Part shown: positions 1 to 64,000 of the stretch, piece by piece
How the letters are laid out: every line of letters begins with the position of its first letter
Numbering within the stretch: the stretch's first letter is position 1
Source of the DNA: Actinomycetes bacterium
Lineage (GTDB): Bacteria; Actinomycetota; Coriobacteriia; WRKU01; WQUG01
NCBI GenBank assembly: GCA_031272275.1
Contig: JAISUC010000021.1
Location: 7,490 to 71,489, forward strand
Reading direction: 5' to 3'
DNA length: 64,000 bases
Program-made: the position numbers and the translations under genes
Notes under the pieces: generated by a model
Told to the model about the DNA's origin: nothing
The model's input: the letters and a program-made list of their open reading frames with translations, nothing else
The model's database searches: none

Positions 1-38
1 GTTATTGCTTCTGTAAACTCTAGTTAAGGAGAGGATTT

Positions 39-1403
39 ATGTCACCACAAGAGAAGAAAGGCTATTACGGTTGGACAATCGTGTTCTGCTCTTTTATCGT
101 CATCTTCCTCAGCTTCTCCATCCGCGGTAGCTTTGGCGTGTTTATGCCGCAGATGCAGAAAGCTCTGGGATGGTCGGCGACAGCGCTGTCCGGCGGTATT
201 TCGATCTTTATGGTCGTGTATGGCATTTTCGCAATGATTTCCGGCATGGAGCTGGACAAGTTCGGGCCGAAACCCACTTTCCTGATCCATGGCATCCTGC
301 TGGGCCTGGGACTGTTCCTGGCCAGCTATTCAACCAAGCCCTGGCACTTCTATCTGACCTACGGCGTGATTTCCGGTATCGGTGCAGGCGCGTTGTTTGC
401 GCCCCCGACCCAGCTCGTCCGTAAGTGGTTCATCAAGGACTTGGGCAAGGCATTGGGCTTCACCACCGCCGGTTGTGGTCTGGGCTTCGGTCTGGCTCCG
501 CTGCTGGCAATGGTTATGATGGGCCCCCTGGGTTGGGACTGGTCCTTCTCTATGAAGGTTCTGGGTATCCTCCTGACTGTCGGTGTTGTGATCGTGGCGT
601 TCTTTACCAAGCCCACGCCTGAATCCATCGGGCTTCACCCGCCCGGATACGAAGAGGCTCAGGCCGCGGACAAGTCCGGTGGCACCTCGGCCAAGGCCGA
701 GTACAGCTTTACCCTGGGCGAGTCCCTGAAGACCTCCAGCTGGTGGCTGCTGGCAATTGCATGGTTCTGCTCGAACCTGTCCGAGTTCTGCTGCTTGACC
801 CACTCGCTGAACTACGCAAAGAAGGACTTGGTTCTGAACCCGAACATTCAGACCTACCTCTATGCACTGTCCGGTTTCGCCTACATGATTATCGGCCCCA
901 TCACCGGTGGTTTCATCGACCGCTTGACGGTCAAGTTCGCCGGTGACCAGCTGAAGGCCCGCAAGCGCTGCACCTTGATCTTCTACGGTTTGGCTGCGGT
1001 TGCCTGCGCCATCATGCTGGCAGGCGAGTTCATGCCTCACGGTACGCTGACCGAGGCCGGCGAAGTCGCCACTGCGGCTCCGTTCGCGACGCATGCGGTC
1101 TACACGCTGTACAGCCTGATCTTCGGTATCGCCTCCGGTTCCTACATTCCGTCCATCGTCGGTATCTCCGGCGTCATCTACGGACGCAAGTACGCCGGTT
1201 CCGTGTGGGGTACGCTTACCCTCATCGGAATGGGTGCCGGTGCCGGTCTCGGCCCGATCATGGCAGGTGCGCTGTATGACATCAGGGGCAGCTACCTGAT
1301 TCCGATCATCGTGGCCCTGGTTTCCTACGCTGCGGCAGCACTGCTGACCCAGACGCTCCACCGTCACAATCCGCCGGCTGATGCCGTCGCCCGTGGCGCG
1401 TAG
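39..1403 (+). CDS. MFS transporter (oxalate/formate antiporter-like family)
   Basis: 454 aa, about 12 hydrophobic segments, typical MFS N-terminus; RBS AGGAGAGG 7 nt upstream of ATG. Confidence 0.8.
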   Translation: MSPQEKKGYYGWTIVFCSFIVIFLSFSIRGSFGVFMPQMQKALGWSATALSGGISIFMVVYGIFAMISGMELDKFGPKPTFLIHGILLGLGLFLASYSTKPWHFYLTYGVISGIGAGALFAPPTQLVRKWFIKDLGKALGFTTAGCGLGFGLAPLLAMVMMGPLGWDWSFSMKVLGILLTVGVVIVAFFTKPTPESIGLHPPGYEEAQAADKSGGTSAKAEYSFTLGESLKTSSWWLLAIAWFCSNLSEFCCLTHSLNYAKKDLVLNPNIQTYLYALSGFAYMIIGPITGGFIDRLTVKFAGDQLKARKRCTLIFYGLAAVACAIMLAGEFMPHGTLTEAGEVATAAPFATHAVYTLYSLIFGIASGSYIPSIVGISGVIYGRKYAGSVWGTLTLIGMGAGAGLGPIMAGALYDIRGSYLIPIIVALVSYAAAALLTQTLHRHNPPADAVARGA

Positions 1404-1608
1404 TAACACTACTTGTACCACCCTTTGACGGCTGAGCCTCTCCTGCACCCGCCGTCGATTGTTTCAACACGTGTGTGGTCAGTCTGCCGAGTCTGAACCG
1501 CACAGCGCCTAGGAAGGGCGGGCGTCGTCTCCCGCCTGCCCTTTCAGGCGTACCCCCTGCAGGAGTACCTACAGTACTGCTCGTACTGAAGTAATACCGG
1601 GTTTACGG

Positions 1609-1660
1609 GAGTGCCGGTGTGGGGACAATCGAAAGATTGTACCAACCGGCACTCTTTTCA
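1609..1660 (+). terminator. Putative intrinsic terminator: 10-bp stem GAGTGCCGGT/ACCGGCACTC plus TTTTCA
   Basis: Perfect 10-bp inverted repeat with a 26-nt loop followed by a T-run, downstream of the MFS gene. Confidence 0.35.
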
Positions 1661-1840
1661 TACTGAAATGTGTCAGAAACTGGCACAAATAGAAGGCGAG
1701 ACAGACGTAACACAAACGTGAGACAATGCCAGTGTGGTAAGGTTCTGCCGGGCGTCCGGCAAACAGCGCATCCCCCGGATGCGGTCCAACTGGCACAGGC
1801 AGGTCGATGACGAATATCGACCGGACAGGAGCTGAGTATC

Positions 1841-2566
1841 GTGGAAGACACAAAAGACTATCTGGAAAAAATCGATCGGCTGTATGAAACGCTGCAGGAT
1901 GATGCAGCCGTGGAGGCCGCAATCAAGCAAATGATCGAGGACTATGCGGCAGAAAAGGGTACGGCTGATGCCGTATATGCAACCCTGAACAACGAGCTCG
2001 GTTCCTTTTACCGCCACCGCGAGCGCTACCCGGAAGGCGAAGCCGCCTTCCTGCAGGCCGTTGAGACCTTGACCGCGCTCGGGGATATCGCCGAAACCGA
2101 ACTTGCGGTGACGCGCAATAACCTGGCGGAGCTCTATCGCCTGCAGGGCAAACTGGACCAGGCCGAAGAACAACTGACCGCATCCCTGGAGGTCTTCATC
2201 GCCGCCGGAAACGATCAGGTGGTTCCCTATGCCGCCGCATTGAACTATTTGGGTCATGTAAAGCTGGACCGCGGCCTGTTCGACGAAGCCGTCGACAACT
2301 ACGAGCGCAGTCGCGATCTGTTGATTCGCACCGATGGCCCCACCTTTATGCTGATCACCGCCTATGCGAACCTGGTGTCCGCCTTCATCAAAGAGGGTAG
2401 GCTCCGCAAAGCGGTATCGACCGTCGACGAGGCACAGCAGCAGCTGGGAGACGCCGGCAACGATAACGATCAGTTCAAGATGCTGATTACGCTGCGCGGT
2501 GTGCTGGAAGACCAGGCAAACCAGCTGGGTCTGCCCGACGAAGAAGAAGGCATCTGCATGAAATAA
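1841..2566 (+). CDS. Tetratricopeptide-repeat protein
   Basis: GTG start after GGAGCTGAG; TPR-like helical repeats (AELYRLQGKLDQAEEQL, ALNYLGHVKLDRGLFDEA). Confidence 0.6.
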   Translation: MEDTKDYLEKIDRLYETLQDDAAVEAAIKQMIEDYAAEKGTADAVYATLNNELGSFYRHRERYPEGEAAFLQAVETLTALGDIAETELAVTRNNLAELYRLQGKLDQAEEQLTASLEVFIAAGNDQVVPYAAALNYLGHVKLDRGLFDEAVDNYERSRDLLIRTDGPTFMLITAYANLVSAFIKEGRLRKAVSTVDEAQQQLGDAGNDNDQFKMLITLRGVLEDQANQLGLPDEEEGICMK

Positions 2567-2608
2567 CCGGCACGGCCCCCGCTTGCCCGACTTTGACAGC
2601 ACGAAGGG

Positions 2609-2654
2609 GATTGAATCCGAATAAAAAGCTTCACAGCTTTTTCTCGGATCAATC
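2609..2654. terminator. Long AT-rich hairpin, bidirectional terminator-like (AAAAAGCT-tcac-AGCTTTTT core)
   Basis: About 20-bp imperfect stem GATTGAATCCGAATAAAAAGCT / AGCTTTTTCTCGGATCAATC; same architecture as the hairpins at 15349-15485. Confidence 0.5.
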
Positions 2655-2719
2655 CTTTCCGGATACCGCCGGGGGGCACTCCGTGCCCCCGCCGATTAAC
2701 GATTGAAAGTGGTGTTGCT

Positions 2720-3379
2720 ATGAGTACGTATGATTTCAGCTATTTGCGTGAATGTCCCGAGGTCGACGAAGTCACCGTAGAGATCGTCGGTCTGGAATGG
2801 GATATGTTCTCGACTGTTGATAACCGCGGCGGCAAAGCCAACTGCCAGGAAAACCCGCGCGAGTTCGGCGAAATGCGCGCGGCACAACTGTACGGCTGGA
2901 CGCCCGAACTGAAAAACGCCTGGCGCATGGACCTGTTGCAGGCAAGCGTCGAGGATCGCAACCTCATGAGCGAGAAATATGCGCGCATGATGGAAAGCTC
3001 ATTTCCCGAGGAATATGCCCGCATCGAGCACCTGCTGCCCAAACTGTCTTCGCAGCAAAAGGAGGGCATTGAGCGCTTGGTCGAAATCGTCGTCGGCTGG
3101 GCTGAGGAAACCGCGCGCGACTACCCCGCAATCGCCGGTGCCGGCCGCCCCTTGCACACATCCGAGGACAAGCCCTGGGCCACATCCATCGAGACCTACG
3201 CGCGCGGCGAGTATTCCACCTGGTCGCTGCACACGATCAACTGCGCGGTGAAATGCTACGAGTTGGCGCTGGAAAACGACATCAACCTGCAGCAAAAGGC
3301 CGATTACTTCGTGGCGCGTATGCGCGGCTACAATTCGCTGGAAGAGGCCGAAGAAGCCGCCGCGGGCAGGCAGGCATAA
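2720..3379 (+). CDS. Hypothetical protein (conserved-looking, no function assigned)
   Basis: 219 aa ORF on the coding strand of its neighbours; no motif recognised. Confidence 0.5.
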   Translation: MSTYDFSYLRECPEVDEVTVEIVGLEWDMFSTVDNRGGKANCQENPREFGEMRAAQLYGWTPELKNAWRMDLLQASVEDRNLMSEKYARMMESSFPEEYARIEHLLPKLSSQQKEGIERLVEIVVGWAEETARDYPAIAGAGRPLHTSEDKPWATSIETYARGEYSTWSLHTINCAVKCYELALENDINLQQKADYFVARMRGYNSLEEAEEAAAGRQA

Positions 3380-3431
3380 GCAGGAACTCCCGGGCATCAA
3401 CTCCCCCGGATATGATGCTCTTGTGAAGTGA

Positions 3432-3462
3432 TAGCACTCATAAAATCTATGTGTGCTATACT
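3432..3462 (+). promoter_or_regulatory. CIRCE-like inverted repeat (TAGCACTC-N9-GTGTGCTA) overlapping an extended -10 TGCTATACT, upstream of clpC
   Basis: Left arm matches the CIRCE consensus TTAGCACTC in 8 of 9 positions and the right arm matches GAGTGCTAA in 7 of 9; the arms are inverted with one mismatch; TGcTATACT at 3454-3462. Confidence 0.45.
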
Positions 3463-3565
3463 TACATTTCAAACACAGAAGTGTAAGACCGACCGACAGA
3501 AAAGCGATACAATCAGGTCAGGGACCGACCTGCAGGGACAATCGCGCTGAAGGAAGTGTGAAGCT

Positions 3566-6118
3566 ATGGCTGAGAATTTCAACTTGTTCGACCGTTTTAC
3601 CGAGGAAGCGAAACGCGCTATTTCCGGCTCGCAGGAAGAGGCGCGCGCACTGATGCAGGATCACGTGGGGACCGAGCATCTTTTGCTGGGACTGATTCAC
3701 AACCCCGGCGTCGTGACCGATGTGCTGGGCGAACTGGACATTGCCCCCGAAGATCTGCGTCTGATGGTCGAGCGCATGAACGAGCGCGCCGAATCGGCTC
3801 CTCCCGGAAACCTGAACTTCACACCCCGCGCGAAACACGTGATCGAGCTCTCAATGCGCGAGGCGATGCGTTTCGGGCACGAATACGTGGGACCCGAACA
3901 CTTGCTGTTGGGCATCTTGGACGAGCCCGACGGCACCGCCGCGCGTGTGCTGGTGAACTTGGGCGGGGACCTGGACCATATCCGCGCGACCATCGTGCAG
4001 GTGCTCTCGACGGCGCACGCCGGTGCCGATGCGGGACCGGGCGGTCGCAGCATGTCGATGCTCGACGAGTTCGGGCGCAACCTGACCGCAGAGGCACAGG
4101 ACGGCAAACTGGACCCGGTTATCGGGCGCACGCGTGAAATCGAGCGCGTGGTGCAGATTCTGTCGCGCCGCATGAAAAACAACCCCGTGCTGATCGGAGA
4201 GCCCGGCGTCGGTAAAACCGCCATTGTCGAGGGCTTGGCACAGCTGATCGCGGCAGACCTGGTGCCCGAGACCCTGCACGGCAAGCAAGTCTATTCACTC
4301 GACATCAGCGGCATGGTCGCGGGCAGTAAGTACCGCGGCGAATTCGAAGAACGCATGAAGCGCGTGATCGAAGAAATCCGCAAACGCGGTGACGTCATCA
4401 TCTTCATCGACGAAATCCACATGCTGGTAGGTTCCGGTTCTGCCGAGGGCTCGATTGACGGCGCGAACATCTTGAAGCCATCGCTTGCCCGTGGAGAGTT
4501 CCAGACGATTGGTGCCACCACCATCGAGGAGTACCGCAAATACATCGAAAAGGACGCCGCGCTGGAACGTCGTTTCCAGCAGGTCCAGGTAAACGAGCCC
4601 ACCAATCCCGAAACGCTGAAAATACTGCAGGGCATCATCGACCGTTACGAGGCATTCCACTGTGTCCATTACACAGAGGCCGCACTGGCCAGTGCCGTGA
4701 CACTCGCGGATCGCTATATTTCCGATCGCTTTATGCCGGACAAGGCCGTCGACCTGATTGACGAGGCGGGCGCGAAACTGCGCATCCAGCGTGCCACCGT
4801 CAGCCCCGAGATTCGCGAGCTGGACAAAAAGATCGAGGCCATCGACGCCGATAAGGAAACCGCGATTATCGCCGGCGAATATGAAAAGGCCTCGCGCCTG
4901 CGCGATGAGGTCAGCACGCTGATTTCCGAGCGCAAGAAACTGATCAAGAAATGGAAAAAGGACGGCGAAGACAATCCCGCCGTGGTGACGCCGTCTGAAA
5001 TTGCCGAGGTCCTGTCGGTCTGGACCGGGATTCCGGTGTCCGACCTGACCGTCGAGGAAAGCAAGCGCCTGATGCAGCTGGAATCCGAACTGCATAAACG
5101 CGTCGTCGGCCAAGACCGGGCAATCGAGGTCGTCAGCCGTGCGATACGCCGCGGTCGTGCGGGGCTCAAGGATCCGCGCCGCCCGGGTGGCAGCTTTATC
5201 TTCCTGGGCCCTAGCGGCGTGGGAAAGACCGAGGCCGCCAAGGCCTTGGCAGAGGTCGTATTCGGCAGCGAATCCGCGCTTATCTCGCTCGACATGAGCG
5301 AATACATGGAAAAGCACTCCATCTCGCGTCTGGTGGGATCACCTCCGGGATACATCGGATATGACGAGGGCGGTCAGCTGACCGAGCGCGTGCGTCGCCG
5401 CCCCTACAGTCTGATCTTGTTCGACGAGATTGAAAAGGCGCACCCGGATGTCTTTAACCTGTTGCTGCAGATTCTGGAAGAGGGCCGTTTGACCGACGGT
5501 CAGGGCCGCACGGTGGATTTCCGCAACACCATACTGATCATGACGTCAAACATCGGGGCGCGCAATATCACCAAGGGCGTGACTTTGGGCTTTTCGATGG
5601 AGCGCGACGAGTTCAGTCAGGACGCCGTGCGTGACAAGGTGACCAGTGAACTGAAAGACCTGTTCCGACCCGAGTTTCTGAACCGCTTGGACGAGGTCGT
5701 GGTGTTTGACGCCCTGACGCGCGATCAAATCGGCGAGATCGTCGACATCATGATCAAGACCACCCAGGACCAGCTGGCTCTGCACGGGCTGTTGCTGCAG
5801 CTGACGGATGGCGCGCGGAACTTCTTGGCGGATCACGGATTCGACAAGGCATCCGGTGCCCGTCCGCTGCGTCGCGCGATTCAGCGCTACATCGATGACG
5901 TCTTGAGCGAAGAGCTCCTCAGCGGGAAATGGGAGGCAGGCGACGTGATCGAGGCGCTGTTTGACGAAACGGCGGCAGAACCGCGCCTGCGTTTCGAGAA
6001 AGTCGAAGGCGCCGAGGGCATCCAACCGGTCGTCGGCGACCTGATGCCCGATGAATCCGCATCAACCCGGACTAAATCGCGTCGACGCACCCCGGCATCC
6101 GCCGGATCTGCCGCATAG
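3566..6118 (+). CDS. clpC: ATP-dependent Clp protease ATP-binding subunit ClpC
   Basis: 850 aa; two Clp_N repeats, two AAA+ modules (GEPGVGKT and GPSGVGKT), UVR-like linker; RBS GAAGGAAG. Confidence 0.95.
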
Positions 6119-6232
6119 GCACGCTCACGCAAACACTGCAAGCGGGCAGCACACACGCTGCCCGCTTGTGTTAATTCTAGGTAAATTCTTCATAATTTCT
6201 AACTGTATACTGTCGACAGTTTTGGTTTTTTG

Positions 6233-6318
6233 TGGTATAAACTATACCCATGGGGGGACCTCATCTACCCCCACGCACCCGAGGGCGGTTCTTCCCACCG
6301 GACCGCCCTCATTCTCTT
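6233..6318 (+). repeat. Repeat unit A: AT-rich box, hairpin GGGGGGAcctcatctaCCCCC, hairpin GGGCGGTtcttcccaccggACCGCCC
   Basis: Near-identical to unit C at 6451-6540; direct observation. Confidence 0.7.
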
Positions 6319-6352
6319 GCCAATCATAAAGGCGACGGGAGCGTGGTGCACT

Positions 6353-6390
6353 GGGCGGTTCTTCCCACCGAACCGCCCTCATTTTTTGCC
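6353..6390 (+). terminator. Partial copy B of the second hairpin plus a T-run (terminator-like)
   Basis: GGGCGGTTCTTCCCACCGAACCGCCC followed by TCATTTTTTGCC. Confidence 0.55.
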
Positions 6391-6450
6391 GCTCACCGAT
6401 GATTCGTTCAGATTGTCCCTGAATTTCCCGGAAAACCGTTTTGTTATGTT

Positions 6451-6540
6451 ATAACTATATGCATGGGGGGACCTCATCTACCCCCACGCACCCACGGGCG
6501 ATTCATCCCACCGGATCGCCCGCACTTCTTTTTTTGGGTC
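6451..6540 (+). repeat. Repeat unit C (second full copy) ending in hairpin plus T7 (terminator-like)
   Basis: ataactatatgCATGGGGGGACCTCATCTACCCCCACGCACCC...GGGCGATTCATCCCACCGGATCGCCC GCACTTCTTTTTTTGG. Confidence 0.7.
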
Positions 6541-6664
6541 TTTCCCCGGGTCTTTATTGTGGTCTTTTGGACCCGGAACCGGTCGTCGATAGTGTCCGGC
6601 ATATATCCGGCACCTCCCCGGACCACGGGCGCTAACCCCGGATCACTCCGAACCAACCGGGTCG

Positions 6665-7797
6665 CTATTCACCGATCAGCCAACGGGTGGCACGGAAACG
6701 TGCGAGCCCTGCCGACAGCACAAACGATACCACCAACAGTACCGCCCACAGCCCCAAAACAGGCAGCAAACCGGCCCATACACGCGCGTGCGCCGGCAAC
6801 AGCGCCTGAGCCGCAACCAGCAACAGCGGATGCACGAAATACACTCCGAACGACAGCGCCGACAGGCGCGTCAGCGGACGTTCGATCCGCCGCCAGACAG
6901 GCTCCAATGCCACCGCAACGGCGATCATGAACAACAACAAAACAGGGTACTTCAACGTCGCCAGCCAGCGTTTGGGCTGCAACAGGAACAGCGCGGCGGC
7001 GGCAGTATCACCGGCCGTGTCCGTTGCCGCTGAATCCGGGCGGTCCGGGCTACCGTCGCCGTCACTTAAGCGATTAACAGTGCGAGTTATCAACTCCCCC
7101 CATCGAATTGCCACCCACGCCCCCAGCATCATATGCGGCAGATGCACCAGCAGGTGTACCAACCACGCGTAGACGTCTGACTGCAGCTGTGTTTGCATCC
7201 AGGGGTTCACGGCGGGAAACAGCCCGACCTTTATGACCAGCGTGACGACGACCAGCAGCTCCGGGCACCACCGGCGCCACCGCAGCATACGGTCAACCAC
7301 CGGTGCCATCGCATACAAGGTCAGCAGCATGGGGACGAAATACAGGTGATACCACACGCGCCCGGACAGCAGCCGTAACAACAGCTCACCGATATGTGCG
7401 GCGTCACGCGGGACGTCTTGCAGCCAGCCGGTGCGGGCCGCCGGCAACAGCAATGCTGCAACCGCGTATAGCACAAACCACGCCAGATAGGGCAGACCCA
7501 CCCGAGTCAGGCGTCGGCGCATAAACCGCACGTAGGCGCCGCGTTCGCGCGCGAAGGGGCGGCCCCAAACCAGAATGCCCGACAGAAAGACCAGCAGCGG
7601 CACCGTGAAATGCAGCGCCGAATCCAGCGCCGCGACCGCACTGCCGCCGGCACCGCTATCGGTACCGGTCCCGCCGCCCGCAAAGCCGCGGGCCGTCATG
7701 CAGGCGTGTATTCCCACCACCGCACACATCGCAACCACGCGCAGCGCGTCATATCCCAGGACTCGTCGTTTGCCGCCGTTTGCCGTCATGCCACCCA
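6665..7797 (-). CDS. Acyltransferase family 3 (OatA-like) integral membrane protein
   Basis: The ORF is open to 8074, but the acyltransferase-3 homology (RRVLGYDALRVVAMCAVVGIHA) starts at the Met near 7797; about 10 TM helices. Confidence 0.65.
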
Positions 7798-7936
7798 TTG
7801 TCGCATGTCGCCCCGGTCTTTGCCCCATTCCTTGCCGCAATCCCCGCTGCAACCGCGGCTCCGCTCGGCAAATTCCCGCAAAAATACCTGCGGCCCCCTT
7901 GACAGCGCCCGCGAAAACCAGCACACTTGAACAGGT

Positions 7937-8044
7937 ATGAAAACGCTGCACACCGATATCACTTCGTTCGAACTGGCATTGCTCGGCCTTCCCTGCCTTA
8001 TCGCCGGCGGTCTGCTTGTGGGCGATAAGGGGACAGGACACTAA
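7937..8044 (+). other. Possible 35-aa leader peptide ORF followed by five GAACGAT direct repeats
   Basis: ATG..TAA ORF MKTLHTDITSFELALLGLPCLIAGGLLVGDKGTGH; the repeats run 8078-8150; speculative. Confidence 0.2.
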
Positions 8045-8165
8045 AGGACGGAGCCGGACGAACAGCAGCGTCATTCCCTAAACGATTGATCTGAACGATG
8101 ACCTGAACGATTGGAACGACTGAACGATTAACATCGTTTGAACATCGTGAAGGTACAGAGGGACG

Positions 8166-8199
8166 AAGGCTCCGTTGCACAGCGGAGCCTTCATTTTTT
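8166..8199 (+). terminator. Intrinsic terminator (AAGGCTCCG-ttgcacag-CGGAGCCTT plus CATTTTTTGG)
   Basis: 9-bp perfect stem plus a T6 run immediately upstream of the XRE-cupin gene; possible attenuator. Confidence 0.6.
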
Positions 8200-8243
8200 G
8201 GGCTCGAACACCACCGACGACCACGAAAGGACCGACACGAACC

Positions 8244-8855
8244 ATGACACCGAACAGTGAAAATGTCACCGCACCCGCAGGCGCCCAGGCCCTAAGCCAC
8301 GTGGGCAACCGCATCCGCACGCTGCGCGAAACGCATCGCGTCACCATCGACCAGCTGGCGGAACGCGCCGGGATGGACGCGGCCGAACTGACCGCCATCG
8401 AGGAATCGAACACCGCCCCCAGTCTGTCGCCGCTGATTAAAATCGCGCGCGCACTGGGCATGCGCCTGGGCACGCTGCTGGACGACGACAACGGCATGGG
8501 ACCTGCAATTACGCGCGCCGCCGACCTGGACAGCGGCAGCAAACGCGGCGCCCTGGAAACCGGCACCAGTGACGCCCCGCTGGATTTCTTCAGCCTGGCA
8601 GAGGGCAAAATTAGCCGTCACATGGACCCCTTCATCATCGACGTCGCGCCCAACACACCGCGCAACCTGGACACCCACGAGGGCGAGGAATTCATCTATT
8701 GCATGTCGGGCGCCATCAAAATCGAATACGGCAAAGACTCCTACCTGCTGGGCCCGGGCGACAGCATCTACTATGACACCGTCGTGCCCCATCAGGTCCG
8801 CGGCGCGGGCGACGGCATTTCGCGCATCCTGGCCTGCGTCTACACGCCGGCATAA
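8244..8855 (+). CDS. XRE-family HTH transcriptional regulator with C-terminal cupin domain
   Basis: HTH_3 motif ([30 protein letters not shown]); cupin motif ([19 protein letters not shown]...GDSIYYD..VPH); ATG preceded by AAAGGA. Confidence 0.75.
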
Positions 8856-8868
8856 GGGGGGGAGTCAG

Positions 8869-10674
8869 ATGTCTACACCTGATTACACAATCCCGGTCAA
8901 CCTGGCGGTCCACCGCGCGGTTGCTGAAAAACTGGGTCGCGACCTGTCGGTCTACGAGGAACCGGACATCGTAAAGGCGCAACCGCGCTACACCGGCCCC
9001 TTCACCGATCTGACGATCGGCGCGTTCCTGGAAAAAGAGGTCGCCGAACATCCCGACCGGGACTTTCTGGTCATGCCCGACCGGGGGCTGCGCTGGTCAT
9101 ATGCCGAATTCAACGACCGGGTGAACGCGCTGGCAAAGGGCCTGTTGGCCATCGGCATGAAAAAGGGAATGCACCTGGGCGTGTGGGCGCGTAACGTGCC
9201 GGATTGGCTGACCTTTATGTATGCCTGCGCGAAAATCGGCGTGGTGTTCGTGACCATGAACAGCGCCTATAAAAGCCACGAGCTGGCATACGTGCTGGAC
9301 CAGTCCGACATGGATGCGCTGGCCGTCATCGATGCCTTCCGCGATGTCGATTACGTCGAGACCATCCGCGAGCTGGTACCCGAATCAACCACGCAGCCGC
9401 GCGGGTATCTGCACAGCGAACGCTTCCCATTTTTGAAATGGCTGATTTACATGGGACCGGAGAAGCATCGCGGCTTTTTCAGCATGCCGGAACTGCTGCT
9501 GCTGGGCGAACACACCGATGATGTGGCGGTGATGGAGGCGTTGGCGGATACGCACCCCGACGACGTGATCAACATGCAGTACACCAGCGGCACCACCGGC
9601 TTTCCCAAAGGCGTGCAGCTGTCGCACAGAAATATTTTGAATGACGGCTACTTTATCGGCGAACGCCAGCATTTCACCGGCGCGGACCGAGTCTGTCTGC
9701 CTGTGCCGCTGTTCCATTGTTTTGGTTGCGTGCTGGGCATGATGGCGATTCTGACCCACGGGGCGACACACGTCATGCTGGAGGAATTCAACGCATTTCT
9801 GGTGTTGTCCGCCATCGAAAAGGAACGCGCGACGGCTGTCTACGGGGTACCGACCATGTTCATCGCCGAACTGGACCACCCGGCATTCGACAGCTTTGAC
9901 CTGACCAGCCTGCGAACCGGCATCATGGCGGGCTCGACCTGCCCGATCGAGACTATGCGGCAGGTCATGGACCGCATGCACATGCCCGAAATCACCATCA
10001 GTTACGGGCTGACCGAAACCAGCCCGGTGTTCATCATGAGCCACGCCGACGACACCGCCGAGCGCAAGGCCGAAACCATCGGCACGGTCATGCCGCACGC
10101 CGACGTGCGTGTCATCGACCCCGAAACCGGAAAGATCTGTGGTCCGGGCGAGGTGGGCGAGCTGTGCTGCCGGGGATACCAGGTCATGAAGGGCTACTAT
10201 AAGATGCCCCAGGCCACGGCAGAGGCCATCGACGCGGACGGGTTTTTGCATTCCGGCGACCTGGGGTGGTATGACGAAGAGGGTTACTATCGCGTGTCGG
10301 GTCGCATCAAAGACATGATCATCCGCGGTGGAGAGAACATATACCCGCGCGAGATCGAGGAGTTTCTCTATACGCTCCCCGAAATCAAAGACGTCCAAGT
10401 GGTGGCCGCCCCGGACGGCAAATACGGCGAGCTGCCGGCCGCGTTCATCATCTTGAATGAAGGCACCGAACTGACCGAAACGGATGTCAAAGAGGCCTGC
10501 TACAAGCGCATGGCACGGTTCAAGGCACCGAAATACGTGCTGTTTGTCGACGAATTCCCGCTGACGACTTCGGGGAAAATTATGAAGTTCAAGATGCGTG
10601 AAATGATAGCGGAAATGTTGGCAAATGGTGAAATCGAGGCCGCGCCCACCTATGATACAATTGCCGCACAATGA
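8869..10674 (+). CDS. AMP-dependent synthetase/ligase (acyl-CoA synthetase family)
   Basis: AMP-binding signature [20 protein letters not shown] plus GYGLTETSP and [15 protein letters not shown]; strong RBS GGGGGGAG; the ORF-track N-terminal extension was rejected. Confidence 0.85.
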
Positions 10675-10749
10675 GTGCGCAGAGGTAACATTAGGACGAC
10701 TGCGGGGCTCCGGAACGAACGATAGAACGAACGACAGAAAGGTACGAGG

Positions 10750-11769
10750 ATGTCACAGAGATTTTTCCGGGTGAAGTTTGCATCGGCGCTGCTGTGTGTG
10801 TGCGTGTGCGCCGCGGTGCCTGCATTGGCGGCTGCGGCAGAGCCGATCAAGCCGGGTGTCGTGGTGACCATCGCGACGAAAAGCGGCCTGAAAAAGGTCA
10901 AGGCCGGCGGCTTGTTGCCCGCCGAGCTCAAGGCGAAACTGGCGAAATACACGCTGAAAAAGGCGCCCTCGTACCTGTATTTCACCGAGCGTGACTACAC
11001 GAAAAAGGTCAAGACCGGGGACCTGAAGATGAAGCCGTCCGTGTCAAGTCTGGTGCAACAGGCATCCGTTGCGGCAACCGACACGGCCATCGGCGGCAAG
11101 TACGTGACGGCTGCCGCCGAAAAGAAACTGGCCAGCCGCATCAAGTCGCTGGCAAAGAAGGTCAAGGTCAAGGCGAAATCCGCAAAAGTCGCCGGCGGTG
11201 GCAAGGTCAAGAACCTGGGTGGCCGCACGCTGGATCAGGCAAAAGCACTGAAGGCGGCCGTAAAGGCGCTGAACAGTTACGGCACGGGCAAGGCGAAAAA
11301 GCCCAAGGTGTTGGCAGCGCCGATTATCCGGTCAAAGCCCAAGATGACCGGGCGCAGCGGCAAGGGCAAGGTGTTGGTGTCCACGCTGACCTCGCGGCGC
11401 GTGTACCTGTTCAAGGCTAACAAGCTGGTGGCGGAATACGGAATCTGCATCGGCATGCCGGGATATGCGACCCCGACCGGTACCTACCGGGTCGCACGGA
11501 AAGCCAAAAACCCCACCTGGCGCAATCCGGGTGCCGCCTGGTCACAGGGTATGGCGGAAAGCATCAGCGGTCCCTATGGTCCGTTGGGTAAACGCGCGCT
11601 GTACCTGACGAAGAACGGTCGCGACATCGGCATCCGTTTTCATGGGACCTACAAAAGCTACTCGATTGACAAGGCGCAGTCACACGGTTGCATGCGTCTA
11701 AAGAACGCAGACATCGTCAAGCTGTACCCGAAGGTACCGGTGGGTACCCTGGTCACGGTCGTCAAATAA
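10750..11769 (+). CDS. Secreted Lys-rich L,D-transpeptidase (YkuD domain) protein
   Basis: Signal peptide; K-rich linker; C-terminal YkuD catalytic motif SHGCMRL. Confidence 0.75.
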   Translation: MSQRFFRVKFASALLCVCVCAAVPALAAAAEPIKPGVVVTIATKSGLKKVKAGGLLPAELKAKLAKYTLKKAPSYLYFTERDYTKKVKTGDLKMKPSVSSLVQQASVAATDTAIGGKYVTAAAEKKLASRIKSLAKKVKVKAKSAKVAGGGKVKNLGGRTLDQAKALKAAVKALNSYGTGKAKKPKVLAAPIIRSKPKMTGRSGKGKVLVSTLTSRRVYLFKANKLVAEYGICIGMPGYATPTGTYRVARKAKNPTWRNPGAAWSQGMAESISGPYGPLGKRALYLTKNGRDIGIRFHGTYKSYSIDKAQSHGCMRLKNADIVKLYPKVPVGTLVTVVK

Positions 11770-11772
11770 CTC

Positions 11773-13059
11773 ATGGCGGTAAATCCGGTCACCGTTCCCG
11801 CAGGTTCGCGCGTCGTCGTGGTGGTATCCACCGGCGCTTTGGACGCCGATGCACTGCAGGCGATAGAAACAGACGACCTGACGATGCCCGATGTCTTGGG
11901 CATGAGCCAGGGGGCGGCGCTGGAAGCCGTCTCGCGCATTCGGCTGCGCCCGCGCGTGATATACGACTATCACGAGACCCTGCGCAAAGGCAGCGTTATG
12001 GCACAGCATCCGGCGTCGGGCACGCGCGTATCGCCCGACTTGGAGTCGCTGCTGCTGGTTTCCAGCGGGCCGTCCATCAATGAACGTGTCCCGGTGAACC
12101 TGCCGAATGTGGTGGGAATGAGTGAATCCGATGCGGCAGCCCGTCTGCGCGCGGCCGGCCTGTCCCCCCAGTTCGTGCACGAGAAATCCGCCACGGTACC
12201 GGCGGGCTTGGTATCGGCTCAGATACCGGACGAGGCGTCCCTGGCCGTGCGTCCCAAATCGCGCGGTTGGATCGCCTGGCTGCTGATTGCGCTGTTGGTA
12301 ATCGTGCTTGCGGTCTTCGGGATACCCTACCTCAGCCGCAGTTTCCGTTCACAAACGCCCGCGGACCAAGGCGTCACCCAGGTCAAGGTCCCCGATGTCG
12401 TGGGAAAGCAATTGGATGACGCGACCACAGCCATTCAGGACGCCGGGTTAAAGGTCGGAACGATTGTCTATGTGGAAGCCACGTCCGGCAAAAAGTCGGG
12501 TACTGTGACCGCCTCGACTCCGGCAGCGGGCCAATCGGTCGCCGCCGATTCTCCGGTGATTTTGGAGGTCGTCGGTAATGCGCCGGCCGATCAGCCCGAC
12601 AATGGGACGAAAGTGATCGAGGAAACCGCGACCGTCCCCGATGTGTCCGGTCTGACCGAAAAGGCCGCGCGCAAGGCCTTGGATGCAGCCGGTTTCAAGG
12701 TGTCGACGATCGACAGCCCGTCCGAAACGGTGAAGTCGGGCATGGTCATCACCCAGAGTCCTGCCGCCGGGGCTGCGGTCTCGCCCAAGAGCACGGTGGT
12801 TATCGTGCTGTCATCGGGGGCTCCGGCAGACCCCACCACTGTGGACGTGCCCGAGGTTGTGGGACTGCCCGTGGCTGACGCAACCCAGACCCTGCAGAAC
12901 TTGGGACTGGTGGTCAAGCTGACGCCCGATGGCGCGGCAGGAAACGTCACCGAGCAAGTACCCGCACAAGGCTCGACGGTACCCAAGGGCAGCGTCGTCA
13001 TCCTGACCGTCGCCGGCGACGACACAAACACCCCACCATCTACTGATACCCAGCAGTAA
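11773..13059 (+). CDS. PASTA-domain membrane protein (about four PASTA repeats, one TM helix)
   Basis: Repeated PDVxGxxxxxAxxxLxxAGL modules; TM segment GWIAWLLIALLVIVLAVFGIPYL; starts 4 nt after the Ldt stop. Confidence 0.7.
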   Translation: MAVNPVTVPAGSRVVVVVSTGALDADALQAIETDDLTMPDVLGMSQGAALEAVSRIRLRPRVIYDYHETLRKGSVMAQHPASGTRVSPDLESLLLVSSGPSINERVPVNLPNVVGMSESDAAARLRAAGLSPQFVHEKSATVPAGLVSAQIPDEASLAVRPKSRGWIAWLLIALLVIVLAVFGIPYLSRSFRSQTPADQGVTQVKVPDVVGKQLDDATTAIQDAGLKVGTIVYVEATSGKKSGTVTASTPAAGQSVAADSPVILEVVGNAPADQPDNGTKVIEETATVPDVSGLTEKAARKALDAAGFKVSTIDSPSETVKSGMVITQSPAAGAAVSPKSTVVIVLSSGAPADPTTVDVPEVVGLPVADATQTLQNLGLVVKLTPDGAAGNVTEQVPAQGSTVPKGSVVILTVAGDDTNTPPSTDTQQ

Positions 13060-13106
13060 TCATGTCCTCACCGGCACCGTTGACGGTCGCCGGTATACCG
13101 GTGGCT

Positions 13107-13204
13107 GTCATTCCGTGGGCGTCGTAGGCGGGCGCGGCAATCTACCGGCCGGGTTGCAATCCTCAAACGTCATTGCGAGCCCGCCGTAGGCGGGCGCGGC
13201 AATC
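13107..13204. repeat. Two copies of a REP-like palindromic element (GTCATTGCGAGC-core-GCGGCAATCC family)
   Basis: Copies at 13107-13143 and 13169-13204; the same family occurs at 24941-25075 and 27689-27757. Confidence 0.7.
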
Positions 13205-13246
13205 CGTCCGTTCGTGCAATCGCGTTGCTACCGCTGTCCGCGCCCT

Positions 13247-13255
13247 TGCTATAAT
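13247..13255 (+). promoter_or_regulatory. Extended -10 promoter TGCTATAAT placed 7 nt before the ispD ATG (leaderless)
   Basis: TGnTATAAT with no SD and the ATG at the expected TSS distance. Confidence 0.5.
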
Positions 13256-13262
13256 ATTTCCT

Positions 13263-14012
13263 ATGAAATTACTCGGAATAATAGCGGCAGGTGGTAGCGG
13301 TACCCGTTTGGGGCACGCGGGCGGCAAGCAGCTGCTGCCGCTGGCGGGTCGTCCCGTTGCGGCCTGGGCCGCCGATGCCTTGGCTCGCGCGTGTGCCATT
13401 GACGAGGTGGTCATCGTCTGTGACCCCGATCGCTTGGTGGACTACACCCAATCGATCCTGTCCGCATTGCAAACGGATAAACCGGTGACCTTCGTCGCCG
13501 GCGGCAACACACGCGCCGAATCGGTCGTCGCCGGCCTGTACGCGGCGCGCGAACTGGGTGCCGACTACGTCGCGATTCATGACGGTGCCCGCCCGCTGCT
13601 CGACCCGGCTGACACAGACGCGCTGGTCGCGGCTTTGCTCGATGCGCCTGCATATGCGGGTGCTGCACTGGCCTATCCCGTGACCGACACCATCAAATGC
13701 ATCGAACCTGTCACAGTGGCCGCACCCGGCAACCGCCACGCTGCGACGGTCACGCACACGGCGGATCGCAGCAGCTATTGGCAGGTGCAGACCCCCCAAC
13801 TGTTTGCGACCGACACGATAATCGACGCGTATGAAACCGCTGCTGCAAACGGTTTTTCCGGCACCGACGACGCATCATATGTCGAGGCGACCGGCGGCAC
13901 CATACTGCTGATACAGGGGCGGCGCAGCAACATCAAGGTCACCGAACCGGACGACCTGCTTGTGGTCGAGCCGCTGTTGCAGCAGCGCAATACCATGTGG
14001 AAGGCACGGTGA
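13263..14012 (+). CDS. ispD: 2-C-methyl-D-erythritol 4-phosphate cytidylyltransferase
   Basis: N-terminus MKLLGIIAAGGSGTRLG, the typical IspD glycine-rich CTP-binding loop; start chosen at the first ATG with homology. Confidence 0.85.
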   Translation: MKLLGIIAAGGSGTRLGHAGGKQLLPLAGRPVAAWAADALARACAIDEVVIVCDPDRLVDYTQSILSALQTDKPVTFVAGGNTRAESVVAGLYAARELGADYVAIHDGARPLLDPADTDALVAALLDAPAYAGAALAYPVTDTIKCIEPVTVAAPGNRHAATVTHTADRSSYWQVQTPQLFATDTIIDAYETAAANGFSGTDDASYVEATGGTILLIQGRRSNIKVTEPDDLLVVEPLLQQRNTMWKAR

Positions 14013-14019
14013 TGACAAA

Positions 14020-14508
14020 ATGAACCGCATCGGTCTGGGCTATGATGTGCACGCATTCGCCGACGCGGACGCCGGCCGCCCGTTGATCCTGGCCGGTGTC
14101 AACGTGCCGTACGCGCGCGGGCTTGCGGGCCATTCGGACGCCGATGTGGTGGCGCATGCGCTGGCAGACGCTTTGTTGGGGGCTGCCCGCGCGGGGGATA
14201 TCGGGGAGTATTTCCCCGACACTGATTCGACCTGGGCAGGCGCTGATTCTCTGGACCTGCTGGCGCGTGTGGCTGAAATTGTCCGCGAACGCGGGCTTGA
14301 ACCGGTGGACGCCGACATCGTCATTATCTGCGAACGACCGAAACTGGCACCTTACCGGGATGATATGCGCGCAAACCTGGCGCGGGCGATGGGGCTGGAT
14401 GTGTCCGCTGTCGGCCTGAAGGCGACGACGACCGAGCGGCTGGGTTTCACGGGGCGCGGCGAGGGGATTGCCGCCCAGGCGGTGGTGTTGGCACGATGTA
14501 GGTGTTAA
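14020..14508 (+). CDS. ispF: 2-C-methyl-D-erythritol 2,4-cyclodiphosphate synthase
   Basis: MNRIGLGYDVHAF...GHSDADVVAHAL, the IspF metal-binding motifs. Confidence 0.9.
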   Translation: MNRIGLGYDVHAFADADAGRPLILAGVNVPYARGLAGHSDADVVAHALADALLGAARAGDIGEYFPDTDSTWAGADSLDLLARVAEIVRERGLEPVDADIVIICERPKLAPYRDDMRANLARAMGLDVSAVGLKATTTERLGFTGRGEGIAAQAVVLARCRC

Positions 14509-14573
14509 GGGCGCGACGGGACGCGCTCCCCCTATTTATCAGCCATCACCGCTTGAGCGAAAGGAACACGACG

Positions 14574-15323
14574 ATGTTTACCACAATCAAAGACGCGGTC
14601 AGCGCCATCAAGGAACGCGATCCGGCCGCGACCAATACCCTGTCCGCACTGATTAACTACCCCGGGCTGCATGCGCTGCTGTTTCATCGCTGGCACCACT
14701 GGTTGCACGTACACGGGCTGCGGTTTTTGGCGCGCTGGGGCAGCCAGGTGGCGCGTTGGCTGACCGGCATCGAGATACACCCCGGCGCCACCATCGGCAG
14801 ACGCTTTTTCATCGACCACGGTATGGGCGTGGTGATCGGCGAGACCACGATTATCGGCGATGACGTGACGCTGTATCAGGGCGTGACGCTGGGCGGCACC
14901 GGCAAGGAAACCGGCAAGCGCCACCCGACGCTGCTGAACGGCGTGACGGTGGGGGTGGATGCGATTGTGCTGGGCGCCATCACGTTGGGCGAGCGCTGCA
15001 AAGTGGGTGGCGGTGCCGTGGTGGTCCATGACGTGCCTGCGGATTGCACCGTGGTGGGGATTCCGGCGCGTGCGGTGATACGTCGCAGTGCCGAGGAACG
15101 CGACCGGTTGCGCAGGACGCGGAACTTGGTCGCGCCCGAACTGCCGCACGAGGATTTGCCGGACCCGATCATCGACGTGTTCGCAACGTTGCTGGCGCGC
15201 ATCAAGCGGCTGGAAGGGCGCTGTGGCGTGCCGCTGGAACGCGACCCGGTGGACACGGAAAGCTACCTGTTCGAGATCGAGCAGATCGCAGACACCATGT
15301 TTCAGGACGGCGCCGGTATTTAG
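14574..15323 (+). CDS. cysE: Serine O-acetyltransferase
   Basis: SATase N-terminal domain plus hexapeptide repeats (GATIGRRFFIDHGMGVVIGETTIIGDDVTLYQGVTLGG); RBS AAAGGA. Confidence 0.85.
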   Translation: MFTTIKDAVSAIKERDPAATNTLSALINYPGLHALLFHRWHHWLHVHGLRFLARWGSQVARWLTGIEIHPGATIGRRFFIDHGMGVVIGETTIIGDDVTLYQGVTLGGTGKETGKRHPTLLNGVTVGVDAIVLGAITLGERCKVGGGAVVVHDVPADCTVVGIPARAVIRRSAEERDRLRRTRNLVAPELPHEDLPDPIIDVFATLLARIKRLEGRCGVPLERDPVDTESYLFEIEQIADTMFQDGAGI

Positions 15324-15348
15324 ACCTCGAGTAGACAGGAACGAATTT

Positions 15349-15391
15349 GAGCGAGTCAAAAAAAGCTGCAAAGCTTTTATTGATCTCGCTC
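15349..15391. repeat. 43-nt long hairpin element, copy 1 (GAGCGAGTCAAAAAAAGCTgcaAAGCTTTTATTGATCTCGCTC)
   Basis: Nested inverted repeat (outer GAGCGAG/CTCGCTC, inner AAAAGCT/AGCTTTT) inside the AT-rich cysE-cysS spacer. Confidence 0.6.
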
Positions 15392-15439
15392 ATATGGTCG
15401 AAACAGAAAGTACAGAAAAGTATTGTAGGTTCAGTGGGC

Positions 15440-15485
15440 GAGCGAGCCGAAAAAACCTGTGATAGGTTTTTATTGATCTCGCTCG
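15440..15485. repeat. Long hairpin element, copy 2 (GAGCGAGCCGAAAAAACCTgtgatAGGTTTTTATTGATCTCGCTCGC)
   Basis: Same architecture and flanks as copy 1. Confidence 0.6.
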
Positions 15486-15825
15486 CCTGCTGCAAGTTCA
15501 GCGACAGCGGAATTGTGATGTGGTCGATCAACGGGCGAGGTCGAGGAGTGTGAGTGGTTCTGCGAGGTAAGCGGGCTGTAGCCCGTGTCCGAGCACGGTT
15601 CCGAAACACGACAATGACATTCGCCCGTTCAGCGACCACATCCGATCACATAGGAAACGAGCCTCTTACTGAGGCCCGTTTCCCGACTGATGAGGGGAAC
15701 CCTGTTTATCGCCAAGCCGGTGCGTGCGACTTGACCCTTCGCGCACAGGATCCCATGCACCTAAATCGTAGCCGACATACCGCGCGTCAAAGGTTTTATC
15801 CTATACATCCCCCCGAATAATCCTT

Positions 15826-15834
15826 GCTATACTA
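15826..15834 (+). promoter_or_regulatory. Extended -10 promoter TGCTATACT placed 5 nt before the cysS ATG (leaderless)
   Basis: Shares CCTTGCTATAMT with the ispD promoter; no SD. Confidence 0.5.
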
Positions 15835-15839
15835 CGGAT

Positions 15840-17402
15840 ATGAAGATTTACAATACCATGACCCGCACAAAGGAAACCTTCGTACCGCGCGAGCCCGGGC
15901 GCGTCGCAATGTACGTCTGTGGACCGACCGTCTACAACTACATTCACATCGGTAACGCGCGCACATTCCTGTCCTTCGACGTGATTCGCCGCTACCTGAC
16001 TTGGCGCGGTTTTCAGGTGACCTTCATCCAAAATATCACCGATGTCGACGACAAAATCATCCGCCGCGCCGCCGAAGAGGCGCGCGAACCGTCCCAGGTG
16101 GCTGACGACTATACTCGCGCCTTCATCGACGAGATGCGCGCGCTGGGGGTTGCCGACCCCACGATTCGCCCCTTTGCGACGGCGATGATTCCGGCGATGA
16201 TCGACATGATCCGGCGCCTGATCGACACCGACCACGCTTACGTGGCCGGCGATCGTGACGACAGCGCGGACACCGACGGTTCCGCACCCGACAGCCCCGC
16301 TGCCCCCGCCGGCGACGTGTATTTTTCCGTGCGCTCATTTCCCGATTACGGCAAGCTGTCCGGCCGCAACGTCGACGAACTCCGCCATGGCGCGCGCATC
16401 GCGGTCGACGAACGCAAACGCGACCCGCTGGATTTCGCCCTGTGGAAAGCCGCAAAGCCCGGCGAACCGGCCTGGAACAGCCCCTGGGGCCCGGGACGTC
16501 CCGGCTGGCACATCGAATGTTCCGCCATGTCGGCAGACGAACTGGGCCTGCCCTTTGACATCCACGGCGGCGGCGTGGACCTGATATTCCCGCACCACGA
16601 AAACGAAATCGCCCAATCCGAGGCCGCGACCGGAACCCGCATGGCAAACTACTGGCTGCACGGCGGCATGCTGCAAACCGGCGGCGAAAAAATGAGCAAA
16701 TCCCTGGGCAACTTCCTGCTGCTGCACGACGTGCTGGAACGCTATGAACCGGCCGTCATCCGCCTGTTGATGCTGCAAACGCACTACCGCAGCCCCATCG
16801 AGTTCTCCGACGAACGCCTACAGGAAACCCGCAGCACCTTGGATCGCATCCGCGGCTTCCTGGACCGCGCGCGCAGGACACAGACAATAGGGCGGGGGAG
16901 CACGTCCCGCACCGACGATTTGAGTGCGGCTGTTACCGCGGCCCGCGACAAGTTCGTGACCGAAATGGACGACGACTTTAACGCGGCCGGTGCCCTGGCG
17001 GCTCTGTTCGAGTTGATACGGTACGGCAACCGGTATCTGGATGCGCTGCAGACAGCGGGCGATACCGGTGATACGGCTGATGCAGGCGACGACGGTGCCA
17101 CCGCCACCGACGCAAGCGCCGCCGCACCCGCCACCGACGCTCCCGACACGGCGCTGCAATCCGTCACCGACACTTTGGTCGAACTGCTGGATGTCTTAGG
17201 CATTGACCCGACGCCACCGGCAGACACTGCCGCAGACGCCCCCGATGCGCAGGCGCAACAGCTGCTGGAACAGCGCAGCGCCGCACGTGCCGCCAAAGAT
17301 TGGGCGCGTGCCGATGCGATTCGCGACGACCTGGACGCACGGGGCTACACCATCGAAGACACCGCGGCAGGCCCCCGCCTGGTCCGCAAACAACCGGCGT
17401 AA
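15840..17402 (+). CDS. cysS: Cysteine--tRNA ligase
   Basis: [17 protein letters not shown] (HIGH) and KMSKS; Asp/Ala/Thr-rich low-complexity insert and tail. Confidence 0.95.
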
Positions 17403-17418
17403 ACTCGCCTGCGCACCT

Positions 17419-18150
17419 ATGTATCTGGAAGGAAAAAACGCCGTACTGGAAGCCCTTCGGGCAGGCACCCCCTTGCAGCAACTGTTGCTGTTCGACGGCG
17501 CGCGCCCGGACGGTGCCCTGAACGAAATCGTCCGCCGCGCCGGACAGGCGTCTGTTCCGGTCACCCGTATGTCGCGCCGCAAACTGGACGAGCTCAGCGA
17601 ACGCGGCAAACACCAGGGCGTGATGGCACAGGTCGCACCGTTCGAATACACTCCGCTGCCGCGTATTCTGGATGCGGTCGATACCGTGGCAAACGCCCTC
17701 ATTATCGTGCTGGATCACGTGGTCGATCCGGTCAATGTCGGTGCCATCGCCCGTACGGCCGAGGTCGTGGGCGCCGCCGCCCTGGTCATCGCCGATCGTC
17801 GGGCGGCCGCCATCACGCCTGCGGCGCACAAAGCCGCAGCCGGTGCCTTGAACCATCTGCCTGTCGCGCGCGTCACCAACATCACGCGCGTCATCGAACA
17901 ATTGCAACAGGCGGGATTCTGGGTCGCGGGTGCCGACGGCAGCGCCGACACACTTGCCTGGGATGCCGCACTGACCGGAAAAATCGCCCTGGTCATGGGC
18001 TCCGAGGGCACGGGACTGGCGCGTTTGGTGCGTGAACGCTGTGACTTTCTGGTGAAACTGCCCCAGCACGGCAGGATCGGGTCGTTGAATGTCTCCCAGG
18101 CGACCTGTGCGTTGGCATACGAATGGCTGCGTCAGAACCGTGTGACCTGA
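17419..18150 (+). CDS. rlmB: TrmH-family 23S rRNA (Gm2251) 2'-O-methyltransferase
   Basis: SpoU_sub_bind plus SpoU methylase motifs (LDHVVDPVNVGAIARTAEVVGA...LVMGSEGTGL). Confidence 0.8.
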   Translation: MYLEGKNAVLEALRAGTPLQQLLLFDGARPDGALNEIVRRAGQASVPVTRMSRRKLDELSERGKHQGVMAQVAPFEYTPLPRILDAVDTVANALIIVLDHVVDPVNVGAIARTAEVVGAAALVIADRRAAAITPAAHKAAAGALNHLPVARVTNITRVIEQLQQAGFWVAGADGSADTLAWDAALTGKIALVMGSEGTGLARLVRERCDFLVKLPQHGRIGSLNVSQATCALAYEWLRQNRVT

Positions 18151-18214
18151 TGGGACGCACTCCCCCATATGTGCGTGATGCAGGCACACATCGCCACCTA
18201 CACGGGGAATCCTG

Positions 18215-18727
18215 ATGGCACGCAGCCACCTGATAATCGACGGCTACAACGTTATTTTCCAAGCGGAACCCTATGCCGCATTCGCTCGCGACGGGCAATG
18301 GGACCGCGCCCGCGATGCGCTGATATCAGACGTCGCAAGCTACGTGCGCCCCGGTTTTCGGGTGACGGTGGTGTTCGACGGGACGACCAACCCGCGCCCT
18401 GTGCGCGAACCACAGCGTATGTTGGGGGTCACAGTGCTCTTTTCCGCGCACGGACAGACGGCCGACGCGGTCATCGAGCGGCTGGCTCAGGAATCGCGCG
18501 GACGCGGGGATGCGGTCGAGGTCGTGACCGGCGACGCCATCGTGCAATGGACCGCGCTGGGACCGGGCGTCGTACGCCGCAGCGTGCGCGAGTTCATCGA
18601 CCAGCTGCAACACGGCTATGGGGACTGGGAGCGCGAACGCGATGCGCCCGCGAAACGCTCGACCTTGGAAACCCGCGTCAGCCCCGCCGCGCGTGACCTG
18701 CTGCGCCGCATCCGCGAGGGTGACTGA
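18215..18727 (+). CDS. NYN-domain (YacP-like) ribonuclease
   Basis: MARSHLIIDGYNVIF...VVFDG, the YacP/Rae1-like NYN signature; conserved position after rlmB. Confidence 0.8.
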   Translation: MARSHLIIDGYNVIFQAEPYAAFARDGQWDRARDALISDVASYVRPGFRVTVVFDGTTNPRPVREPQRMLGVTVLFSAHGQTADAVIERLAQESRGRGDAVEVVTGDAIVQWTALGPGVVRRSVREFIDQLQHGYGDWERERDAPAKRSTLETRVSPAARDLLRRIREGD

Positions 18728-18779
18728 GCGAACACGAACCGAACGCGCGCCTCATCACCCCACGTCTCGGCGCCGCACC

Positions 18780-19856
18780 TCACCCCACGCCCAAGCGGTA
18801 TTCCGTCCGTGTCGTGAACGGGCGCTCGGGTGTCAACGTGCACTGCGGAAAGCCGGGGTGGTTCGGGGCATCCGGCCAAAACTGCGTCTCCAGACAAAAA
18901 GCCGAATGCGGGGCGTAAAACTCCCCCTGTTTACCCGGACGTACGGTATCGCCCCGGTTGAACGTGTACAGTTGCAGACCCGGCAGGTCGGTATAGACCT
19001 CCAGCACGCGCCCGGTGTTGGGCTCGTATGCCATCGCGACCTGCCGAAAGCCCTCGCCGTTCAGGCAATAGTTCTGGTCGTAGCCGCCACAGGCGACCAG
19101 CAGCGCATCATCGGCCATGATGTCGCGCCCGATGGCTTTGCAGCGGCGGAAATCATAGGCACCGCCGGCAACCGCGCCCACGTCCGCCAGCTCGCCGGTG
19201 GGAATCAGATCCGTGTCGACGACCGTCAGATATTCCGCGTTGATTTCAAGCATCGTGTCCAGCACCGTATGCGCCGCATCCCCCGACAGGTTGAAAAACG
19301 CGTGATTGGTCGGGTTAAAGGGACAGTATTCATCGCATATCGCGCGGTAATCGATCCGCAGCGTCACCGCTTCCTCGTCGTCACCGGGCGGCAACAGGCT
19401 ATAGGTGACCTCGACGCGCATCGTTCCGGGAAAATAGCTCTCGCCATCCGGCGACACATAGCTGAAGCACACGGCCGGCGCGTCCCCGTCGCGCACCGAT
19501 TCGACCTCGAACAACACCTGGTGAAAGCCCTCATTCCCGCCGTGCAGATTGTGCGCCCCGTCGTTGCGGTCCAGCCGATAGACGGCACCGCCCGCCGGCA
19601 TCAGCGCGTTGCCGATGCGATTCGCAAACCGCCCGATGCACGCGCCCTGATAGTCTGCGCCCAGGTAGCCCGCCAAGTCGGCGCGCCCCAACACAATGTC
19701 GGCGCACACCCCGTCACGGTCCGGCGCCGTCAGTCCGATCACGCGCGCCCCGTACGCGATTACCTCCAGCGTCACATCCCCGCAGCGCAACGCGAACGCC
19801 CGCACCGCCCGCCCGTCGGGCAACGTCCCGAACTGCCGCTCATGTATCTGCGCCAT
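18780..19856 (-). CDS. Aldose 1-epimerase (galactose mutarotase) family protein
   Basis: 358 aa; motifs GGYDQNYCL, HSAFCLETQ, NLHGGNEGF typical of the aldose epimerase fold. Confidence 0.85.
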   Translation of the reverse strand: MAQIHERQFGTLPDGRAVRAFALRCGDVTLEVIAYGARVIGLTAPDRDGVCADIVLGRADLAGYLGADYQGACIGRFANRIGNALMPAGGAVYRLDRNDGAHNLHGGNEGFHQVLFEVESVRDGDAPAVCFSYVSPDGESYFPGTMRVEVTYSLLPPGDDEEAVTLRIDYRAICDEYCPFNPTNHAFFNLSGDAAHTVLDTMLEINAEYLTVVDTDLIPTGELADVGAVAGGAYDFRRCKAIGRDIMADDALLVACGGYDQNYCLNGEGFRQVAMAYEPNTGRVLEVYTDLPGLQLYTFNRGDTVRPGKQGEFYAPHSAFCLETQFWPDAPNHPGFPQCTLTPERPFTTRTEYRLGVG

Positions 19857-20006
19857 CGCTCCTCCTCAATCCCCGTCCGGAAATGCCCCGAATCGGATGG
19901 ACTCACGGCAAACCCAATCTCGCTTTGCCACCTGCTCGTATTGTACAATTGCCATTCTGCACGCAACGCAATTCAGGTAACCCGGAAGCAGGGGGAGTAC
20001 GTCCCA

Positions 20007-21089
20007 ATGTCCATGTGTGTCCCATACGCCGTCGGTATTGATGTCGGCGGAACCAAGCTCGCGGCGGCGCTGGTCGCACGTGACGGTGCGATCACGGCTC
20101 GTACCTTTCAGTTGACGCCCACCGGTATCGACGCCGCCGGCTTGCTGCGGCTGTTGGGGGACTTGGTGGCACAGGTAACCGGGGACGTGGCGCCTGCTGC
20201 TATCGCCGGCATCGGACTGGCGCTGCCGGCATTTATCGACTATCCCGCACAACGGGTGATGCACTGCGTGAACCTGCCGCTGGATGCTGCCGGTGGTTGC
20301 GACGTAGCGGCCGAACTGGCGCGCGCCACAGGGCTTACCGTGACCATCGACAACGATGCGAACGCCGCCGCAATCGGCGAGGGCACCTGGGGTGCCGCGC
20401 GCGATGTGCGTGACTTCATCATGGTGACGCTGGGTACCGGTGTGGGCGGCGGACTGGTTTTGGACGGCAAGCCCTACCGGGGATGGCGCGGTCTGGGTGC
20501 GGAGTTGGGTCATATCGTGGTGAATTGCGACGATGACACGCCCTGTCCCTGCGGCGGCGTCGGGCACTTGGAGGCCTATGTGGCGCGACCGGCGCTGACT
20601 CGGGCTGCGCGTTTGGCAGCCACCGGCCCACAGGGCGGTGCGCTGATGCGGGCCTGTGGCGGTGACGCGTCCGGCCTGGATGCCGAAATGCTGCTGGATG
20701 TGGCAGACGGCGGGGACCCTGCCGCCACCGCGGTCCTGTCCCGGGCAGGCAGCGTACTGGGCACAGCGTTGTCCGGATTGGTCAATCTGTTGAACCCGCA
20801 GATGATCGTCATCGGCGGGGGACTGGGCATGCGTGCCGACAGCCTGTTTGCCGCGGCGGATGCGCAGCTGCGCGCGTGTGCTCCCCCGGCTTTGGGGGAT
20901 CTGCAGCTGGTGCGCGCACAGCTGGGAAATGACGCCGGTCTGTTGGGGGCTGCGGCGTTGGCGTTTCAGCGGACGGACGGAGCCGAGAGCGCGGCGGATA
21001 CGGCGGCGGGAACGGTGAACGCGCACACGAACACGAACACGGATACGAACACAAACACGAACACAAACACGAACAGGACGGATGCATGA
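20007..21089 (+). CDS. ROK-family protein (sugar kinase or repressor)
   Basis: AVGIDVGGTKLAAAL, and a C-x-C-G-x(2)-G-H-x-E zinc motif (CPCGGVGHLE); the upstream 1.4 kb of the ORF-track frame was rejected as an antisense shadow of the epimerase. Confidence 0.8.
   Translation: MSMCVPYAVGIDVGGTKLAAALVARDGAITARTFQLTPTGIDAAGLLRLLGDLVAQVTGDVAPAAIAGIGLALPAFIDYPAQRVMHCVNLPLDAAGGCDVAAELARATGLTVTIDNDANAAAIGEGTWGAARDVRDFIMVTLGTGVGGGLVLDGKPYRGWRGLGAELGHIVVNCDDDTPCPCGGVGHLEAYVARPALTRAARLAATGPQGGALMRACGGDASGLDAEMLLDVADGGDPAATAVLSRAGSVLGTALSGLVNLLNPQMIVIGGGLGMRADSLFAAADAQLRACAPPALGDLQLVRAQLGNDAGLLGAAALAFQRTDGAESAADTAAGTVNAHTNTNTDTNTNTNTNTNRTDA
21025..21074 (+). repeat. Hexanucleotide microsatellite (AACACG)n, about 8 units, encoding a TN/TD repeat tail of the ROK protein
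   Basis: acacgaacacgaacacggatacgaacacaaacacgaacacaaacacgaac, directly upstream of the iorA start. Confidence 0.8.
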
Positions 21090-22978
21090 GCGCAGTCAAG
21101 CTGCTGATGGGAAACGAGGCGATCGCACTGGGTGCTCTGCGCGCAGGCGTGCGTGTGTGCACGGGATACCCCGGCACGCCCTCCAGCGAGATTCTGGAAA
21201 CCATCGCGCGTGAACATCCGGCGGGCGTGCATTATGAATGGTCGGTCAACGAAAAATCCGCGCTGGAGCTTGCGGCCGGTGCCGCCCAGTCAGGCGCGCG
21301 CAGCATGGTCACCATGAAACAGGTGGGGCTGAACGTGGCATCCGACCCGCTGATGAGCCTGAATTACACCGGTGTGGCAGGCGGCCTGGTGGTGGTGGTG
21401 GCAGACGATCCGGGCCCCATTTCGTCGCAGACCGAACAGGATTCGCGGCGTTTCGCGCAGTTCGCGCGTCTGTGCTGCTTTGACCCGGCGACGCCTGAAG
21501 AGGCCTATCTGATGATGGAACAGGCCTTTGAGCTCAGCGAACGCATCGGGCGCCCGGTGGTTCTGCGCCCCACGACGCGGGTCTGCCACAGCTATTCGAC
21601 CGTGCAGATGCGCCCCCGTGTGGACCGGTGCGTTCCTTCCGGTTTTCAGAAAGACGACAGTCGGTGGGTGATCTTTCCGCGATTGGCGTATGCGAACAAG
21701 CTGCAAATCGAGCAGGCGCTGGCAGACCTTGCGGCGTCCCGTCCGCCGATGGTGGGGGACACGTACCTGCAGGCGCCCGCCGCCGCAGCCGGTGGCGAAC
21801 GCATCGGCATTGCTGCGGGCGGTGTCACTTGGCAGTACCTGTTAGAGGCACTCGATCTGCTGAAAGACGCGCTTGCCGTCCGACCGGCCCTGTTGAAGGT
21901 CGGGGTCTACCCGCTGGCACAGGGGCAGTGCCGGGAATTCCTGTCCGCCTGCGACCGCGTCTTGGTGCTCGAGGAACTGGATGCTGTGATCGAGGACGCG
22001 TTGGCGCTGCTTGCGGCGCGCAGCTGCCTCAATACGCGGGTGTGCGGCAAGCGCACCGGCGACAGTTTCCTTGCGGGCGAAGCGAGTGTCGCGGGAATCT
22101 GTGACCTGCTGACGGCGTTCATTCCGGGTGCCGGCGGCGTGTCCGCGCCTACTCGGCATGACATCCCCGCACCGCCGCTGCCGCAACGCCCGCCGGTGCT
22201 CTGTGCGGGCTGCCCGCATCGCGGGTCGTTCTTTGCGGTGAAATACGCGATGCGCGGACGGCGCATCACCTGCAGCGGCGACATCGGCTGCTATACCTTG
22301 GGTAATGCCGCGCCGCTCGCGATGGTCGACACCTGTCTGTGCATGGGCGCGGGTATAACCCAGGCACAGGGCATCGCGGTGGTTGATAACCTGATACATA
22401 ACTCAGAGGAAGCCCCCGTCCACTTCGCATTCATCGGCGACTCCACCTTTTTGCACACCGGTGTTGCAGGACTGATGAACGCCGCGTGGAACGGCCACGA
22501 TATTGTGGTCTGCATTCTGGACAACTCGACCACTGCGATGACCGGCGGTCAGCCGCATCCCGGTATGGGCAGGCGCCTGGACGGCAGTCCCGCCCCGGTC
22601 ATCGACATCGAATCGGTCTGCCGCGCCGCCGGCGCCGACCGGATCTATCGCGCGAACGCCTTCGATTTCACCGGCAGCGTCGACATCGTACAGCGCGCGG
22701 CGGCGGACAGCGGCGTGCGCGTGATTATCTTTTCCGGTCCCTGCATCAACTTGGTCCCGCGCGGCACACCGCTGACCGTAACGCAATCCTGCACCGGCTG
22801 CGGTCGCTGCACGGCGCGCCTGGGTTGTCCCGCGCTCTCGATGCTTCCCGCTGACGGAACCGCACCCGCCCGCGCCCAGGTTGACGCGGTCCTCTGTACC
22901 GGCTGCGGGCTGTGTGCGCAGATCTGTCCCGCCGGCGCGCTCGTTTCCACCTCGCAAAATCGGGGTGATGGCGCATGA
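21086..22978 (+). CDS. iorA: Indolepyruvate ferredoxin oxidoreductase alpha subunit
   Basis: 630 aa; TPP-binding domains; two C-terminal 4Fe-4S motifs CTGCGRC...CP and CTGCGLCAQICP. Confidence 0.9.
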   Translation: MSAVKLLMGNEAIALGALRAGVRVCTGYPGTPSSEILETIAREHPAGVHYEWSVNEKSALELAAGAAQSGARSMVTMKQVGLNVASDPLMSLNYTGVAGGLVVVVADDPGPISSQTEQDSRRFAQFARLCCFDPATPEEAYLMMEQAFELSERIGRPVVLRPTTRVCHSYSTVQMRPRVDRCVPSGFQKDDSRWVIFPRLAYANKLQIEQALADLAASRPPMVGDTYLQAPAAAAGGERIGIAAGGVTWQYLLEALDLLKDALAVRPALLKVGVYPLAQGQCREFLSACDRVLVLEELDAVIEDALALLAARSCLNTRVCGKRTGDSFLAGEASVAGICDLLTAFIPGAGGVSAPTRHDIPAPPLPQRPPVLCAGCPHRGSFFAVKYAMRGRRITCSGDIGCYTLGNAAPLAMVDTCLCMGAGITQAQGIAVVDNLIHNSEEAPVHFAFIGDSTFLHTGVAGLMNAAWNGHDIVVCILDNSTTAMTGGQPHPGMGRRLDGSPAPVIDIESVCRAAGADRIYRANAFDFTGSVDIVQRAAADSGVRVIIFSGPCINLVPRGTPLTVTQSCTGCGRCTARLGCPALSMLPADGTAPARAQVDAVLCTGCGLCAQICPAGALVSTSQNRGDGA

Positions 22979-23658
22979 CGACCGGACGCAGCACAACGAA
23001 CGTCCTGATAGCCGGCGTCGGCGGCCAGGGAACCGTGCTTGCCGCACGGTTGGTGGGGTCTGCGGCACTCGCGTCGGGTCTGCAGGTCCGCGGCAGCGAA
23101 ACCATCGGCATGGCACAGCGCGGCGGCAGCGTGGTCAGCCATCTGCGCTTGGGGCATGATATCGCATCCCCGCTGATAGCCCCCGGCACCGCAGACGTGC
23201 TGATCGCCTTCGAACCCGGCGAGGCTGCACGTGCCGCCGCCTACCTGAAGCCGGACGGTGTCTTGGTCGCGTGCGACCGCGCCATCATTCCGGCCGTCGC
23301 TGCCGATTACGCGCCGCGCGATACACGGGCTTGGCTGCGGGACGCACTCCCCCATGTATATCTGTTGGATGGCGAGGCGATTCTGCGGACCTGCGGTGCG
23401 CGTGCGCTGAACGTGGTGTTGTTGGGCGCGACCGTGCAGCTGGGGTGTCTGCCCTTTGGTGCCGATGCGCTGGCAGATGCCATCCGCGCGCGGCTGCAGC
23501 CACAGTTCCATGATATGAACCTGCGCGCGCTGAACTACGGTGCCGAACTGGTCGCCGTCGCCGCTTCTGTTGTCCCCGACCCTACACCCGACGCCCCAGC
23601 CGACGCTCCCACCGACGCCCCACCCGGAAGGCAGGAACCCGCCCATGCAGATGACTGA
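22975..23658 (+). CDS. iorB: Indolepyruvate ferredoxin oxidoreductase beta subunit
   Basis: IAGVGGQGTVLAARL, the POR gamma-like fold; 4-nt overlap with iorA. Confidence 0.85.
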   Translation: MTTGRSTTNVLIAGVGGQGTVLAARLVGSAALASGLQVRGSETIGMAQRGGSVVSHLRLGHDIASPLIAPGTADVLIAFEPGEAARAAAYLKPDGVLVACDRAIIPAVAADYAPRDTRAWLRDALPHVYLLDGEAILRTCGARALNVVLLGATVQLGCLPFGADALADAIRARLQPQFHDMNLRALNYGAELVAVAASVVPDPTPDAPADAPTDAPPGRQEPAHADD

Positions 23659-24880
23659 TGAGATGCTCTCGGCCGTGCGCGCCAGCATCCGCCACGCAAA
23701 GAACAGCGAATTCTACCGGCGCCACTACGCCGACATCGAGCCCGACGACATTAAGACGCTCGCGGATTTCCGCCGGCTGCCCTTCACCGACAAAGAGGAT
23801 CTGCGCGGCGCATACCCGCTGGGACTGTGTGCGGTGCCGACCGATGAAATTGTGCGGATTCATTCGTCCAGCGGCACCACCGGCACCCCGGTGATTATCC
23901 CCTACACCGCCCGCGACGTGCACGACTGGGCGGTCATGTTCAAGCGCTGCTATGAAACGGCCGGCATCACGCGCGCCGACCGCATCCAGATTACGCCCGG
24001 TTACGGCCTCTGGACGGCGGGCATCGGGTTCCAACTGGGGGCAGAGCTGCTGGGCGCGATGGCGGTCCCGATGGGGCCGGGCAACACCGACAAACAGCTG
24101 CGGATGATGATGGACCTGCGCTCGACGGTGCTTTGCGCGACTTCGTCGTATGCGCTGCTCTTGGCCGAAGAAATCGAACGGCGCGGGGTGCACGACAGCA
24201 TCTGCCTGCGCAAAGGGGTGATCGGCTCCGAGCGCTGGGGCGAAAAGATGCGCCGGCGCATCGCGAACGAACTGGGCGTCGATCTGTACGACATCTACGG
24301 CCTGACCGAAATCTACGGACCGGGCATCGGGATCAACTGCGACTGCCAGGACGGCATGCACATCTGGACCGACTACATGTACTTCGAGATCATCGACCCC
24401 AAGACGGGGGAGTGCGTCCCGGACGGTGAATCGGGCGAAATCGTCATCACGACCCTGAAAAAAGAGGGCGCGCCGCTGATTCGTTACCGCACGCACGACC
24501 TGTCACGCGAGATTGCAGGCAGCTGTCCCTGTGGCAGTGATTACCCGCGCTTGGCGGCGATTATCGGCAGGTCGGACGACATGGTAAAGGTCAAGGGGAC
24601 CATCATCTATCCCAGCCGCATCGACGAGTTTCTGGCCGGGCTTGCCGGAGCCAGCAGCGAATACCAGGTCATGATCGATCACTTGAACGGGCGTGACCAG
24701 CTGACGCTCTTTTTCGAAACCGCCGTGGCGGAGGGGCCCGATCGCGCGCAACTGCAAAAGGCGGCCGAGGCCGGTTTCAAACAGGCGCTGGGTATTACCG
24801 CAAAGACCAAGCCGGTCAGTATCGGTGACCTGCCCCGCAGCGAGAAAAAGACGACGCGTATATTCGACAACCGCTACTAG
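23645..24880 (+). CDS. paaK: Phenylacetate-CoA ligase family (arylacetate-CoA ligase)
   Basis: PaaK N-terminus (FYRRHYADIEPDDIKTLADFRRLPFTDKEDLRGAYP) and SSGTTGTPV AMP-binding motif; RBS AGGAA. Confidence 0.85.
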   Translation: MQMTDEMLSAVRASIRHAKNSEFYRRHYADIEPDDIKTLADFRRLPFTDKEDLRGAYPLGLCAVPTDEIVRIHSSSGTTGTPVIIPYTARDVHDWAVMFKRCYETAGITRADRIQITPGYGLWTAGIGFQLGAELLGAMAVPMGPGNTDKQLRMMMDLRSTVLCATSSYALLLAEEIERRGVHDSICLRKGVIGSERWGEKMRRRIANELGVDLYDIYGLTEIYGPGIGINCDCQDGMHIWTDYMYFEIIDPKTGECVPDGESGEIVITTLKKEGAPLIRYRTHDLSREIAGSCPCGSDYPRLAAIIGRSDDMVKVKGTIIYPSRIDEFLAGLAGASSEYQVMIDHLNGRDQLTLFFETAVAEGPDRAQLQKAAEAGFKQALGITAKTKPVSIGDLPRSEKKTTRIFDNRY

Positions 24881-24940
24881 GGCTTAGGGGCGCGTTCGTT
24901 ATCCGCCTGTGCGGCATATGGCTCGACTCGCGTAACCGAC

Positions 24941-25075
24941 GTCATTGCGAGCATCGCGATAGCGATGCGTAGCAATCCACCGGTGCGGGCATCTGCCCGC
25001 CCACCGACGTCATTGCGAGCCCGCCGTAGGCGGGCGTGGCAATCCACCGGTGCGGGCATCTGCCCGCACCGGATC
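24941..25075. repeat. Tandem pair of composite REP-like elements (GTCATTGCGAGC-palindrome-GCAATCC plus hairpin CCGGTGCGGGCAtcTGCCCGCACCGG)
   Basis: Two units of about 68 nt, 24941-25008 and 25009-25075. Confidence 0.75.
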
Positions 25076-25461
25076 AATGACTCGGATGCGCGCGAGGGCG
25101 CAACCTCAAAATATCCCCCCGTAGGTCGCATTAACAGATGTGTACAGCGCGGTCGTCGGATCTGCTCCGGTTAACCGTTCATCGCTCATCGCCCGCAACC
25201 CCGGCTCAACAAAAGGCGGGCTCATCCGCGTCTCGCATCGCCGCCATCGTCACACTGTTTCCCGGCGCGCGAAAAATAATTTTACACTTCTGAGAATTGG
25301 CTGGTTTTGTGTTTGACCGTTTGTGCCCGCGGTGCCAGAATGGCTTCTTGTCGCTCGAATCGGTCACGGATGGCGCCCTGCGCGCGCCTTTGCAGCCGGA
25401 CACCGGCGGGTGACGCACCCGTCACTGTCCACCCCGACCCCACGAAAGGCACCCCACACCC

Positions 25462-27675
25462 ATGACCACCGTCCTTACCCGCTCGCACAGCACATCACGC
25501 GAAATCTGTGAAGCTCTGAACGTCCCCGCCGACGCTCCCGCATCAGCTATGCTGGTGCGCCTGGCACAACTGGCAACCGACCAGATTCGCAATCACGCGC
25601 ACGCAGAGGCCACGATCAGCCTAGACACTGCCTTGCAGTTGGTGCGTGCATCCGGGCAAAGCACGGCAGAGGCGGCACTGTTGCGTCGGCGCATCCTCTG
25701 TCATCTGGCGCTCTCGAACACCGACAGCCTGATGACGGATTACGAACAACTGGTGCGGATTACCCGCACTGCCGGCGTCACCGTCGATGAACTGCCGCTT
25801 GCCGAAAGTCTCTTGGGCGCGCGGGTGTTTGAAAGCTGCGGCAAAACGGACGACGCCCTCAATATGGCACTGAACGCGCTGGATCGGTGTTCCAATTCCG
25901 CCGAATTCGCCCTCTGCCAAACCATCGCCTGCCGCTTCGATTTGGCAATCAGCGGGGATGCACACGGTGTGGTTGAGTGCCTCTTACCCCTGGCAGCTGC
26001 CATCACGGGTACCACCGCAGGCACAGCCGACCTCGGGTCGATCGCGCCGCGGACTGCACAGCGGATGCTCAAGGCCACGCTCGCCTACGCGTGTCTCTGT
26101 ATCGGCAGACCGCGTCGTGCCGAGTCCTTTATCGAAGACATCGATCATCCGGCCTCACTTGCCGACATCGAGATGCTGGTTACGCACGCGCTCCATGCGA
26201 TCGCCGTCGGTGACTTCAGTCGTGCGGCCCGTTTGTGTCGGATTGCGCTCGCGGCGGACTCGGGTGCCTCTCGCGGTGAATGCAGCGAGGTGCTCTATAA
26301 AAGTTGCCTCATCTTGCAGGCCACCGGCCAGCGGCGCGAGGCAAAGGTCGTCGCCGAGGAACTGTCCGAGGTCACACTCACCGTATCCGCCCACCGCGCG
26401 ACCGCCGGGCACGCCCCGGATGTGCGCGCAGACCTCATGCTCGCCTCCTGTTGTCTGCAGCGCGCTGGCCTGAAACGTGCCCAAGCCCTGCTGCAGGACG
26501 TGGCGGCGGTCATCGACAACGCCGCCTCGACGTGCCCCCGTGAACGCCAGGCACAGGTGCTTTTGTCGGCTGTATTGGATGCAGCCTGCGGTGACATGCA
26601 GTCCGCCCTGGCGCGACTCCACCGGCACATCTCGGTCGTACTCAGCCGCGACCTGATCTTGTATGCGGCGCTCTATTGCTATATTCACCCACCCCTTTTC
26701 GGCCTCTTGTGTCAGGCCTACGGAATCGAGGCCTTACCCCTCGAAATGACCGACCTGCTGGACAGCTGGCAGTTTCACGGCACCTTCAATCGGGTGGTCG
26801 ACGCCTTGGGGTGCGACCAAAGCGCCGGTCTGGATGCCCGCTTCGAACACATCGGCGGCGACGGCGCCACAAACGTCACCGCTCCGCGCGAAATCCTCGA
26901 GGTCGATCTGTTGGGGGGCTTGCGCATGCGCGTCAACGGTCGCGCACTCGACCTCAGCACGTGGCGCAACAGCCGCGCGCGCGCGCTGTTGATCGCGCTG
27001 GCTGTTCATCGCGGAGACGAGGTTTCGCGCGACTGGCTGATGAACCTGTTCTGGCCCGACAAAACCGGCGAAGCCCTCTGCAATAACTTCTATGTCACCT
27101 GGGCCGGCATGAAAAAACTCATCGTCCGAACACTCCCCGCCGGCCTGCTGCATCTGGCAGACGAAATCAAAGCGGCCTTTCACAACTACGGGGGACGCTG
27201 CGCGCTGCTGCCCTCGTATTGCCGCATCGACCTGCGCACCTTTACGGATGCCCTGAACCGTGCGGCGGTGCTGATTACATCGGGGGAGCGTGATGAAGCC
27301 CTTTCTTTGTACCGAACCGCCGCGGATCTCTACCACGGGGATGTGTTGCCCGGGGACAGGCGTTTCGAATGGTTGGACTATCCCCGCAACCGCTATCATA
27401 AACAGTTCTTGGACGCCATGAGCACGGCGGCGGAACTGGCGTTGCAGGCGCATGCCCCCGAACTGGCACTCCACTTTACCGATCGTGCACTGGCAGTCAG
27501 CCGCGAACGCGAGGGGCTGTATAAACTTGCGATGCAGGCTTACGCCATGGCGGACCGCAGGCAGGAAGCCATGGAAACCTATCACGACTGCAAGCGCTAC
27601 CTGTCACGTGAACTGGGACTCGACCCCGGCCACAGCATTCAGGCGGTTTACGACAAACTCCTCAGCGACGGCTAA
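25462..27675 (+). CDS. Large transcriptional regulator: N-terminal helical domain plus OmpR/PhoB-type winged helix plus BTAD (SARP-like)
   Basis: C-terminal region (RNSRARALLIALAVHRGDEVSRDWLMNLFWPD ... BTAD helices LYRTAADLYHGDVLPG..) resembles the AfsR/DnrI DNA-binding plus BTAD unit; no Walker A motif found. Confidence 0.65.
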   Translation: MTTVLTRSHSTSREICEALNVPADAPASAMLVRLAQLATDQIRNHAHAEATISLDTALQLVRASGQSTAEAALLRRRILCHLALSNTDSLMTDYEQLVRITRTAGVTVDELPLAESLLGARVFESCGKTDDALNMALNALDRCSNSAEFALCQTIACRFDLAISGDAHGVVECLLPLAAAITGTTAGTADLGSIAPRTAQRMLKATLAYACLCIGRPRRAESFIEDIDHPASLADIEMLVTHALHAIAVGDFSRAARLCRIALAADSGASRGECSEVLYKSCLILQATGQRREAKVVAEELSEVTLTVSAHRATAGHAPDVRADLMLASCCLQRAGLKRAQALLQDVAAVIDNAASTCPRERQAQVLLSAVLDAACGDMQSALARLHRHISVVLSRDLILYAALYCYIHPPLFGLLCQAYGIEALPLEMTDLLDSWQFHGTFNRVVDALGCDQSAGLDARFEHIGGDGATNVTAPREILEVDLLGGLRMRVNGRALDLSTWRNSRARALLIALAVHRGDEVSRDWLMNLFWPDKTGEALCNNFYVTWAGMKKLIVRTLPAGLLHLADEIKAAFHNYGGRCALLPSYCRIDLRTFTDALNRAAVLITSGERDEALSLYRTAADLYHGDVLPGDRRFEWLDYPRNRYHKQFLDAMSTAAELALQAHAPELALHFTDRALAVSREREGLYKLAMQAYAMADRRQEAMETYHDCKRYLSRELGLDPGHSIQAVYDKLLSDG

Positions 27676-27688
27676 ACATCCCACGTCC

Positions 27689-27757
27689 GTCATTCCGGGC
27701 CCGCGGGTAGCACAACCGCCGTCTTTGCGAGCGCACGGTCGTGCGCGCGGCAATACA
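27689..27757. repeat. Two further REP-like elements of the GTCATTGCGAGC...GCGGCAAT family
   Basis: GTCATTCCGGGCCCGCGGGTAGCACAACC and GTCTTTGCGAGCGCACGGTCGTGCGCGCGGCAATAC. Confidence 0.6.
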
Positions 27758-27931
27758 TGCGGCGGCGTAGCCGCCGGAAAACAGGCCCGTCCGTCCGCAC
27801 GGGACAACTCTTCCGCAAACGGCCGCGCCGGGACGCACTCCCCCGAATTGGGGTGTCAGGCATGGTCATTACTGGGCTACAATGGGATGTGCCAGACGCT
27901 TGGCTTAATTCGGAACAGGAAGGGATGAACA

Positions 27932-29044
27932 ATGACGGATGTGGCAACGGACGGCTTGCAGCGCACGCCGTTGTATGACGAGCACGTGCAGCTGGGGGCA
28001 CGGATGGTGCCTTTCGCGGGCTATGAGATGCCGGTGCAATACGCGGGAATCCCCGAGGAACATCGGGCGACGCGTGAATCGGTCGGCATTTTCGATATTT
28101 CACACATGGCGGAGTTTCGGGTCAGCGACGGTTCCGGTGGCACGGCGGCAAAGGCATGGCTGCAGCGGATGCTGACCAATGACCTGGATCGCATCGATGA
28201 CATCGGGGCTGCGCAGTACACGCTGTTGCTGGATGATGCGGGACACATCATCGATGACCTGATTGTCTATAACACGGGTGCCGAGTACCTGATTATCGCG
28301 AATGCGTCGAACCGTGCGAATGATTTCGCGTGGCTGGAATCGCACCTGGATGACGGGGTGCAGATTGTCGACGAATCCGACCGGACCGCGCTGATTGCGG
28401 TCCAGGGACCGCAATCGGTGGATGTGGTAACGGAACTGGCGGGCGGTGCCGACGCATGGACGGCGCCCGAGCGGTTCCATATTGCACAGGCCACACTCGA
28501 CGGGACGATTCCGGTGCTGGTGGCGCGTACGGGATACACCGGCGAGGACGGGGTCGAGCTGGTGGTCCCGAACGAGGCCGCACCTGCCGTCTGGCGCCTG
28601 TTGCTCTCCTTTCCCCAGGTGACGCCGGTGGGCTTGGGCGCGCGTGATACCTTGCGGCTGGAAATGGGCTACCACTTGTACGGCAGCGACATGGACCGGA
28701 CGCGCAACCCCATCGAGGCAGGCTTGGGTTGGGTCTGCCCGAAATCCAAAAGTGGTTACAGCGGTGCCGACGTCGTTGCGGCTGCCCGCGAGGACGGAGT
28801 GGCCGAAAAGCTCGTTCACCTGCAGGTACAGGGCGGTATTCCGCGCGAAGGATACGGCGTCTACGACGGCGATACGCAAATCGGGGTCATCGGCAGCGGT
28901 TCGCATTCGCCGACGCTTTGCACCGGTGTTGCGACCGCGTATGTGCCGGCGCGCTATGCGGAGCCGGGTCGCGAGCTCACGGTGCACATCCGCAAGAAAG
29001 TGTCGCCCGCCGTTGTGGTGAAACCGCCGTTTTTGAAAAAATAG
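27932..29044 (+). CDS. gcvT: Glycine cleavage system T protein (aminomethyltransferase)
   Basis: TPLYDEHVQLGARMVPFAGYEMPVQYAG..., the full-length GcvT fold. Confidence 0.95.
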   Translation: MTDVATDGLQRTPLYDEHVQLGARMVPFAGYEMPVQYAGIPEEHRATRESVGIFDISHMAEFRVSDGSGGTAAKAWLQRMLTNDLDRIDDIGAAQYTLLLDDAGHIIDDLIVYNTGAEYLIIANASNRANDFAWLESHLDDGVQIVDESDRTALIAVQGPQSVDVVTELAGGADAWTAPERFHIAQATLDGTIPVLVARTGYTGEDGVELVVPNEAAPAVWRLLLSFPQVTPVGLGARDTLRLEMGYHLYGSDMDRTRNPIEAGLGWVCPKSKSGYSGADVVAAAREDGVAEKLVHLQVQGGIPREGYGVYDGDTQIGVIGSGSHSPTLCTGVATAYVPARYAEPGRELTVHIRKKVSPAVVVKPPFLKK

Positions 29045-29201
29045 TCTGCTAGTATGGCAGACGTGTTGTGTACTGACTGACGTTGTGTCTGCCGGTTTTT
29101 GCGGCAGACCGAGCGGCAGGCCGACATGAGTGCAAGAACATCCGGCGGGCTGATGTGCCGGAGTAACCGTTAGACCGACTGCAAGAGAAAGGGAAACACG
29201 C

Positions 29202-29579
29202 ATGGCTTATCCGAATGACCGCAAGTATTCCAGCGACCACGAGTGGCTCTTGGTGGAAGGCGACGAGGCCACCGTCGGTATCACCGACTTCGCACAGGAC
29301 CAATTGGGCGCTGTGGTGTACGTCGATCTGCCGGCACAGGGTGACAGCTTTTCTGCCGGAGATGCGATTGGCGAGGTCGAATCCGTCAAATCCGTATCCG
29401 AAATCTACCTGCCGGTGTCAGGCGAGGTCATCGCGGTAAACGAAGCCTTGACCGACAATCCGGGCACCATTAACGAGGATGCCTATGACGAGGGCTGGAT
29501 TGTCCGCATACGCCTGAACGATCCGTCCGAGGTCGACGCGCTGTTGGATGCCGCGGGCTACGAGGCCTCGCTGGGTTAA
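29202..29579 (+). CDS. gcvH: Glycine cleavage system H protein
   Basis: Lipoyl-attachment motif ESVKSVSEIYLPVSGEV. Confidence 0.95.
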   Translation: MAYPNDRKYSSDHEWLLVEGDEATVGITDFAQDQLGAVVYVDLPAQGDSFSAGDAIGEVESVKSVSEIYLPVSGEVIAVNEALTDNPGTINEDAYDEGWIVRIRLNDPSEVDALLDAAGYEASLG

Positions 29580-29682
29580 TCGAGTTTGGCGGCTGCGCTC
29601 GCGCCGAAACCTGCGCGATACCCGCACCGATACCCGCGCCACCCGTTTACCCATACACCTGAAAACACCCTGAGGAGGGGAT

Positions 29683-31065
29683 ATGAACTATCTGCCGATT
29701 ACCCGGCGGCAGCAACAGCAGATGCTCGATACCATCGGCGTTTCTGATGTGTCTCAGCTGTATACCGACGTGCCGGACAGCGTATTGTTGTCCGGCGCGC
29801 CGTCTGTGGCTGGCGGCATCAGCGAGGTCGCACTGACTCGCACGCTGGACGAACTGGCCGGACAAAACGCGAATGCCGCGAACGACTACGTCTGCTTTGC
29901 AGGCGGCGGCATCTATGACCATCACCGTCCCGCTTTCATCGACCACCTGATCCGCCGACCCGAGTTCTTCACCGCCTACACCCCCTATCAGCCCGAGGTC
30001 AGCCAGGGTACGCTGCAGGCCATCTATGAATACCAGACCGGCATCTGCCTGCTGACCGGACTGGACGTCGCGAACGCCAGTATGTATGACGGCGCCACCG
30101 CCCTGGTCGAGGCCGCGTTTATGGCGACCCGCATCAAGCGCGGACGGCGCGTGGTGTTGGCATCGGCCGCACTCTCGCCCGACAAACTGCAGACGCTTGC
30201 GACCTATGCGGCATCCGACCTGATCGAGGTCCGCCACATCCCCGTCTCAAGCGGTGTGACCGATGCGGCGGCACTGGCGGACGCGCTTGCGGCAGCCGAC
30301 GGACAAGTGGCAGCCGTGCTGTTGCCCTATCCGAACTATTACGGTCTGGTCGCTGACGTGTCTGTGATGATTGCCGCGACCCACGACGCCGGCGCGCTGG
30401 CGGTGCTCGACACCAATCCCATCATGCTGGGGGTGCTGGCATCCCCGGGCAGCCTGGGCGCAGACATTGCGGTGGGTGAAGGCCAGCCGCTGGGCAACGC
30501 CATGAGTTTCGGCGGTCCGGGTCTGGGCTATTTTGCCTGCACGGCAGCCTGCATGCGCCAGATTCCGGGACGGCTGGTCGGCCGCACCCATGACGTGGAC
30601 GGCAAACGCGGCTACGTGTTGACGCTCGCCACCCGCGAACAGCACATCCGCCGCGAAAAGGCGACCTCGAACATCTGCAGCAACCACGCCCTGAACGCGC
30701 TGATCGCCGGCATGTATCTGGCGGCAACAGGCCCGGACGGCCTGCGCTCGATTGCGCTCGATTGCCTGGCGAAAGCCGACTACCTGCGCGAACAGCTGCT
30801 TGCGACCGGTCTGTTCAGCGACCCCTTTGCCACAGACGATGGCTCTGACGGATCAAGCGGGGGAGCACGTCCCCACGGCTATGAGTTCACGCTGACCTGG
30901 ACGGGGCAGACACCGCTGCGCGACCTGCACGACGAACTGTTCGCACGCGGATACCTGGCCGGTATCATCACACCGGACGGGACGGGCCTGATATTGGCGA
31001 CAACCGAAAAGCGCACGATCGCAGAAATAGACGCATTTTGTCAGGAGGTGGTCCGTTGTGCCTGA
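29683..31065 (+). CDS. gcvPA: Glycine dehydrogenase (decarboxylating) subunit 1
   Basis: The GcvPA N-terminal half of the split P protein. Confidence 0.95.
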   Translation: MNYLPITRRQQQQMLDTIGVSDVSQLYTDVPDSVLLSGAPSVAGGISEVALTRTLDELAGQNANAANDYVCFAGGGIYDHHRPAFIDHLIRRPEFFTAYTPYQPEVSQGTLQAIYEYQTGICLLTGLDVANASMYDGATALVEAAFMATRIKRGRRVVLASAALSPDKLQTLATYAASDLIEVRHIPVSSGVTDAAALADALAAADGQVAAVLLPYPNYYGLVADVSVMIAATHDAGALAVLDTNPIMLGVLASPGSLGADIAVGEGQPLGNAMSFGGPGLGYFACTAACMRQIPGRLVGRTHDVDGKRGYVLTLATREQHIRREKATSNICSNHALNALIAGMYLAATGPDGLRSIALDCLAKADYLREQLLATGLFSDPFATDDGSDGSSGGARPHGYEFTLTWTGQTPLRDLHDELFARGYLAGIITPDGTGLILATTEKRTIAEIDAFCQEVVRCA

Positions 31066-32572
31066 GCAAAACACCGTGACGATCAACCGCGGACCGCGGG
31101 AAACGATCTATGATCTGTCGGATGCCGGCAAAAGGTGTCTGTACGTGGACGCGGATCCGGCTTTGCCGGCGGTGGATCCGGTCGCGCGATTCGGGCAATA
31201 CGCCGCAGCCGAACCCCCGGCGCTGCCACAGGTCAACGAAGTCGAGATCATGCGCCATTACGCGCATTTGGCATCCATGAACTTCGGCGTTGACGTCGGC
31301 ATGTATCCCTTGGGCTCGTGCACCATGAAGTACAACCCGCGCAGCTGCGAAGACGCGGCACGTCTGGCGGGTTTTGCCGAGCTGCATCCGGCGCAGCCCG
31401 CGCAATCGGTACAGGGTGCGCTGCGTCTGATGCATGAACTGCAGACCGACCTGGGTGAAATCGCCGGTTTCCCTGCTGTGTCCTTGCAGCCCGCCGCCGG
31501 TGCCCACGGGGAATACACGGCGCTGATGGTGTTTCGTGCAGCGCACGCGGCACGTGGAAACGTGCGGCGCAAGGTCATTTTGCCTGACACGGCACACGGC
31601 ACCAATCCGGCGTCGGTTGCAATGGCGGGCTACGAAGTCGTACAGATTGCCTCGACGCCCGAGGGTCTGGTCGACTTGGACGCACTGCGTGCGGCGCTCG
31701 ATCAGGATACGGCTGCGTTCATGTTGACGAACCCGAATACCGTCGGTATCTTTGACCCGAACATCCTGGAAATCACCGCTGCGGTGCATGCGGTGGGCGC
31801 GTATGCCTATTGTGACGGTGCGAACCTGAACGCGATTTTGGGTGTCGTGCGCCCCGGGGATTTGGGATTTGACGCGCTGCATATCAACCTGCACAAGACC
31901 TTTGCCACGCCACACGGTGGGGGAGGACCCGGCGCCGGCCCGATTTGCGTCACTGCAGAGCTTTCGCCCTACCTGCCCGGGCCGCTTGTGCAACACGTGG
32001 ACTCTGCGGAGGACTCATATCAGTTGAGCTATCCCGAACAGAGCATCGGGCGTGTCCGCAGTTTCTATGGCAACTTCGGCGTCATGGTACGTGCTTGGAC
32101 CTACATCCGTGCGCTGGGAGGTCAGGGCCTGCGTGATGCCGGCCAACAGGCTGTGTTGTCCGCAAACTACCTGCGCTGTCGCCTGCAGGATGCCTACCGG
32201 GTCGCGTATGATCGCATCTGCATGCACGAGTTCGTGCTGTCGGGATCCCCATTTGCAAAGGCATACGGCGTGCACACCCTCGATATCGCCAAGCGTCTGC
32301 TGGACTACGGTTTTCATCCGCCGACCATCTATTTCCCGCTGATCGTGGACGAGGCCATGATGATCGAGCCCACCGAGACCGAGCCGATGGACGCTCTGGA
32401 CGCGTTCGCCGATGCCCTGCTGGCGATAGCCGACGAAGCCGCGCGCGATCCCGAAATGCTGCATAACGCACCGTGGACAACCCCGGTGCGCCGGCTGGAC
32501 GAGGCCGCTGCCGCACGTACTCCCGATCTGTGTTGGCAGGCACCGACTGCCGACGCGCACGGTTCACGGTAA
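31058..32572 (+). CDS. gcvPB: Glycine dehydrogenase (decarboxylating) subunit 2
   Basis: PLP-binding region ...HINLHKTF...; overlaps gcvPA by 8 nt. Confidence 0.95.
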   Translation: MPEQNTVTINRGPRETIYDLSDAGKRCLYVDADPALPAVDPVARFGQYAAAEPPALPQVNEVEIMRHYAHLASMNFGVDVGMYPLGSCTMKYNPRSCEDAARLAGFAELHPAQPAQSVQGALRLMHELQTDLGEIAGFPAVSLQPAAGAHGEYTALMVFRAAHAARGNVRRKVILPDTAHGTNPASVAMAGYEVVQIASTPEGLVDLDALRAALDQDTAAFMLTNPNTVGIFDPNILEITAAVHAVGAYAYCDGANLNAILGVVRPGDLGFDALHINLHKTFATPHGGGGPGAGPICVTAELSPYLPGPLVQHVDSAEDSYQLSYPEQSIGRVRSFYGNFGVMVRAWTYIRALGGQGLRDAGQQAVLSANYLRCRLQDAYRVAYDRICMHEFVLSGSPFAKAYGVHTLDIAKRLLDYGFHPPTIYFPLIVDEAMMIEPTETEPMDALDAFADALLAIADEAARDPEMLHNAPWTTPVRRLDEAAAARTPDLCWQAPTADAHGSR

Positions 32573-32593
32573 AACGAACACGGGGGGAGTGGG

Positions 32594-32818
32594 ATGGCGC
32601 GCAAAAAGAAGCTGTTCGTGAACCTGTTGGAACAGCGCACGATTGATTACATTGTGCGCGAGCTGGGGCAGGGGCGCGAGTTGTTCGACATTTTGGACGA
32701 CCCATTTGTGCGCAATCGCATTCCTCCCGAGCGCATGCATGCTCTGCGCGAAGACGAGGACTTGCTGGCAGCCTTCCTGGCTGAAATCGAGGCGGTTCGT
32801 GATAAGATGAAACCATGA
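32594..32818 (+). CDS. Small hypothetical protein (74 aa)
   Basis: RBS GGGGGGAGTGGG; tightly packed between gcvPB and the FHA gene, which it overlaps by 4 nt. Confidence 0.4.
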   Translation: MARKKKLFVNLLEQRTIDYIVRELGQGRELFDILDDPFVRNRIPPERMHALREDEDLLAAFLAEIEAVRDKMKP

Positions 32819-33360
32819 GCACCGAGGGAAATGCAGGGATAGAAACCGGCAGCAACGCATCGGCAAACGCGCAGGCGAACGCCGCTGCGCAAACCTGTCC
32901 GAACTGCGGTGCCGACTATCAGGGGACATCCCCGCTCTGCCCGGAATGCGTTGCGGAAACGGCGGCACCCACGACTTCGTTTGCGCCGGTGGCACCTCCT
33001 GTTGCGGCAGCCGTTGATGCTCCGGCACCGTCGGTCACCGATATCTGCCTGTGTGTGGTTAAGGGCCCGCAAATCGGTGAGTGCTTTTATCTGGAGGGCG
33101 ACGAGGTCACCATTGGACGCGACCCCGCAGCCCAGTTGTTCTTGAACGATCGTACCGTCAGTCGCGAACACGCCCGTATTGTCCGCGAACCGGGTCGTGT
33201 GATGCTGTATGACGCGGGGTCGTTGAACGGCAGTTACGTGAACGGCGTCATCGTGGATGCGACCGAATTGCACGAAGGTGACGTTATTCAAATCGGCACC
33301 TTCCAGATGGCGTTTCATACCGCAGGCAGCCACAGCGCCCGGCCCGCACCCGCCGTCTGA
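32815..33360 (+). CDS. FHA-domain protein with N-terminal C4 zinc ribbon (OdhI/GarA-like position)
   Basis: CPNCG...CPEC zinc ribbon; FHA core VTIGRDPAAQLFLNDRTVSREHARI...GSLNGSYVNG. Confidence 0.75.
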   Translation: MSTEGNAGIETGSNASANAQANAAAQTCPNCGADYQGTSPLCPECVAETAAPTTSFAPVAPPVAAAVDAPAPSVTDICLCVVKGPQIGECFYLEGDEVTIGRDPAAQLFLNDRTVSREHARIVREPGRVMLYDAGSLNGSYVNGVIVDATELHEGDVIQIGTFQMAFHTAGSHSARPAPAV

Positions 33361-33383
33361 TACAGGATGGGTGACTGTTTGCG

Positions 33384-34112
33384 ATGAGCCCGCGCGACTA
33401 TCTGACCATCGGGGAAGTCGTTCGCAAGCTACAAACCGCCGGCTACGATCTGTCGGTGTCCAAGTTGCGTTTTCTGGAGGACGAGGGGCTGGTCACGCCC
33501 GAGCGTACCGAGGGGGGCTATCGCAAGTACAGCGCCGAGGACGGTAAACGTATCGAGCTGGTCTTGAAACTGCAGAGCGAAAAGTTCTTGCCGCTATTCG
33601 AAATCAAGAAACGTCTGGAGCGTATGGATGCCGGTCACCGGGTGGCTGAAATCGACGAGGTGTTGGCGGACGCGCGCCAGGCCGATGATGCACTTGCCGA
33701 TGATGCGCTCGATTATGCGGACGATTGCGAGCACATGGCGCTGGTCGAGCTGGCACGTACCGAGCACATTCCCGAGGCCTTTGTGTTCGACCTGAAAAAA
33801 TACGGCGTGGTCGAGGTGACCGCTGACCGCAACGGTAACTATGTGGATGCAGCCGATCTGTCCTGCATCCGGGCGGCGTGGGCGCTGCGTGCAGTCGGGG
33901 TCGAGCCCCGACACCTGCGGATGTATGCGACCTTCGCCGATAAGGAATCCCTGACCTACGAGCAGTTCTTACGGCCGACCTACCGACATAAAACTCCCGA
34001 GAGCAAAAAACAGCTGGCAGATTGCCTGCGTGATATCAACCGCAACACCGATGTGTTAAAGCGCCACCTCTTACGAAAAACGCTGTCCGCCCGCCTCAAC
34101 GATTTGTTGTGA
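33384..34112 (+). CDS. MerR-family transcriptional regulator
   Basis: MerR HTH YLTIGEVVRKLQTAGYDLSVSKLRFLEDEGLVTPERTEGGYRKYS. Confidence 0.75.
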   Translation: MSPRDYLTIGEVVRKLQTAGYDLSVSKLRFLEDEGLVTPERTEGGYRKYSAEDGKRIELVLKLQSEKFLPLFEIKKRLERMDAGHRVAEIDEVLADARQADDALADDALDYADDCEHMALVELARTEHIPEAFVFDLKKYGVVEVTADRNGNYVDAADLSCIRAAWALRAVGVEPRHLRMYATFADKESLTYEQFLRPTYRHKTPESKKQLADCLRDINRNTDVLKRHLLRKTLSARLNDLL

Positions 34113-34254
34113 CAGAAATGACAGTCAACACGATACCATTGACCCGTAGGGACGTGTGTATCGTGCGCCGCCGGTTTCGACCGGTTGCGACCGTTTCGAC
34201 CGGTCCCGCCCGTTTCGATAATGTTCGGCGTCACTGATGAGAAGGGGAAGTATC

Positions 34255-34782
34255 ATGGCTCGGATTGATTACAACGACTACATTCGCGTTATCGAGGGTT
34301 GGCCCTCACCGGAAATCTCTTTCAAGGACATCACCCCGCTGTTGGCCGATGCACAGGCATTCAAACAGGCCATCGACGATATGTGTCTGCCGTTTCGCGG
34401 CATGGGCGTGACCAAGGTATTCGGAGCAGAGGCGCGCGGGTTCTTTTTCGGCACCGCTATGGCCTACACTCTGGGAGCCGGTTTCGTGCCGGCGCGTAAA
34501 AAGGGCAAGCTGCCCTACAAGACCATCGGCGAAGAATACGTGTTGGAATACGGCACGGCCGTTATCGAGGTACACGAAGACGACGTCGATTCCGGCGACA
34601 AGATTCTGATTGTCGACGATGTGCTGGCAACCGGCGGCACCGCGGCGGCAAAGGCCAATCTGGTCGAGCGCCTGGGCGCGGAACTGCTGGGATTCAGTTT
34701 CTTCATCGAGCTGGATTTCCTGCACGGTCGCGACAAGATCAAGCACCTCGGGGTACCCATCAACTCGATCATCCACGGCTAA
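34255..34782 (+). CDS. apt: Adenine phosphoribosyltransferase
   Basis: PRTase motif ILIVDDVLATGGTAAA; Apt-length protein; RBS AAGGGGAAG. Confidence 0.85.
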   Translation: MARIDYNDYIRVIEGWPSPEISFKDITPLLADAQAFKQAIDDMCLPFRGMGVTKVFGAEARGFFFGTAMAYTLGAGFVPARKKGKLPYKTIGEEYVLEYGTAVIEVHEDDVDSGDKILIVDDVLATGGTAAAKANLVERLGAELLGFSFFIELDFLHGRDKIKHLGVPINSIIHG

Positions 34783-34910
34783 ACGCACCCCGATCGTGCG
34801 CGCGTTTCGCCGAATCGCGTCTTGGCACGCAGCTCGCTTGTGATACACTGACGGTGACGACGGCGCAGACGGGGAACGTGCGCCGCACGAGCTTATAAGG
34901 AGGACGTCTT

Positions 34911-35849
34911 ATGCCCAAAATCACCGCTGCCGACGTACGGGTACCCGCCGATGTTTCGGCCGAAATGCGCGACACCTACATCTCGAATTACCTGAAAGCG
35001 ACCCGCGAAACCGGCAGGCTGATGTTGTACGCCTGCGACCAAAAAGTCGAGCACTTAAACGACGACTTTTACGGCGAAGGCATCGATCCGGCCGATGCCC
35101 GCCCACTGCACCTGTTTGAAATCGCCGACCGGGGTGTAACCGGCATTCTGGCAGGTCAGCGCGGCCTGATTGCCGCCTACGCAAATGATTTTCCGGACAT
35201 CAACTATCTGGTCAAAATGAACAGCAAGACCCACCTGGTCAAAAAGGACCAGGACGACCCCTACAGCCCGCAGCTGTACAGCCTGGACGCCGTCTTGGAG
35301 CTGGCGCAAAACGGCGTGAACGTCGTCGGCATCGGCTACACCATTTATCTGGGCAGCGAATACGAAGCCCAGATGATGGCCGAGGCCGGCGAACTGATCG
35401 CCCAGGCACATGCGGCCGGCCTCATCGTCGTGCTGTGGATTTACCCGCGCGGCAAAGCGGTGGGCGACGAAAAGGACGCGCACCTGATTGCCGGTGCCGC
35501 CGGCGCGGCGCTGTGTCTGGGTGCCGATTTCGTCAAGGTCAACCCGCCCAAAGGCGACGACGCCGCGACCTCCGCGCAAAAACTGGTCGAGGCCAGCTCG
35601 GCATCCGGCCGTTGCGGCCTGGTCTGCGCGGGCGGGTCGACGGTGGCCGCTGACGTCTTTTTGCAGCAGCTTTGGGATCAGATTCACGTGGGAGGCGCCG
35701 CGGGCAACGCGACCGGTCGCAACATCCACCAGCGCTCGCTGGACGAGGCCGCGCGTCTGACCAAGGCCATCAGCGCCATCACCTTGGGTGATTACAGCGT
35801 CGCCGACGCGCTCGCGGTCTTCAACGGCGAACAGGACTTCACGCTCTGA
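34911..35849 (+). CDS. DhnA/FbaB-type class I aldolase family protein (DeoC/LacD superfamily)
   Basis: 312 aa TIM-barrel aldolase family; the Schiff-base Lys is probably in the motif DFVKVNPPK; RBS AAGGAGGA. Confidence 0.65.
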   Translation: MPKITAADVRVPADVSAEMRDTYISNYLKATRETGRLMLYACDQKVEHLNDDFYGEGIDPADARPLHLFEIADRGVTGILAGQRGLIAAYANDFPDINYLVKMNSKTHLVKKDQDDPYSPQLYSLDAVLELAQNGVNVVGIGYTIYLGSEYEAQMMAEAGELIAQAHAAGLIVVLWIYPRGKAVGDEKDAHLIAGAAGAALCLGADFVKVNPPKGDDAATSAQKLVEASSASGRCGLVCAGGSTVAADVFLQQLWDQIHVGGAAGNATGRNIHQRSLDEAARLTKAISAITLGDYSVADALAVFNGEQDFTL

Positions 35850-35986
35850 GCTCGCACACCGAACGATACGCGCGTTTCGCTGCAATCGGCCGCGACCTGT
35901 TCATCGCAGGTCTCATCAGCAGCCACGGCGGCAACCTCAGCGAACGCGAAGGCTCGCACATCCACATCACCCGCACCGGGTCTGCA

Positions 35987-36427
35987 TTGGGCCGATTGGG
36001 GGAGCGGGATGTCGTCACCGTTCCGTTTTCCGCCGACGCGCCCGGGGCTGCCGACGCCGATGTGTCCGCATCGGTTGAGCTGGTGGTGCACCGCAGGCTC
36101 TACCGGGCGCTGCCGGACGCGCGCGCGGTGGCACACGCGCACACGCCGTATGCGACCGCGCTGTCGTTTGGAACCGACTGGATCGAGCCTGCCGACAGCG
36201 AGGCGAAACTGATTTTGGGACGGGTGCCGGTGGTGGCGTGCGAAACCACCATCGGCTCACCCGTGGCAGCCGACCTGCTCGCGGCGGCACTGGTTGACAG
36301 CGGATGCCCGGTGGCGGTTCTGCGCGGACACGGCCCCTTTGCGGCGGCAGCCGACCTGTCGGATGCTTGGCGGGCGATATCGGTGCTGGAAATGAGCTGC
36401 AAGATCCTCACGATCCTGCACCCCTAA
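35987..36427 (+). CDS. Class II aldolase/adducin-family protein (minimal ORF; homology extends upstream to 35849 with no canonical start)
   Basis: HAHTPYATAL and HGPF motifs; the upstream in-frame sequence ...RFAAIGRDLFIAGLISSHGGNLSERE is the family N-terminus but holds no ATG/GTG/TTG. Confidence 0.45.
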   Translation: MGRLGERDVVTVPFSADAPGAADADVSASVELVVHRRLYRALPDARAVAHAHTPYATALSFGTDWIEPADSEAKLILGRVPVVACETTIGSPVAADLLAAALVDSGCPVAVLRGHGPFAAAADLSDAWRAISVLEMSCKILTILHP

Positions 36428-36429
36428 TC

Positions 36430-36816
36430 TCAGCGATACGTGTCGCTGTCGAATAACTGCAGCTGAAAGCCGCCCGGATAGGTCACTTCACTTTGAACAT
36501 GCAGTCTGCTCTGTTCTTCGATGAAGCTCAAGTCAATCCCATAGCCGGACAGCACTTCGAACAGCCGCTCAATGGCCGTGGGTCGTAAGGTATGCAGCAT
36601 CATCTGCAAAACTTCCAGGCCGGGTCGTGTCAGATTATGCTCATAACGGTATATGCTCTGGACCGAAATGTCGCATCCCGTGACGTGCTTGATGGCCTTG
36701 CTGAATACCCGTGGACTGGAAAAACCGGACGCCAGTCGCGCACGTCGCAAGACCTCTCCCAAGTCTGCGTGCTTGATTTTTCCTCCTGTGGGGTTGTCTG
36801 TGCCCGGTGTGTTCAT
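36430..36816 (-). CDS. HTH (XRE-like) transcriptional regulator
   Basis: 128 aa from the Met with RBS GGGAGG; HTH LGEVLRRARLASGFSSPRVFSKAIKHVTGCDISVQSIYRYEHN. Confidence 0.6.
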   Translation of the reverse strand: MNTPGTDNPTGGKIKHADLGEVLRRARLASGFSSPRVFSKAIKHVTGCDISVQSIYRYEHNLTRPGLEVLQMMLHTLRPTAIERLFEVLSGYGIDLSFIEEQSRLHVQSEVTYPGGFQLQLFDSDTYR

Positions 36817-37003
36817 CGTACCTCCCCGATTCCTTGAAAAGATGACATGACGGCACCTGTTCTCTCGGGGGCTTCTTGTCTCGCGACCGCGATCCCGTGG
36901 ACCGAATCGCTTGACAACCAACAATTACTGCGCTCACACAAACTATCAAGTAACTTCTCTGTATACAGTATGCAAAAATCTGCGCGTCTTGTCAACGGGC
37001 AAT

Positions 37004-37037
37004 CGCGCAAAATTTCGCGAAATCGCGCGAAATTTCC
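37004..37037. promoter_or_regulatory. Cluster of perfect palindromes (ATTTCGCGAAAT, TCGCGCGA) in the divergent HTH/two-component intergenic region
   Basis: cgcgcaaaATTTCGCGAAATcgcgcgaaatttccc; candidate operator sites. Confidence 0.4.
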
Positions 37038-37149
37038 CAACACCCGGAATTTGTGACATTTATGGAAAGACGCCACAAACATTCCCGCAAATCCCGCGGC
37101 GTTGCTACACTTACATACAGGTTGCACAGTGGACTTATGAGGAGGAACG

Positions 37150-37890
37150 ATGTCTGACGTCAGGCGCATTCTGGTAGTGGAAGACGAAAAAAGCATCCGC
37201 GATGCCGTGGCGGCATATCTCGAACGCGAGGGTTACTGGGTCACCCCGGCGGCGGATGGGGAGCAAGCACTCTACCAATTCGCTTTGCACCGTTTCGATA
37301 TGGTCGTGCTGGATTTGATGCTTCCCAAAGTTTCGGGTGAACAGGTCTGCCGCGAGATTCGCGACCGCAGCGACGTTCCCATCATCATGGTCACCGCCAA
37401 AGGCGAGGTCGAAGAACGCGTCCGCGGACTCGAGCTGGGTGCAGACGACTACATGGTTAAGCCCTTCAGCCCCCGCGAACTGATTGCGCGCATCAAAGCC
37501 TTGCTGCGCCGCACCCATTCCGACGAGCTGCCGCAACGCGACCGCTTCGTGTTCGGGGACCTGACGGTTGATATCGCCGGCCACCGTGCCATCCTGAAAG
37601 GGGTCGACCTCGATTTGACCGCCAGCGAGTTCAAACTGCTCTCCACGCTCGCCCGTTATCCGGGGCGCGTGTATTCGCGCATGGAACTCATCGAAAAGGT
37701 GTTGGGTTACGACTTCGAAGGATACGAACGCACCGTCGACTCCCACATCAAGAACCTCCGCGCAAAACTGGGCGACGATCCCAAGCACCCGCGTTACATC
37801 GCAACCGTGCACGGGGTGGGCTACCGCTTCGAGCCGCAATCGGCAACGACACCGCCCCAGAGCTCCTCCTCACCCGCAGATTCGAACTGA
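37150..37890 (+). CDS. OmpR-family response regulator
   Basis: REC domain (ILVVEDE..D, DMVVLDLMLP) plus winged-helix trans_reg_C. Confidence 0.9.
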   Translation: MSDVRRILVVEDEKSIRDAVAAYLEREGYWVTPAADGEQALYQFALHRFDMVVLDLMLPKVSGEQVCREIRDRSDVPIIMVTAKGEVEERVRGLELGADDYMVKPFSPRELIARIKALLRRTHSDELPQRDRFVFGDLTVDIAGHRAILKGVDLDLTASEFKLLSTLARYPGRVYSRMELIEKVLGYDFEGYERTVDSHIKNLRAKLGDDPKHPRYIATVHGVGYRFEPQSATTPPQSSSSPADSN

Positions 37891-37952
37891 GGACCGGTGA
37901 CCTTGACCCGACCGAACGCACCCACGGATTCGCACCCGAAAGCCGCCCCTCG

Positions 37953-39401
37953 ATGAACGCACGCGCACGTACCCGACACGCCCGCCGCCGCGCCAGCATT
38001 TTCGCCTCGCGCATCGGCTTCGCGTTCGCGATTGTGGCGGCCGTGACCGCCGTTCTGGCGGGTGTCATCACCTGGTTTGTGTGGTCCTGGCAGTTCGAAA
38101 ACTACATCAAGGCGAACCTACAGGACACCGCAGACACCGTCGCCGAACACGCGAGCGAAGCATACCAAACCTACGGCGGCTGGAATTTCCTGACGCTGCC
38201 GGTCATCCCCCAAGTCGCAACCCGCGTCGACGTCGCCGTCCAGATTCTGGACCAGAACGGGCGGATCATCTATGACGATGCGACGATGCGCGCTAGCTCG
38301 GCGATGCTTTCCGGCATCGACCCGAGCCTCTTGTTGGATACCCCCATCAACCTGGACCCCGGCAAGGAATCGGTGATGTCCAGCCCCATCTACGTCGGCA
38401 ACTATCGCGTAGGCGAAGTCCGCGTCTGGGCATTCGGCTCGGGCGGATTGCTGTCGGTCCACGACCTGCAAATGCGCAACTCGTCGTTGCTGGCCTTGGG
38501 TGTCGCCGGTTTCATCGCCATTGTGACCGCCACGGCAGCAGGCGTCGCCTATGCGCGCCGCTGGGTGCGTCCCATCAACCGCATCACGCAGACCGCCCGT
38601 GCGCTGCGTGCCGGCGACGAAGACGCACGCACCGAACTGACCGGCGACGATGAAATCGCCCAGCTGGGCATGACCTTCGACAAAATGGCGGACAGCATTC
38701 AAAACGACCGCCGCCTGGAACGCCGCCTGACCAGCGACGTCGCCCACGAACTGCGCACGCCGCTCATGGGCATACAGGCCACCATCGAGGCCATCGAGGA
38801 CGGCATCTATCCGGCCGACGCCGCACACCTGCAGGTCGTCACGAACGAAACGCGGCGCCTCTCGCGTCTGACCGACGGCATCCTGATGCTTTCGCACCTG
38901 GAAAACGCCGACCCCGACACCTTCCGCAGCGATACCCTGGATGTCGCCGACATCGTGCACGCAACCGTCGACGCGCACGCCGCACTGTTCGAGGCGGCGG
39001 GGCTGCAGCTGGTCGTCAATCTGACGCCGCAGCTGTTCGTGGCGGGGGATCGCGACAAACTGCAACAGGCACTCGGAAACCTGTTGTCGAATGCGGCGCG
39101 CTATACGCCCGAGGGCGGGACGGTCACCGTACAAACCGAGCTCGACAAAACGGGGGAGTACGTTCGCACGTCGGTCGGCGATACCGGAATCGGCATCAGT
39201 GCAGGTGATATGGGTAAGCTCTTCAGTCGCTTTTGGCGGGCGGATGCGGCGCGCAGCCGCGTGACCGGCGGCATCGGAATCGGCCTGTCCATTGTCAAGG
39301 AAATCGTGGATCGGCACCGAGGAACCGTTGAAGTCGAAAGCGTCGAGGGGGAGGGGACGACCTTCACGATCGTATTGCCCCGAGTCCGGCGACCGTCCTA
39401 G
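37953..39401 (+). CDS. Sensor histidine kinase (TM-HAMP-HisKA-HATPase_c)
   Basis: H-box SDVAHELRTPL; N, G1 and G2 boxes (NLLSNAARYT, GDTGIGI, GGIGIGLSIV). Confidence 0.9.
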   Translation: MNARARTRHARRRASIFASRIGFAFAIVAAVTAVLAGVITWFVWSWQFENYIKANLQDTADTVAEHASEAYQTYGGWNFLTLPVIPQVATRVDVAVQILDQNGRIIYDDATMRASSAMLSGIDPSLLLDTPINLDPGKESVMSSPIYVGNYRVGEVRVWAFGSGGLLSVHDLQMRNSSLLALGVAGFIAIVTATAAGVAYARRWVRPINRITQTARALRAGDEDARTELTGDDEIAQLGMTFDKMADSIQNDRRLERRLTSDVAHELRTPLMGIQATIEAIEDGIYPADAAHLQVVTNETRRLSRLTDGILMLSHLENADPDTFRSDTLDVADIVHATVDAHAALFEAAGLQLVVNLTPQLFVAGDRDKLQQALGNLLSNAARYTPEGGTVTVQTELDKTGEYVRTSVGDTGIGISAGDMGKLFSRFWRADAARSRVTGGIGIGLSIVKEIVDRHRGTVEVESVEGEGTTFTIVLPRVRRPS

Positions 39402-39468
39402 GTCGTGACGCGCGCGGGGACGTACTCCCCCTGAAAACAAGCTATGGACACGCCCGGATGCGTGTTGT

Positions 39469-39497
39469 TTGACAAGCTGCAGCAATTCGACTAATCT
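39469..39497 (+). promoter_or_regulatory. Sigma70-type promoter of the str operon: TTGACA-17-TAATCT
   Basis: Consensus -35, 17-nt spacer, -10 TAATCT, about 120 nt upstream of rpsL. Confidence 0.6.
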
Positions 39498-39617
39498 AAT
39501 ACGTCGCGACTCTTTTCGGGGTCTGTACGATGCTGCGTACGAGTTGCCTCCGAAATCAAGAAAAGTGCAGGAAAACACTGCTGTGAAACCTGCGAAACCT
39601 AGTGATAGGAGTTTGTT

Positions 39618-39989
39618 TTGCCGACTATTAACCAGTTGGTCCGCAAAGGCCGCAAGACGGTCGCAGAAAAGAAAAAGACGCCGGCGCTCAAGGGCAACCC
39701 CCAGCTGCGCGGTGTCTGCACACGCGTTTACACGACCACGCCGAAAAAGCCGAACTCGGCTTTGCGCAAGGTCTGCCGTGTGCGTCTCAGCAACCAGATG
39801 GAAGTCACCGCCTACATCCCCGGCATCGGCCATAACCTGCAGGAACACTCGATTGTTCTGATTCGTGGCGGTCGTGTCAAGGACCTGCCGGGTGTGCGCT
39901 ACAAGGTCATTCGCGGTTCGCTCGACGCGGCCAGCGTTTCCGACCGTGCACAGGCCCGCAGCCGTTATGGCGCAAAGAAGGAGAAGTAA
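39618..39989 (+). CDS. rpsL: 30S ribosomal protein S12
   Basis: TTG start after TAGGAG; [12 protein letters not shown]... Confidence 0.95.
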
Positions 39990-39990
39990 G

Positions 39991-40461
39991 ATGCCCCGTA
40001 GAGCAGCAGCGGAGCGTCGCGAAATCGCAGGCGACGCCCGATACAACAACCGCCTGGTCACCCAGCTCATCAACAAGATCCTGCTGAAGGGCAAGCGTTC
40101 GCTTGCCGAGAGCATCGTCTATGGTGCCTTCGACTTGATCGAAGAGCGCACCGGCGGCGATCCGTTGGCGGTATTCAAGAAAGCGATGGACAACGTGCGC
40201 CCGACCCTCGAGGTCAAGCCCAAGCGCGTCGGTGGTGCCACCTATCAGGTGCCGGTCGAGGTCAACGCCCGCCGTTCGACGACGCTTGCGATCCGTTGGA
40301 TCGTCGGGTATTCCCGTTCCCGTCGCGAAAAGACGATGACCGAGCGTCTCGCAGCCGAAATCATGGAAGCAGCCGAGGAAACCGGCTCTTCCGTCAAGAG
40401 GCGCGAAGACGTGTACAAGATGGCCGAAGCGAACCGTGCGTTCTCGCACTATCGCTGGTAG
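39991..40461 (+). CDS. rpsG: 30S ribosomal protein S7
   Basis: [12 protein letters not shown]...; 156 aa. Confidence 0.95.
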
Positions 40462-40481
40462 TAAGGATTGCGTTCTTAAGT

Positions 40482-42575
<2,094 letters not shown>

Positions 42576-42595
42576 GAAAACAGGAAGGACGCACA

Positions 42596-42901
42596 GTGGC
42601 ACAACGAATCAGGATCAGGCTCAAGGGTTACGATCACGAGATCGTCGACGCGAGCACCAAAAAGATTGTCGAGACCGCGCAAAAGACCGGTGCCAAGGTC
42701 GTAGGTCCGGTCCCGCTGCCGACCTCGCGCAATCTGTACTGTGTCATCCGCTCGCCGCACAAGTATAAGGACAGTCGCGAGCAGTTTGAGATCCGCACAC
42801 ACAAGCGTCTGATCGATATTATCGACGCGACGCCCAAGACGGCGGACTCGCTGGGTCGACTCGACCTTCCCGCGGGCGTCGAAATTGAAATCAAGGCCTA
42901 A
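42596..42901 (+). CDS. rpsJ: 30S ribosomal protein S10
   Basis: GTG start; [12 protein letters not shown]; follows fusA directly, with no tuf between. Confidence 0.95.
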
Positions 42902-42917
42902 GGAAAGGGAGCGAGTA

Positions 42918-43538
42918 ATGACTACCATCTTAGGGAAAAAGCTGGGCATGACCCAGACCTGGACCGAGGGCGGCGACTTGTTGCCGGTCACGGTTATCGA
43001 GGCAGGACCCTGCACCGTCATTCAGGTGAAAAGCACTGCCAAAGAAGGATACGACGCCATCCAAATCGGGTTTGGCGAGATTCGTGAAACCCTGGTGAAC
43101 AAGCCGGCTGCCGGTCACTTCGCCAAGGCAAAGGTCAAGCCCCTGCGCCACTTGGCGGAGATTCGCTTGGACGGACCCGGAGACTTCAAGGTCGGCGACA
43201 CCATCGCCGTCGACGCTTTGGCGGATGCCAAGGTCGTCAATATCTCGGGCGTCAGCAAGGGTAAGGGTTTTGCCGGTTCCATGAAGCGCCATAACTTCGG
43301 TGGTGGACCGGGTGGACACGGCTCGCACTTTCACCGTATCCCCGGTTCCGTCGGTCAGGCATCAACCCCCTCACGCGTGTTCAAGGGAAAGAAACTCCCG
43401 GGACACATGGGAACCGATAAAGTGACCGTCCGTAACCTCGACATCGTCGATATCAAGCCGGAAGAAAACCTGCTGCTGGTCAAGGGCGCCGTGCCGGGAG
43501 GCAAAGGGGCGCTCCTCACCATCACGGTGGCGAAGTAA
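42918..43538 (+). CDS. rplC: 50S ribosomal protein L3
   Basis: MTTILGKKLGMTQTW. Confidence 0.95.
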   Translation: MTTILGKKLGMTQTWTEGGDLLPVTVIEAGPCTVIQVKSTAKEGYDAIQIGFGEIRETLVNKPAAGHFAKAKVKPLRHLAEIRLDGPGDFKVGDTIAVDALADAKVVNISGVSKGKGFAGSMKRHNFGGGPGGHGSHFHRIPGSVGQASTPSRVFKGKKLPGHMGTDKVTVRNLDIVDIKPEENLLLVKGAVPGGKGALLTITVAK

Positions 43539-43561
43539 GCGGTAACAAGGAGAACATGCTC

Positions 43562-44188
43562 ATGACAACCATCAAAGTCAAAGACGTACACGGGGCAGAC
43601 GCCGGCAGTCTCAAAGCGGCTGACGACGTCTTCAAGATCGAGCCGAACAGCTTCGCGGTGCACCAGGTTGTGCGCAGCCAGCTCGCCGGTGCCCGTGCTG
43701 GTACGCATCAGACCAAGACCCGCGGCGAGGTCCGCGGCGGCGGTAAAAAGCCTTGGCGCCAAAAGGGCACCGGTCGTGCCCGTCAGGGTACGATCCGCGC
43801 ACCCCAGTGGAAAGGCGGCGGCGTTGTCTTTGGACCGCATCCGCGTGACTATGCCTTCAAGGTCCCCAACAAGGTCGTAAAGCTCGCCATGCGCAGCGCT
43901 CTGTCCGCCAAGCTGGCGGAAAAGGCCCTGCATGTCGTCGATGCTCTCGATTTCGAGGCACCTTCGACCAAGCAGGCGCTGGCTGCTCTCGATGCCTTGG
44001 GGCTGAAAGACACCAAAATCACCGTAGTGTTGGGCAACGAGGACACCAACGCGTTTCTCTCGCTGCGTAACATCCCGCGCGTTCGACCGATTTTCGCTTT
44101 CGAGGCGAATACCTATGATTTGGTCGATAACGCGGCTCTGTTGTTCACCAAGGAATCCCTGAGCTGGCTTGAGGGGGTGCTCAACTGA
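43562..44188 (+). CDS. rplD: 50S ribosomal protein L4
   Basis: Second ATG chosen for SD spacing (AAGGAGA); 43556 is the alternative start. Confidence 0.9.
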
Positions 44189-44475
44189 TGTACGATCCGC
44201 GCCAAGTCATATTGAAACCCATCGTGTCCGAGAAATCCTACGACCTGATCGAGACGGCAAACCGCTACACCTTCGAGGTGCACAAAAATGCGACCAAGCC
44301 CCAGATCGCCCAGGCGATTGAAGAGATCTTCAACGTCAAGGTGACCAAGGTCAACACGATGAATGTCGTCGGCAAGCCGCGCCGCGTGCGCGTCGCCAAA
44401 GGCAAGACCCGTTCTTGGAAAAAGGCAATCGTCACCCTGGCTGCAGGGGACACGATCGAGTTGTTCGCGAACTAG
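44188..44475 (+). CDS. rplW: 50S ribosomal protein L23
   Basis: 95 aa; TGA/ATG overlap with rplD. Confidence 0.95.
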
Positions 44476-44485
44476 GAGAGGACTT

Positions 44486-45316
44486 ATGGCTGTCAAGAAA
44501 TACAAGCCGACTTCACCCGGTCGTCGCGGGATGTCGGTCTCCGATTTCGCGGAGATCACTGAAACGACGCCGGAAAAGTCGCTGCTCGAGCCGCTGCACA
44601 AAAAGGGCGGACGAAACAACAACGGTCGTATCACGGTGCGTCACCAGGGTGGCGGACACAAGCGCCGCTATCGCGTGATTGATTTCAAGCGCGATAAGGA
44701 TGCCATCCCCGCCAAGGTTGCGACCATCGAGTACGATCCCAACCGCAGTGCCCGTATCGCGCTGCTGCATTACGCAGACGGCGAGAAGCGCTACATCTTG
44801 GCGCCGAAGGGTCTCGAAGTCGGGACCACTGTGGAATCCGGACCGGAAGCCGACATCAAGCCGGGTAACGCCCTGCCGCTCGCATCCATTCCGGTCGGTA
44901 CCGTGGTGCACGCCGTCGAGATGCAACCGGGCAAGGGTGCGGCGTTGGCACGCAGTGCCGGCACCTCCATTCAGCTGATGGGCAAAGAGGGCAAGTACGC
45001 CATCCTGCGTATGCCTTCGTCCGAAATGCGTCGCGTGCTTGCGACCTGTCGGGCAACCGTCGGCGAGGTCGGTAATGCCGATCACTCGAACATCAACATC
45101 GGTAAAGCCGGTCGCAAGCGCCACATGGGAGTTCGCCCGACGGTGCGCGGTACGGTCATGAACCCGGTTGATCACCCGCACGGAGGCGGCGAGGGACGTA
45201 ACAAGTCCGCCGGTCGCCACCCGGTCACCCCTTGGGGTGTGCCGACCAAGGGTCATCGCACTCGTCAGAAGAACAAGGCCAGCAACCGTCTGATCATCAG
45301 GCGCCGCAAGAAGTAG
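44486..45316 (+). CDS. rplB: 50S ribosomal protein L2
   Basis: [15 protein letters not shown]. Confidence 0.95.
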
Positions 45317-45333
45317 AAAGGACAAGCGAACCG

Positions 45334-45606
45334 ATGAGCAGAAGTCTCAAAAAAGGACCTTTCGTCGAGGCGCGGCTGCTTTCCCGCATCAGCGCGATGA
45401 ACGAGTCCGGCGACAAGCAGGTTGTCAAAACCTGGTCGCGCGCATCGACGATTTTCCCGGAAATGGTCGGCCACACCATCGCGATTCACGATGGACGCAA
45501 GCACGTGCCGATTTACATCACCGAGTCCATGGTCGGGCACAAGTTGGGCGAGTTTTCCCCGACGCGTACCTTCCGCGGGCACGCCGGCGACAAGAAGGGA
45601 CGGTAA
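45334..45606 (+). CDS. rpsS: 30S ribosomal protein S19
   Basis: [11 protein letters not shown]. Confidence 0.95.
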
Positions 45607-45609
45607 GCC

Positions 45610-45954
45610 ATGTTCTCTAAAGCAGTCGCCAAACATCAGCGCATCGCACCGCGCAAGGCACGCTTGGTCGTCGATCTGATTCGCGGCAAGTCGGTTGATG
45701 AAGCACGCGCAATCGTCAAGTTCTCGACGCGTGCCGCCGCCGAAACGGTCGAAAAGGTGTTGAACAGTGCCGTCGCCAATGCCGAGCACAAAGAGGACCA
45801 CGTCAAGGCCGAGACGCTGTATGTCTCCGAAGCCTATGTGGACGAAGGTCCGACGCTCAAGCGTATTCGTGCCGGAGCAAAGGGAATGGCCAAGCGCATC
45901 AACAAGCGCAGCTGTCACATCACCATCGTCCTCGACCAGATCAAGGAGGCCTGA
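45610..45954 (+). CDS. rplV: 50S ribosomal protein L22
   Basis: 114 aa. Confidence 0.95.
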
Positions 45955-45956
45955 GC

Positions 45957-46685
45957 ATGGGCCAAAAAGTATCACCCATAGGTTTTCGTCTGGGTATTAT
46001 CGAGCGCCATCGCAGCCGTTGGTTTGCGGGTAAAGATTATGCCAAGAACCTTGAAAATGACATCAAACTCCGCCGTTTCCTCGAAAAGAAACTCGAGCGC
46101 GCCGCCGTTTCCGGCATCGTGATCGAGCGTAAAGGCGAGGATCGCGTCGAGGTTGAGATAGCAACCGCCCGCCCCGGTATCGTCATCGGCAAGAAAGGCG
46201 CCGATATCGACGAGCTGCGCCGCGAGCTGGAGCAAATCGCAGGTGTCGGAGTCGACGTCAAAATCGTCGAGATCATCCGCCCCGAGCTGGATGCAAAACT
46301 GACGGCACAGTCCGTCGCCGACCAGCTGGTCGGACGCGTCGCCTTCCGTCGTGCTATGCGCAAGGCGGTCACCAGTGCGATGAAGAGCGGTGCTCTGGGC
46401 ATCCGTATTCAGTGCTCCGGTCGTCTGGGCGGTGCGGAAATGTCGCGTCGCGAATGGTATCGCGAGGGTCGCGTGCCTCTGCATACGCTGCGCGCAAAGA
46501 TTGACTATGGTTTCGCCGAGGCGAACACCACCATGGGCATGATCGGTATCAAGGTCTGGATCTATCACGGCGAAACCTTGCCGGGACAGACTCCGCCGAA
46601 CCCCGCGACCGAGGGTACGCGTGCACCGCGCACCGGTCGTCGCGGTGACCGTGATCGCGATCATAGAGGACCAAGGAGAGGATAG
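45957..46685 (+). CDS. rpsC: 30S ribosomal protein S3
   Basis: [13 protein letters not shown]; RG/RD-rich tail. Confidence 0.95.
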
Positions 46686-46687
46686 GA

Positions 46688-47218
46688 ATGCTCAGTCCCA
46701 AACGAGTCCGTCACCGCAAAGTTCAGCGCGGTTCGATGAAGGGTCAGGCCAAAGGCGGGACCCGGGTTGTATTCGGCGACTATGGCTTGCAGGCATTGCA
46801 GCCGGCGTGGATTACCAACCGTCAGATCGAGGCCGCCCGTGTTGCGATGACCCGTCATATGAAGCGTGGCGGCAAGGTCTGGATCAACATTTTCCCGGAC
46901 AAGCCGATCACCAAGAAACCTGCCGAGACCCGCATGGGTTCGGGTAAGGGTAACCCGGAAGATTGGGTTGCCGTAGTCAAGCCCGGTCGCGTGATGTTCG
47001 AGATCGCCGGCGTGACCGAAGAGGTCGCCCGCGAAGCGCTGCGCCTGGCCGCCCACAAGCTGCCCATCAAGGTCAAGTTCGTGATGAGCGAAGAGGCCGC
47101 ACAGCCCGGTTTCACGCCGATTCAATTCAAGTCCGCGCGCTTGGAAGAGCCGGTCGCCGTGGCAGGCGAAGGCGAAGGCGCCGAGGCTGCACCTGCCGAA
47201 AGCAACGGGGAGGAGTAA
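46688..47218 (+). CDS. rplP: 50S ribosomal protein L16 (with acidic C-terminal extension)
   Basis: L16 core plus about 35-aa Glu/Ala-rich tail. Confidence 0.95.
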
Positions 47219-47220
47219 GC

Positions 47221-47439
47221 ATGAAACCCGCCGAGATTGCAAAAATGAGCGATGAGCAACTTGCCGCCGCTCTGAAGGATACACGCGCCGAGTTGTTCAA
47301 CCTGCGTTTCCGTCATGCGACCGGACAGCTGGATGACACCTCAAAGATTCCGTCCATCAAAAAGGACATCGCGCGCGTTCAAACCGAGATCCGCTCCCGT
47401 GAGCTGGCGGCAACCGCCGCCGTCGCGGATGCGAACTGA
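47221..47439 (+). CDS. rpmC: 50S ribosomal protein L29
   Basis: MKPAEIAKMSDEQL..LFNLRF. Confidence 0.9.
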   Translation: MKPAEIAKMSDEQLAAALKDTRAELFNLRFRHATGQLDDTSKIPSIKKDIARVQTEIRSRELAATAAVADAN

Positions 47440-47461
47440 AAGGCTAAGGTGAGCAGACGCG

Positions 47462-47722
47462 ATGACTGACACTCGTAACAGCCGCAAGACCCGTCAGGGC
47501 GTCGTCGTTTCGGCGTCGTCTGACAAAACCTGTGTGGTCAAAATCGAGGAGCGCAAAAAGCACCCCTTGTACAACAAGATGATCACCAGCAGCAAGAAAC
47601 TGCACGCCCACGATGAAGAAAACAGCGCAGGCGTCGGGGATACCGTCGTTGTGATGGAGACCCGTCCGCTGTCCAAGCTGAAGCGTTGGCGTCTGACCGA
47701 GATCGTCGAGAAAGCCAAGTAG
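47462..47722 (+). CDS. rpsQ: 30S ribosomal protein S17
   Basis: 86 aa. Confidence 0.95.
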
Positions 47723-47738
47723 GAGGAGCGAGAGAGCT

Positions 47739-48107
47739 ATGATTCAAGCTGAAACCAGGCTCAAGGTCGCCGACAACAGCGGCGCGCGCAAGCTCGCCTG
47801 CATCAAGGTGTTGGGCGGCAGTAAGCGCCGGTACGCACACGTCGGAGACGTTATCGTCTGTTCGGTGAAAGAGGCATTGCCGGCAGGTAACGTCAAAAAG
47901 GGCGAGGTTGTTAAAGCCGTTGTCGTCCGCACGGTGAAAGAGATTCGTCGCAGTGACGGAAGCTACATCTCATTCGACGAGAATGCAGCCGTCGTCATCG
48001 ATGAACAAGGCAACCCGCGCGGAACCCGTATCTTCGGGCCGGTCGCCCGCGAGCTGCGTGACCGCAAGTACATGAAAATCGTCTCGTTGGCTCCGGAGGT
48101 ACTGTAA
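47739..48107 (+). CDS. rplN: 50S ribosomal protein L14
   Basis: [16 protein letters not shown]. Confidence 0.95.
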
Positions 48108-48427
48108 TGGCGAAACTGAAGATTCATAAAGATGACAAAGTCGTCGTGATTGCCGGTAAGGACAAGGGCAAGGAGGGGCGTGTTCTGCGCGCTCTTCCGA
48201 CGCGCGAACGCGTGATTGTCGAGCGCGTCGCCGTCGCGAAAAAGACCCAGCGTCCCACCCAGAAAAACCCGCAAGGCGGCTTTGCCCAAATCGAGCAGCC
48301 CATCCACGTGAGCAACGTCAAGCTGATTTGCCCGAAGTGCGGTCAGCCCACCCGCGTGTCCTCGCGTCGCGATGATGACGGCAAGAAAATCCGCGTATGC
48401 AAGAAATGTGGGAAGGATATCGACTAA
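48107..48427 (+). CDS. rplX: 50S ribosomal protein L24 (C-terminus carries a C4 zinc-ribbon-like motif CPKCG...CKKCG)
   Basis: KOW motif [13 protein letters not shown]; the C-terminal Cys residues replace the usual DPKTG.../AKKSG. Confidence 0.9.
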
Positions 48428-49011
48428 TGGCAACAAAGACAAAGACGAAAACGCCGGCTGTCGCAGCCGACTCACCGCGCCTCAAAAAGCAATACCTTGA
48501 AGAGGTTGCGCCCGCGCTGAAAGAACAGCTGGGATTGGCAAACGTCATGCAGATTCCGCGTCTGGAGAAAATCGTGGTCAACATGGGTGTCGGTGCCGCT
48601 GTTGCGGACGCCAAGCAGCTGGATCACGCCGTTGAGGATTTGCGCGTGATCACCGGGCAGCAGCCCCGCATCAACCGCGCCAAGAAATCGATCGCAAGCT
48701 TCAAGCTGCGCACCGGTATGCCCATCGGCTGCAAGGTGACGCTGCGTGGAGACCGCATGTGGGAGTTCTTCGACCGTCTGCTGGCAACTGCGATTCCGCG
48801 TATCCGCGACTTCCGTGGACTGCCCAAGACCTCGTTTGATGGTCGCGGCAATTATTCGATGGGAATCACCGAGCAGTTGATTTTCCCCGAGGTTGAATAT
48901 GACAAGGTTGACAAGACGCGCGGCATGGACATTACCTTTGTTACGTCTGCGCCCGATGACGAAGGTGCTCAGGCACTGTTGGCCGCCTTTGGCTTTCCCT
49001 TTAAGGCATAA
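48427..49011 (+). CDS. rplE: 50S ribosomal protein L5
   Basis: TAATG overlap with rplX; 194 aa. Confidence 0.95.
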
Positions 49012-49049
49012 GGCCCGGATAATCAGGGCTTACAGAAAGGATATGTGAA

Positions 49050-49235
49050 GTGGCTAAGAAATCGATGATCGCCCGTTCGCGCCGAGCAGCGAAGTTCTCG
49101 ACGCGTGAGCACAACCGCTGCAACCGTTGTGGCAGGCCGCGCGCCTATTACCGCCAGTTCGGCCTGTGCCGCGTGTGTTTGCGCGAGTTGGCAAACAAAG
49201 GCGAGCTCCCCGGCGTCCGCAAGGCCAGCTGGTAA
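49050..49235 (+). CDS. rpsN: 30S ribosomal protein S14, type Z (zinc-binding)
   Basis: 61 aa; CNRCGRP...CRVC. Confidence 0.95.
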
Positions 49236-49342
49236 GCGACGACGAGGAGTCGGCCGGCAGTAGCGCATGTGCCACGGGTACCTGCGAACCTGCAAGCCGA
49301 GCATCCGGAACCATACGATAAGCGCATCGGAAAGGAACGACC

Positions 49343-49741
49343 ATGAGTATGACTGACCCCATCGCGGATATGCTGACACGCATACGTAACGCGAACTCGG
49401 CGTTCAAAGAGACGACCGACATCCCGACGAGCAAGAAGCTCGTGGATATCGCGCGCGTACTCAAAGACGCCGGCTACATCAGCGACTACACCGTCACGCC
49501 CGCCAAACCGGTCGGGACGTTGACCGTCACGCTGAAGTACGGAAAAGACAAGGACCGCGCGATTCGTGGTTTGCGCCGCATCAGCAAGCCCGGTTTGCGC
49601 GTGTACGCGAAAAAGGAAGATCTGCCCCGTGTCTTTGGAGGACTGGGGATTGCCATAGTGTCAACTTCGTCGGGAGTCATGACCGACGTCGAGGCGCGCA
49701 AAGCGGGCGTCGGCGGCGAAGTCTTGGCTTACGTCTGGTAA
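49343..49741 (+). CDS. rpsH: 30S ribosomal protein S8
   Basis: [17 protein letters not shown]. Confidence 0.95.
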
Positions 49742-49767
49742 GAATCGGAACAGGAGGAGGCAGTCAG

Positions 49768-50304
49768 ATGTCACGTATCGGTAAGATGCCCATTCCGGTT
49801 CCCGCCGGAGTCGAGGTGAAAATCGACGGTAGCACCGTTACCGTCAAGGGAAAGCTGGGAGAGTTGACCCAGACCTTCCAGCCGCAGGTATCCATTCGCC
49901 AGGAAGACGATCAGGTTATCGTCGAGCGCGTCGATGACAGCCGCGAGGCTCGCAGCTTTCACGGTTTGACGCGCACGCTGCTGAATAACATGGTCGTCGG
50001 CGTCAGCGAGGGCTACAGCCGCAATCTCGAGATTGTCGGTGTCGGTTACCGCGCAACACTGAAGGGCGCAGACATCGAGCTTGCGTTGGGTTATTCGCAT
50101 CCCGTGTTGGTCAAGCCCGAGCCGGGCATCACTTTTGAAGTCCCCGCTCCGACCAAGATCACGGTCAAGGGTATCGATAAGCAGCGCGTCGGACAGGTTG
50201 CAGCCGACATCCGTAAATGGCGCAAGCCCGAGCCGTACAAGGGCAAGGGTATTCGCTATGAAGGAGAGTACGTCCGCCGCAAGCTGGGTAAGGCCGCCGG
50301 ATAA
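49768..50304 (+). CDS. rplF: 50S ribosomal protein L6
   Basis: 178 aa. Confidence 0.95.
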
Positions 50305-50400
50305 ACCGTATCGTAGGGTGCCGAATGTCCTCGGGACACAGGCGCCGTCGGTCAGTGGTCACCACTGCCCCTACGACAGGGATAAGGAGAAGAAACAGGT

Positions 50401-50772
50401 ATGGAAAAGTCGAAAGCAAAGAACGCAGGTCTGGCGCGCCGCCAGCGCCGCGTCCGCGCAAAGGTCTCCGGCACCGCCTCGCGTCCGCGCCTGCGCGTGA
50501 CCCGTACGAATGCACATATTTCAGCTCAGCTGATTGACGATGTCAACGCCGTTACCTTGGCTTCCGCCGCTTCAAACGAGGCGGAACTGGCCAAAGCCAT
50601 CAAGGGCGTTGCCTCGAACGCGGATGCCGCCAAGCAGGTCGGAGAGCTTCTGGCCCGCCGTGCGACGGACGCCGGCATCAGCGAAGTTGTCTTTGATCGT
50701 GGTGGGCGCATTTATCACGGTCGTGTGAAGGCTCTGGCAGAAGGCGCGCGCAGCGCCGGTCTGAAGTTTTAG
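50401..50772 (+). CDS. rplR: 50S ribosomal protein L18
   Basis: 123 aa; preceded by a 96-nt structured spacer. Confidence 0.95.
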
Positions 50773-50784
50773 GAAGGACTGGAA

Positions 50785-51387
50785 ATGGCTCGTAACGTAG
50801 CGCCGATATCAGAACTGCAGGAAAAGGTTGTTTCCATCAACCGCGTTTCAAAGGTCGTCAAGGGTGGACGTCGTTTTGCCCTGAGCGCCTTGGTGGTTGT
50901 CGGTGACGGCGAAGGCCGCGTGGGTGTCGGGATGGGTAAATCCACCGAAGTTCCCAACGCGATCAAAAAGGGCATCGAAGATGCCAAAAAGAACATGTTC
51001 GACGTGCCGATTGTGAACGGTACGTTGCCGCACGAGGTCATCGGAGAGTTCGGTGCCGGTCGCGTGCTGTTAAAGCCGGCTGCACCCGGTACCGGTATCA
51101 TCGCCGGTGGTCCGGTGCGCGCCGTGGTCGAGCTCGCGGGAATCACCGACGTGCTGAGCAAATCCTTGGGCAGCGACAATGCGATTAACATCGTGCGCGC
51201 CACCGCTCAGGGGCTGCAGTCGCTGCAGTCCGCCCGGGACGTCGCCGCACGTCGCGGCAAGACGGTCGCCGAGCTCTACGGTCGCGAAAAAGTGGTCGAG
51301 CCGGTTGCGGACGTGCCCGCCGAGGTCGCTGCACCCCAGACTCCCGAGGCCGTTCAGGCCGTCGCAGTCGAAGGGAGTGAGGCATAA
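50785..51387 (+). CDS. rpsE: 30S ribosomal protein S5 (with C-terminal extension)
   Basis: [24 protein letters not shown]. Confidence 0.95.
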
Positions 51388-51578
51388 TGGCCGCAAAAAC
51401 CAAGAAGCTCAAGATTACACAGGTTCGCTCGACGGTCGGATGCAAGCACGATCAGGTCGGCACAATCCGTGCCTTGGGACTGAAGCGCATCAACCATTCG
51501 GTCGAACAGGACGATACGCCCGTTATTCGTGGTATGGTGTTCAAGGTGAAGCACCTGATAGAAGTAGAGGAGCTGTAG
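51387..51578 (+). CDS. rpmD: 50S ribosomal protein L30
   Basis: 63 aa. Confidence 0.95.
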
Positions 51579-51579
51579 C

Positions 51580-52023
51580 ATGCAACTGAACGACTTGATG
51601 CCCGCACCGGGTTCACGCAAGACGCGCAAGCGCGTCGGGCGCGGTCATGGCTCGGGCCACGGTGGTACCTCCACCCGTGGTGCAAACGGTCAGCTGTCCC
51701 GCGCAGGCGGTGGCAAGGGCGCCGGTTTCGAGGGTGGTCAGCTGCCGCTCGCGATGCGCCTGCCCAAGCTGGGCGGTTTCATAAACCATAACCGTGTCGA
51801 GTACGCCGTGGTTAACGTCGCCCGCTTGGACGAGTTGTTTGCCGACGGCGACATCGTCACTCCCGAGGCACTGGAAGAAAAGGGAGCCATCAAGAGCGCC
51901 CTGAAGGCTCCGGTGAAAGTCTTGGGTAATGGCGACATCTCGAAAAAGCTCACCGTCAAGGTCGAGAAAGTGTCCGCGTCCGCCAAAGAGAAAATTGAGA
52001 AAGCCGGAGGAAAGGTCGAATAA
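51580..52023 (+). CDS. rplO: 50S ribosomal protein L15
   Basis: 147 aa; Gly-rich N-terminal region. Confidence 0.95.
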
Positions 52024-52025
52024 CC

Positions 52026-53351
52026 ATGTTCTCTGCGATTATCAATGCGTTCAAAATAGAGGATCTGCGTAAAAAGATCCTGTTCACGTTGTTCATCGTG
52101 TTGTTGTACCGCGTTGGATGTCATATCCCGGCCCCCGGTGTCGATGTGAACTTGGTCGCAGAGACGGTCAAGAACAACGCGGCCTTGGGCTTTTTGAACT
52201 TGTTTACCGGAAGCGCGCTGCAGCAGCTTTCGGTCTTTGCACTGGGTGTAATGCCCTACATCACTTCCTCGATCATCATGCAGCTGTTGCAAGCTGCCAT
52301 CCCCACCATCGAGGAGTGGAGCAAAGACGAAGCCGGCCAGCGCAAAATCACACAGATCACCCGCTACATCACCATCGGTATCGGCTTGGTCGAGTCAATC
52401 GGTCTGCTCTACACGTTCCGCAGCGCCATCCGCAGCGTCGCAAGCATCCCCGGCTGGTTGACGCCGGTGATGATTGTGGGATCCCTGCTTGCAGGTACGG
52501 CTCTGATCATGTGGATCAGCGAGCTGATTACCCAGCGAGGCGTCGGAAACGGTATGTCGATGATCATCTTCAGCTCGATCGTCGCGCGTTTTCCCGCCGC
52601 CCTGATCGAAAGCCTCAAGGACACCGTGACCGGTGCCTGGAAGGTCTGGTGGCAGCTGCTGATCACCGCAGCCGTCATCATCATTGTGCTGTTGGTCGTG
52701 ATTTTTGTGGTCATCTATATTGAGGAAGGACAGCGTCGCATCCCCGTCCAGTACGCCAAGCGTGTGGTCGGTCGTCGCGTCTTTGGCGGGTCGGGTACGT
52801 ATATCCCCCTGAAGGTGAACGGCGCAAACGTCGTGCCGATGATTTTTGCCTCTGCCATTCTGACGATTCCGCTGCAGCTGTCGCAGATTTTCCCGCAGGC
52901 GAATTGGCTGTCAAAGATCGCGAACTTTGTGTCCCCCCAGTCGTCCAGCGCGACGGCGGCTTTGCTGCCTTGGTATTCCGGTTGGGGAAACTGGCTGATA
53001 ACGTTTATCCTGATTGTGTTTTTTGCGTATTTCTATACGGCGCTGGTTTTCAACCCCATTGACATCAGCGACAACCTGCGCAAACAGGGCGGCTTTATCC
53101 CGGGTATCCGTCCCGGTAACAACACGACCCGCTATATCGAGCAGGTCATGAACCGCATCACGCTGCCGGGGGCTTTGTTCCTGGGCTGTATCGCGGTGGG
53201 TACCTCGGTTGTGTTTGCTTTGACGAAAAGCCCGATGGTCAACCAGTTCGGTGGCACCAGCATCTTGATTATGGTGGGTGTCGCGCTGGAAACCATGCAG
53301 CAAATCGAGTCGCAGCTGACCATGCGGCACTACGAGGGCTTCTTTAAATAG
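52026..53351 (+). CDS. secY: Preprotein translocase subunit SecY
   Basis: 441 aa; 10 TM helices. Confidence 0.95.
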   Translation: MFSAIINAFKIEDLRKKILFTLFIVLLYRVGCHIPAPGVDVNLVAETVKNNAALGFLNLFTGSALQQLSVFALGVMPYITSSIIMQLLQAAIPTIEEWSKDEAGQRKITQITRYITIGIGLVESIGLLYTFRSAIRSVASIPGWLTPVMIVGSLLAGTALIMWISELITQRGVGNGMSMIIFSSIVARFPAALIESLKDTVTGAWKVWWQLLITAAVIIIVLLVVIFVVIYIEEGQRRIPVQYAKRVVGRRVFGGSGTYIPLKVNGANVVPMIFASAILTIPLQLSQIFPQANWLSKIANFVSPQSSSATAALLPWYSGWGNWLITFILIVFFAYFYTALVFNPIDISDNLRKQGGFIPGIRPGNNTTRYIEQVMNRITLPGALFLGCIAVGTSVVFALTKSPMVNQFGGTSILIMVGVALETMQQIESQLTMRHYEGFFK

Positions 53352-53414
53352 GGTCTTTGAATAGGAAAGCCGTGGGTCGGTTTTCGGCTTACTGCGTTTC
53401 ACGCTTGTTTCATG

Positions 53415-53450
53415 TCAGGGCATTCGGTACCACCGGATGCCCTGTTTTCT
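53415..53450 (+). terminator. Intrinsic terminator after secY (CAGGGCATTCGG-taccac-CGGATGCCCTG plus TTTTCTT)
   Basis: 11-bp stem with one bulge followed by a T-run; it ends the ribosomal cluster, and adk/map/infA do not follow. Confidence 0.6.
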
Positions 53451-53456
53451 TATAAT
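53451..53456 (+). promoter_or_regulatory. -10 TATAAT placed 6 nt before the eutBC ATG (leaderless)
   Basis: Same geometry as the ispD and cysS promoters; no SD. Confidence 0.45.
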
Positions 53457-53462
53457 AGCCGC

Positions 53463-55568
53463 ATGTACACAACCACCCTGCATGATCGCAGTTTCACCTT
53501 CGCGACGCTGAAAGCGCTCCTTGCCTGTGCCAGCGAGGAAAAAACCGGTGATGTGATGGCGGGTATCGCCGCCACCACCGAGCTGGAACGAATCGCCGCG
53601 CGCCGTATTCTGGCGGACTTACCCCTCAGCACGCTCTATGAAAACCCCGTCATTGCCTATGACACCGACGAAGTCACCCGCGTGATGATTGATGCGATTG
53701 ATGCGACCGCCTACGGCCGCATCAAAGACCTGACCGTGGGGGCATTCCGCGAACTGATTCTGGCGTCATCCCCGTCCTACCTGGCAAGCATCCGTGACGG
53801 CATCACGGCAGAGATGGCAAGTGCCACCGCGAAACTGATGAGCAACCTGGACCTGGTCTACGCCGCAGCCAAGCTCCCCGTAACGGCGACCTGCAACACG
53901 ACCATCGGGCTGCCCGGCACTTTCAGCGTGCGCTGCCAGCCGAACCACCCGACCGATGACGTCGCAGGAATCCTGGCTTCCACTGCCGAGGGACTCAGCT
54001 ACGGATGCGGGGATGCGGTTATCGGCGTGAACCCCGCCACCGACGACCCCGACAGCGTACGTGAAATCCTAACGGCGCTCCGCCGCCTGGTCGACGAATA
54101 CGCCATCCCGACCCAGAACTGCGTACTCGCGCACGTCAGCACCCAGATGGCAGCCCTTGCCTCTGGAGCCCCGGTTGACCTGATGTTCCAGTCGATTGCC
54201 GGCAGCCAACGTGCCAACGCAGCCTTTGGCATCGATGTGGCACTACTGGACGAAGCCGACCACATGATGCGACAGCTGAAAAACAGCACCGGCCCCAACT
54301 ATTTCTACTTTGAAACCGGCCAGGGCAGCGCGCTTTCTGCCGACGGGCACCACGGCGCCGACCAGCAAACGCTCGAGGCCCGCGCCTACAGCTTGGCAAA
54401 ACGCTACCGCCCCTTCCTGGTGAACACGGTGGTGGGCTTCATCGGCCCGGAATATCTGTATGACGGCCGCCAAATCATCCGCGCCGGCCTGGAAGACCAC
54501 TTCATGGGCAAACTGCTGGGCGTCCCCGCAGGCGTGGACGTCTGCTACACCAACCACGCCCGCGCCGACCAAAACGACGTAGACGTGCTGGTCGCGCTGC
54601 TTGCCCAGGCGGGTTGCAACTACATCATGGGCATCCCCACAACCGATGACGTGATGCTGGCATACCAAAGCTCCAGTTTCCACGACACGGCGACCATGCG
54701 CGAGCTCTTGGGTAAACATGCCATCCGGCCCTTCGAGCACCGCATGGAACAGCTCGGCGTTCTGTCGGACGGCCGGCTGACCACGCGCGCCGGCAACCCG
54801 CGCCTATTCGGCTACGACCCGCCGACCACGCACACAGCGAACACAGCGCAAGCCACACAATCGGCGGGGGAGCACGTCCCGACGCCCGCCCGTTTGGATG
54901 TCGGTCACGCCGGCCCGCGCCTGCGCACAGCGACACTTTTGGACCTGCGAGCCGACCACGCAATTGCACGCGATGCCGTTTGGGACGATACCGACTGCAG
55001 CGTGGCGGATGACCTGGGCTTTGTCACCGTGCAGACGCTGGTGAACGATAAAGAGGAATACCTGCGCCGCCCCGATTTGGCGCGTGGTTTCAGTGACGAA
55101 TCGCTGGCCTACCTGCGCCGCCACGCAGCCCCGGGTGCAGACCTGCAGATTATCGCAGCTGACGGATTGTCGGTCGCGGCCGTTCAGGAAAACCTGGCGC
55201 GGATCTATCCGGAACTGATCCGACTGGCGGGTGCTCGCGGCTACAGCACGGGCACACCCATCTATGTGCGTTATGGGCGTGTGGCGACGATGGACAAGAT
55301 TTCAGAAGCCCTGCAGGCAAAGGTCACCGTCCTGTTGGTGGGGGAACGCCCCGGCCTGGGTTGCCGCACCTCGATGAGTTGCTACATGGCTTGGGAGGCA
55401 AGCCCGGACAAGCCCGAGGCACAACGCAACGTAGTCTCGAACATCCACGACGGCGGTCTGCCACCCGAAGCTGCCGCCGAACGCATCATCTCGATTGCCG
55501 CCGATATGTTTCGGTACCGCACATCGGGCGTCGAACTGAACCGACTGCTCCATCGCGTCGCCCGCTGA
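53463..55568 (+). CDS. eutBC: Ethanolamine ammonia-lyase, large and small subunits fused (EutB-EutC)
   Basis: N-terminal about 455 aa is EutB-like and the C-terminal about 220 aa is EutC-like (LVGERPGLG..), joined by a Thr/Ala-rich linker; the ORF-track start at 53412 was rejected in favour of MYTTTLHDRSFTF. Confidence 0.8.
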   Translation: MYTTTLHDRSFTFATLKALLACASEEKTGDVMAGIAATTELERIAARRILADLPLSTLYENPVIAYDTDEVTRVMIDAIDATAYGRIKDLTVGAFRELILASSPSYLASIRDGITAEMASATAKLMSNLDLVYAAAKLPVTATCNTTIGLPGTFSVRCQPNHPTDDVAGILASTAEGLSYGCGDAVIGVNPATDDPDSVREILTALRRLVDEYAIPTQNCVLAHVSTQMAALASGAPVDLMFQSIAGSQRANAAFGIDVALLDEADHMMRQLKNSTGPNYFYFETGQGSALSADGHHGADQQTLEARAYSLAKRYRPFLVNTVVGFIGPEYLYDGRQIIRAGLEDHFMGKLLGVPAGVDVCYTNHARADQNDVDVLVALLAQAGCNYIMGIPTTDDVMLAYQSSSFHDTATMRELLGKHAIRPFEHRMEQLGVLSDGRLTTRAGNPRLFGYDPPTTHTANTAQATQSAGEHVPTPARLDVGHAGPRLRTATLLDLRADHAIARDAVWDDTDCSVADDLGFVTVQTLVNDKEEYLRRPDLARGFSDESLAYLRRHAAPGADLQIIAADGLSVAAVQENLARIYPELIRLAGARGYSTGTPIYVRYGRVATMDKISEALQAKVTVLLVGERPGLGCRTSMSCYMAWEASPDKPEAQRNVVSNIHDGGLPPEAAAERIISIAADMFRYRTSGVELNRLLHRVAR

Positions 55569-55648
55569 CAGCCGTATCAACGTGCATTTTTGTATCGACT
55601 TTGTTTGAACGGGAACAATTCCCCGCCGTCTTGTGCTACCATCAGCGC

Positions 55649-58600
55649 ATGGCACTACGGGGGAAATGTCGTCTGCTCTTGCCGGTCTGCGTTGTTCTCA
55701 CACTCTGCGGAATAGCTATCCGTGCGTTTGCGACAGAACCCATCAGCGGCTATACGCCACCCGCCATTGATTCCACAGACATAAACGAAGCCGACTACGA
55801 GTCGTTGCTGGACATCCCGCGGCAGGCGGTGCGGGGTCTGCGCACGACGGTCAGCGCTGACCCCTTGCCCGCCAGTTTCGATTGGCGAACAGAAAACCCA
55901 CAGATTCTGGTGGCAGCCCGCGATCAGAACCCCTATGGCAGTTGCTGGGCATTTGCCGCCACGGCGGTCATGGAGGGCAGTGCCGTTCAAAACGGATTGA
56001 CGGCAACCTCGATTATGCTCTCTCCGAAACAATTGGTGTATGCCGCCTATAACAGTCAAACCTTCGAGACACCCGCCGGTTACAGTGCGCTGAATGCCGG
56101 CGGAAACAGCCTGTATTCGGCGGCGGCATTGGGCAAATGGTTCGGTCCGGTTGACGAGGCGCGCGTGCCCTACGGAACCTCGACCGCGATTACCGACCCT
56201 GCCATCTATGCTGCCAGCGACTATCACCTGCGCGAGATGCGCATGTTGCCGATGCCGAAAAACAACACGACGGCACAGGCAGCCTATTCCGCCGAAAATG
56301 TGGAAACGATTAAGCGGGCGGTCAAAACGTGGGGACCTGTCGCGACCGCGTTTTACTGGGGGAATTATTGGAAGTCATCGACGAACAGTCCCTACAATTC
56401 GACGGTTTATTACTACTGCAACAACTCCCATTACAATCCCGCCGATCCTTATGGCAACCCACTCGGTGTCAATATCCCGAACCATGCGGTGGTGATCGTG
56501 GGCTGGGACGACAGCATTTCCCGGACGAATTTCAATACAAACATCGATAGCCAACCCCCGGGTGACGGGGCGTGGTTGATTCGCAACAGCTGGGGTCCGA
56601 CCTTTGGACAGGCAGGCTATTTCTGGATGTCGTATTACGACAAATCCATGGACACCAGCGAATACTTCAGCATCGAGGATGTTTCGAACTACGACCACAA
56701 CTATTACTGGGACGCGATGGGCTGGATCGGCGGCGAAATCGAAAACGATGGCGACGCCGCAGACGCCGCGCAAATCGCAAACGTGTTCACATCAACGGCA
56801 ACGACCACGGTGGCACAGGAACTGCGTGCCGTCAGCTTTTACACCGACGAACCGGACACCGACTACGAGATCGCCGTCTACCTGAACCCGACCGATGGCA
56901 GTCCGACAGGTCCTTTGCAGGCAGATGTCGCAGACGGCGCCGCGCTGACGATCACCGGAAACAAAGTCTACGCGGGGCTTTATACCGTCGACCTGGACAT
57001 TCCGGTGTATTTGCCCGCAGGGCAGACCTTCTCGGTGGTTGTCACCTTGTCACGCACGGATGGCGTGGACGCAATCCCGGTCGAGGCCAGCGACAGCGGC
57101 ACGACCCTGCAGGGCGATCCGGCTTCCGGGCTGCTGTCAACCGGCGTCGACGGGTTGGATATCGCCCCGGGTCAAAGCTACTATCGCTTCACCGCAGCCC
57201 CGGGCGACAGCAGCCCCGTCACCGACCCCGTCTGGACCGACGTCTATGACACGGTCTCGGCGCCCAATTCAGACTACGCCGACTGTGGCAACGTGAACGT
57301 GAAAGCCCTGACGGTCGACACCTCCGCAACCGCAGCCGCGCGTTATACGATCGGCTTTGATTCCTGCGGTGGCACATCCGTGCCGGCGACCACCATCGCC
57401 TCCGGTGCCCCGTACGGCACGCTTCCCACCCCCACGCGCGCCGGCTGCGACTTCCTGGGCTGGTTCACCGAATCGGTCGAGGGCACGCAGGTCACCGCAG
57501 CCACCACCGCGACCGAAAATCGCATCCTCTACGCACACTGGGGCTACGTCATCACCTTTGATGCACGCGGTCACAGCGCCGACACAACCGTTACCTTGTC
57601 CGGCGGACACGCGCTGACCACCCTGCCGGCAGACATCACGCGCGCCGGCTACACTTTCGCCGGCTGGTGGACTGAACCCGACGGCGGTTTTCCCATCGCC
57701 GCCGGCATCTTTCCCGCAGGTAGCACGGCCTATTACGCCCGCTGGACCTGCACGATTACCTATGACGCGCGCGGCGGCAGCAGCACCCCCGCCACCCAGA
57801 CGGTCTTTGACGGCGCAACCGTCACGCTACCCACAGCGACGCGCGCCGGTTACACCTTCGGCGGCTGGTGGACCGCCGCCACCGCAGGATCGCAGGTCGG
57901 TTCGGACTGGCACGCCGGTGGAGACATCACGCTCCACGCCCATTGGAACAGCACCGTCAGTTTTGATGTCAACGGGGGGGATACCGCCACGACGCCACCG
58001 CCCATCGTGGTCGCCCAGGACAGCGCCTATGGCCCGCTGCCGACGGCGATGCGCGCCGGCTATACCTTCGACGGTTGGTATACGGCACCCGGCGGGGGAG
58101 TACGGGTCGGCAGCGACGATTATCCCGCCGGCGGGGATGCGACCCTGTACGCCCGGTGGGTCAGCGTTGTCGTGTGGGATGCGCGCGGTTTCAGCACTGA
58201 CACCACCCGGGCGGTTGCGTTCGGGTCTGCGGTCGGTACCTTGCCGGCTGACGTGACGCGCGCCGGCTACACATTTGCCGGCTGGTGGACGGCTGCGGAC
58301 GGTGGTACGCAGGTCACGGCCGCCGCGGTGCCTCCCGGAAATGTGACCTATTATGCGCGCTGGACCTGTACGGTGAGCTTTGACACGCACGGCGGCACGG
58401 CGGCACCGGCGCTGACCGTGTTTCAGGGACAGTCGGTCACGTTGCCTGCGGTTTCGCGCGTCAGCTACAGTTTCGCCGGCTGGTGGACGGACGCGACCGG
58501 CGGCACGCAGCTGACCGGTTCGTATACGCCTGCCGGCGACATCACGCTGCACGCGCACTGGTGCAGCCGTATCGTCCTGAACGCGAACGGCGGAATCACA

Positions 58601-59989
58601 CCGGTCACCACGCAGCTGCTGATTGCAGACGGAGATGCGTACGGTGCGCTGCCCACGACGACGCGGATCGGCTATACCTTCGGTGGCTGGTGGACGGACG
58701 CGACCGGCGGCACGCAGGTTCAGGCAGGCGACATCGCGACCGGTAACCGAACCCTGTACGCCCACTGGCTCAGCACTGTGACTTTTAATGCCCGCGGTGG
58801 CAGCGCCGTTGCGGCACGTACGGTCGACTATGGGCAGCCCTTGGGGGCGCTGCCATCCGGTGTCACCCGTGCCGGCTATACGTTCGGTGGCTGGTGGACG
58901 GCTGCTGACGGCGGCACGCAGGTCACGGCCGCCACGGTGCCCACAGGCGACGTCACCTATTACGCGCGCTGGACCTGGACGGTGAGTTTTGATACGCGCG
59001 GGGGCAGCACGGTCAGCGCGCTGACGCGCTATGACAACCAAACGGCGGCTCCGGGTAACCCGACCAAGCCGGGCTACACGTTTGATGGCTGGTGGACCGC
59101 CGGCACGGGCGGCACGCGGGTTGCGACCCCGATTGCTGCCGGCTCCACCAACGGCAGCATCACCCTGTATGCCCACTGGGGCAGCACCGTGACCTGGGAC
59201 GCCCGTGGTGGCAGCACCGTCGGCTTGCGCCTGGTTCCCGAAGGATCCGCCATCGGCAGCCTACCGACTCCGACCCGTACCAAAGCCCGTCTGCTGGGCT
59301 GGTACACGCTGCCTGCGGGCAACGGCGTACAGGTTGATGCCGGTTTCGTGCCGAACGGCAACACGCAGCTGTATGCGCACTGGATGATGCAGGTGGCGTT
59401 TAACACGCGCGGCGGCAGCTCGGTTTCCACAACTGAAATCGCCCAGGGCTCGGTCATCGGCACGTTGCCGGTCACGACGCGCGCCGGTTACGTGTTCGCC
59501 GGCTGGAGCACTGACGGCGCGGACTCCGGCGGCGGCATCATCGACGCCGGCTTCGTCGTCTACGACCCGCTGACCTTGTACGCGCGCTGGACCGCCATCG
59601 GGGGCAGCTCGCAGACGGGTGGTTCGCAAACCGGGCAAGCAACCACCCCGGGCGGTAATACGGGCACGTCTGCATCGACCACGCAGCAAACGGTACAAGT
59701 TGCCAAGCCCAAACGCACCGCCATCAAGAAGCTGACCGTCGGCAAACGAAAAGTCACCGTCACCTGGAAAAAGGTCGGCAGCATCAGCAAATACCAGCTG
59801 CGCTATCGCATCCGCGGGAAAAAGGCTTGGAAGTACAAGCTGGTCAGCGCCAAACAGACCAAGCTGGTCCTGAAAAAGCTGAAGCGCGCCAAACGCTACC
59901 AAATCCAGGTGCGCAGCTACTGCCTGCGCGGCAGCAAACGCCTCTATTCCCCTTGGTCTGCCACCAAAACCACCAAACGCGTACGGTGA
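55649..59989 (+). CDS. Secreted papain-family (C1) cysteine peptidase with about 14 Listeria-Bacteroides (Flg_new-type) repeats and a C-terminal basic Ig/FN3-like domain
   Basis: Signal peptide MALRGKCRLLLPVCVVLTLCGIAIRAFA; C1 motifs QNPYGSCWAFA, NHAVVIVGWDD, WLIRNSWG; repeated ...RAGYTFAGWWT..GGTQV.. modules; K/R-rich tail; no LPXTG. Confidence 0.8.
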   Translation: MALRGKCRLLLPVCVVLTLCGIAIRAFATEPISGYTPPAIDSTDINEADYESLLDIPRQAVRGLRTTVSADPLPASFDWRTENPQILVAARDQNPYGSCWAFAATAVMEGSAVQNGLTATSIMLSPKQLVYAAYNSQTFETPAGYSALNAGGNSLYSAAALGKWFGPVDEARVPYGTSTAITDPAIYAASDYHLREMRMLPMPKNNTTAQAAYSAENVETIKRAVKTWGPVATAFYWGNYWKSSTNSPYNSTVYYYCNNSHYNPADPYGNPLGVNIPNHAVVIVGWDDSISRTNFNTNIDSQPPGDGAWLIRNSWGPTFGQAGYFWMSYYDKSMDTSEYFSIEDVSNYDHNYYWDAMGWIGGEIENDGDAADAAQIANVFTSTATTTVAQELRAVSFYTDEPDTDYEIAVYLNPTDGSPTGPLQADVADGAALTITGNKVYAGLYTVDLDIPVYLPAGQTFSVVVTLSRTDGVDAIPVEASDSGTTLQGDPASGLLSTGVDGLDIAPGQSYYRFTAAPGDSSPVTDPVWTDVYDTVSAPNSDYADCGNVNVKALTVDTSATAAARYTIGFDSCGGTSVPATTIASGAPYGTLPTPTRAGCDFLGWFTESVEGTQVTAATTATENRILYAHWGYVITFDARGHSADTTVTLSGGHALTTLPADITRAGYTFAGWWTEPDGGFPIAAGIFPAGSTAYYARWTCTITYDARGGSSTPATQTVFDGATVTLPTATRAGYTFGGWWTAATAGSQVGSDWHAGGDITLHAHWNSTVSFDVNGGDTATTPPPIVVAQDSAYGPLPTAMRAGYTFDGWYTAPGGGVRVGSDDYPAGGDATLYARWVSVVVWDARGFSTDTTRAVAFGSAVGTLPADVTRAGYTFAGWWTAADGGTQVTAAAVPPGNVTYYARWTCTVSFDTHGGTAAPALTVFQGQSVTLPAVSRVSYSFAGWWTDATGGTQLTGSYTPAGDITLHAHWCSRIVLNANGGITPVTTQLLIADGDAYGALPTTTRIGYTFGGWWTDATGGTQVQAGDIATGNRTLYAHWLSTVTFNARGGSAVAARTVDYGQPLGALPSGVTRAGYTFGGWWTAADGGTQVTAATVPTGDVTYYARWTWTVSFDTRGGSTVSALTRYDNQTAAPGNPTKPGYTFDGWWTAGTGGTRVATPIAAGSTNGSITLYAHWGSTVTWDARGGSTVGLRLVPEGSAIGSLPTPTRTKARLLGWYTLPAGNGVQVDAGFVPNGNTQLYAHWMMQVAFNTRGGSSVSTTEIAQGSVIGTLPVTTRAGYVFAGWSTDGADSGGGIIDAGFVVYDPLTLYARWTAIGGSSQTGGSQTGQATTPGGNTGTSASTTQQTVQVAKPKRTAIKKLTVGKRKVTVTWKKVGSISKYQLRYRIRGKKAWKYKLVSAKQTKLVLKKLKRAKRYQIQVRSYCLRGSKRLYSPWSATKTTKRVR

Positions 59990-59998
59990 TTTCGGTCG

Positions 59999-60658
59999 TC
60001 ACTCTTCTGTATCCTCACTAAAGTCAAGAGCGAGTTGCTCTCCTGCTTTCAGGTGTTCCTCTTCTGCTTTCAGGAGTTTCTCGAACCGTTTTTGCACGAT
60101 TTCTTCCAATGATTTCACGAGTTCTTGCAAATCTTCAATATCTTTCAGTTCGCGTAGCGAAAAAAGGGTGTCACCAAATTCATCTCGATATCGACGATAC
60201 AGAACAACGGGTTTGTTGTTCAGCAGTAGCTGGATTGCATTTCTCAGACTTCCCGAGCTTACCGATAGCTGTCCGTAACGTGGGTGCATATACGTATCCT
60301 GCCACACAATCAAACCATATTTGCACGCGTCACCCATTGCCCGGTCTTTTTCTGTTTCCCGTTCTTTTTGCTTACGTGGTTTACCGTCTTCACTAGATTT
60401 TTCTTCGGCCTTTGGTGAAACCTGAACTATGTCCCAGTCCTCCGGCACCTTTATCCGGGGCGTATCGTGAATGGTGTATACCGTGACGTTGGTATACTTA
60501 CGTTTTCTGAGATCTTCAGCGATACGAGCATCAACCCCCCTCTCAGAGTCACCGATCAACACGGGGATATCTTGGTCGACAATGTTGGCAATTCGTTCCT
60601 CTAACTCCTCGGGCAGAGAATCAATCTGTCGTGATCCGCTAATGAACACAGAACCCAT
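59999..60658 (-). CDS. SLOG/DprA-like Rossmann-fold protein (N-terminal FISGSR...VLIGDSERGVD) with an acidic coiled-coil C-terminus
   Basis: 219 aa; low-GC island gene; the pattern resembles DprA/YpsA/LOG-type nucleotide-binding modules; the family assignment is tentative. Confidence 0.5.
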   Translation of the reverse strand: MGSVFISGSRQIDSLPEELEERIANIVDQDIPVLIGDSERGVDARIAEDLRKRKYTNVTVYTIHDTPRIKVPEDWDIVQVSPKAEEKSSEDGKPRKQKERETEKDRAMGDACKYGLIVWQDTYMHPRYGQLSVSSGSLRNAIQLLLNNKPVVLYRRYRDEFGDTLFSLRELKDIEDLQELVKSLEEIVQKRFEKLLKAEEEHLKAGEQLALDFSEDTEE

Positions 60659-60718
60659 TAAATACTCCTTAAATTCTTCAGTTAATCTGTCGAGACTCCA
60701 TTGTACCCGCCCCGTCCC

Positions 60719-61468
60719 TTAAAAGGGAATGTCTTCGGTCAGGACCTCGACGCTCGGGCCGTTTTGTCGAGACTCAGCTGTACCCACCCCGTCCTTTTTT
60801 ATACCACCACCGGTGTTTTTGCAGAGTGACAGGAAGTATATGTGACCGGCTCCGTTCTTCTGCAGTTCCTTAATACAGGCCCGTAAGGTGGCACCTTCCT
60901 CATACGTGTCATCAACAATCAAGGTGGGAAGGCCATTCAAAGTATAAGTGCACGAGAAATCACCTTCAGAAAAATTAGATCCCCTCTCTTTTCTTTTCGA
61001 CTCCACACACGTCTTCTTCAGTAAGGCTTCAACGTATCGGTATTCAGGTGTTGCGAGTCCTTGTGCGATTGCATAGACGTGCTGAATATCTCGGTCTTTC
61101 GAGGACGGAGCCGGCACGATCAAAAGAGACCCGAGGTCTTCTGCCGCAACCAGGTTTTTGATTACACCGGATTTCTTTATTCTACTTACCGCATCACTGA
61201 TGAGTTCCAGCTTTTCCTTCCTACCAAGATTCTTCCAATACTTTAAGTGATTGATAGTCTCCCCGAAATCAGAGCGATTGGCAGCGTCCTTATGATACGG
61301 TTGGATTGCCAAGCCCTTGGTAAGACCGTCTGCAGTGATGGGAAGAAAAAGCCTACTGCCACAACCACCGAACCAGTCTTTGCAATAGTACTCACCTTCA
61401 TGGAGTTTACTCTTCATAATATCGGTGTTGCCACAAAACGGGCATCGCTCTATTCCTAGGAATTCCAT
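60719..61468 (-). CDS. ComF-like phosphoribosyltransferase-domain protein with N-terminal C4 zinc ribbon
   Basis: CPFCGN..C..GGCG zinc ribbon; PRTase type I motif LIVDDTYEEGATLRACIKEL; strong RBS GAGGAGGTG. Confidence 0.75.
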   Translation of the reverse strand: MEFLGIERCPFCGNTDIMKSKLHEGEYYCKDWFGGCGSRLFLPITADGLTKGLAIQPYHKDAANRSDFGETINHLKYWKNLGRKEKLELISDAVSRIKKSGVIKNLVAAEDLGSLLIVPAPSSKDRDIQHVYAIAQGLATPEYRYVEALLKKTCVESKRKERGSNFSEGDFSCTYTLNGLPTLIVDDTYEEGATLRACIKELQKNGAGHIYFLSLCKNTGGGIKKDGVGTAESRQNGPSVEVLTEDIPF

Positions 61469-61569
61469 TTCTTCACCTCCTCACAAAACGGGCATCGCTT
61501 TTTCTCGATTACCTTGACCCTGCCTTGTTTCTGCATCTCTTTAAATAAATCCAACATACTCTTAGCCAT
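61456..61569 (-). CDS. 37-aa ORF (MAKSMLDLFKEMQKQGRVKVIEKKRCPFCEEVKKWNS) that duplicates the PRTase N-terminal half zinc ribbon and overlaps the PRTase start
   Basis: RBS GAGGTGG 7 nt upstream; an 18-nt direct repeat cacaaaacgggcatcgct sits at 61432-61449 and 61482-61499; not in the supplied ORF track (under 60 aa). Confidence 0.3.
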   Translation of the reverse strand: MAKSMLDLFKEMQKQGRVKVIEKKRCPFCEEVKKWNS

Positions 61570-61581
61570 CTTTTCCACCTC

Positions 61582-62904
61582 TCACTGCAGACCGCGTTTT
61601 ATGATCTTCATATGACGCTTTGTTCCCTTGAATAGTGACGGGCTTCGTTCGAATGTTCGATGGGATCGCTTTACGTAGTTCAGGAAATTCGGCTGCTTTC
61701 GATCCCCCTTCTCCGAATAGATCTGATAGAGCATCCTTCTTGATTTTGCCCCTTTATGTGGGTCTTGTGCCGCAATGGCGTTTACCGTATTGATCTTTCG
61801 GCGTAGGCGATAGTGGTATTTTGAAATGGTCTTATCGCGAATGCGGACTTCCGTGCCGTCAATAGCGAAACCCAGATATTCCAACACATCTTTCGTGTTC
61901 GGTGTATCCGGCAGATAGTCCTCGTTGCAGTTGTGGATTGCACTGTGCACACGGTGATAAACACGGGTTTTGTCCGGCTGCAGGTCGAGCCCGGGGATTG
62001 AATCAATAATGCCGACCAGCCTTTTGTAGATACAATCAAAACCGACTCCGTCCGTTTCGTCGGAAGGGATGATGACGATGAAGTCATCACAATAGCGCAT
62101 GTATTTACCGGAGTATTCCGTCACCAAATCATGTATCAACTTGTCGAATTCCAGCATATAGACGTTTGATAAAACCCCACTGATGGGGGAGCCTTGCGGT
62201 ATCCCATAGTCGTTGTCATTACGTGCGATAGCACCACTGCGCGATTCGCGTTTACTCAACTGCCTGTATTGCTCAGGGGTCAACACACGCTTTTTTCGGT
62301 CGAGCTCTCTGCGCGTCTTAACCCCATTGATTTCCAGCAAGGACTTCAGGCTCCAATCAGAATAGCGCGTGATGTTCTTGTAGACCGCATAATAATCAGC
62401 AGGGAGCTTTGGGGCACCAAACAATGAAAGAAGTCGTTCTTTCAAGTACCGATGATCCAAGTGGTCAAAGAAGCCCGTAAAATCCCCAATCAACACAAAA
62501 CACTCCGGATGCTCGGCAATACAATCAAAGGCCGCTTTCGCGAAGTCTATGTTGCATTTTTTCAGGTCTGACCGATATGCAATGGCACAATCAGCGGTGC
62601 CGTCAACAGCAATGCGCCGAACGTACTTTTCCTCCAACAGCAGCGAATAGTATTGATAGATGCAGCGATCGATGTGCGCGGCATAGCGAATGGGGCGTTC
62701 TTTTGCCTTGGTACCGGTTCCCTTGTGGTATTTCCGCGTATGCTCGACGTAGTGAATAAAAGGATAGAATCCGTGTCGCGCAACTTTTTCGGGATCCGTG
62801 ATGTAATCCCATTTGCTGTCGCAGCTTACGCGCAGATCAAAGTGCGCGTAGCCTTTTGGCTTGCTGTGTTTATTTCGCCACTCGTGCAGCTGTTCGGGGG
62901 TCAT
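61582..62904 (-). CDS. Reverse transcriptase (retron/defence-associated RT-like, canonical motifs 1-7)
   Basis: RPIRYAAHIDRCIYQYY (motifs 1/2), DFTGFFDHLDH (motif A, D..FF), GIPQGSPISGVLSNVYM (B'), YCDDFIVI (YxDD), LGFAIDG (motif 7); 440 aa with a basic C-terminal tail. Confidence 0.85.
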   Translation of the reverse strand: MTPEQLHEWRNKHSKPKGYAHFDLRVSCDSKWDYITDPEKVARHGFYPFIHYVEHTRKYHKGTGTKAKERPIRYAAHIDRCIYQYYSLLLEEKYVRRIAVDGTADCAIAYRSDLKKCNIDFAKAAFDCIAEHPECFVLIGDFTGFFDHLDHRYLKERLLSLFGAPKLPADYYAVYKNITRYSDWSLKSLLEINGVKTRRELDRKKRVLTPEQYRQLSKRESRSGAIARNDNDYGIPQGSPISGVLSNVYMLEFDKLIHDLVTEYSGKYMRYCDDFIVIIPSDETDGVGFDCIYKRLVGIIDSIPGLDLQPDKTRVYHRVHSAIHNCNEDYLPDTPNTKDVLEYLGFAIDGTEVRIRDKTISKYHYRLRRKINTVNAIAAQDPHKGAKSRRMLYQIYSEKGDRKQPNFLNYVKRSHRTFERSPSLFKGTKRHMKIIKRGLQ

Positions 62905-63167
62905 ATTGTTGTCCCCGAATGCACAAAAGCCACCGGCACGGGGTACGACATCCCTAATCCGGTGGCCCTAAAACGATAATACCTGATGTCATTGACATCG
63001 TCGGCCGTACTCAATTGCACACAAAGTGCGATCATGTAGTTCAATACTTCCCTTATCCCTGCGGATAAGGCGTCCCCATTGTAGATGATTTGCGTTGGGC
63101 TGTCAACGCTCGTTTCGAAGCCGACCAATTGCCTCTCCTGCTCTTCCAGCGGAATAATACTTCCCAT
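62901..63167 (-). CDS. 88-aa hypothetical ORF translationally coupled to the RT (ATGA overlap); alternatively a non-coding RNA region
   Basis: Its stop overlaps the RT start codon; the region holds several stable hairpins (62930-62965, 62985-62999, 63051-63070), so a structured ncRNA is equally possible. Confidence 0.35.
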   Translation of the reverse strand: MGSIIPLEEQERQLVGFETSVDSPTQIIYNGDALSAGIREVLNYMIALCVQLSTADDVNDIRYYRFRATGLGMSYPVPVAFVHSGTTI

Positions 63168-63336
63168 CGTAGAGGCCGTTCTCTTTCAGGATGCGAATCT
63201 GATTTGAGGTCGCATGATGATTCCACATTTCAGAGTTATGATACTGGCTACGATAGCCATGCTGCGCACTTCTATAGATAGCCTTACGGTTATGATAGCC
63301 ATCGCTATAATCGGAATATGAGTTGCGCCTTGCCAT
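63103..63336 (-). CDS. 77-aa Tyr/His/Ser-rich small protein, first gene of the island operon
   Basis: Strong RBS GAGGAAGGG 8 nt upstream of ATG; unusual composition (12 Y, 7 H). Confidence 0.4.
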   Translation of the reverse strand: MARRNSYSDYSDGYHNRKAIYRSAQHGYRSQYHNSEMWNHHATSNQIRILKENGLYDGKYYSAGRAGEAIGRLRNER

Positions 63337-63403
63337 TTGGCATACCCCTTCCTCAACTACTGTTTCCGGTAATCCACCTCAAACCCGAAAATGTGCCAGC
63401 GCA

Positions 63404-63431
63404 AAAATAGCACAGGGGGGGGGGCTGTCAA
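63404..63431 (-). promoter_or_regulatory. Promoter of the island operon: TTGACA - G/C10 homopolymer in the 16-nt spacer - TATTTT
   Basis: Minus-strand TTGACAG-C10-TGTGC-TATTTT; the 10-nt homopolymer tract is at 63415-63424. Confidence 0.45.
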
Positions 63432-63670
63432 GGAGGCTTTTTTCAGTTGCAGATGGGGTACCGATTACGATGAAATCCGCAGTTCAAGCTGCCTCCGCAC
63501 GCCGTCCACCAAACAGAGCCACACTAAAGCGGGGGAGTACGTCCCGGCGTCTGCGTTGGGCTGCGCGCCTGCTGCCGGATGGGCGCTGCTGCGGGACGCA
63601 CTCCCCCCCCTGAAAACGTGGGATTCCGTGTTCAGTTAACTGCAAAATACGTGAAAGTAACTGTCAATAG

Positions 63671-63693
63671 TTTTGCGGTTACAAACCGCAAAA
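63671..63693. terminator. Perfect 10-bp hairpin TTTTGCGGTT-aca-AACCGCAAAA (bidirectional terminator-like) at the island edge
   Basis: Perfect inverted repeat flanked by A- and T-runs. Confidence 0.5.
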
Positions 63694-63720
63694 CAGACAG
63701 CAAAAACACCCGAATCTGCA

Positions 63721-63790
63721 AATCACCGAATGAATCGCCTGCAAACTATCGACTGAAACACCTGCAAATCATCGAACGCGCAGGTAAATC
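63721..63790. repeat. Three 23-nt iteron-like direct repeats (CTGCAAATCANCGAA...)
   Basis: CTGCAAATCACCGAAtgaatcgc / CTGCAAACTATCGACtgaaacac / CTGCAAATCATCGAAcgcgcagg. Confidence 0.55.
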
Positions 63791-64000
63791 ACTCACGCGT
63801 GCGGCGTGGGTACGTGTGGCCCGCTGCCTAACGTATCGCGCAGTATCCGCCAAAAGGCCGCACGATCGACGTCGCACGTAATATCCACATTGCCCTTCGC
63901 ATCATCGGGCGTGAATGCTGTTTGGCCATCTTGCGCCCCGACGCGGACCCGCCCACGCCTCAACGTGCACACCTCGGGGCAGAACACGTTGACGCCGACC

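Follow-up and report, generated by a model that had tools for sequence, protein, structure and literature searches.

The region directly upstream of the reverse transcriptase (RT) gene in the window, i.e. the whole 64,000-nucleotide stretch of DNA analysed here, is probably made up of two things: the ncRNA of a DRT2 system that lacks its template, which would make it a disarmed system, and an independent gene for a 77-aa protein (p77). The annotated 88-aa ORF would then be the RNA gene misread. All features are on the minus strand, the strand of the RT gene, and are listed in Table 1. The locus retains the DRT2 enzyme and every RNA element known to hold the enzyme, minus the template. A sequence-only reading of the same DNA had proposed a retron msr-msd RNA or novel accessory proteins and had left undecided whether the region is RNA, protein or both. 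Both RNA and protein-coding sequence appear to be present, and the structured non-coding RNA that it proposed just upstream of the RT, in the same orientation, is supported by the analysis; the 88-aa ORF does not hold up as an accessory protein.

Table 1 Features of the RT locus (positions in the window)
Feature	Position	Strand	Basis
DRT2 (UG2) RT, 440 aa, YCDD active site	61582-62904	-	PADLOC and NCBIfam Drt2 models
RT Shine-Dalgarno site GGGGAC	62911-62916	-	sequence
Predicted DRT2 ncRNA, handle and scaffold only, about 167 nt	62905-63071	-	R1 and R2 covariance-model hits
Long 3' hairpin ("tower"), conserved loop UUAGGGAUG...CCCC	62926-62968	-	nhmmer hit and R2 alignment
Short hairpin GAUGUC-AAU-GACAUC, "buttress" position	62985-62999	-	fold and R2 alignment
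Pseudoknot 5' strand GAGUACG	63006-63012	-	pairs with CGUACCC at 62941-62947 in the tower loop
Second AUUG	63012-63015	-	sequence
Small hairpin GCAC-UUUGU-GUGC between the AUUGs	63017-63029	-	fold, z = -3.3
AUUG, counterpart of the homologues' jump repeat bordering the template	63042-63045	-	alignments
5' handle hairpin (SL1) GCCUUAUCC-GCAG-GGAUAAGGG	63050-63071	-	R1 match and fold
Predicted promoter P1 of the ncRNA, TTGACA-17-TACAAT	63078-63106	-	promoter scan, 11/12 matches
88-aa ORF, MDR1775932.1	62901-63167	-	TGA overlaps RT ATG
p77, 77-aa protein gene	63103-63336	-	conserved family
p77 Shine-Dalgarno site GAGGAAGGGG, eight bases upstream of ATG	63345-63354	-	sequence
Predicted promoter P2 for p77, TTGACA-16-TATTTT with TG extension	63404-63431	-	promoter scan, 10/12 matches

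The reverse transcriptase and its RNA scaffold

The RT scored 400.9 bits against the NCBIfam Drt2 model NF041746 (cut-off 390), which ranks it as an equivalog, and matched the PADLOC Drt2 model with E = 8e-142. The best PADLOC retron RT model reached only E = 7.5e-9 on the same protein, and the NCBIfam retron models gave 22-42 bits against cut-offs of 235-600. Judged from these model searches, the RT is a DRT2 (UG2) enzyme and not a retron RT. It has no extra domains, its YxDD site is intact, and it conserves every one of the 66 invariant columns in a 28-sequence alignment; among 120 highly conserved columns it differs at 10, as likewise do three of the other 27 aligned sequences. The best relative is 51% identical over 84% of the query (49-50% over the full length), and searches of genomes, metagenomes and 5.8 billion proteins did not reveal a closer one. 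Relatives at this distance give no covariation or dN/dS for the lineage itself and no date for the loss of the template; the intact enzyme would fit either a recent loss or a retained function.

A working DRT2 RNA opens with a 5' handle hairpin, continues with a template of about 110-170 nt and closes with a pseudoknotted 3' scaffold (Tang et al. 2024, PMC11100668; Wilkinson et al. 2024, PMC12039810). The anatomy of the family was built from the DNA upstream of the RT at up to 23 homologous loci. The four hairpins described in the sequence-only reading were found where it had placed them, each more stable than its dinucleotide shuffles. The most stable relative to shuffles is the handle, whose core CCUUAUCC-GCAG-GGAUAAGG (63051-63070) folds at -12.6 kcal/mol (z = -4.0, none of 200 shuffles as stable). 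The R1 model hit this element at 63071-63039 with a modest score (11.1 bits, E = 0.05), which was nevertheless the best in the 5 kb searched. In 20 homologues, all eight pairs of the handle helix show changes on both sides, and 98% of the cells are paired; the window retains GCCUUAU/AUAAGGG with a compensatory change from GU/AC to CC/GG. Upstream of the handle lies P1, by its sequence a strong sigma-70-type promoter that is predicted to drive the ncRNA; its -10 box is 6 nt from the handle hairpin, a spacing equal to that in the homologues, and its -35 box includes the p77 stop codon.

The scaffold was recovered by the R2 model as a full-length hit at 63022-62903, again with a modest score (25.5 bits, E = 0.0066), and this was the sole credible hit in the 64 kb. 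The tower hairpin, slightly longer than the stem originally noticed at 62930-62965, folds at -23.1 kcal/mol (z = -2.9), and the R2 alignment keeps the stem pairs of the model except for one flagged pair. The palindrome folds as 6 bp with a 3-nt loop (z = -2.8) and, from its position, would correspond to the "buttress" helix, a name taken from Wilkinson et al. 2024 (PMC12039810). The pseudoknot, read from the sequence, has five contiguous pairs and six of seven overall. Its homologous helix GGGUAG/CUACCC is paired in 100% of 19 homologues, with four of the six pairs covarying, and the GUACG/CGUAC version of the window carries a G-C to C-G swap relative to it. The tower and pseudoknot helices together are 98-100% paired across the homologues and covary. 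Covariance across homologous loci had been suggested as a test of the hairpins; the elements covary in 19-20 such loci.

Handle, jump repeat, pseudoknot, buttress and tower are all in place and run straight into the ribosome-binding site of the RT. The centroid fold of the 167-nt stretch preserves all four hairpins (z = -1.8), and the fold of the whole 521-nt region has z = -2.5. An nhmmer profile of the homologue ncRNAs recovered the tower only, and the other elements needed the covariance models. Taken with the identity of the RT, these matches indicate that the predicted RNA is the ncRNA partner bound by DRT2 RTs and not a retron RNA.

The retron interpretation, in which the region is an msr-msd RNA and the RT makes branched msDNA, shares with the DRT2 one a structured ncRNA that lies upstream of a defence RT on the same strand and is used by it. 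It is hardly tenable here. The RT falls in another clade, the hairpins correspond to the handle and scaffold of DRT2, and no msr/msd architecture was identified: of the lone long-range inverted repeat (62925-62934 with 63432-63441, 90% complementary), the upstream arm lies outside both promoters. The products differ as well, DRT2 yielding linear concatemers primed from the RNA 3' end and retrons 2'-5' branched msDNA.

Absence of the neo template

The DRT2 RT copies its template repeatedly by jumping between two short repeats, and the concatemeric DNA reconstitutes a promoter and a stop-free "neo" gene, the product of which arrests the cell (PMC11100668; PMC12039810). The sigma-70 promoter is split, with the -35 box at the template's 5' end and the -10 box at its 3' end, in antisense, and is rebuilt across the repeat junction; the gene is written from the RNA only during infection (PMC11100668; PMC12039810). 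In the homologues, 17 of the 22 units bounded by jump repeats are a multiple of 3 and carry a circular antisense ORF; four of the remaining five carry the same Neo-like ORF, which brings the antisense ORF to 21 of 22. The split promoter, checked for one locus (L001), consists of TTGACAACAAT and TATGTTATAATA with a 17-nt spacer, and the templates end in a hairpin that adjoins the second AUUG.

The distance from handle start to scaffold start is 49 nt in the window versus 129-197 nt in 23 homologues, and at most 30 nt lie between its two AUUGs. This unit holds a single ATG, followed directly by TAG, and has neither an RBS nor a promoter. The window ncRNA has none of the features of neo, neither the split promoter (-35 and -10) nor the RBS, a usable start codon or the stop-free circular ORF; with the template gone and these elements lacking, the locus cannot make Neo. 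The Rfam family RT-6 (RF03027) is informative in the same respect. In the homologues it matches the 5' part of the ncRNAs with 48-66 bits (gathering score 46.7), spanning the handle hairpin, GGAAG..GAUUGUUGUCAAC and the hairpin that comes first in the template; in the window it gave zero matches even at E <= 10. The window shares the handle and GGAAG..AUUG, and the match fails because it has nothing of what follows AUUG, neither UUGUCAAC nor the next hairpin. The small hairpin between the AUUGs may be an inserted linker, as in L006; alternatively, it may be what is left of the template hairpin on which the homologues carry their -10 box.

DRT2 disarmed by loss of its template is the most likely reading of these data, and a repurposed system is less likely. 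The template would have been deleted by microhomology at the AUUG repeats, an event that would disarm a toxic abortive-infection system and leave the RT and the RNA scaffold intact. If so, the locus is a field example of how self-toxic abortive infection can be disarmed, with the cargo lost and the enzyme kept. The locus also presents the template as an insert that can be separated from the fixed RNA scaffolds on either side, a point of use to those who engineer programmable rolling-circle reverse transcription.

Could the template be present and have been missed, either too diverged to be recognised or encoded in trans, at another place in the genome? Tang et al. (PMC11100668) describe divergent DRT2 clades in which Neo is harder to annotate, and the search covered 64 kb of a draft genome. 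We nonetheless regard this as very improbable. There is no room in cis, p77 ending inside the ncRNA promoter and the scaffold starting so soon after the handle; no second handle or scaffold was found in the 64-kb window, where pattern and model searches for the -35, -10 and handle motifs likewise gave nothing above chance elsewhere; and known DRT2 RTs use cis-encoded RNA. A template that extends upstream into the p77 region was also considered. Units bounded by the AUUG at 63126-63129 (84 or 114 nt) contain the handle, as does a 113-nt unit bounded by the 10-nt repeat GGGAAGUAUU, and all were rejected because the antisense strand of the handle has stops in all three frames. The UAUCAUAAC motifs in p77 resemble the antisense -10 loop of L005, a homologue with a 141-nt unit; they were treated as a coincidence, since p77 is a conserved protein gene, they fall in its low-complexity tail, and neither a hairpin nor an RBS accompanies them.

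Another possibility is that the system still functions with a short template or has been repurposed, the RT binding the scaffold and either copying the 30-nt stretch or acting with the downstream genes p37, PRTase and p219. The RT is conserved and intact, and promoter, handle, pseudoknot and tower are preserved; the inter-AUUG unit is exactly 30 nt, a multiple of 3, and a hairpin adjoins the second AUUG as in the homologues. Other class 2 DRTs yield short repeats or homopolymers: DRT10 (PMC12632851, tandem repeats) and DRT9 (PMC12483538, homopolymer) pair a scaffold ncRNA with repetitive non-coding DNA and, compared here by RT family assignment, may be analogues if the 30-nt unit is copied; they belong to other UG families and are protein-primed, DRT10 with a SLATT effector. 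Against a short template, the unit has neither promoter nor RBS and its one ATG runs straight into TAG, an open frame whose length is divisible by 3 is to be expected by chance in a unit this short, and L006 and L016 carry a similar AUUGAAC linker outside the template. We consider this alternative unlikely. A more specific form of it, in which RT and handle-scaffold RNA are kept as a still-working "empty cassette" for a Neo-independent function, such as 30-nt tandem-repeat DNA or a sensor arm for p37, PRTase and p219, is a speculative option to which we give little weight; if the locus is active, DRT2 enzymes would have a non-Neo output.

The two small reading frames

Both small ORFs, the ATGA overlap and the Shine-Dalgarno site lie as the sequence-only reading described them, and the two ORFs proved to be of different nature. 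The 88-aa ORF is open over 88 codons, meets the RT start in an ATGA overlap and was called by two annotation pipelines, all of which would suit a genuine accessory protein whose translation is coupled to that of the RT. Among 5.8 billion proteins, however, it matches nothing but itself; tblastn upstream of the RTs in 17 homologous loci gave zero matches, and a Shine-Dalgarno site is absent. Moreover, over its first 65 nt it coincides, in a different frame, with the codons for the conserved C-terminus of p77, the rest overlies P1 and the entire conserved ncRNA, and most homologues have no sense ORF of at least 60 aa at the corresponding position. On this evidence, a coupled accessory protein is highly doubtful, and the ORF is probably an annotation artefact, an RNA gene read as protein.

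The 77-aa ORF, by comparison, is a real gene. Residues 1-36 form the Tyr/His/Ser-rich tail, predicted to be disordered, and residues about 38-72 hold a conserved domain, W-x2-PAT-x2-QI-x2-LK-x2-G-x2-DGKYYS-x-GRA-x3-IG. Among 1.84 billion representatives, 23 relatives were found at E <= 1e-3 (best 5e-7), and the family alignment has 14 invariant columns. The predicted structure is a helix-loop-helix with pLDDT about 80 over residues 40-77, for which a fold search found nothing. No family match was obtained in Pfam, NCBIfam, PHROGs or PADLOC, nor any match in plasmid or phage records or by a word-index protein search. Four family members, at the four other loci examined, lie in unrelated gene neighbourhoods and are not associated with an RT. 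With its own predicted promoter and Shine-Dalgarno site, p77 is an independent small gene of a conserved, unnamed family that is not linked to DRT2 at those other loci. The spacer of P2 contains a C10 run. The public annotation needs correction on both counts: MDR1775932.1 is probably not a protein, and the exact sequence of the adjoining conserved p77 is absent from the public protein collection searched.

Neighbouring genes and comparison with KpnDRT2

Downstream of the RT and co-oriented with it are p37, a ShosT-like PRTase and p219. The core of the PRTase (gene at 60719-61468) matches ShosT (E = 3e-7) and PsyrT (E = 5e-6), and it is followed by p219 as a second small gene. The resemblance to ShosTA/PsyrTA concerns these neighbour genes only, and extends to the PRTase core and the presence of a second small gene; p219 matches neither ShosA nor other family models, nor any PDB entry, and its AlphaFold single-sequence model (pLDDT 50) is too poor for a structure search. 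From the RT gene to the PRTase start the gaps are short and contain no terminator-like site that the analysis could find, which would suit a repurposed system; PRTase and p219 are, however, linked to DRT2 in none of the 17 homologous loci.

Compared with KpnDRT2 (PMC11100668; PMC12039810), the locus has the same RT family, an RT without extra domains and a same-strand upstream ncRNA with its own promoter, composed of a 5' handle hairpin followed by a 3' scaffold that has a pseudoknot, a long hairpin and a short one. Unlike KpnDRT2, it has no template, split promoter halves, RBS, start codon or stop-free circular ORF, and its ncRNA measures about 167 nt versus about 280-330 nt in working DRT2 systems. 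The jump repeat is AUUG in the clade of the window and ACA in KpnDRT2. The host is an Actinomycetes MAG, and none of the known relatives exceeds 51% identity to the RT. The RT, the ncRNA, p37, the PRTase and p219 lie within the same 3.4-kb low-GC island at 59,990-63,440, and an identical sequence of the locus was found in a second public assembly.

Family of the reverse transcriptase and anatomy of its RNA

The 430 nt upstream of the reverse transcriptase (RT) gene (minus strand, 61582-62904) had been proposed, in a sequence-only reading, to hold a retron msr-msd RNA, small proteins or both. The RT matched the PADLOC Drt2 model at E = 8e-142, compared with 7.5e-9 for the best retron model, and passed the NCBIfam Drt2 equivalog cut-off (400.9 bits vs 390), which excludes a retron RT. 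Thus, the family had been misjudged, while an RNA partner of the RT and a region that is both RNA and protein were borne out. An identical RT protein is deposited at NCBI, where its source is a 73-kb contig of an Actinomycetes MAG; the next best relatives among 2,653 homologues are 49-51% identical, and the named homologues are mostly Firmicutes. The RT shows no sign of decay: in a 28-sequence alignment it retains all 66 invariant columns, and of 120 highly conserved columns it deviates from the consensus in 10, a count equalled in 3 of the other 27 sequences.

The DRT2 ncRNA of ~ 280 nt lies upstream of the RT and consists of a 5' handle hairpin, a ~ 120-nt template and a pseudoknotted 3' scaffold (PMC11100668; PMC12039810), the scaffold hairpins of which were named 'tower' and 'buttress' (PMC12039810). 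As it reverse-transcribes the template again and again, the RT jumps from one short repeat to a second one (ACA in Klebsiella), and the resulting concatemer unites a -35 and a -10 box over the repeat junction and encodes neo, a stop-free ORF antisense to the ncRNA, whose product arrests growth (PMC11100668; PMC12039810).

To describe this RNA in the relatives, 41 loci encoding RT homologues were fetched, and the regions upstream of the RT were aligned. The order of elements begins with a promoter, a 6-nt gap and an 8-bp handle hairpin (GCCUUAUGU…ACAUAAGGG), followed by GAUUG, UUGUCAA (antisense TTGACA) and a variable stretch; then come CCUCC (antisense GGAGG), a hairpin with the loop UAUUAUAACAUA (antisense TATAAT), (U)AUUG, GGGUAGCUGG, a short helix and a long hairpin with the loop UUAGGGAUGCUACCCCCC. 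Covariation was found in the structural elements: all 8 handle pairs are changed on both sides, with 98% of cells paired, the long hairpin covaries, and GGGUAG pairs with the loop CUACCC in 19/19 sequences (4 of 6 pairs covarying), forming a pseudoknot. The jump repeat of this mostly Firmicutes clade (L001-L041) is AUUG (or AUU), in contrast to the ACA of Klebsiella DRT2. Units between two AUUG-type repeats measure 138-168 nt and behave as expected of neo templates: when their boundaries are set automatically, in a crude way, 17 of 22 have a length divisible by 3 and a circular antisense ORF, and the same ORF occurs in four of the other five. Common to the predicted Neo peptides is the junction …QLTTI|LNYVIIVKE…, a translation of the -35 box, a 17-nt spacer (verified for L001) and the -10 box. 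The Rfam family RT-6 (RF03027) turns out to be the 5' part of this RNA, namely, the handle and the first part of the template.

All four hairpins reported upstream of the RT are present in the window, each more stable than its own dinucleotide shuffles, and all are retained in the centroid fold of 62905-63071. The handle starts 6 nt past its promoter P1, the same spacing as in the homologues. Within the 5 kb searched, the covariance model of the handle (R1) matched best at 63071-63039 (11.1 bits, E = 0.05), with UUGUC after AUUG deleted in the alignment. The scaffold model (R2) matched over its full length at 63022-62903 (25.5 bits, E = 0.0066), the sole credible match in 64 kb. The four hairpins can thus be assigned as handle, small inter-AUUG hairpin, buttress-like helix and tower. 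In the tower, the model stem pairs are kept except for one flagged as non-standard, with many two-sided changes (CCUGUCAGC/GUUGACAGG to GCCACCGG/CCGGUGGC), and the last G-C pair of the pseudoknot is swapped to C-G. Such compensated changes in the scaffold prove that RNA structure was under selection during the long divergence from the Firmicutes relatives; they carry no information on the time since template loss.

Features upstream of the RT gene (window positions)
Feature	Position	Strand	Details
Tower (long hairpin)	62926-62968	-	z = -2.9 vs dinucleotide shuffles
Buttress-like helix (palindrome)	62985-62999	-	z = -2.8 vs dinucleotide shuffles
Pseudoknot, GAGUACG + CGUACCC	63012-63006 + 62947-62941	-	kept in window
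Inter-AUUG hairpin, GCAC-UUUGU-GUGC	63017-63029	-	z = -3.3 vs dinucleotide shuffles
Handle, CCUUAUCC-GCAG-GGAUAAGG	63051-63070	-	z = -4.0; 0/200 shuffles as stable
P1 (ncRNA promoter), TTGACA-17-TACAAT	63106-63078	-	11/12 consensus matches
p88 (88-aa ORF)	62901-63167		TGA overlaps RT ATG
p77 (77-aa ORF)	63103-63336	-	GAGGAAGGGG eight bases 5' of ATG
P2 (own promoter of p77)	63431-63404	-	p77 also has its own Shine-Dalgarno site

The template

The DRT2 ncRNA is complete except for its template, which is an unexpected result. From handle start to scaffold-match start, the window measures 49 nt, compared with 129-197 nt (median ~ 168) in 23 homologous loci, and only 30 nt separate AUUG at 63045-63042 from AUUG at 63015-63012. 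This stretch holds no -35 box, -10 box or RBS, and its only ATG directly precedes TAG. The junction can be aligned in three ways: as a clean fusion of both jump repeats whose linker carries a hairpin like that of L006, as a mini-template of 30 nt, or as a deletion up to the internal AUUGAAC that lies just 5' of CCUCC in the homologues. Under all three, both halves of the neo promoter are missing, and so are its RBS, start codon and ORF body.

A template cannot be hidden nearby: the stop codon of p77 lies inside P1, and therefore there is no space upstream; larger units were rejected, as each contains the handle, which has stop codons in all three frames of its antisense strand; searches of the window with the conserved neo motifs, R1 and R2 found nothing else; and RT-6 gave no match even at E <= 10. 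A deletion made by the assembler at the 4-nt microhomology is unlikely; a Logan contig from SRR14710912, a second public assembly that may share reads with the MAG, is identical over 60000-64000.

The best reading, which we consider quite probable, is a DRT2 system disarmed by loss of its template. Because Neo is toxic, dropping it would be a simple way out once the system has moved to another host. As close relatives are lacking, no date can be put on the loss. Alternatively, the ribonucleoprotein could still be in use, copying the 30-nt unit or working with the downstream genes p37, PRTase and p219, which are co-oriented within the same 3.4-kb low-GC island; however, these genes are linked to DRT2 in none of 17 homologous loci, and we regard continued use as rather improbable. 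The locus is of moderate interest, as it is known from one MAG and might be no more than an inactivated system.

One DRT2 homologue, L040 (1271-1583; JGI 3300042591), adjoins a NADAR-DarT1 gene and has a full-length unit of 147 nt between two 9-nt repeats (AGTATTGCG). None of its antisense frames is free of stop codons, a clear TATAAT is lacking, and its neo likewise appears to be broken or non-canonical. Since the template is full length with all antisense frames stopped, this suggests that neo decay occurs in this family.

The two small ORFs and the surrounding island

Both small ORFs lie as they had been described. p88, annotated as hypothetical protein MDR1775932.1 (LBS17_05780), is probably not a gene. 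It lacks a Shine-Dalgarno site and matched nothing but itself among 5.8 billion proteins, and no similar sequence occurs upstream of 17 homologous RTs. Its first 65 nt lie over p77 in a different reading frame, and the remainder spans P1 together with the whole of the conserved RNA. As for p77, this is a real gene, with 23 relatives at E <= 1e-3 (best 5e-7; HMMER, 1.84 billion representatives) sharing the invariant block W…(P)AT..Q(I)..L(K)..G..DGKY.S.GRA…IG. One relative likewise has 77 aa and starts with MAKR, and longer ones add a C-terminal S1 domain. The N-terminal half is rich in Tyr, His and Ser and predicted to be disordered, and the conserved half is predicted to form a helix-loop-helix (pLDDT ~ 80). 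The public protein collection that was searched, NCBI included, does not contain the exact p77 sequence, and p77 appears to be unannotated; the public calls seem reversed, with the orphan p88 annotated and the conserved p77 not. Because four members of the p77 family sit in unrelated neighbourhoods with no RT nearby, p77 is a neighbour of the DRT2 locus and not an accessory.

These genes lie in a block of ~ 3.4 kb (59990-63440; GC 0.44-0.51) within DNA of GC 0.65-0.69. Its members (p219, PRTase, p37, RT, ncRNA and p77) are all encoded on the minus strand, and it is bordered on one side by a 1542-aa surface protein that carries Listeria-Bacteroides repeats and on the other by a nucleoside hydrolase gene. 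The block looks like a horizontally acquired defence islet. Downstream of the RT on the same strand (59999-61468), a zinc-ribbon and PRTase protein, which matches ShosT (E = 3e-7) and PsyrT, is followed by the 219-aa p219, which has no detectable family and shows a beta-alpha-beta pattern in a low-confidence model. The two may be a ShosTA-like pair; in the homologues, no linkage of such a pair to DRT2 is seen.

Several repeats were also observed. A direct repeat of 18 nt with identical copies, AGCGATGCCCGTTTTGTG, which encodes RCPFC, lies at 61482-61499, ending the 37-aa ORF p37 just past the RT, and 50 nt away at 61432-61449, near the PRTase gene start; it looks like a short duplication splitting an N-terminal extension from the PRTase zinc-ribbon region. 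A G10 run on the plus strand (C10 on the gene strand; 63414-63424) lies inside the -35/-10 spacer of P2, with a C8 run ~ 180 nt beyond (63605-63612). A homopolymer in a promoter spacer is a classic arrangement for phase-variable expression via length changes. Finally, two exact 10-nt direct repeats are interleaved within 571 nt (63043-63052/63156-63165 and 63097-63106/63422-63431), where a back-of-envelope estimate gives ~ 0.15 such pairs by chance. GGGAAGTATT occurs in the DGKYY codons of p77 and again after the handle, and TTGACAGCCC is common to P1 and P2; both repeats may stem from partial functional constraint.

Follow-up and report, generated by a model that had tools for sequence, protein, structure and literature searches.

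Organization of the locus

The window, by which we mean the whole 64-kb stretch of DNA that was analyzed, includes a low-GC stretch extending from position 59999 to position 63400 (GC content of 0.45 to 0.51, versus 0.60 to 0.69 to its left and ~0.54 to its right). Five genes located on the minus strand of this island encode proteins of 77, 440, 37, 249, and 219 residues (Table 1). The 440-residue protein was identified as a reverse transcriptase (RT) of the Drt2 family both by PADLOC (Drt2, 8.2e-142) and by NCBIfam (Drt2 equivalog, 400.9 bits for a cut-off of 390), indicating that the island encodes a DRT2 (UG2) enzyme. The proposal of the earlier note that the island houses an RT-based defense module was thus borne out.

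The 249-residue protein gave weak matches to ShosT (3.4e-7), PsyrT (4.7e-6), and ComF (1.2e-5, below the cut-off of that family). No match to the 219-residue protein was found in PADLOC, Pfam, NCBIfam, or the PDB sequences, ShosA included, and its structure model was too poor for a fold search. As to ShosTA-like features, the pair therefore combines a protein that weakly matches ShosT with a partner devoid of any ShosA match. The two genes (59999 to 61468, minus strand) follow the RT gene with no room for a terminator, and this association is atypical in comparison to the DRT2 loci previously described (PMC11100668, PMC12039810). The bridging 37-residue ORF repeats the CPFC half zinc ribbon present at the N terminus of the phosphoribosyltransferase-like (PRTase) protein, and an 18-nt duplication (AGCGATGCCCGTTTTGTG; 61433 to 61497, minus strand) occurs in the region of the RT/PRTase junction.

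The hairpin formed by the inverted pair of GGGACGYRCTCCCCC stands between the upstream nucleoside hydrolase gene and the promoter designated P1 below. This motif is present at 14 sites across the window, versus 0.16 expected (e.g., at positions 14516, 23337, 39415, 63531, and 63591). Its reverse complement resembles a Shine-Dalgarno region, and several copies are located just before an ATG. Elsewhere in the window, a single plus-strand ORF of 718 codons (53412 to 55568) comprises EutB (residues 20 to 467) and EutC (residues 488 to 711), the ethanolamine ammonia-lyase subunits, which are apparently fused.

Table 1. Positions of promoter elements, genes, and RNA features at the DRT2 locus
Feature	Position	Strand	Basis
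Inverted pair of host interspersed 15-nt motif GGGACGYRCTCCCCC, long hairpin	63531..63607	.	Motif scan
A6 tract, upstream of P1 -35	63438..63443	-	Read from sequence
P1 -35 hexamer TTGACA (consensus)	63431-63426	-	Sequence and promoter scan
P1 spacer, 16 nt, G C10 TGTGC	63425-63410	-	Sequence
C10 homopolymer, 10/16 of the P1 spacer bases	63415..63424	-	Sequence; same length in Logan contig L001
P1 TGTGC TATTTT (TG extended -10 plus -10 hexamer)	63404..63414	-	Promoter scan, sequence
P1 -10 hexamer TATTTT	63409-63404	-	Sequence and promoter scan
Ribosome-binding site GAGGAAGGGG, 8 nt before the ATG (63336) of the 77-residue protein gene	63345..63354	-	Sequence
Gene for 77-residue protein, unnamed conserved family	63103..63336	-	23 family matches, invariant residues
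P2, TTGACA-17-TACAAT, 11/12	63078..63106	-	Promoter scan; register as in homologues
SL1-like hairpin GCCTTATCC-GCA-GGGATAAGG, 6 nt after P2 -10	63051..63071	-	Covariance model
Conserved 3' hairpin of DRT2 ncRNA scaffold	62926..62981	-	Covariance model, nhmmer
DRT2 (UG2) reverse transcriptase, 440 residues, YCDD intact	61582..62904	-	PADLOC, NCBIfam, Pfam RVT_1
37-residue ORF bridging the RT and PRTase genes	61456..61569	-	Sequence
249-residue zinc-ribbon plus phosphoribosyltransferase-like protein	60719..61468	-	Weak family matches
219-residue protein, last gene of the low-GC island	59999..60658	-	No family match

A C10 tract in the spacer of promoter P1

The minus strand of the region upstream from the 77-residue protein gene reads AAAAAAGCCTCC TTGACA G CCCCCCCCCC TGTGC TATTTT. 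The C10 run (G10 on the plus strand) thus lies between recognizable -35 and -10 hexamers, as expected for a promoter containing a mononucleotide run of at least ~8 nt in its spacer. The letters and coordinates reported in the earlier note for a G10/C10 run within the 16-nt spacer of a TTGACA/TATTTT promoter were correct. Its comparison to Neisseria was supported with respect to architecture, a homopolymer filling the spacer of a sigma-70-type promoter, as found for porA, opc, and fetA (PMC2791445). The promoter scan also flagged a canonical extended -10 motif (TG at 63412-63411), and the A6 tract occupies the position of a proximal UP element, a function that we consider putative. Based on the spacing, transcription is predicted to start near position 63397. 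P1 looks like a good, strong sigma-70-type promoter and is predicted to be active. Its score (10/12 plus TG) and that of the second promoter of the locus, P2 (11/12), were well above the scan threshold, at which promoter-like sites were no commoner in the observed sequence than in shuffled sequences (4 versus 4.3). A second pair of hexamers similar to those of P1 (TTGACAG ... TATTTTGC; 63644 to 63667, minus strand) was detected 236 nt upstream of P1, with a spacer of just 12 nt.

Runs of G or C with lengths of 5, 6, 7, 8, 9, and 10 nt were present 89, 14, 2, 1, 0, and 1 times, respectively, in the 64-kb window. The P1 tract is the single run of at least 9 nt. The two runs of at least 8 nt are both located in the intergenic region of P1, the other one (63603 to 63610) being in the GGGACGYRCTCCCCC hairpin. 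An origin of the G run as a remnant of a GGGACGYRCTCCCCC arm was considered and rejected, since an extension to C8 was found in the adjacent copy alone, the others ending with C5.

A conserved 77-residue protein encoded downstream of P1

P1 stands 60 nt upstream of the 77-residue protein gene. A phmmer search of 1.84e9 representative proteins returned 23 matches to this protein at E<=1e-3. All of them covered residues ~31 to 72, which correspond to a conserved domain of ~40 residues (NSRMWsqPATxxQIaaLKaxGnyDGKYYSkGRAGqtIG, or NSRMW-PAT-QI-DGKYYSKGRAGQ-IG in short form). Twelve residues (W38, T43, Q46, L50, D57, G58, S62, G64, R65, A66, I70, and G71) were invariant across 17 sequences, including that of the window. 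Stand-alone homologues (60 to 87 residues; profile E values of 2.9e-17 to 5.8e-25) have an MAK or MAR start, like the 77-residue protein. The domain is found elsewhere at the N terminus of proteins of 390 to 517 residues that contain a C-terminal S1 domain. The 23 family matches sharing the same 40-residue domain, the MAK/MAR start, and the presence of a ribosome-binding site indicate that the ORF is a real gene belonging to a conserved family.

The genes located beside the stand-alone homologues (loci L037 to L043) include those encoding NYN, HEPN_Swt1-TPR, DUF4258-KH, and WYL/WCX proteins; these surroundings are RNA-related, defense-like, or mobile. The 77-residue protein had no match in Pfam, NCBIfam, PADLOC, or the plasmid and phage collections, and a scan of viral contigs for the family revealed no relatives. 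The AF2 model comprised a disordered N terminus, rich in Y, S, and H, followed by a small three-helix domain (pLDDT of ~80), which did not give any significant match in a fold search. Gene callers miss the gene encoding this protein and annotate an 88-residue ORF (62901 to 63167, minus strand; 1684 to 1950 in contig L001). This ORF overlies P2 and the conserved hairpins of the noncoding RNA (ncRNA) and is probably a miscall.

P2, a promoter in the conserved DRT2 register

The stop codon of the 77-residue protein gene (63105-63103) is located inside the -35 hexamer of P2, the best promoter match of the region. In most of 13 aligned homologous DRT2 loci (RT identity of 44 to 48%), a sigma-70-type promoter is followed, after 6 to 7 nt, by a hairpin designated SL1 (GCCTTATGT...ACATAAGG). 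SL1 was supported by covariation in the homologue alignment, and the covariance model for the SL1 region had full-length matches in 23 of the 35 homologue loci. The hairpin following P2 in the window was the best minus-strand match of covariance model R1 (9.7 bits; a partial match, limited to model positions 8 to 29), and its stem, GCCTTAT/ATAAGGG, is that of the homologue consensus. Thus, P2 sits in the conserved position of a DRT2 promoter, the activity of both P1 and P2 being predicted.

These observations do not support the earlier note in its assignment of P1 to the RT island operon. The 77-residue protein gene comes first after P1, and the RT is preceded by P2, which is the stronger of the two promoters and occupies the register of DRT2 promoters relative to the first ncRNA hairpin. 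No terminator-like site was detected on the minus strand between positions 63336 and 62904. Since the interval between the 77-residue protein gene and P2 or the RT lacks a terminator-like site, transcription from P1 probably continues into the DRT2 locus. In the reading that we favor (see below), P1 would at most provide the RT with additional read-through transcription, and the RT module would not be switched by the tract, because P2 serves DRT2 in the conserved register before SL1.

An ncRNA without a recognizable template

DRT2 systems function by copying a template, contained in an upstream ncRNA, into concatemeric cDNA, thereby reconstituting a promoter and an antisense ORF (neo); in Klebsiella pneumoniae DRT2 (KpnDRT2), the ncRNA and the RT gene share one promoter, which precedes the ncRNA (PMC11100668, PMC12039810). 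The ncRNA of the homologues comprises, from its 5' side, SL1, ATTGTTGTCAAC (antisense of TTGACA), a template of ~100 nt, and CAT, which is antisense to the neo start codon and is followed by CCTCC, an anti-Shine-Dalgarno (anti-SD) motif. Next come a hairpin with the loop TATTATAACATA (antisense of TATAAT), the scaffold, and the 3' hairpin. This order of elements fits the published permuted-promoter design (PMC12039810).

The 3' hairpin was retrieved in the window by covariance model R2 (24.3 bits, E value of 1e-4; a partial match in which pairs are kept through two-sided changes) and by nhmmer (E value of 4.6e-6), and it displays covariation among homologues. The matches to the 5' and 3' hairpins, both partial, are 145 nt apart in the window versus 290 to 330 nt in the homologues. 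The ncRNA spans ~166 nt from the first hairpin to the RT start (62905 to 63071, minus strand) versus 276 to 354 nt in the homologues. The homologue motifs ATTGTTGTCAAC, CCTCC, and TATTATAACATA were absent from the ncRNA region of the window, in which no convincing stop-free antisense unit (neo) was detected. In 10 of 20 homologous DRT2 loci, the 5' part of the ncRNA, ~300 nt ahead of the RT gene, was matched by the Rfam RT-6 RNA (RF03027); the window yielded no match to this RNA, even with the threshold relaxed to E<=10. The window thus looks as though it encodes a DRT2 ncRNA without a template region together with an RT ORF that appears intact. The flank following the window hairpin, AAGTATTGAAC, is identical to the flank following the template hairpin in two homologous loci (L002 and L007), an arrangement suggestive of the loss of one template unit between the two ATTG jump sites.

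A reading in which the 77- and 88-residue ORFs would both be spurious and the neo template would be antisense to them was also considered, based on a 40-codon antisense ORF (63085 to 63204) and on 7-nt repeats located 114 and 132 nt apart. The existence of real homologues of the 77-residue ORF led us to reject this reading. In addition, the region lacks the anti-SD, -10 hairpin, and -35 motif of the homologues, and 7-nt repeats are expected by chance.

Length of the C10 tract

A run of 10 C residues is long enough for replication slippage. The C10 tract was found in one other contig encoding the RT (Logan SRR14710912, L001), which is not independent evidence on tract length because it is 100% identical to the window over 5,313 nt. 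Scanning metagenome contigs for the flanks of the tract separated by any run length from 4 to 20 gave 0 matches. An exact-protein look-up of the RT returned one identical contig. The RT-based search for loci in genome and metagenome contigs revealed only distant relatives, none with more than 49% identity, the RT being a singleton with a nearest relative that is 49% identical. Sister strains were sought with the flanking nucleoside hydrolase, for which the next best match was just 66% identical, and the plasmid and phage collections provided neither DNA nor protein matches. No close relative of the host was present in any collection searched. The NCBI label of the metagenome-assembled genome is "Actinomycetes bacterium," but both the nucleoside hydrolase and the RT have their best relatives in the Clostridia/Bacillota. 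Runs of G or C of at least 8 nt were present at the promoters of 0 of the 35 DRT2 homologue loci and 0 of the 7 loci of homologues of the small gene. The sole such run elsewhere in these 42 loci, detected in L009, falls within the ribosome-binding region that immediately precedes the RT gene.

A TG extended -10 renders a promoter less dependent on its -35 hexamer and on spacing. Since the -10 of P1 is extended in this manner, we would expect the gain or loss of one C to result in graded tuning of P1 rather than in on/off switching. Homopolymers located between the -35 and -10 hexamers are an established route to variable promoter strength (PMC2791445). A role of the tract as an expression tuner of the small accessory gene is plausible but unproven.

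Interpretation of the locus

The reading that we favor, to which we assign as a whole a probability of about 0.5, is that P1 drives the 77-residue protein gene, that the C10 tract tunes P1, and that DRT2 runs from P2. The immediate role of P1, which combines an A tract, a consensus -35, a 16-nt spacer, and a TG extended -10, would be the transcription of the 77-residue protein gene as an accessory gene. Slippage by one C would generate spacers of 15 or 17 nt, thereby tuning the output of P1. Transcripts initiated at P1 would read on into the DRT2 locus, there being no intervening terminator, and DRT2 would be transcribed from the near-consensus P2 promoter, 6 nt before the first ncRNA hairpin. 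This scheme builds on the anatomy of the locus, the reality of the 77-residue protein gene, the assignment of the RT to Drt2, and the position of P2 in register with SL1, to which it adds promoter activities, read-through, and slippage as predicted steps. It is weakened by the similarity between P1 and the DRT2 promoter of locus L011, which share TTGACAGC and TGTGCTATT; P1 could be an ancestral DRT2 promoter. Because the ncRNA made from P2 would be ~166 nt in length and devoid of a template, the longer P1 transcript may matter for the function of the RT after all.

The tract might also be incidental, being due to chance or a fixed by-product of the joining of the 77-residue protein gene cassette, or of the island, to the adjacent DNA, with no regulatory role, any slippage being neutral noise. 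An analytic estimate derived from the run-extension probabilities of the window predicts 0.03 to 0.07 runs of at least 10 nt per base type, i.e., ~0.1 in total per 64 kb and hence several per genome. Runs of 8 nt were not unusual (4 overlapping matches versus 2.8 expected). A 10-nt run is accordingly rare in the window without being impossible by chance, and a few are expected in a whole genome. No excess of long homopolymers was found across the 64-kb window, the distribution of run lengths decaying normally, unlike that of contingency-locus users; likewise, the many contingency-locus repeats that are typical of, although not strictly defining for, the porA/opc/fetA type were not found in the window. 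The two copies of a 10-nt direct repeat, TTGACAGCCC (63422-63431 and 63097-63106, minus strand; 325 nt apart), form the -35 regions of P1 and P2, with the 77-residue protein gene between them. The C run prolongs the GCCC end of this repeat, which is suggestive of a junction. An overlapping 12-nt repeat connects positions 63091-63102 to positions 63552-63563, in the loop of the host hairpin element, and both repeats are possibly traces of a cassette insertion. The absence of the tract from the promoters of the homologues of DRT2 and of the small gene is also consistent with an incidental origin. However, the run is located exactly inside the spacer of a promoter that displays three further consensus features and precedes a real gene, a further coincidence that we estimate at ~1 to 2%. 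Moreover, C10 is long enough for changes in length, and hence in spacing, to be expected. On balance, we regard an incidental tract as possible but rather doubtful.

The proposal that the entire RT island is transcribed as an operon from P1, with slippage of the C10 tract switching the defense module on and off, appears unlikely to us. The absence of a terminator between P1 and the RT, the tight packing of the genes from the RT onward, and the resemblance of P1 to the DRT2 promoters of loci L006 and L011 in the extended -10 (TGTGCTAT) are in favor of this proposal. However, P2 is a better promoter with a conserved register before SL1, and the extended -10 weakens the dependence of P1 on its spacer. 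In addition, no length variant was observed, the second assembly being identical and the pattern scan giving 0 matches, and promoter G/C runs of at least 8 nt are absent from all 35 DRT2 homologue loci.

In the strongest form of this proposal, a usable template would be present only on the long P1 transcript, and the competence of DRT2 would be gated by the tract, in keeping with the lack of a template, an RT-6 motif, and a permuted neo promoter in the P2-proximal ncRNA. An exact 10-nt direct repeat, GGGAAGTATT, is present on the minus strand at 63165-63156 and 63052-63043, 113 nt apart. Its copies could mark the jump sites bracketing a template reachable only from P1. One copy follows directly the ncRNA hairpin, but the other is accounted for by the codons of the 77-residue protein gene that specify the conserved DGKYY residues. 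Furthermore, the 113-nt unit between the copies contains stops in all three antisense frames, whereas neo is antisense in the characterized systems (PMC12039810). We consider very improbable the combined scheme in which P2 alone produces an ncRNA that has lost its template, a long P1 transcript running through the 77-residue protein gene supplies the sequence copied by the RT, and slippage of C10 stochastically gates the competence of a cell for RT-based gene synthesis. If true, such a mechanism would be a contingency switch for a DRT system in which a protein-coding gene also serves as a portion of the template RNA.

Finally, homopolymers are error prone and the source is a metagenome-assembled genome, but an artefactual run length is scarcely credible, since an unbroken C10 was present in two assemblies obtained with different pipelines (the source contig and Logan SRR14710912).

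Returning to P1 as the tuned promoter of the 77-residue protein gene, slippage of the tract with an effect on output would add an uncultured high-GC lineage, from the gut or the environment, to those with repeat-mediated contingency regulation. This regulation would operate beside an RT defense system and could hedge costly or toxic immunity across the population. As it stands, the analysis serves mainly as a correction: the promoter that contains the tract is that of a small conserved gene, and DRT2 is preceded by a promoter of its own. More unusual is the association, at this locus, of an intact-looking DRT2 RT with a template-less ncRNA.

Comparison with known systems

The closest parallels for P1 are the porA, opc, and fetA promoters of Neisseria meningitidis, in which a G/C homopolymer of ~10 nt also fills a sigma-70-type spacer and the gain or loss of one nucleotide likewise moves the spacing around the 17-nt optimum (PMC2791445). 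Tract length in these promoters has been shown to vary between and within strains and to set expression, whereas such effects are putative for P1. The Neisseria genes encode surface antigens in repeat-rich genomes; P1, in contrast, precedes the gene for a small cytoplasmic-looking protein and has a TG extended -10.

Stochastic switching of anti-phage defense by slippage of repeat tracts is an established idea (reviewed in PMC12707154). The tracts of phase-variable restriction-modification and BREX systems are usually located in coding sequences and frameshift the gene, whereas the P1 tract is located in a promoter, which is not that of DRT2. To our knowledge, no DRT-type system is known to be phase variable.

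The RT of the window belongs to the same family as that of Klebsiella pneumoniae DRT2 (Tang et al., PMC11100668; Wilkinson et al., PMC12039810). In KpnDRT2, the RT gene is immediately preceded by an ncRNA bearing a hairpin on its 5' side and a conserved one on its 3' side; the window has a putative counterpart, in which both hairpins were matched in part. At ~166 nt, this ncRNA is shorter than that of KpnDRT2 (281 nt), and neither a template nor a permuted TTGACA/TATAAT pair nor a neo reading frame is recognizable in it. The window also differs from KpnDRT2 by the presence of a second promoter and a protein-coding gene upstream and by a PRTase gene pair located after the RT.
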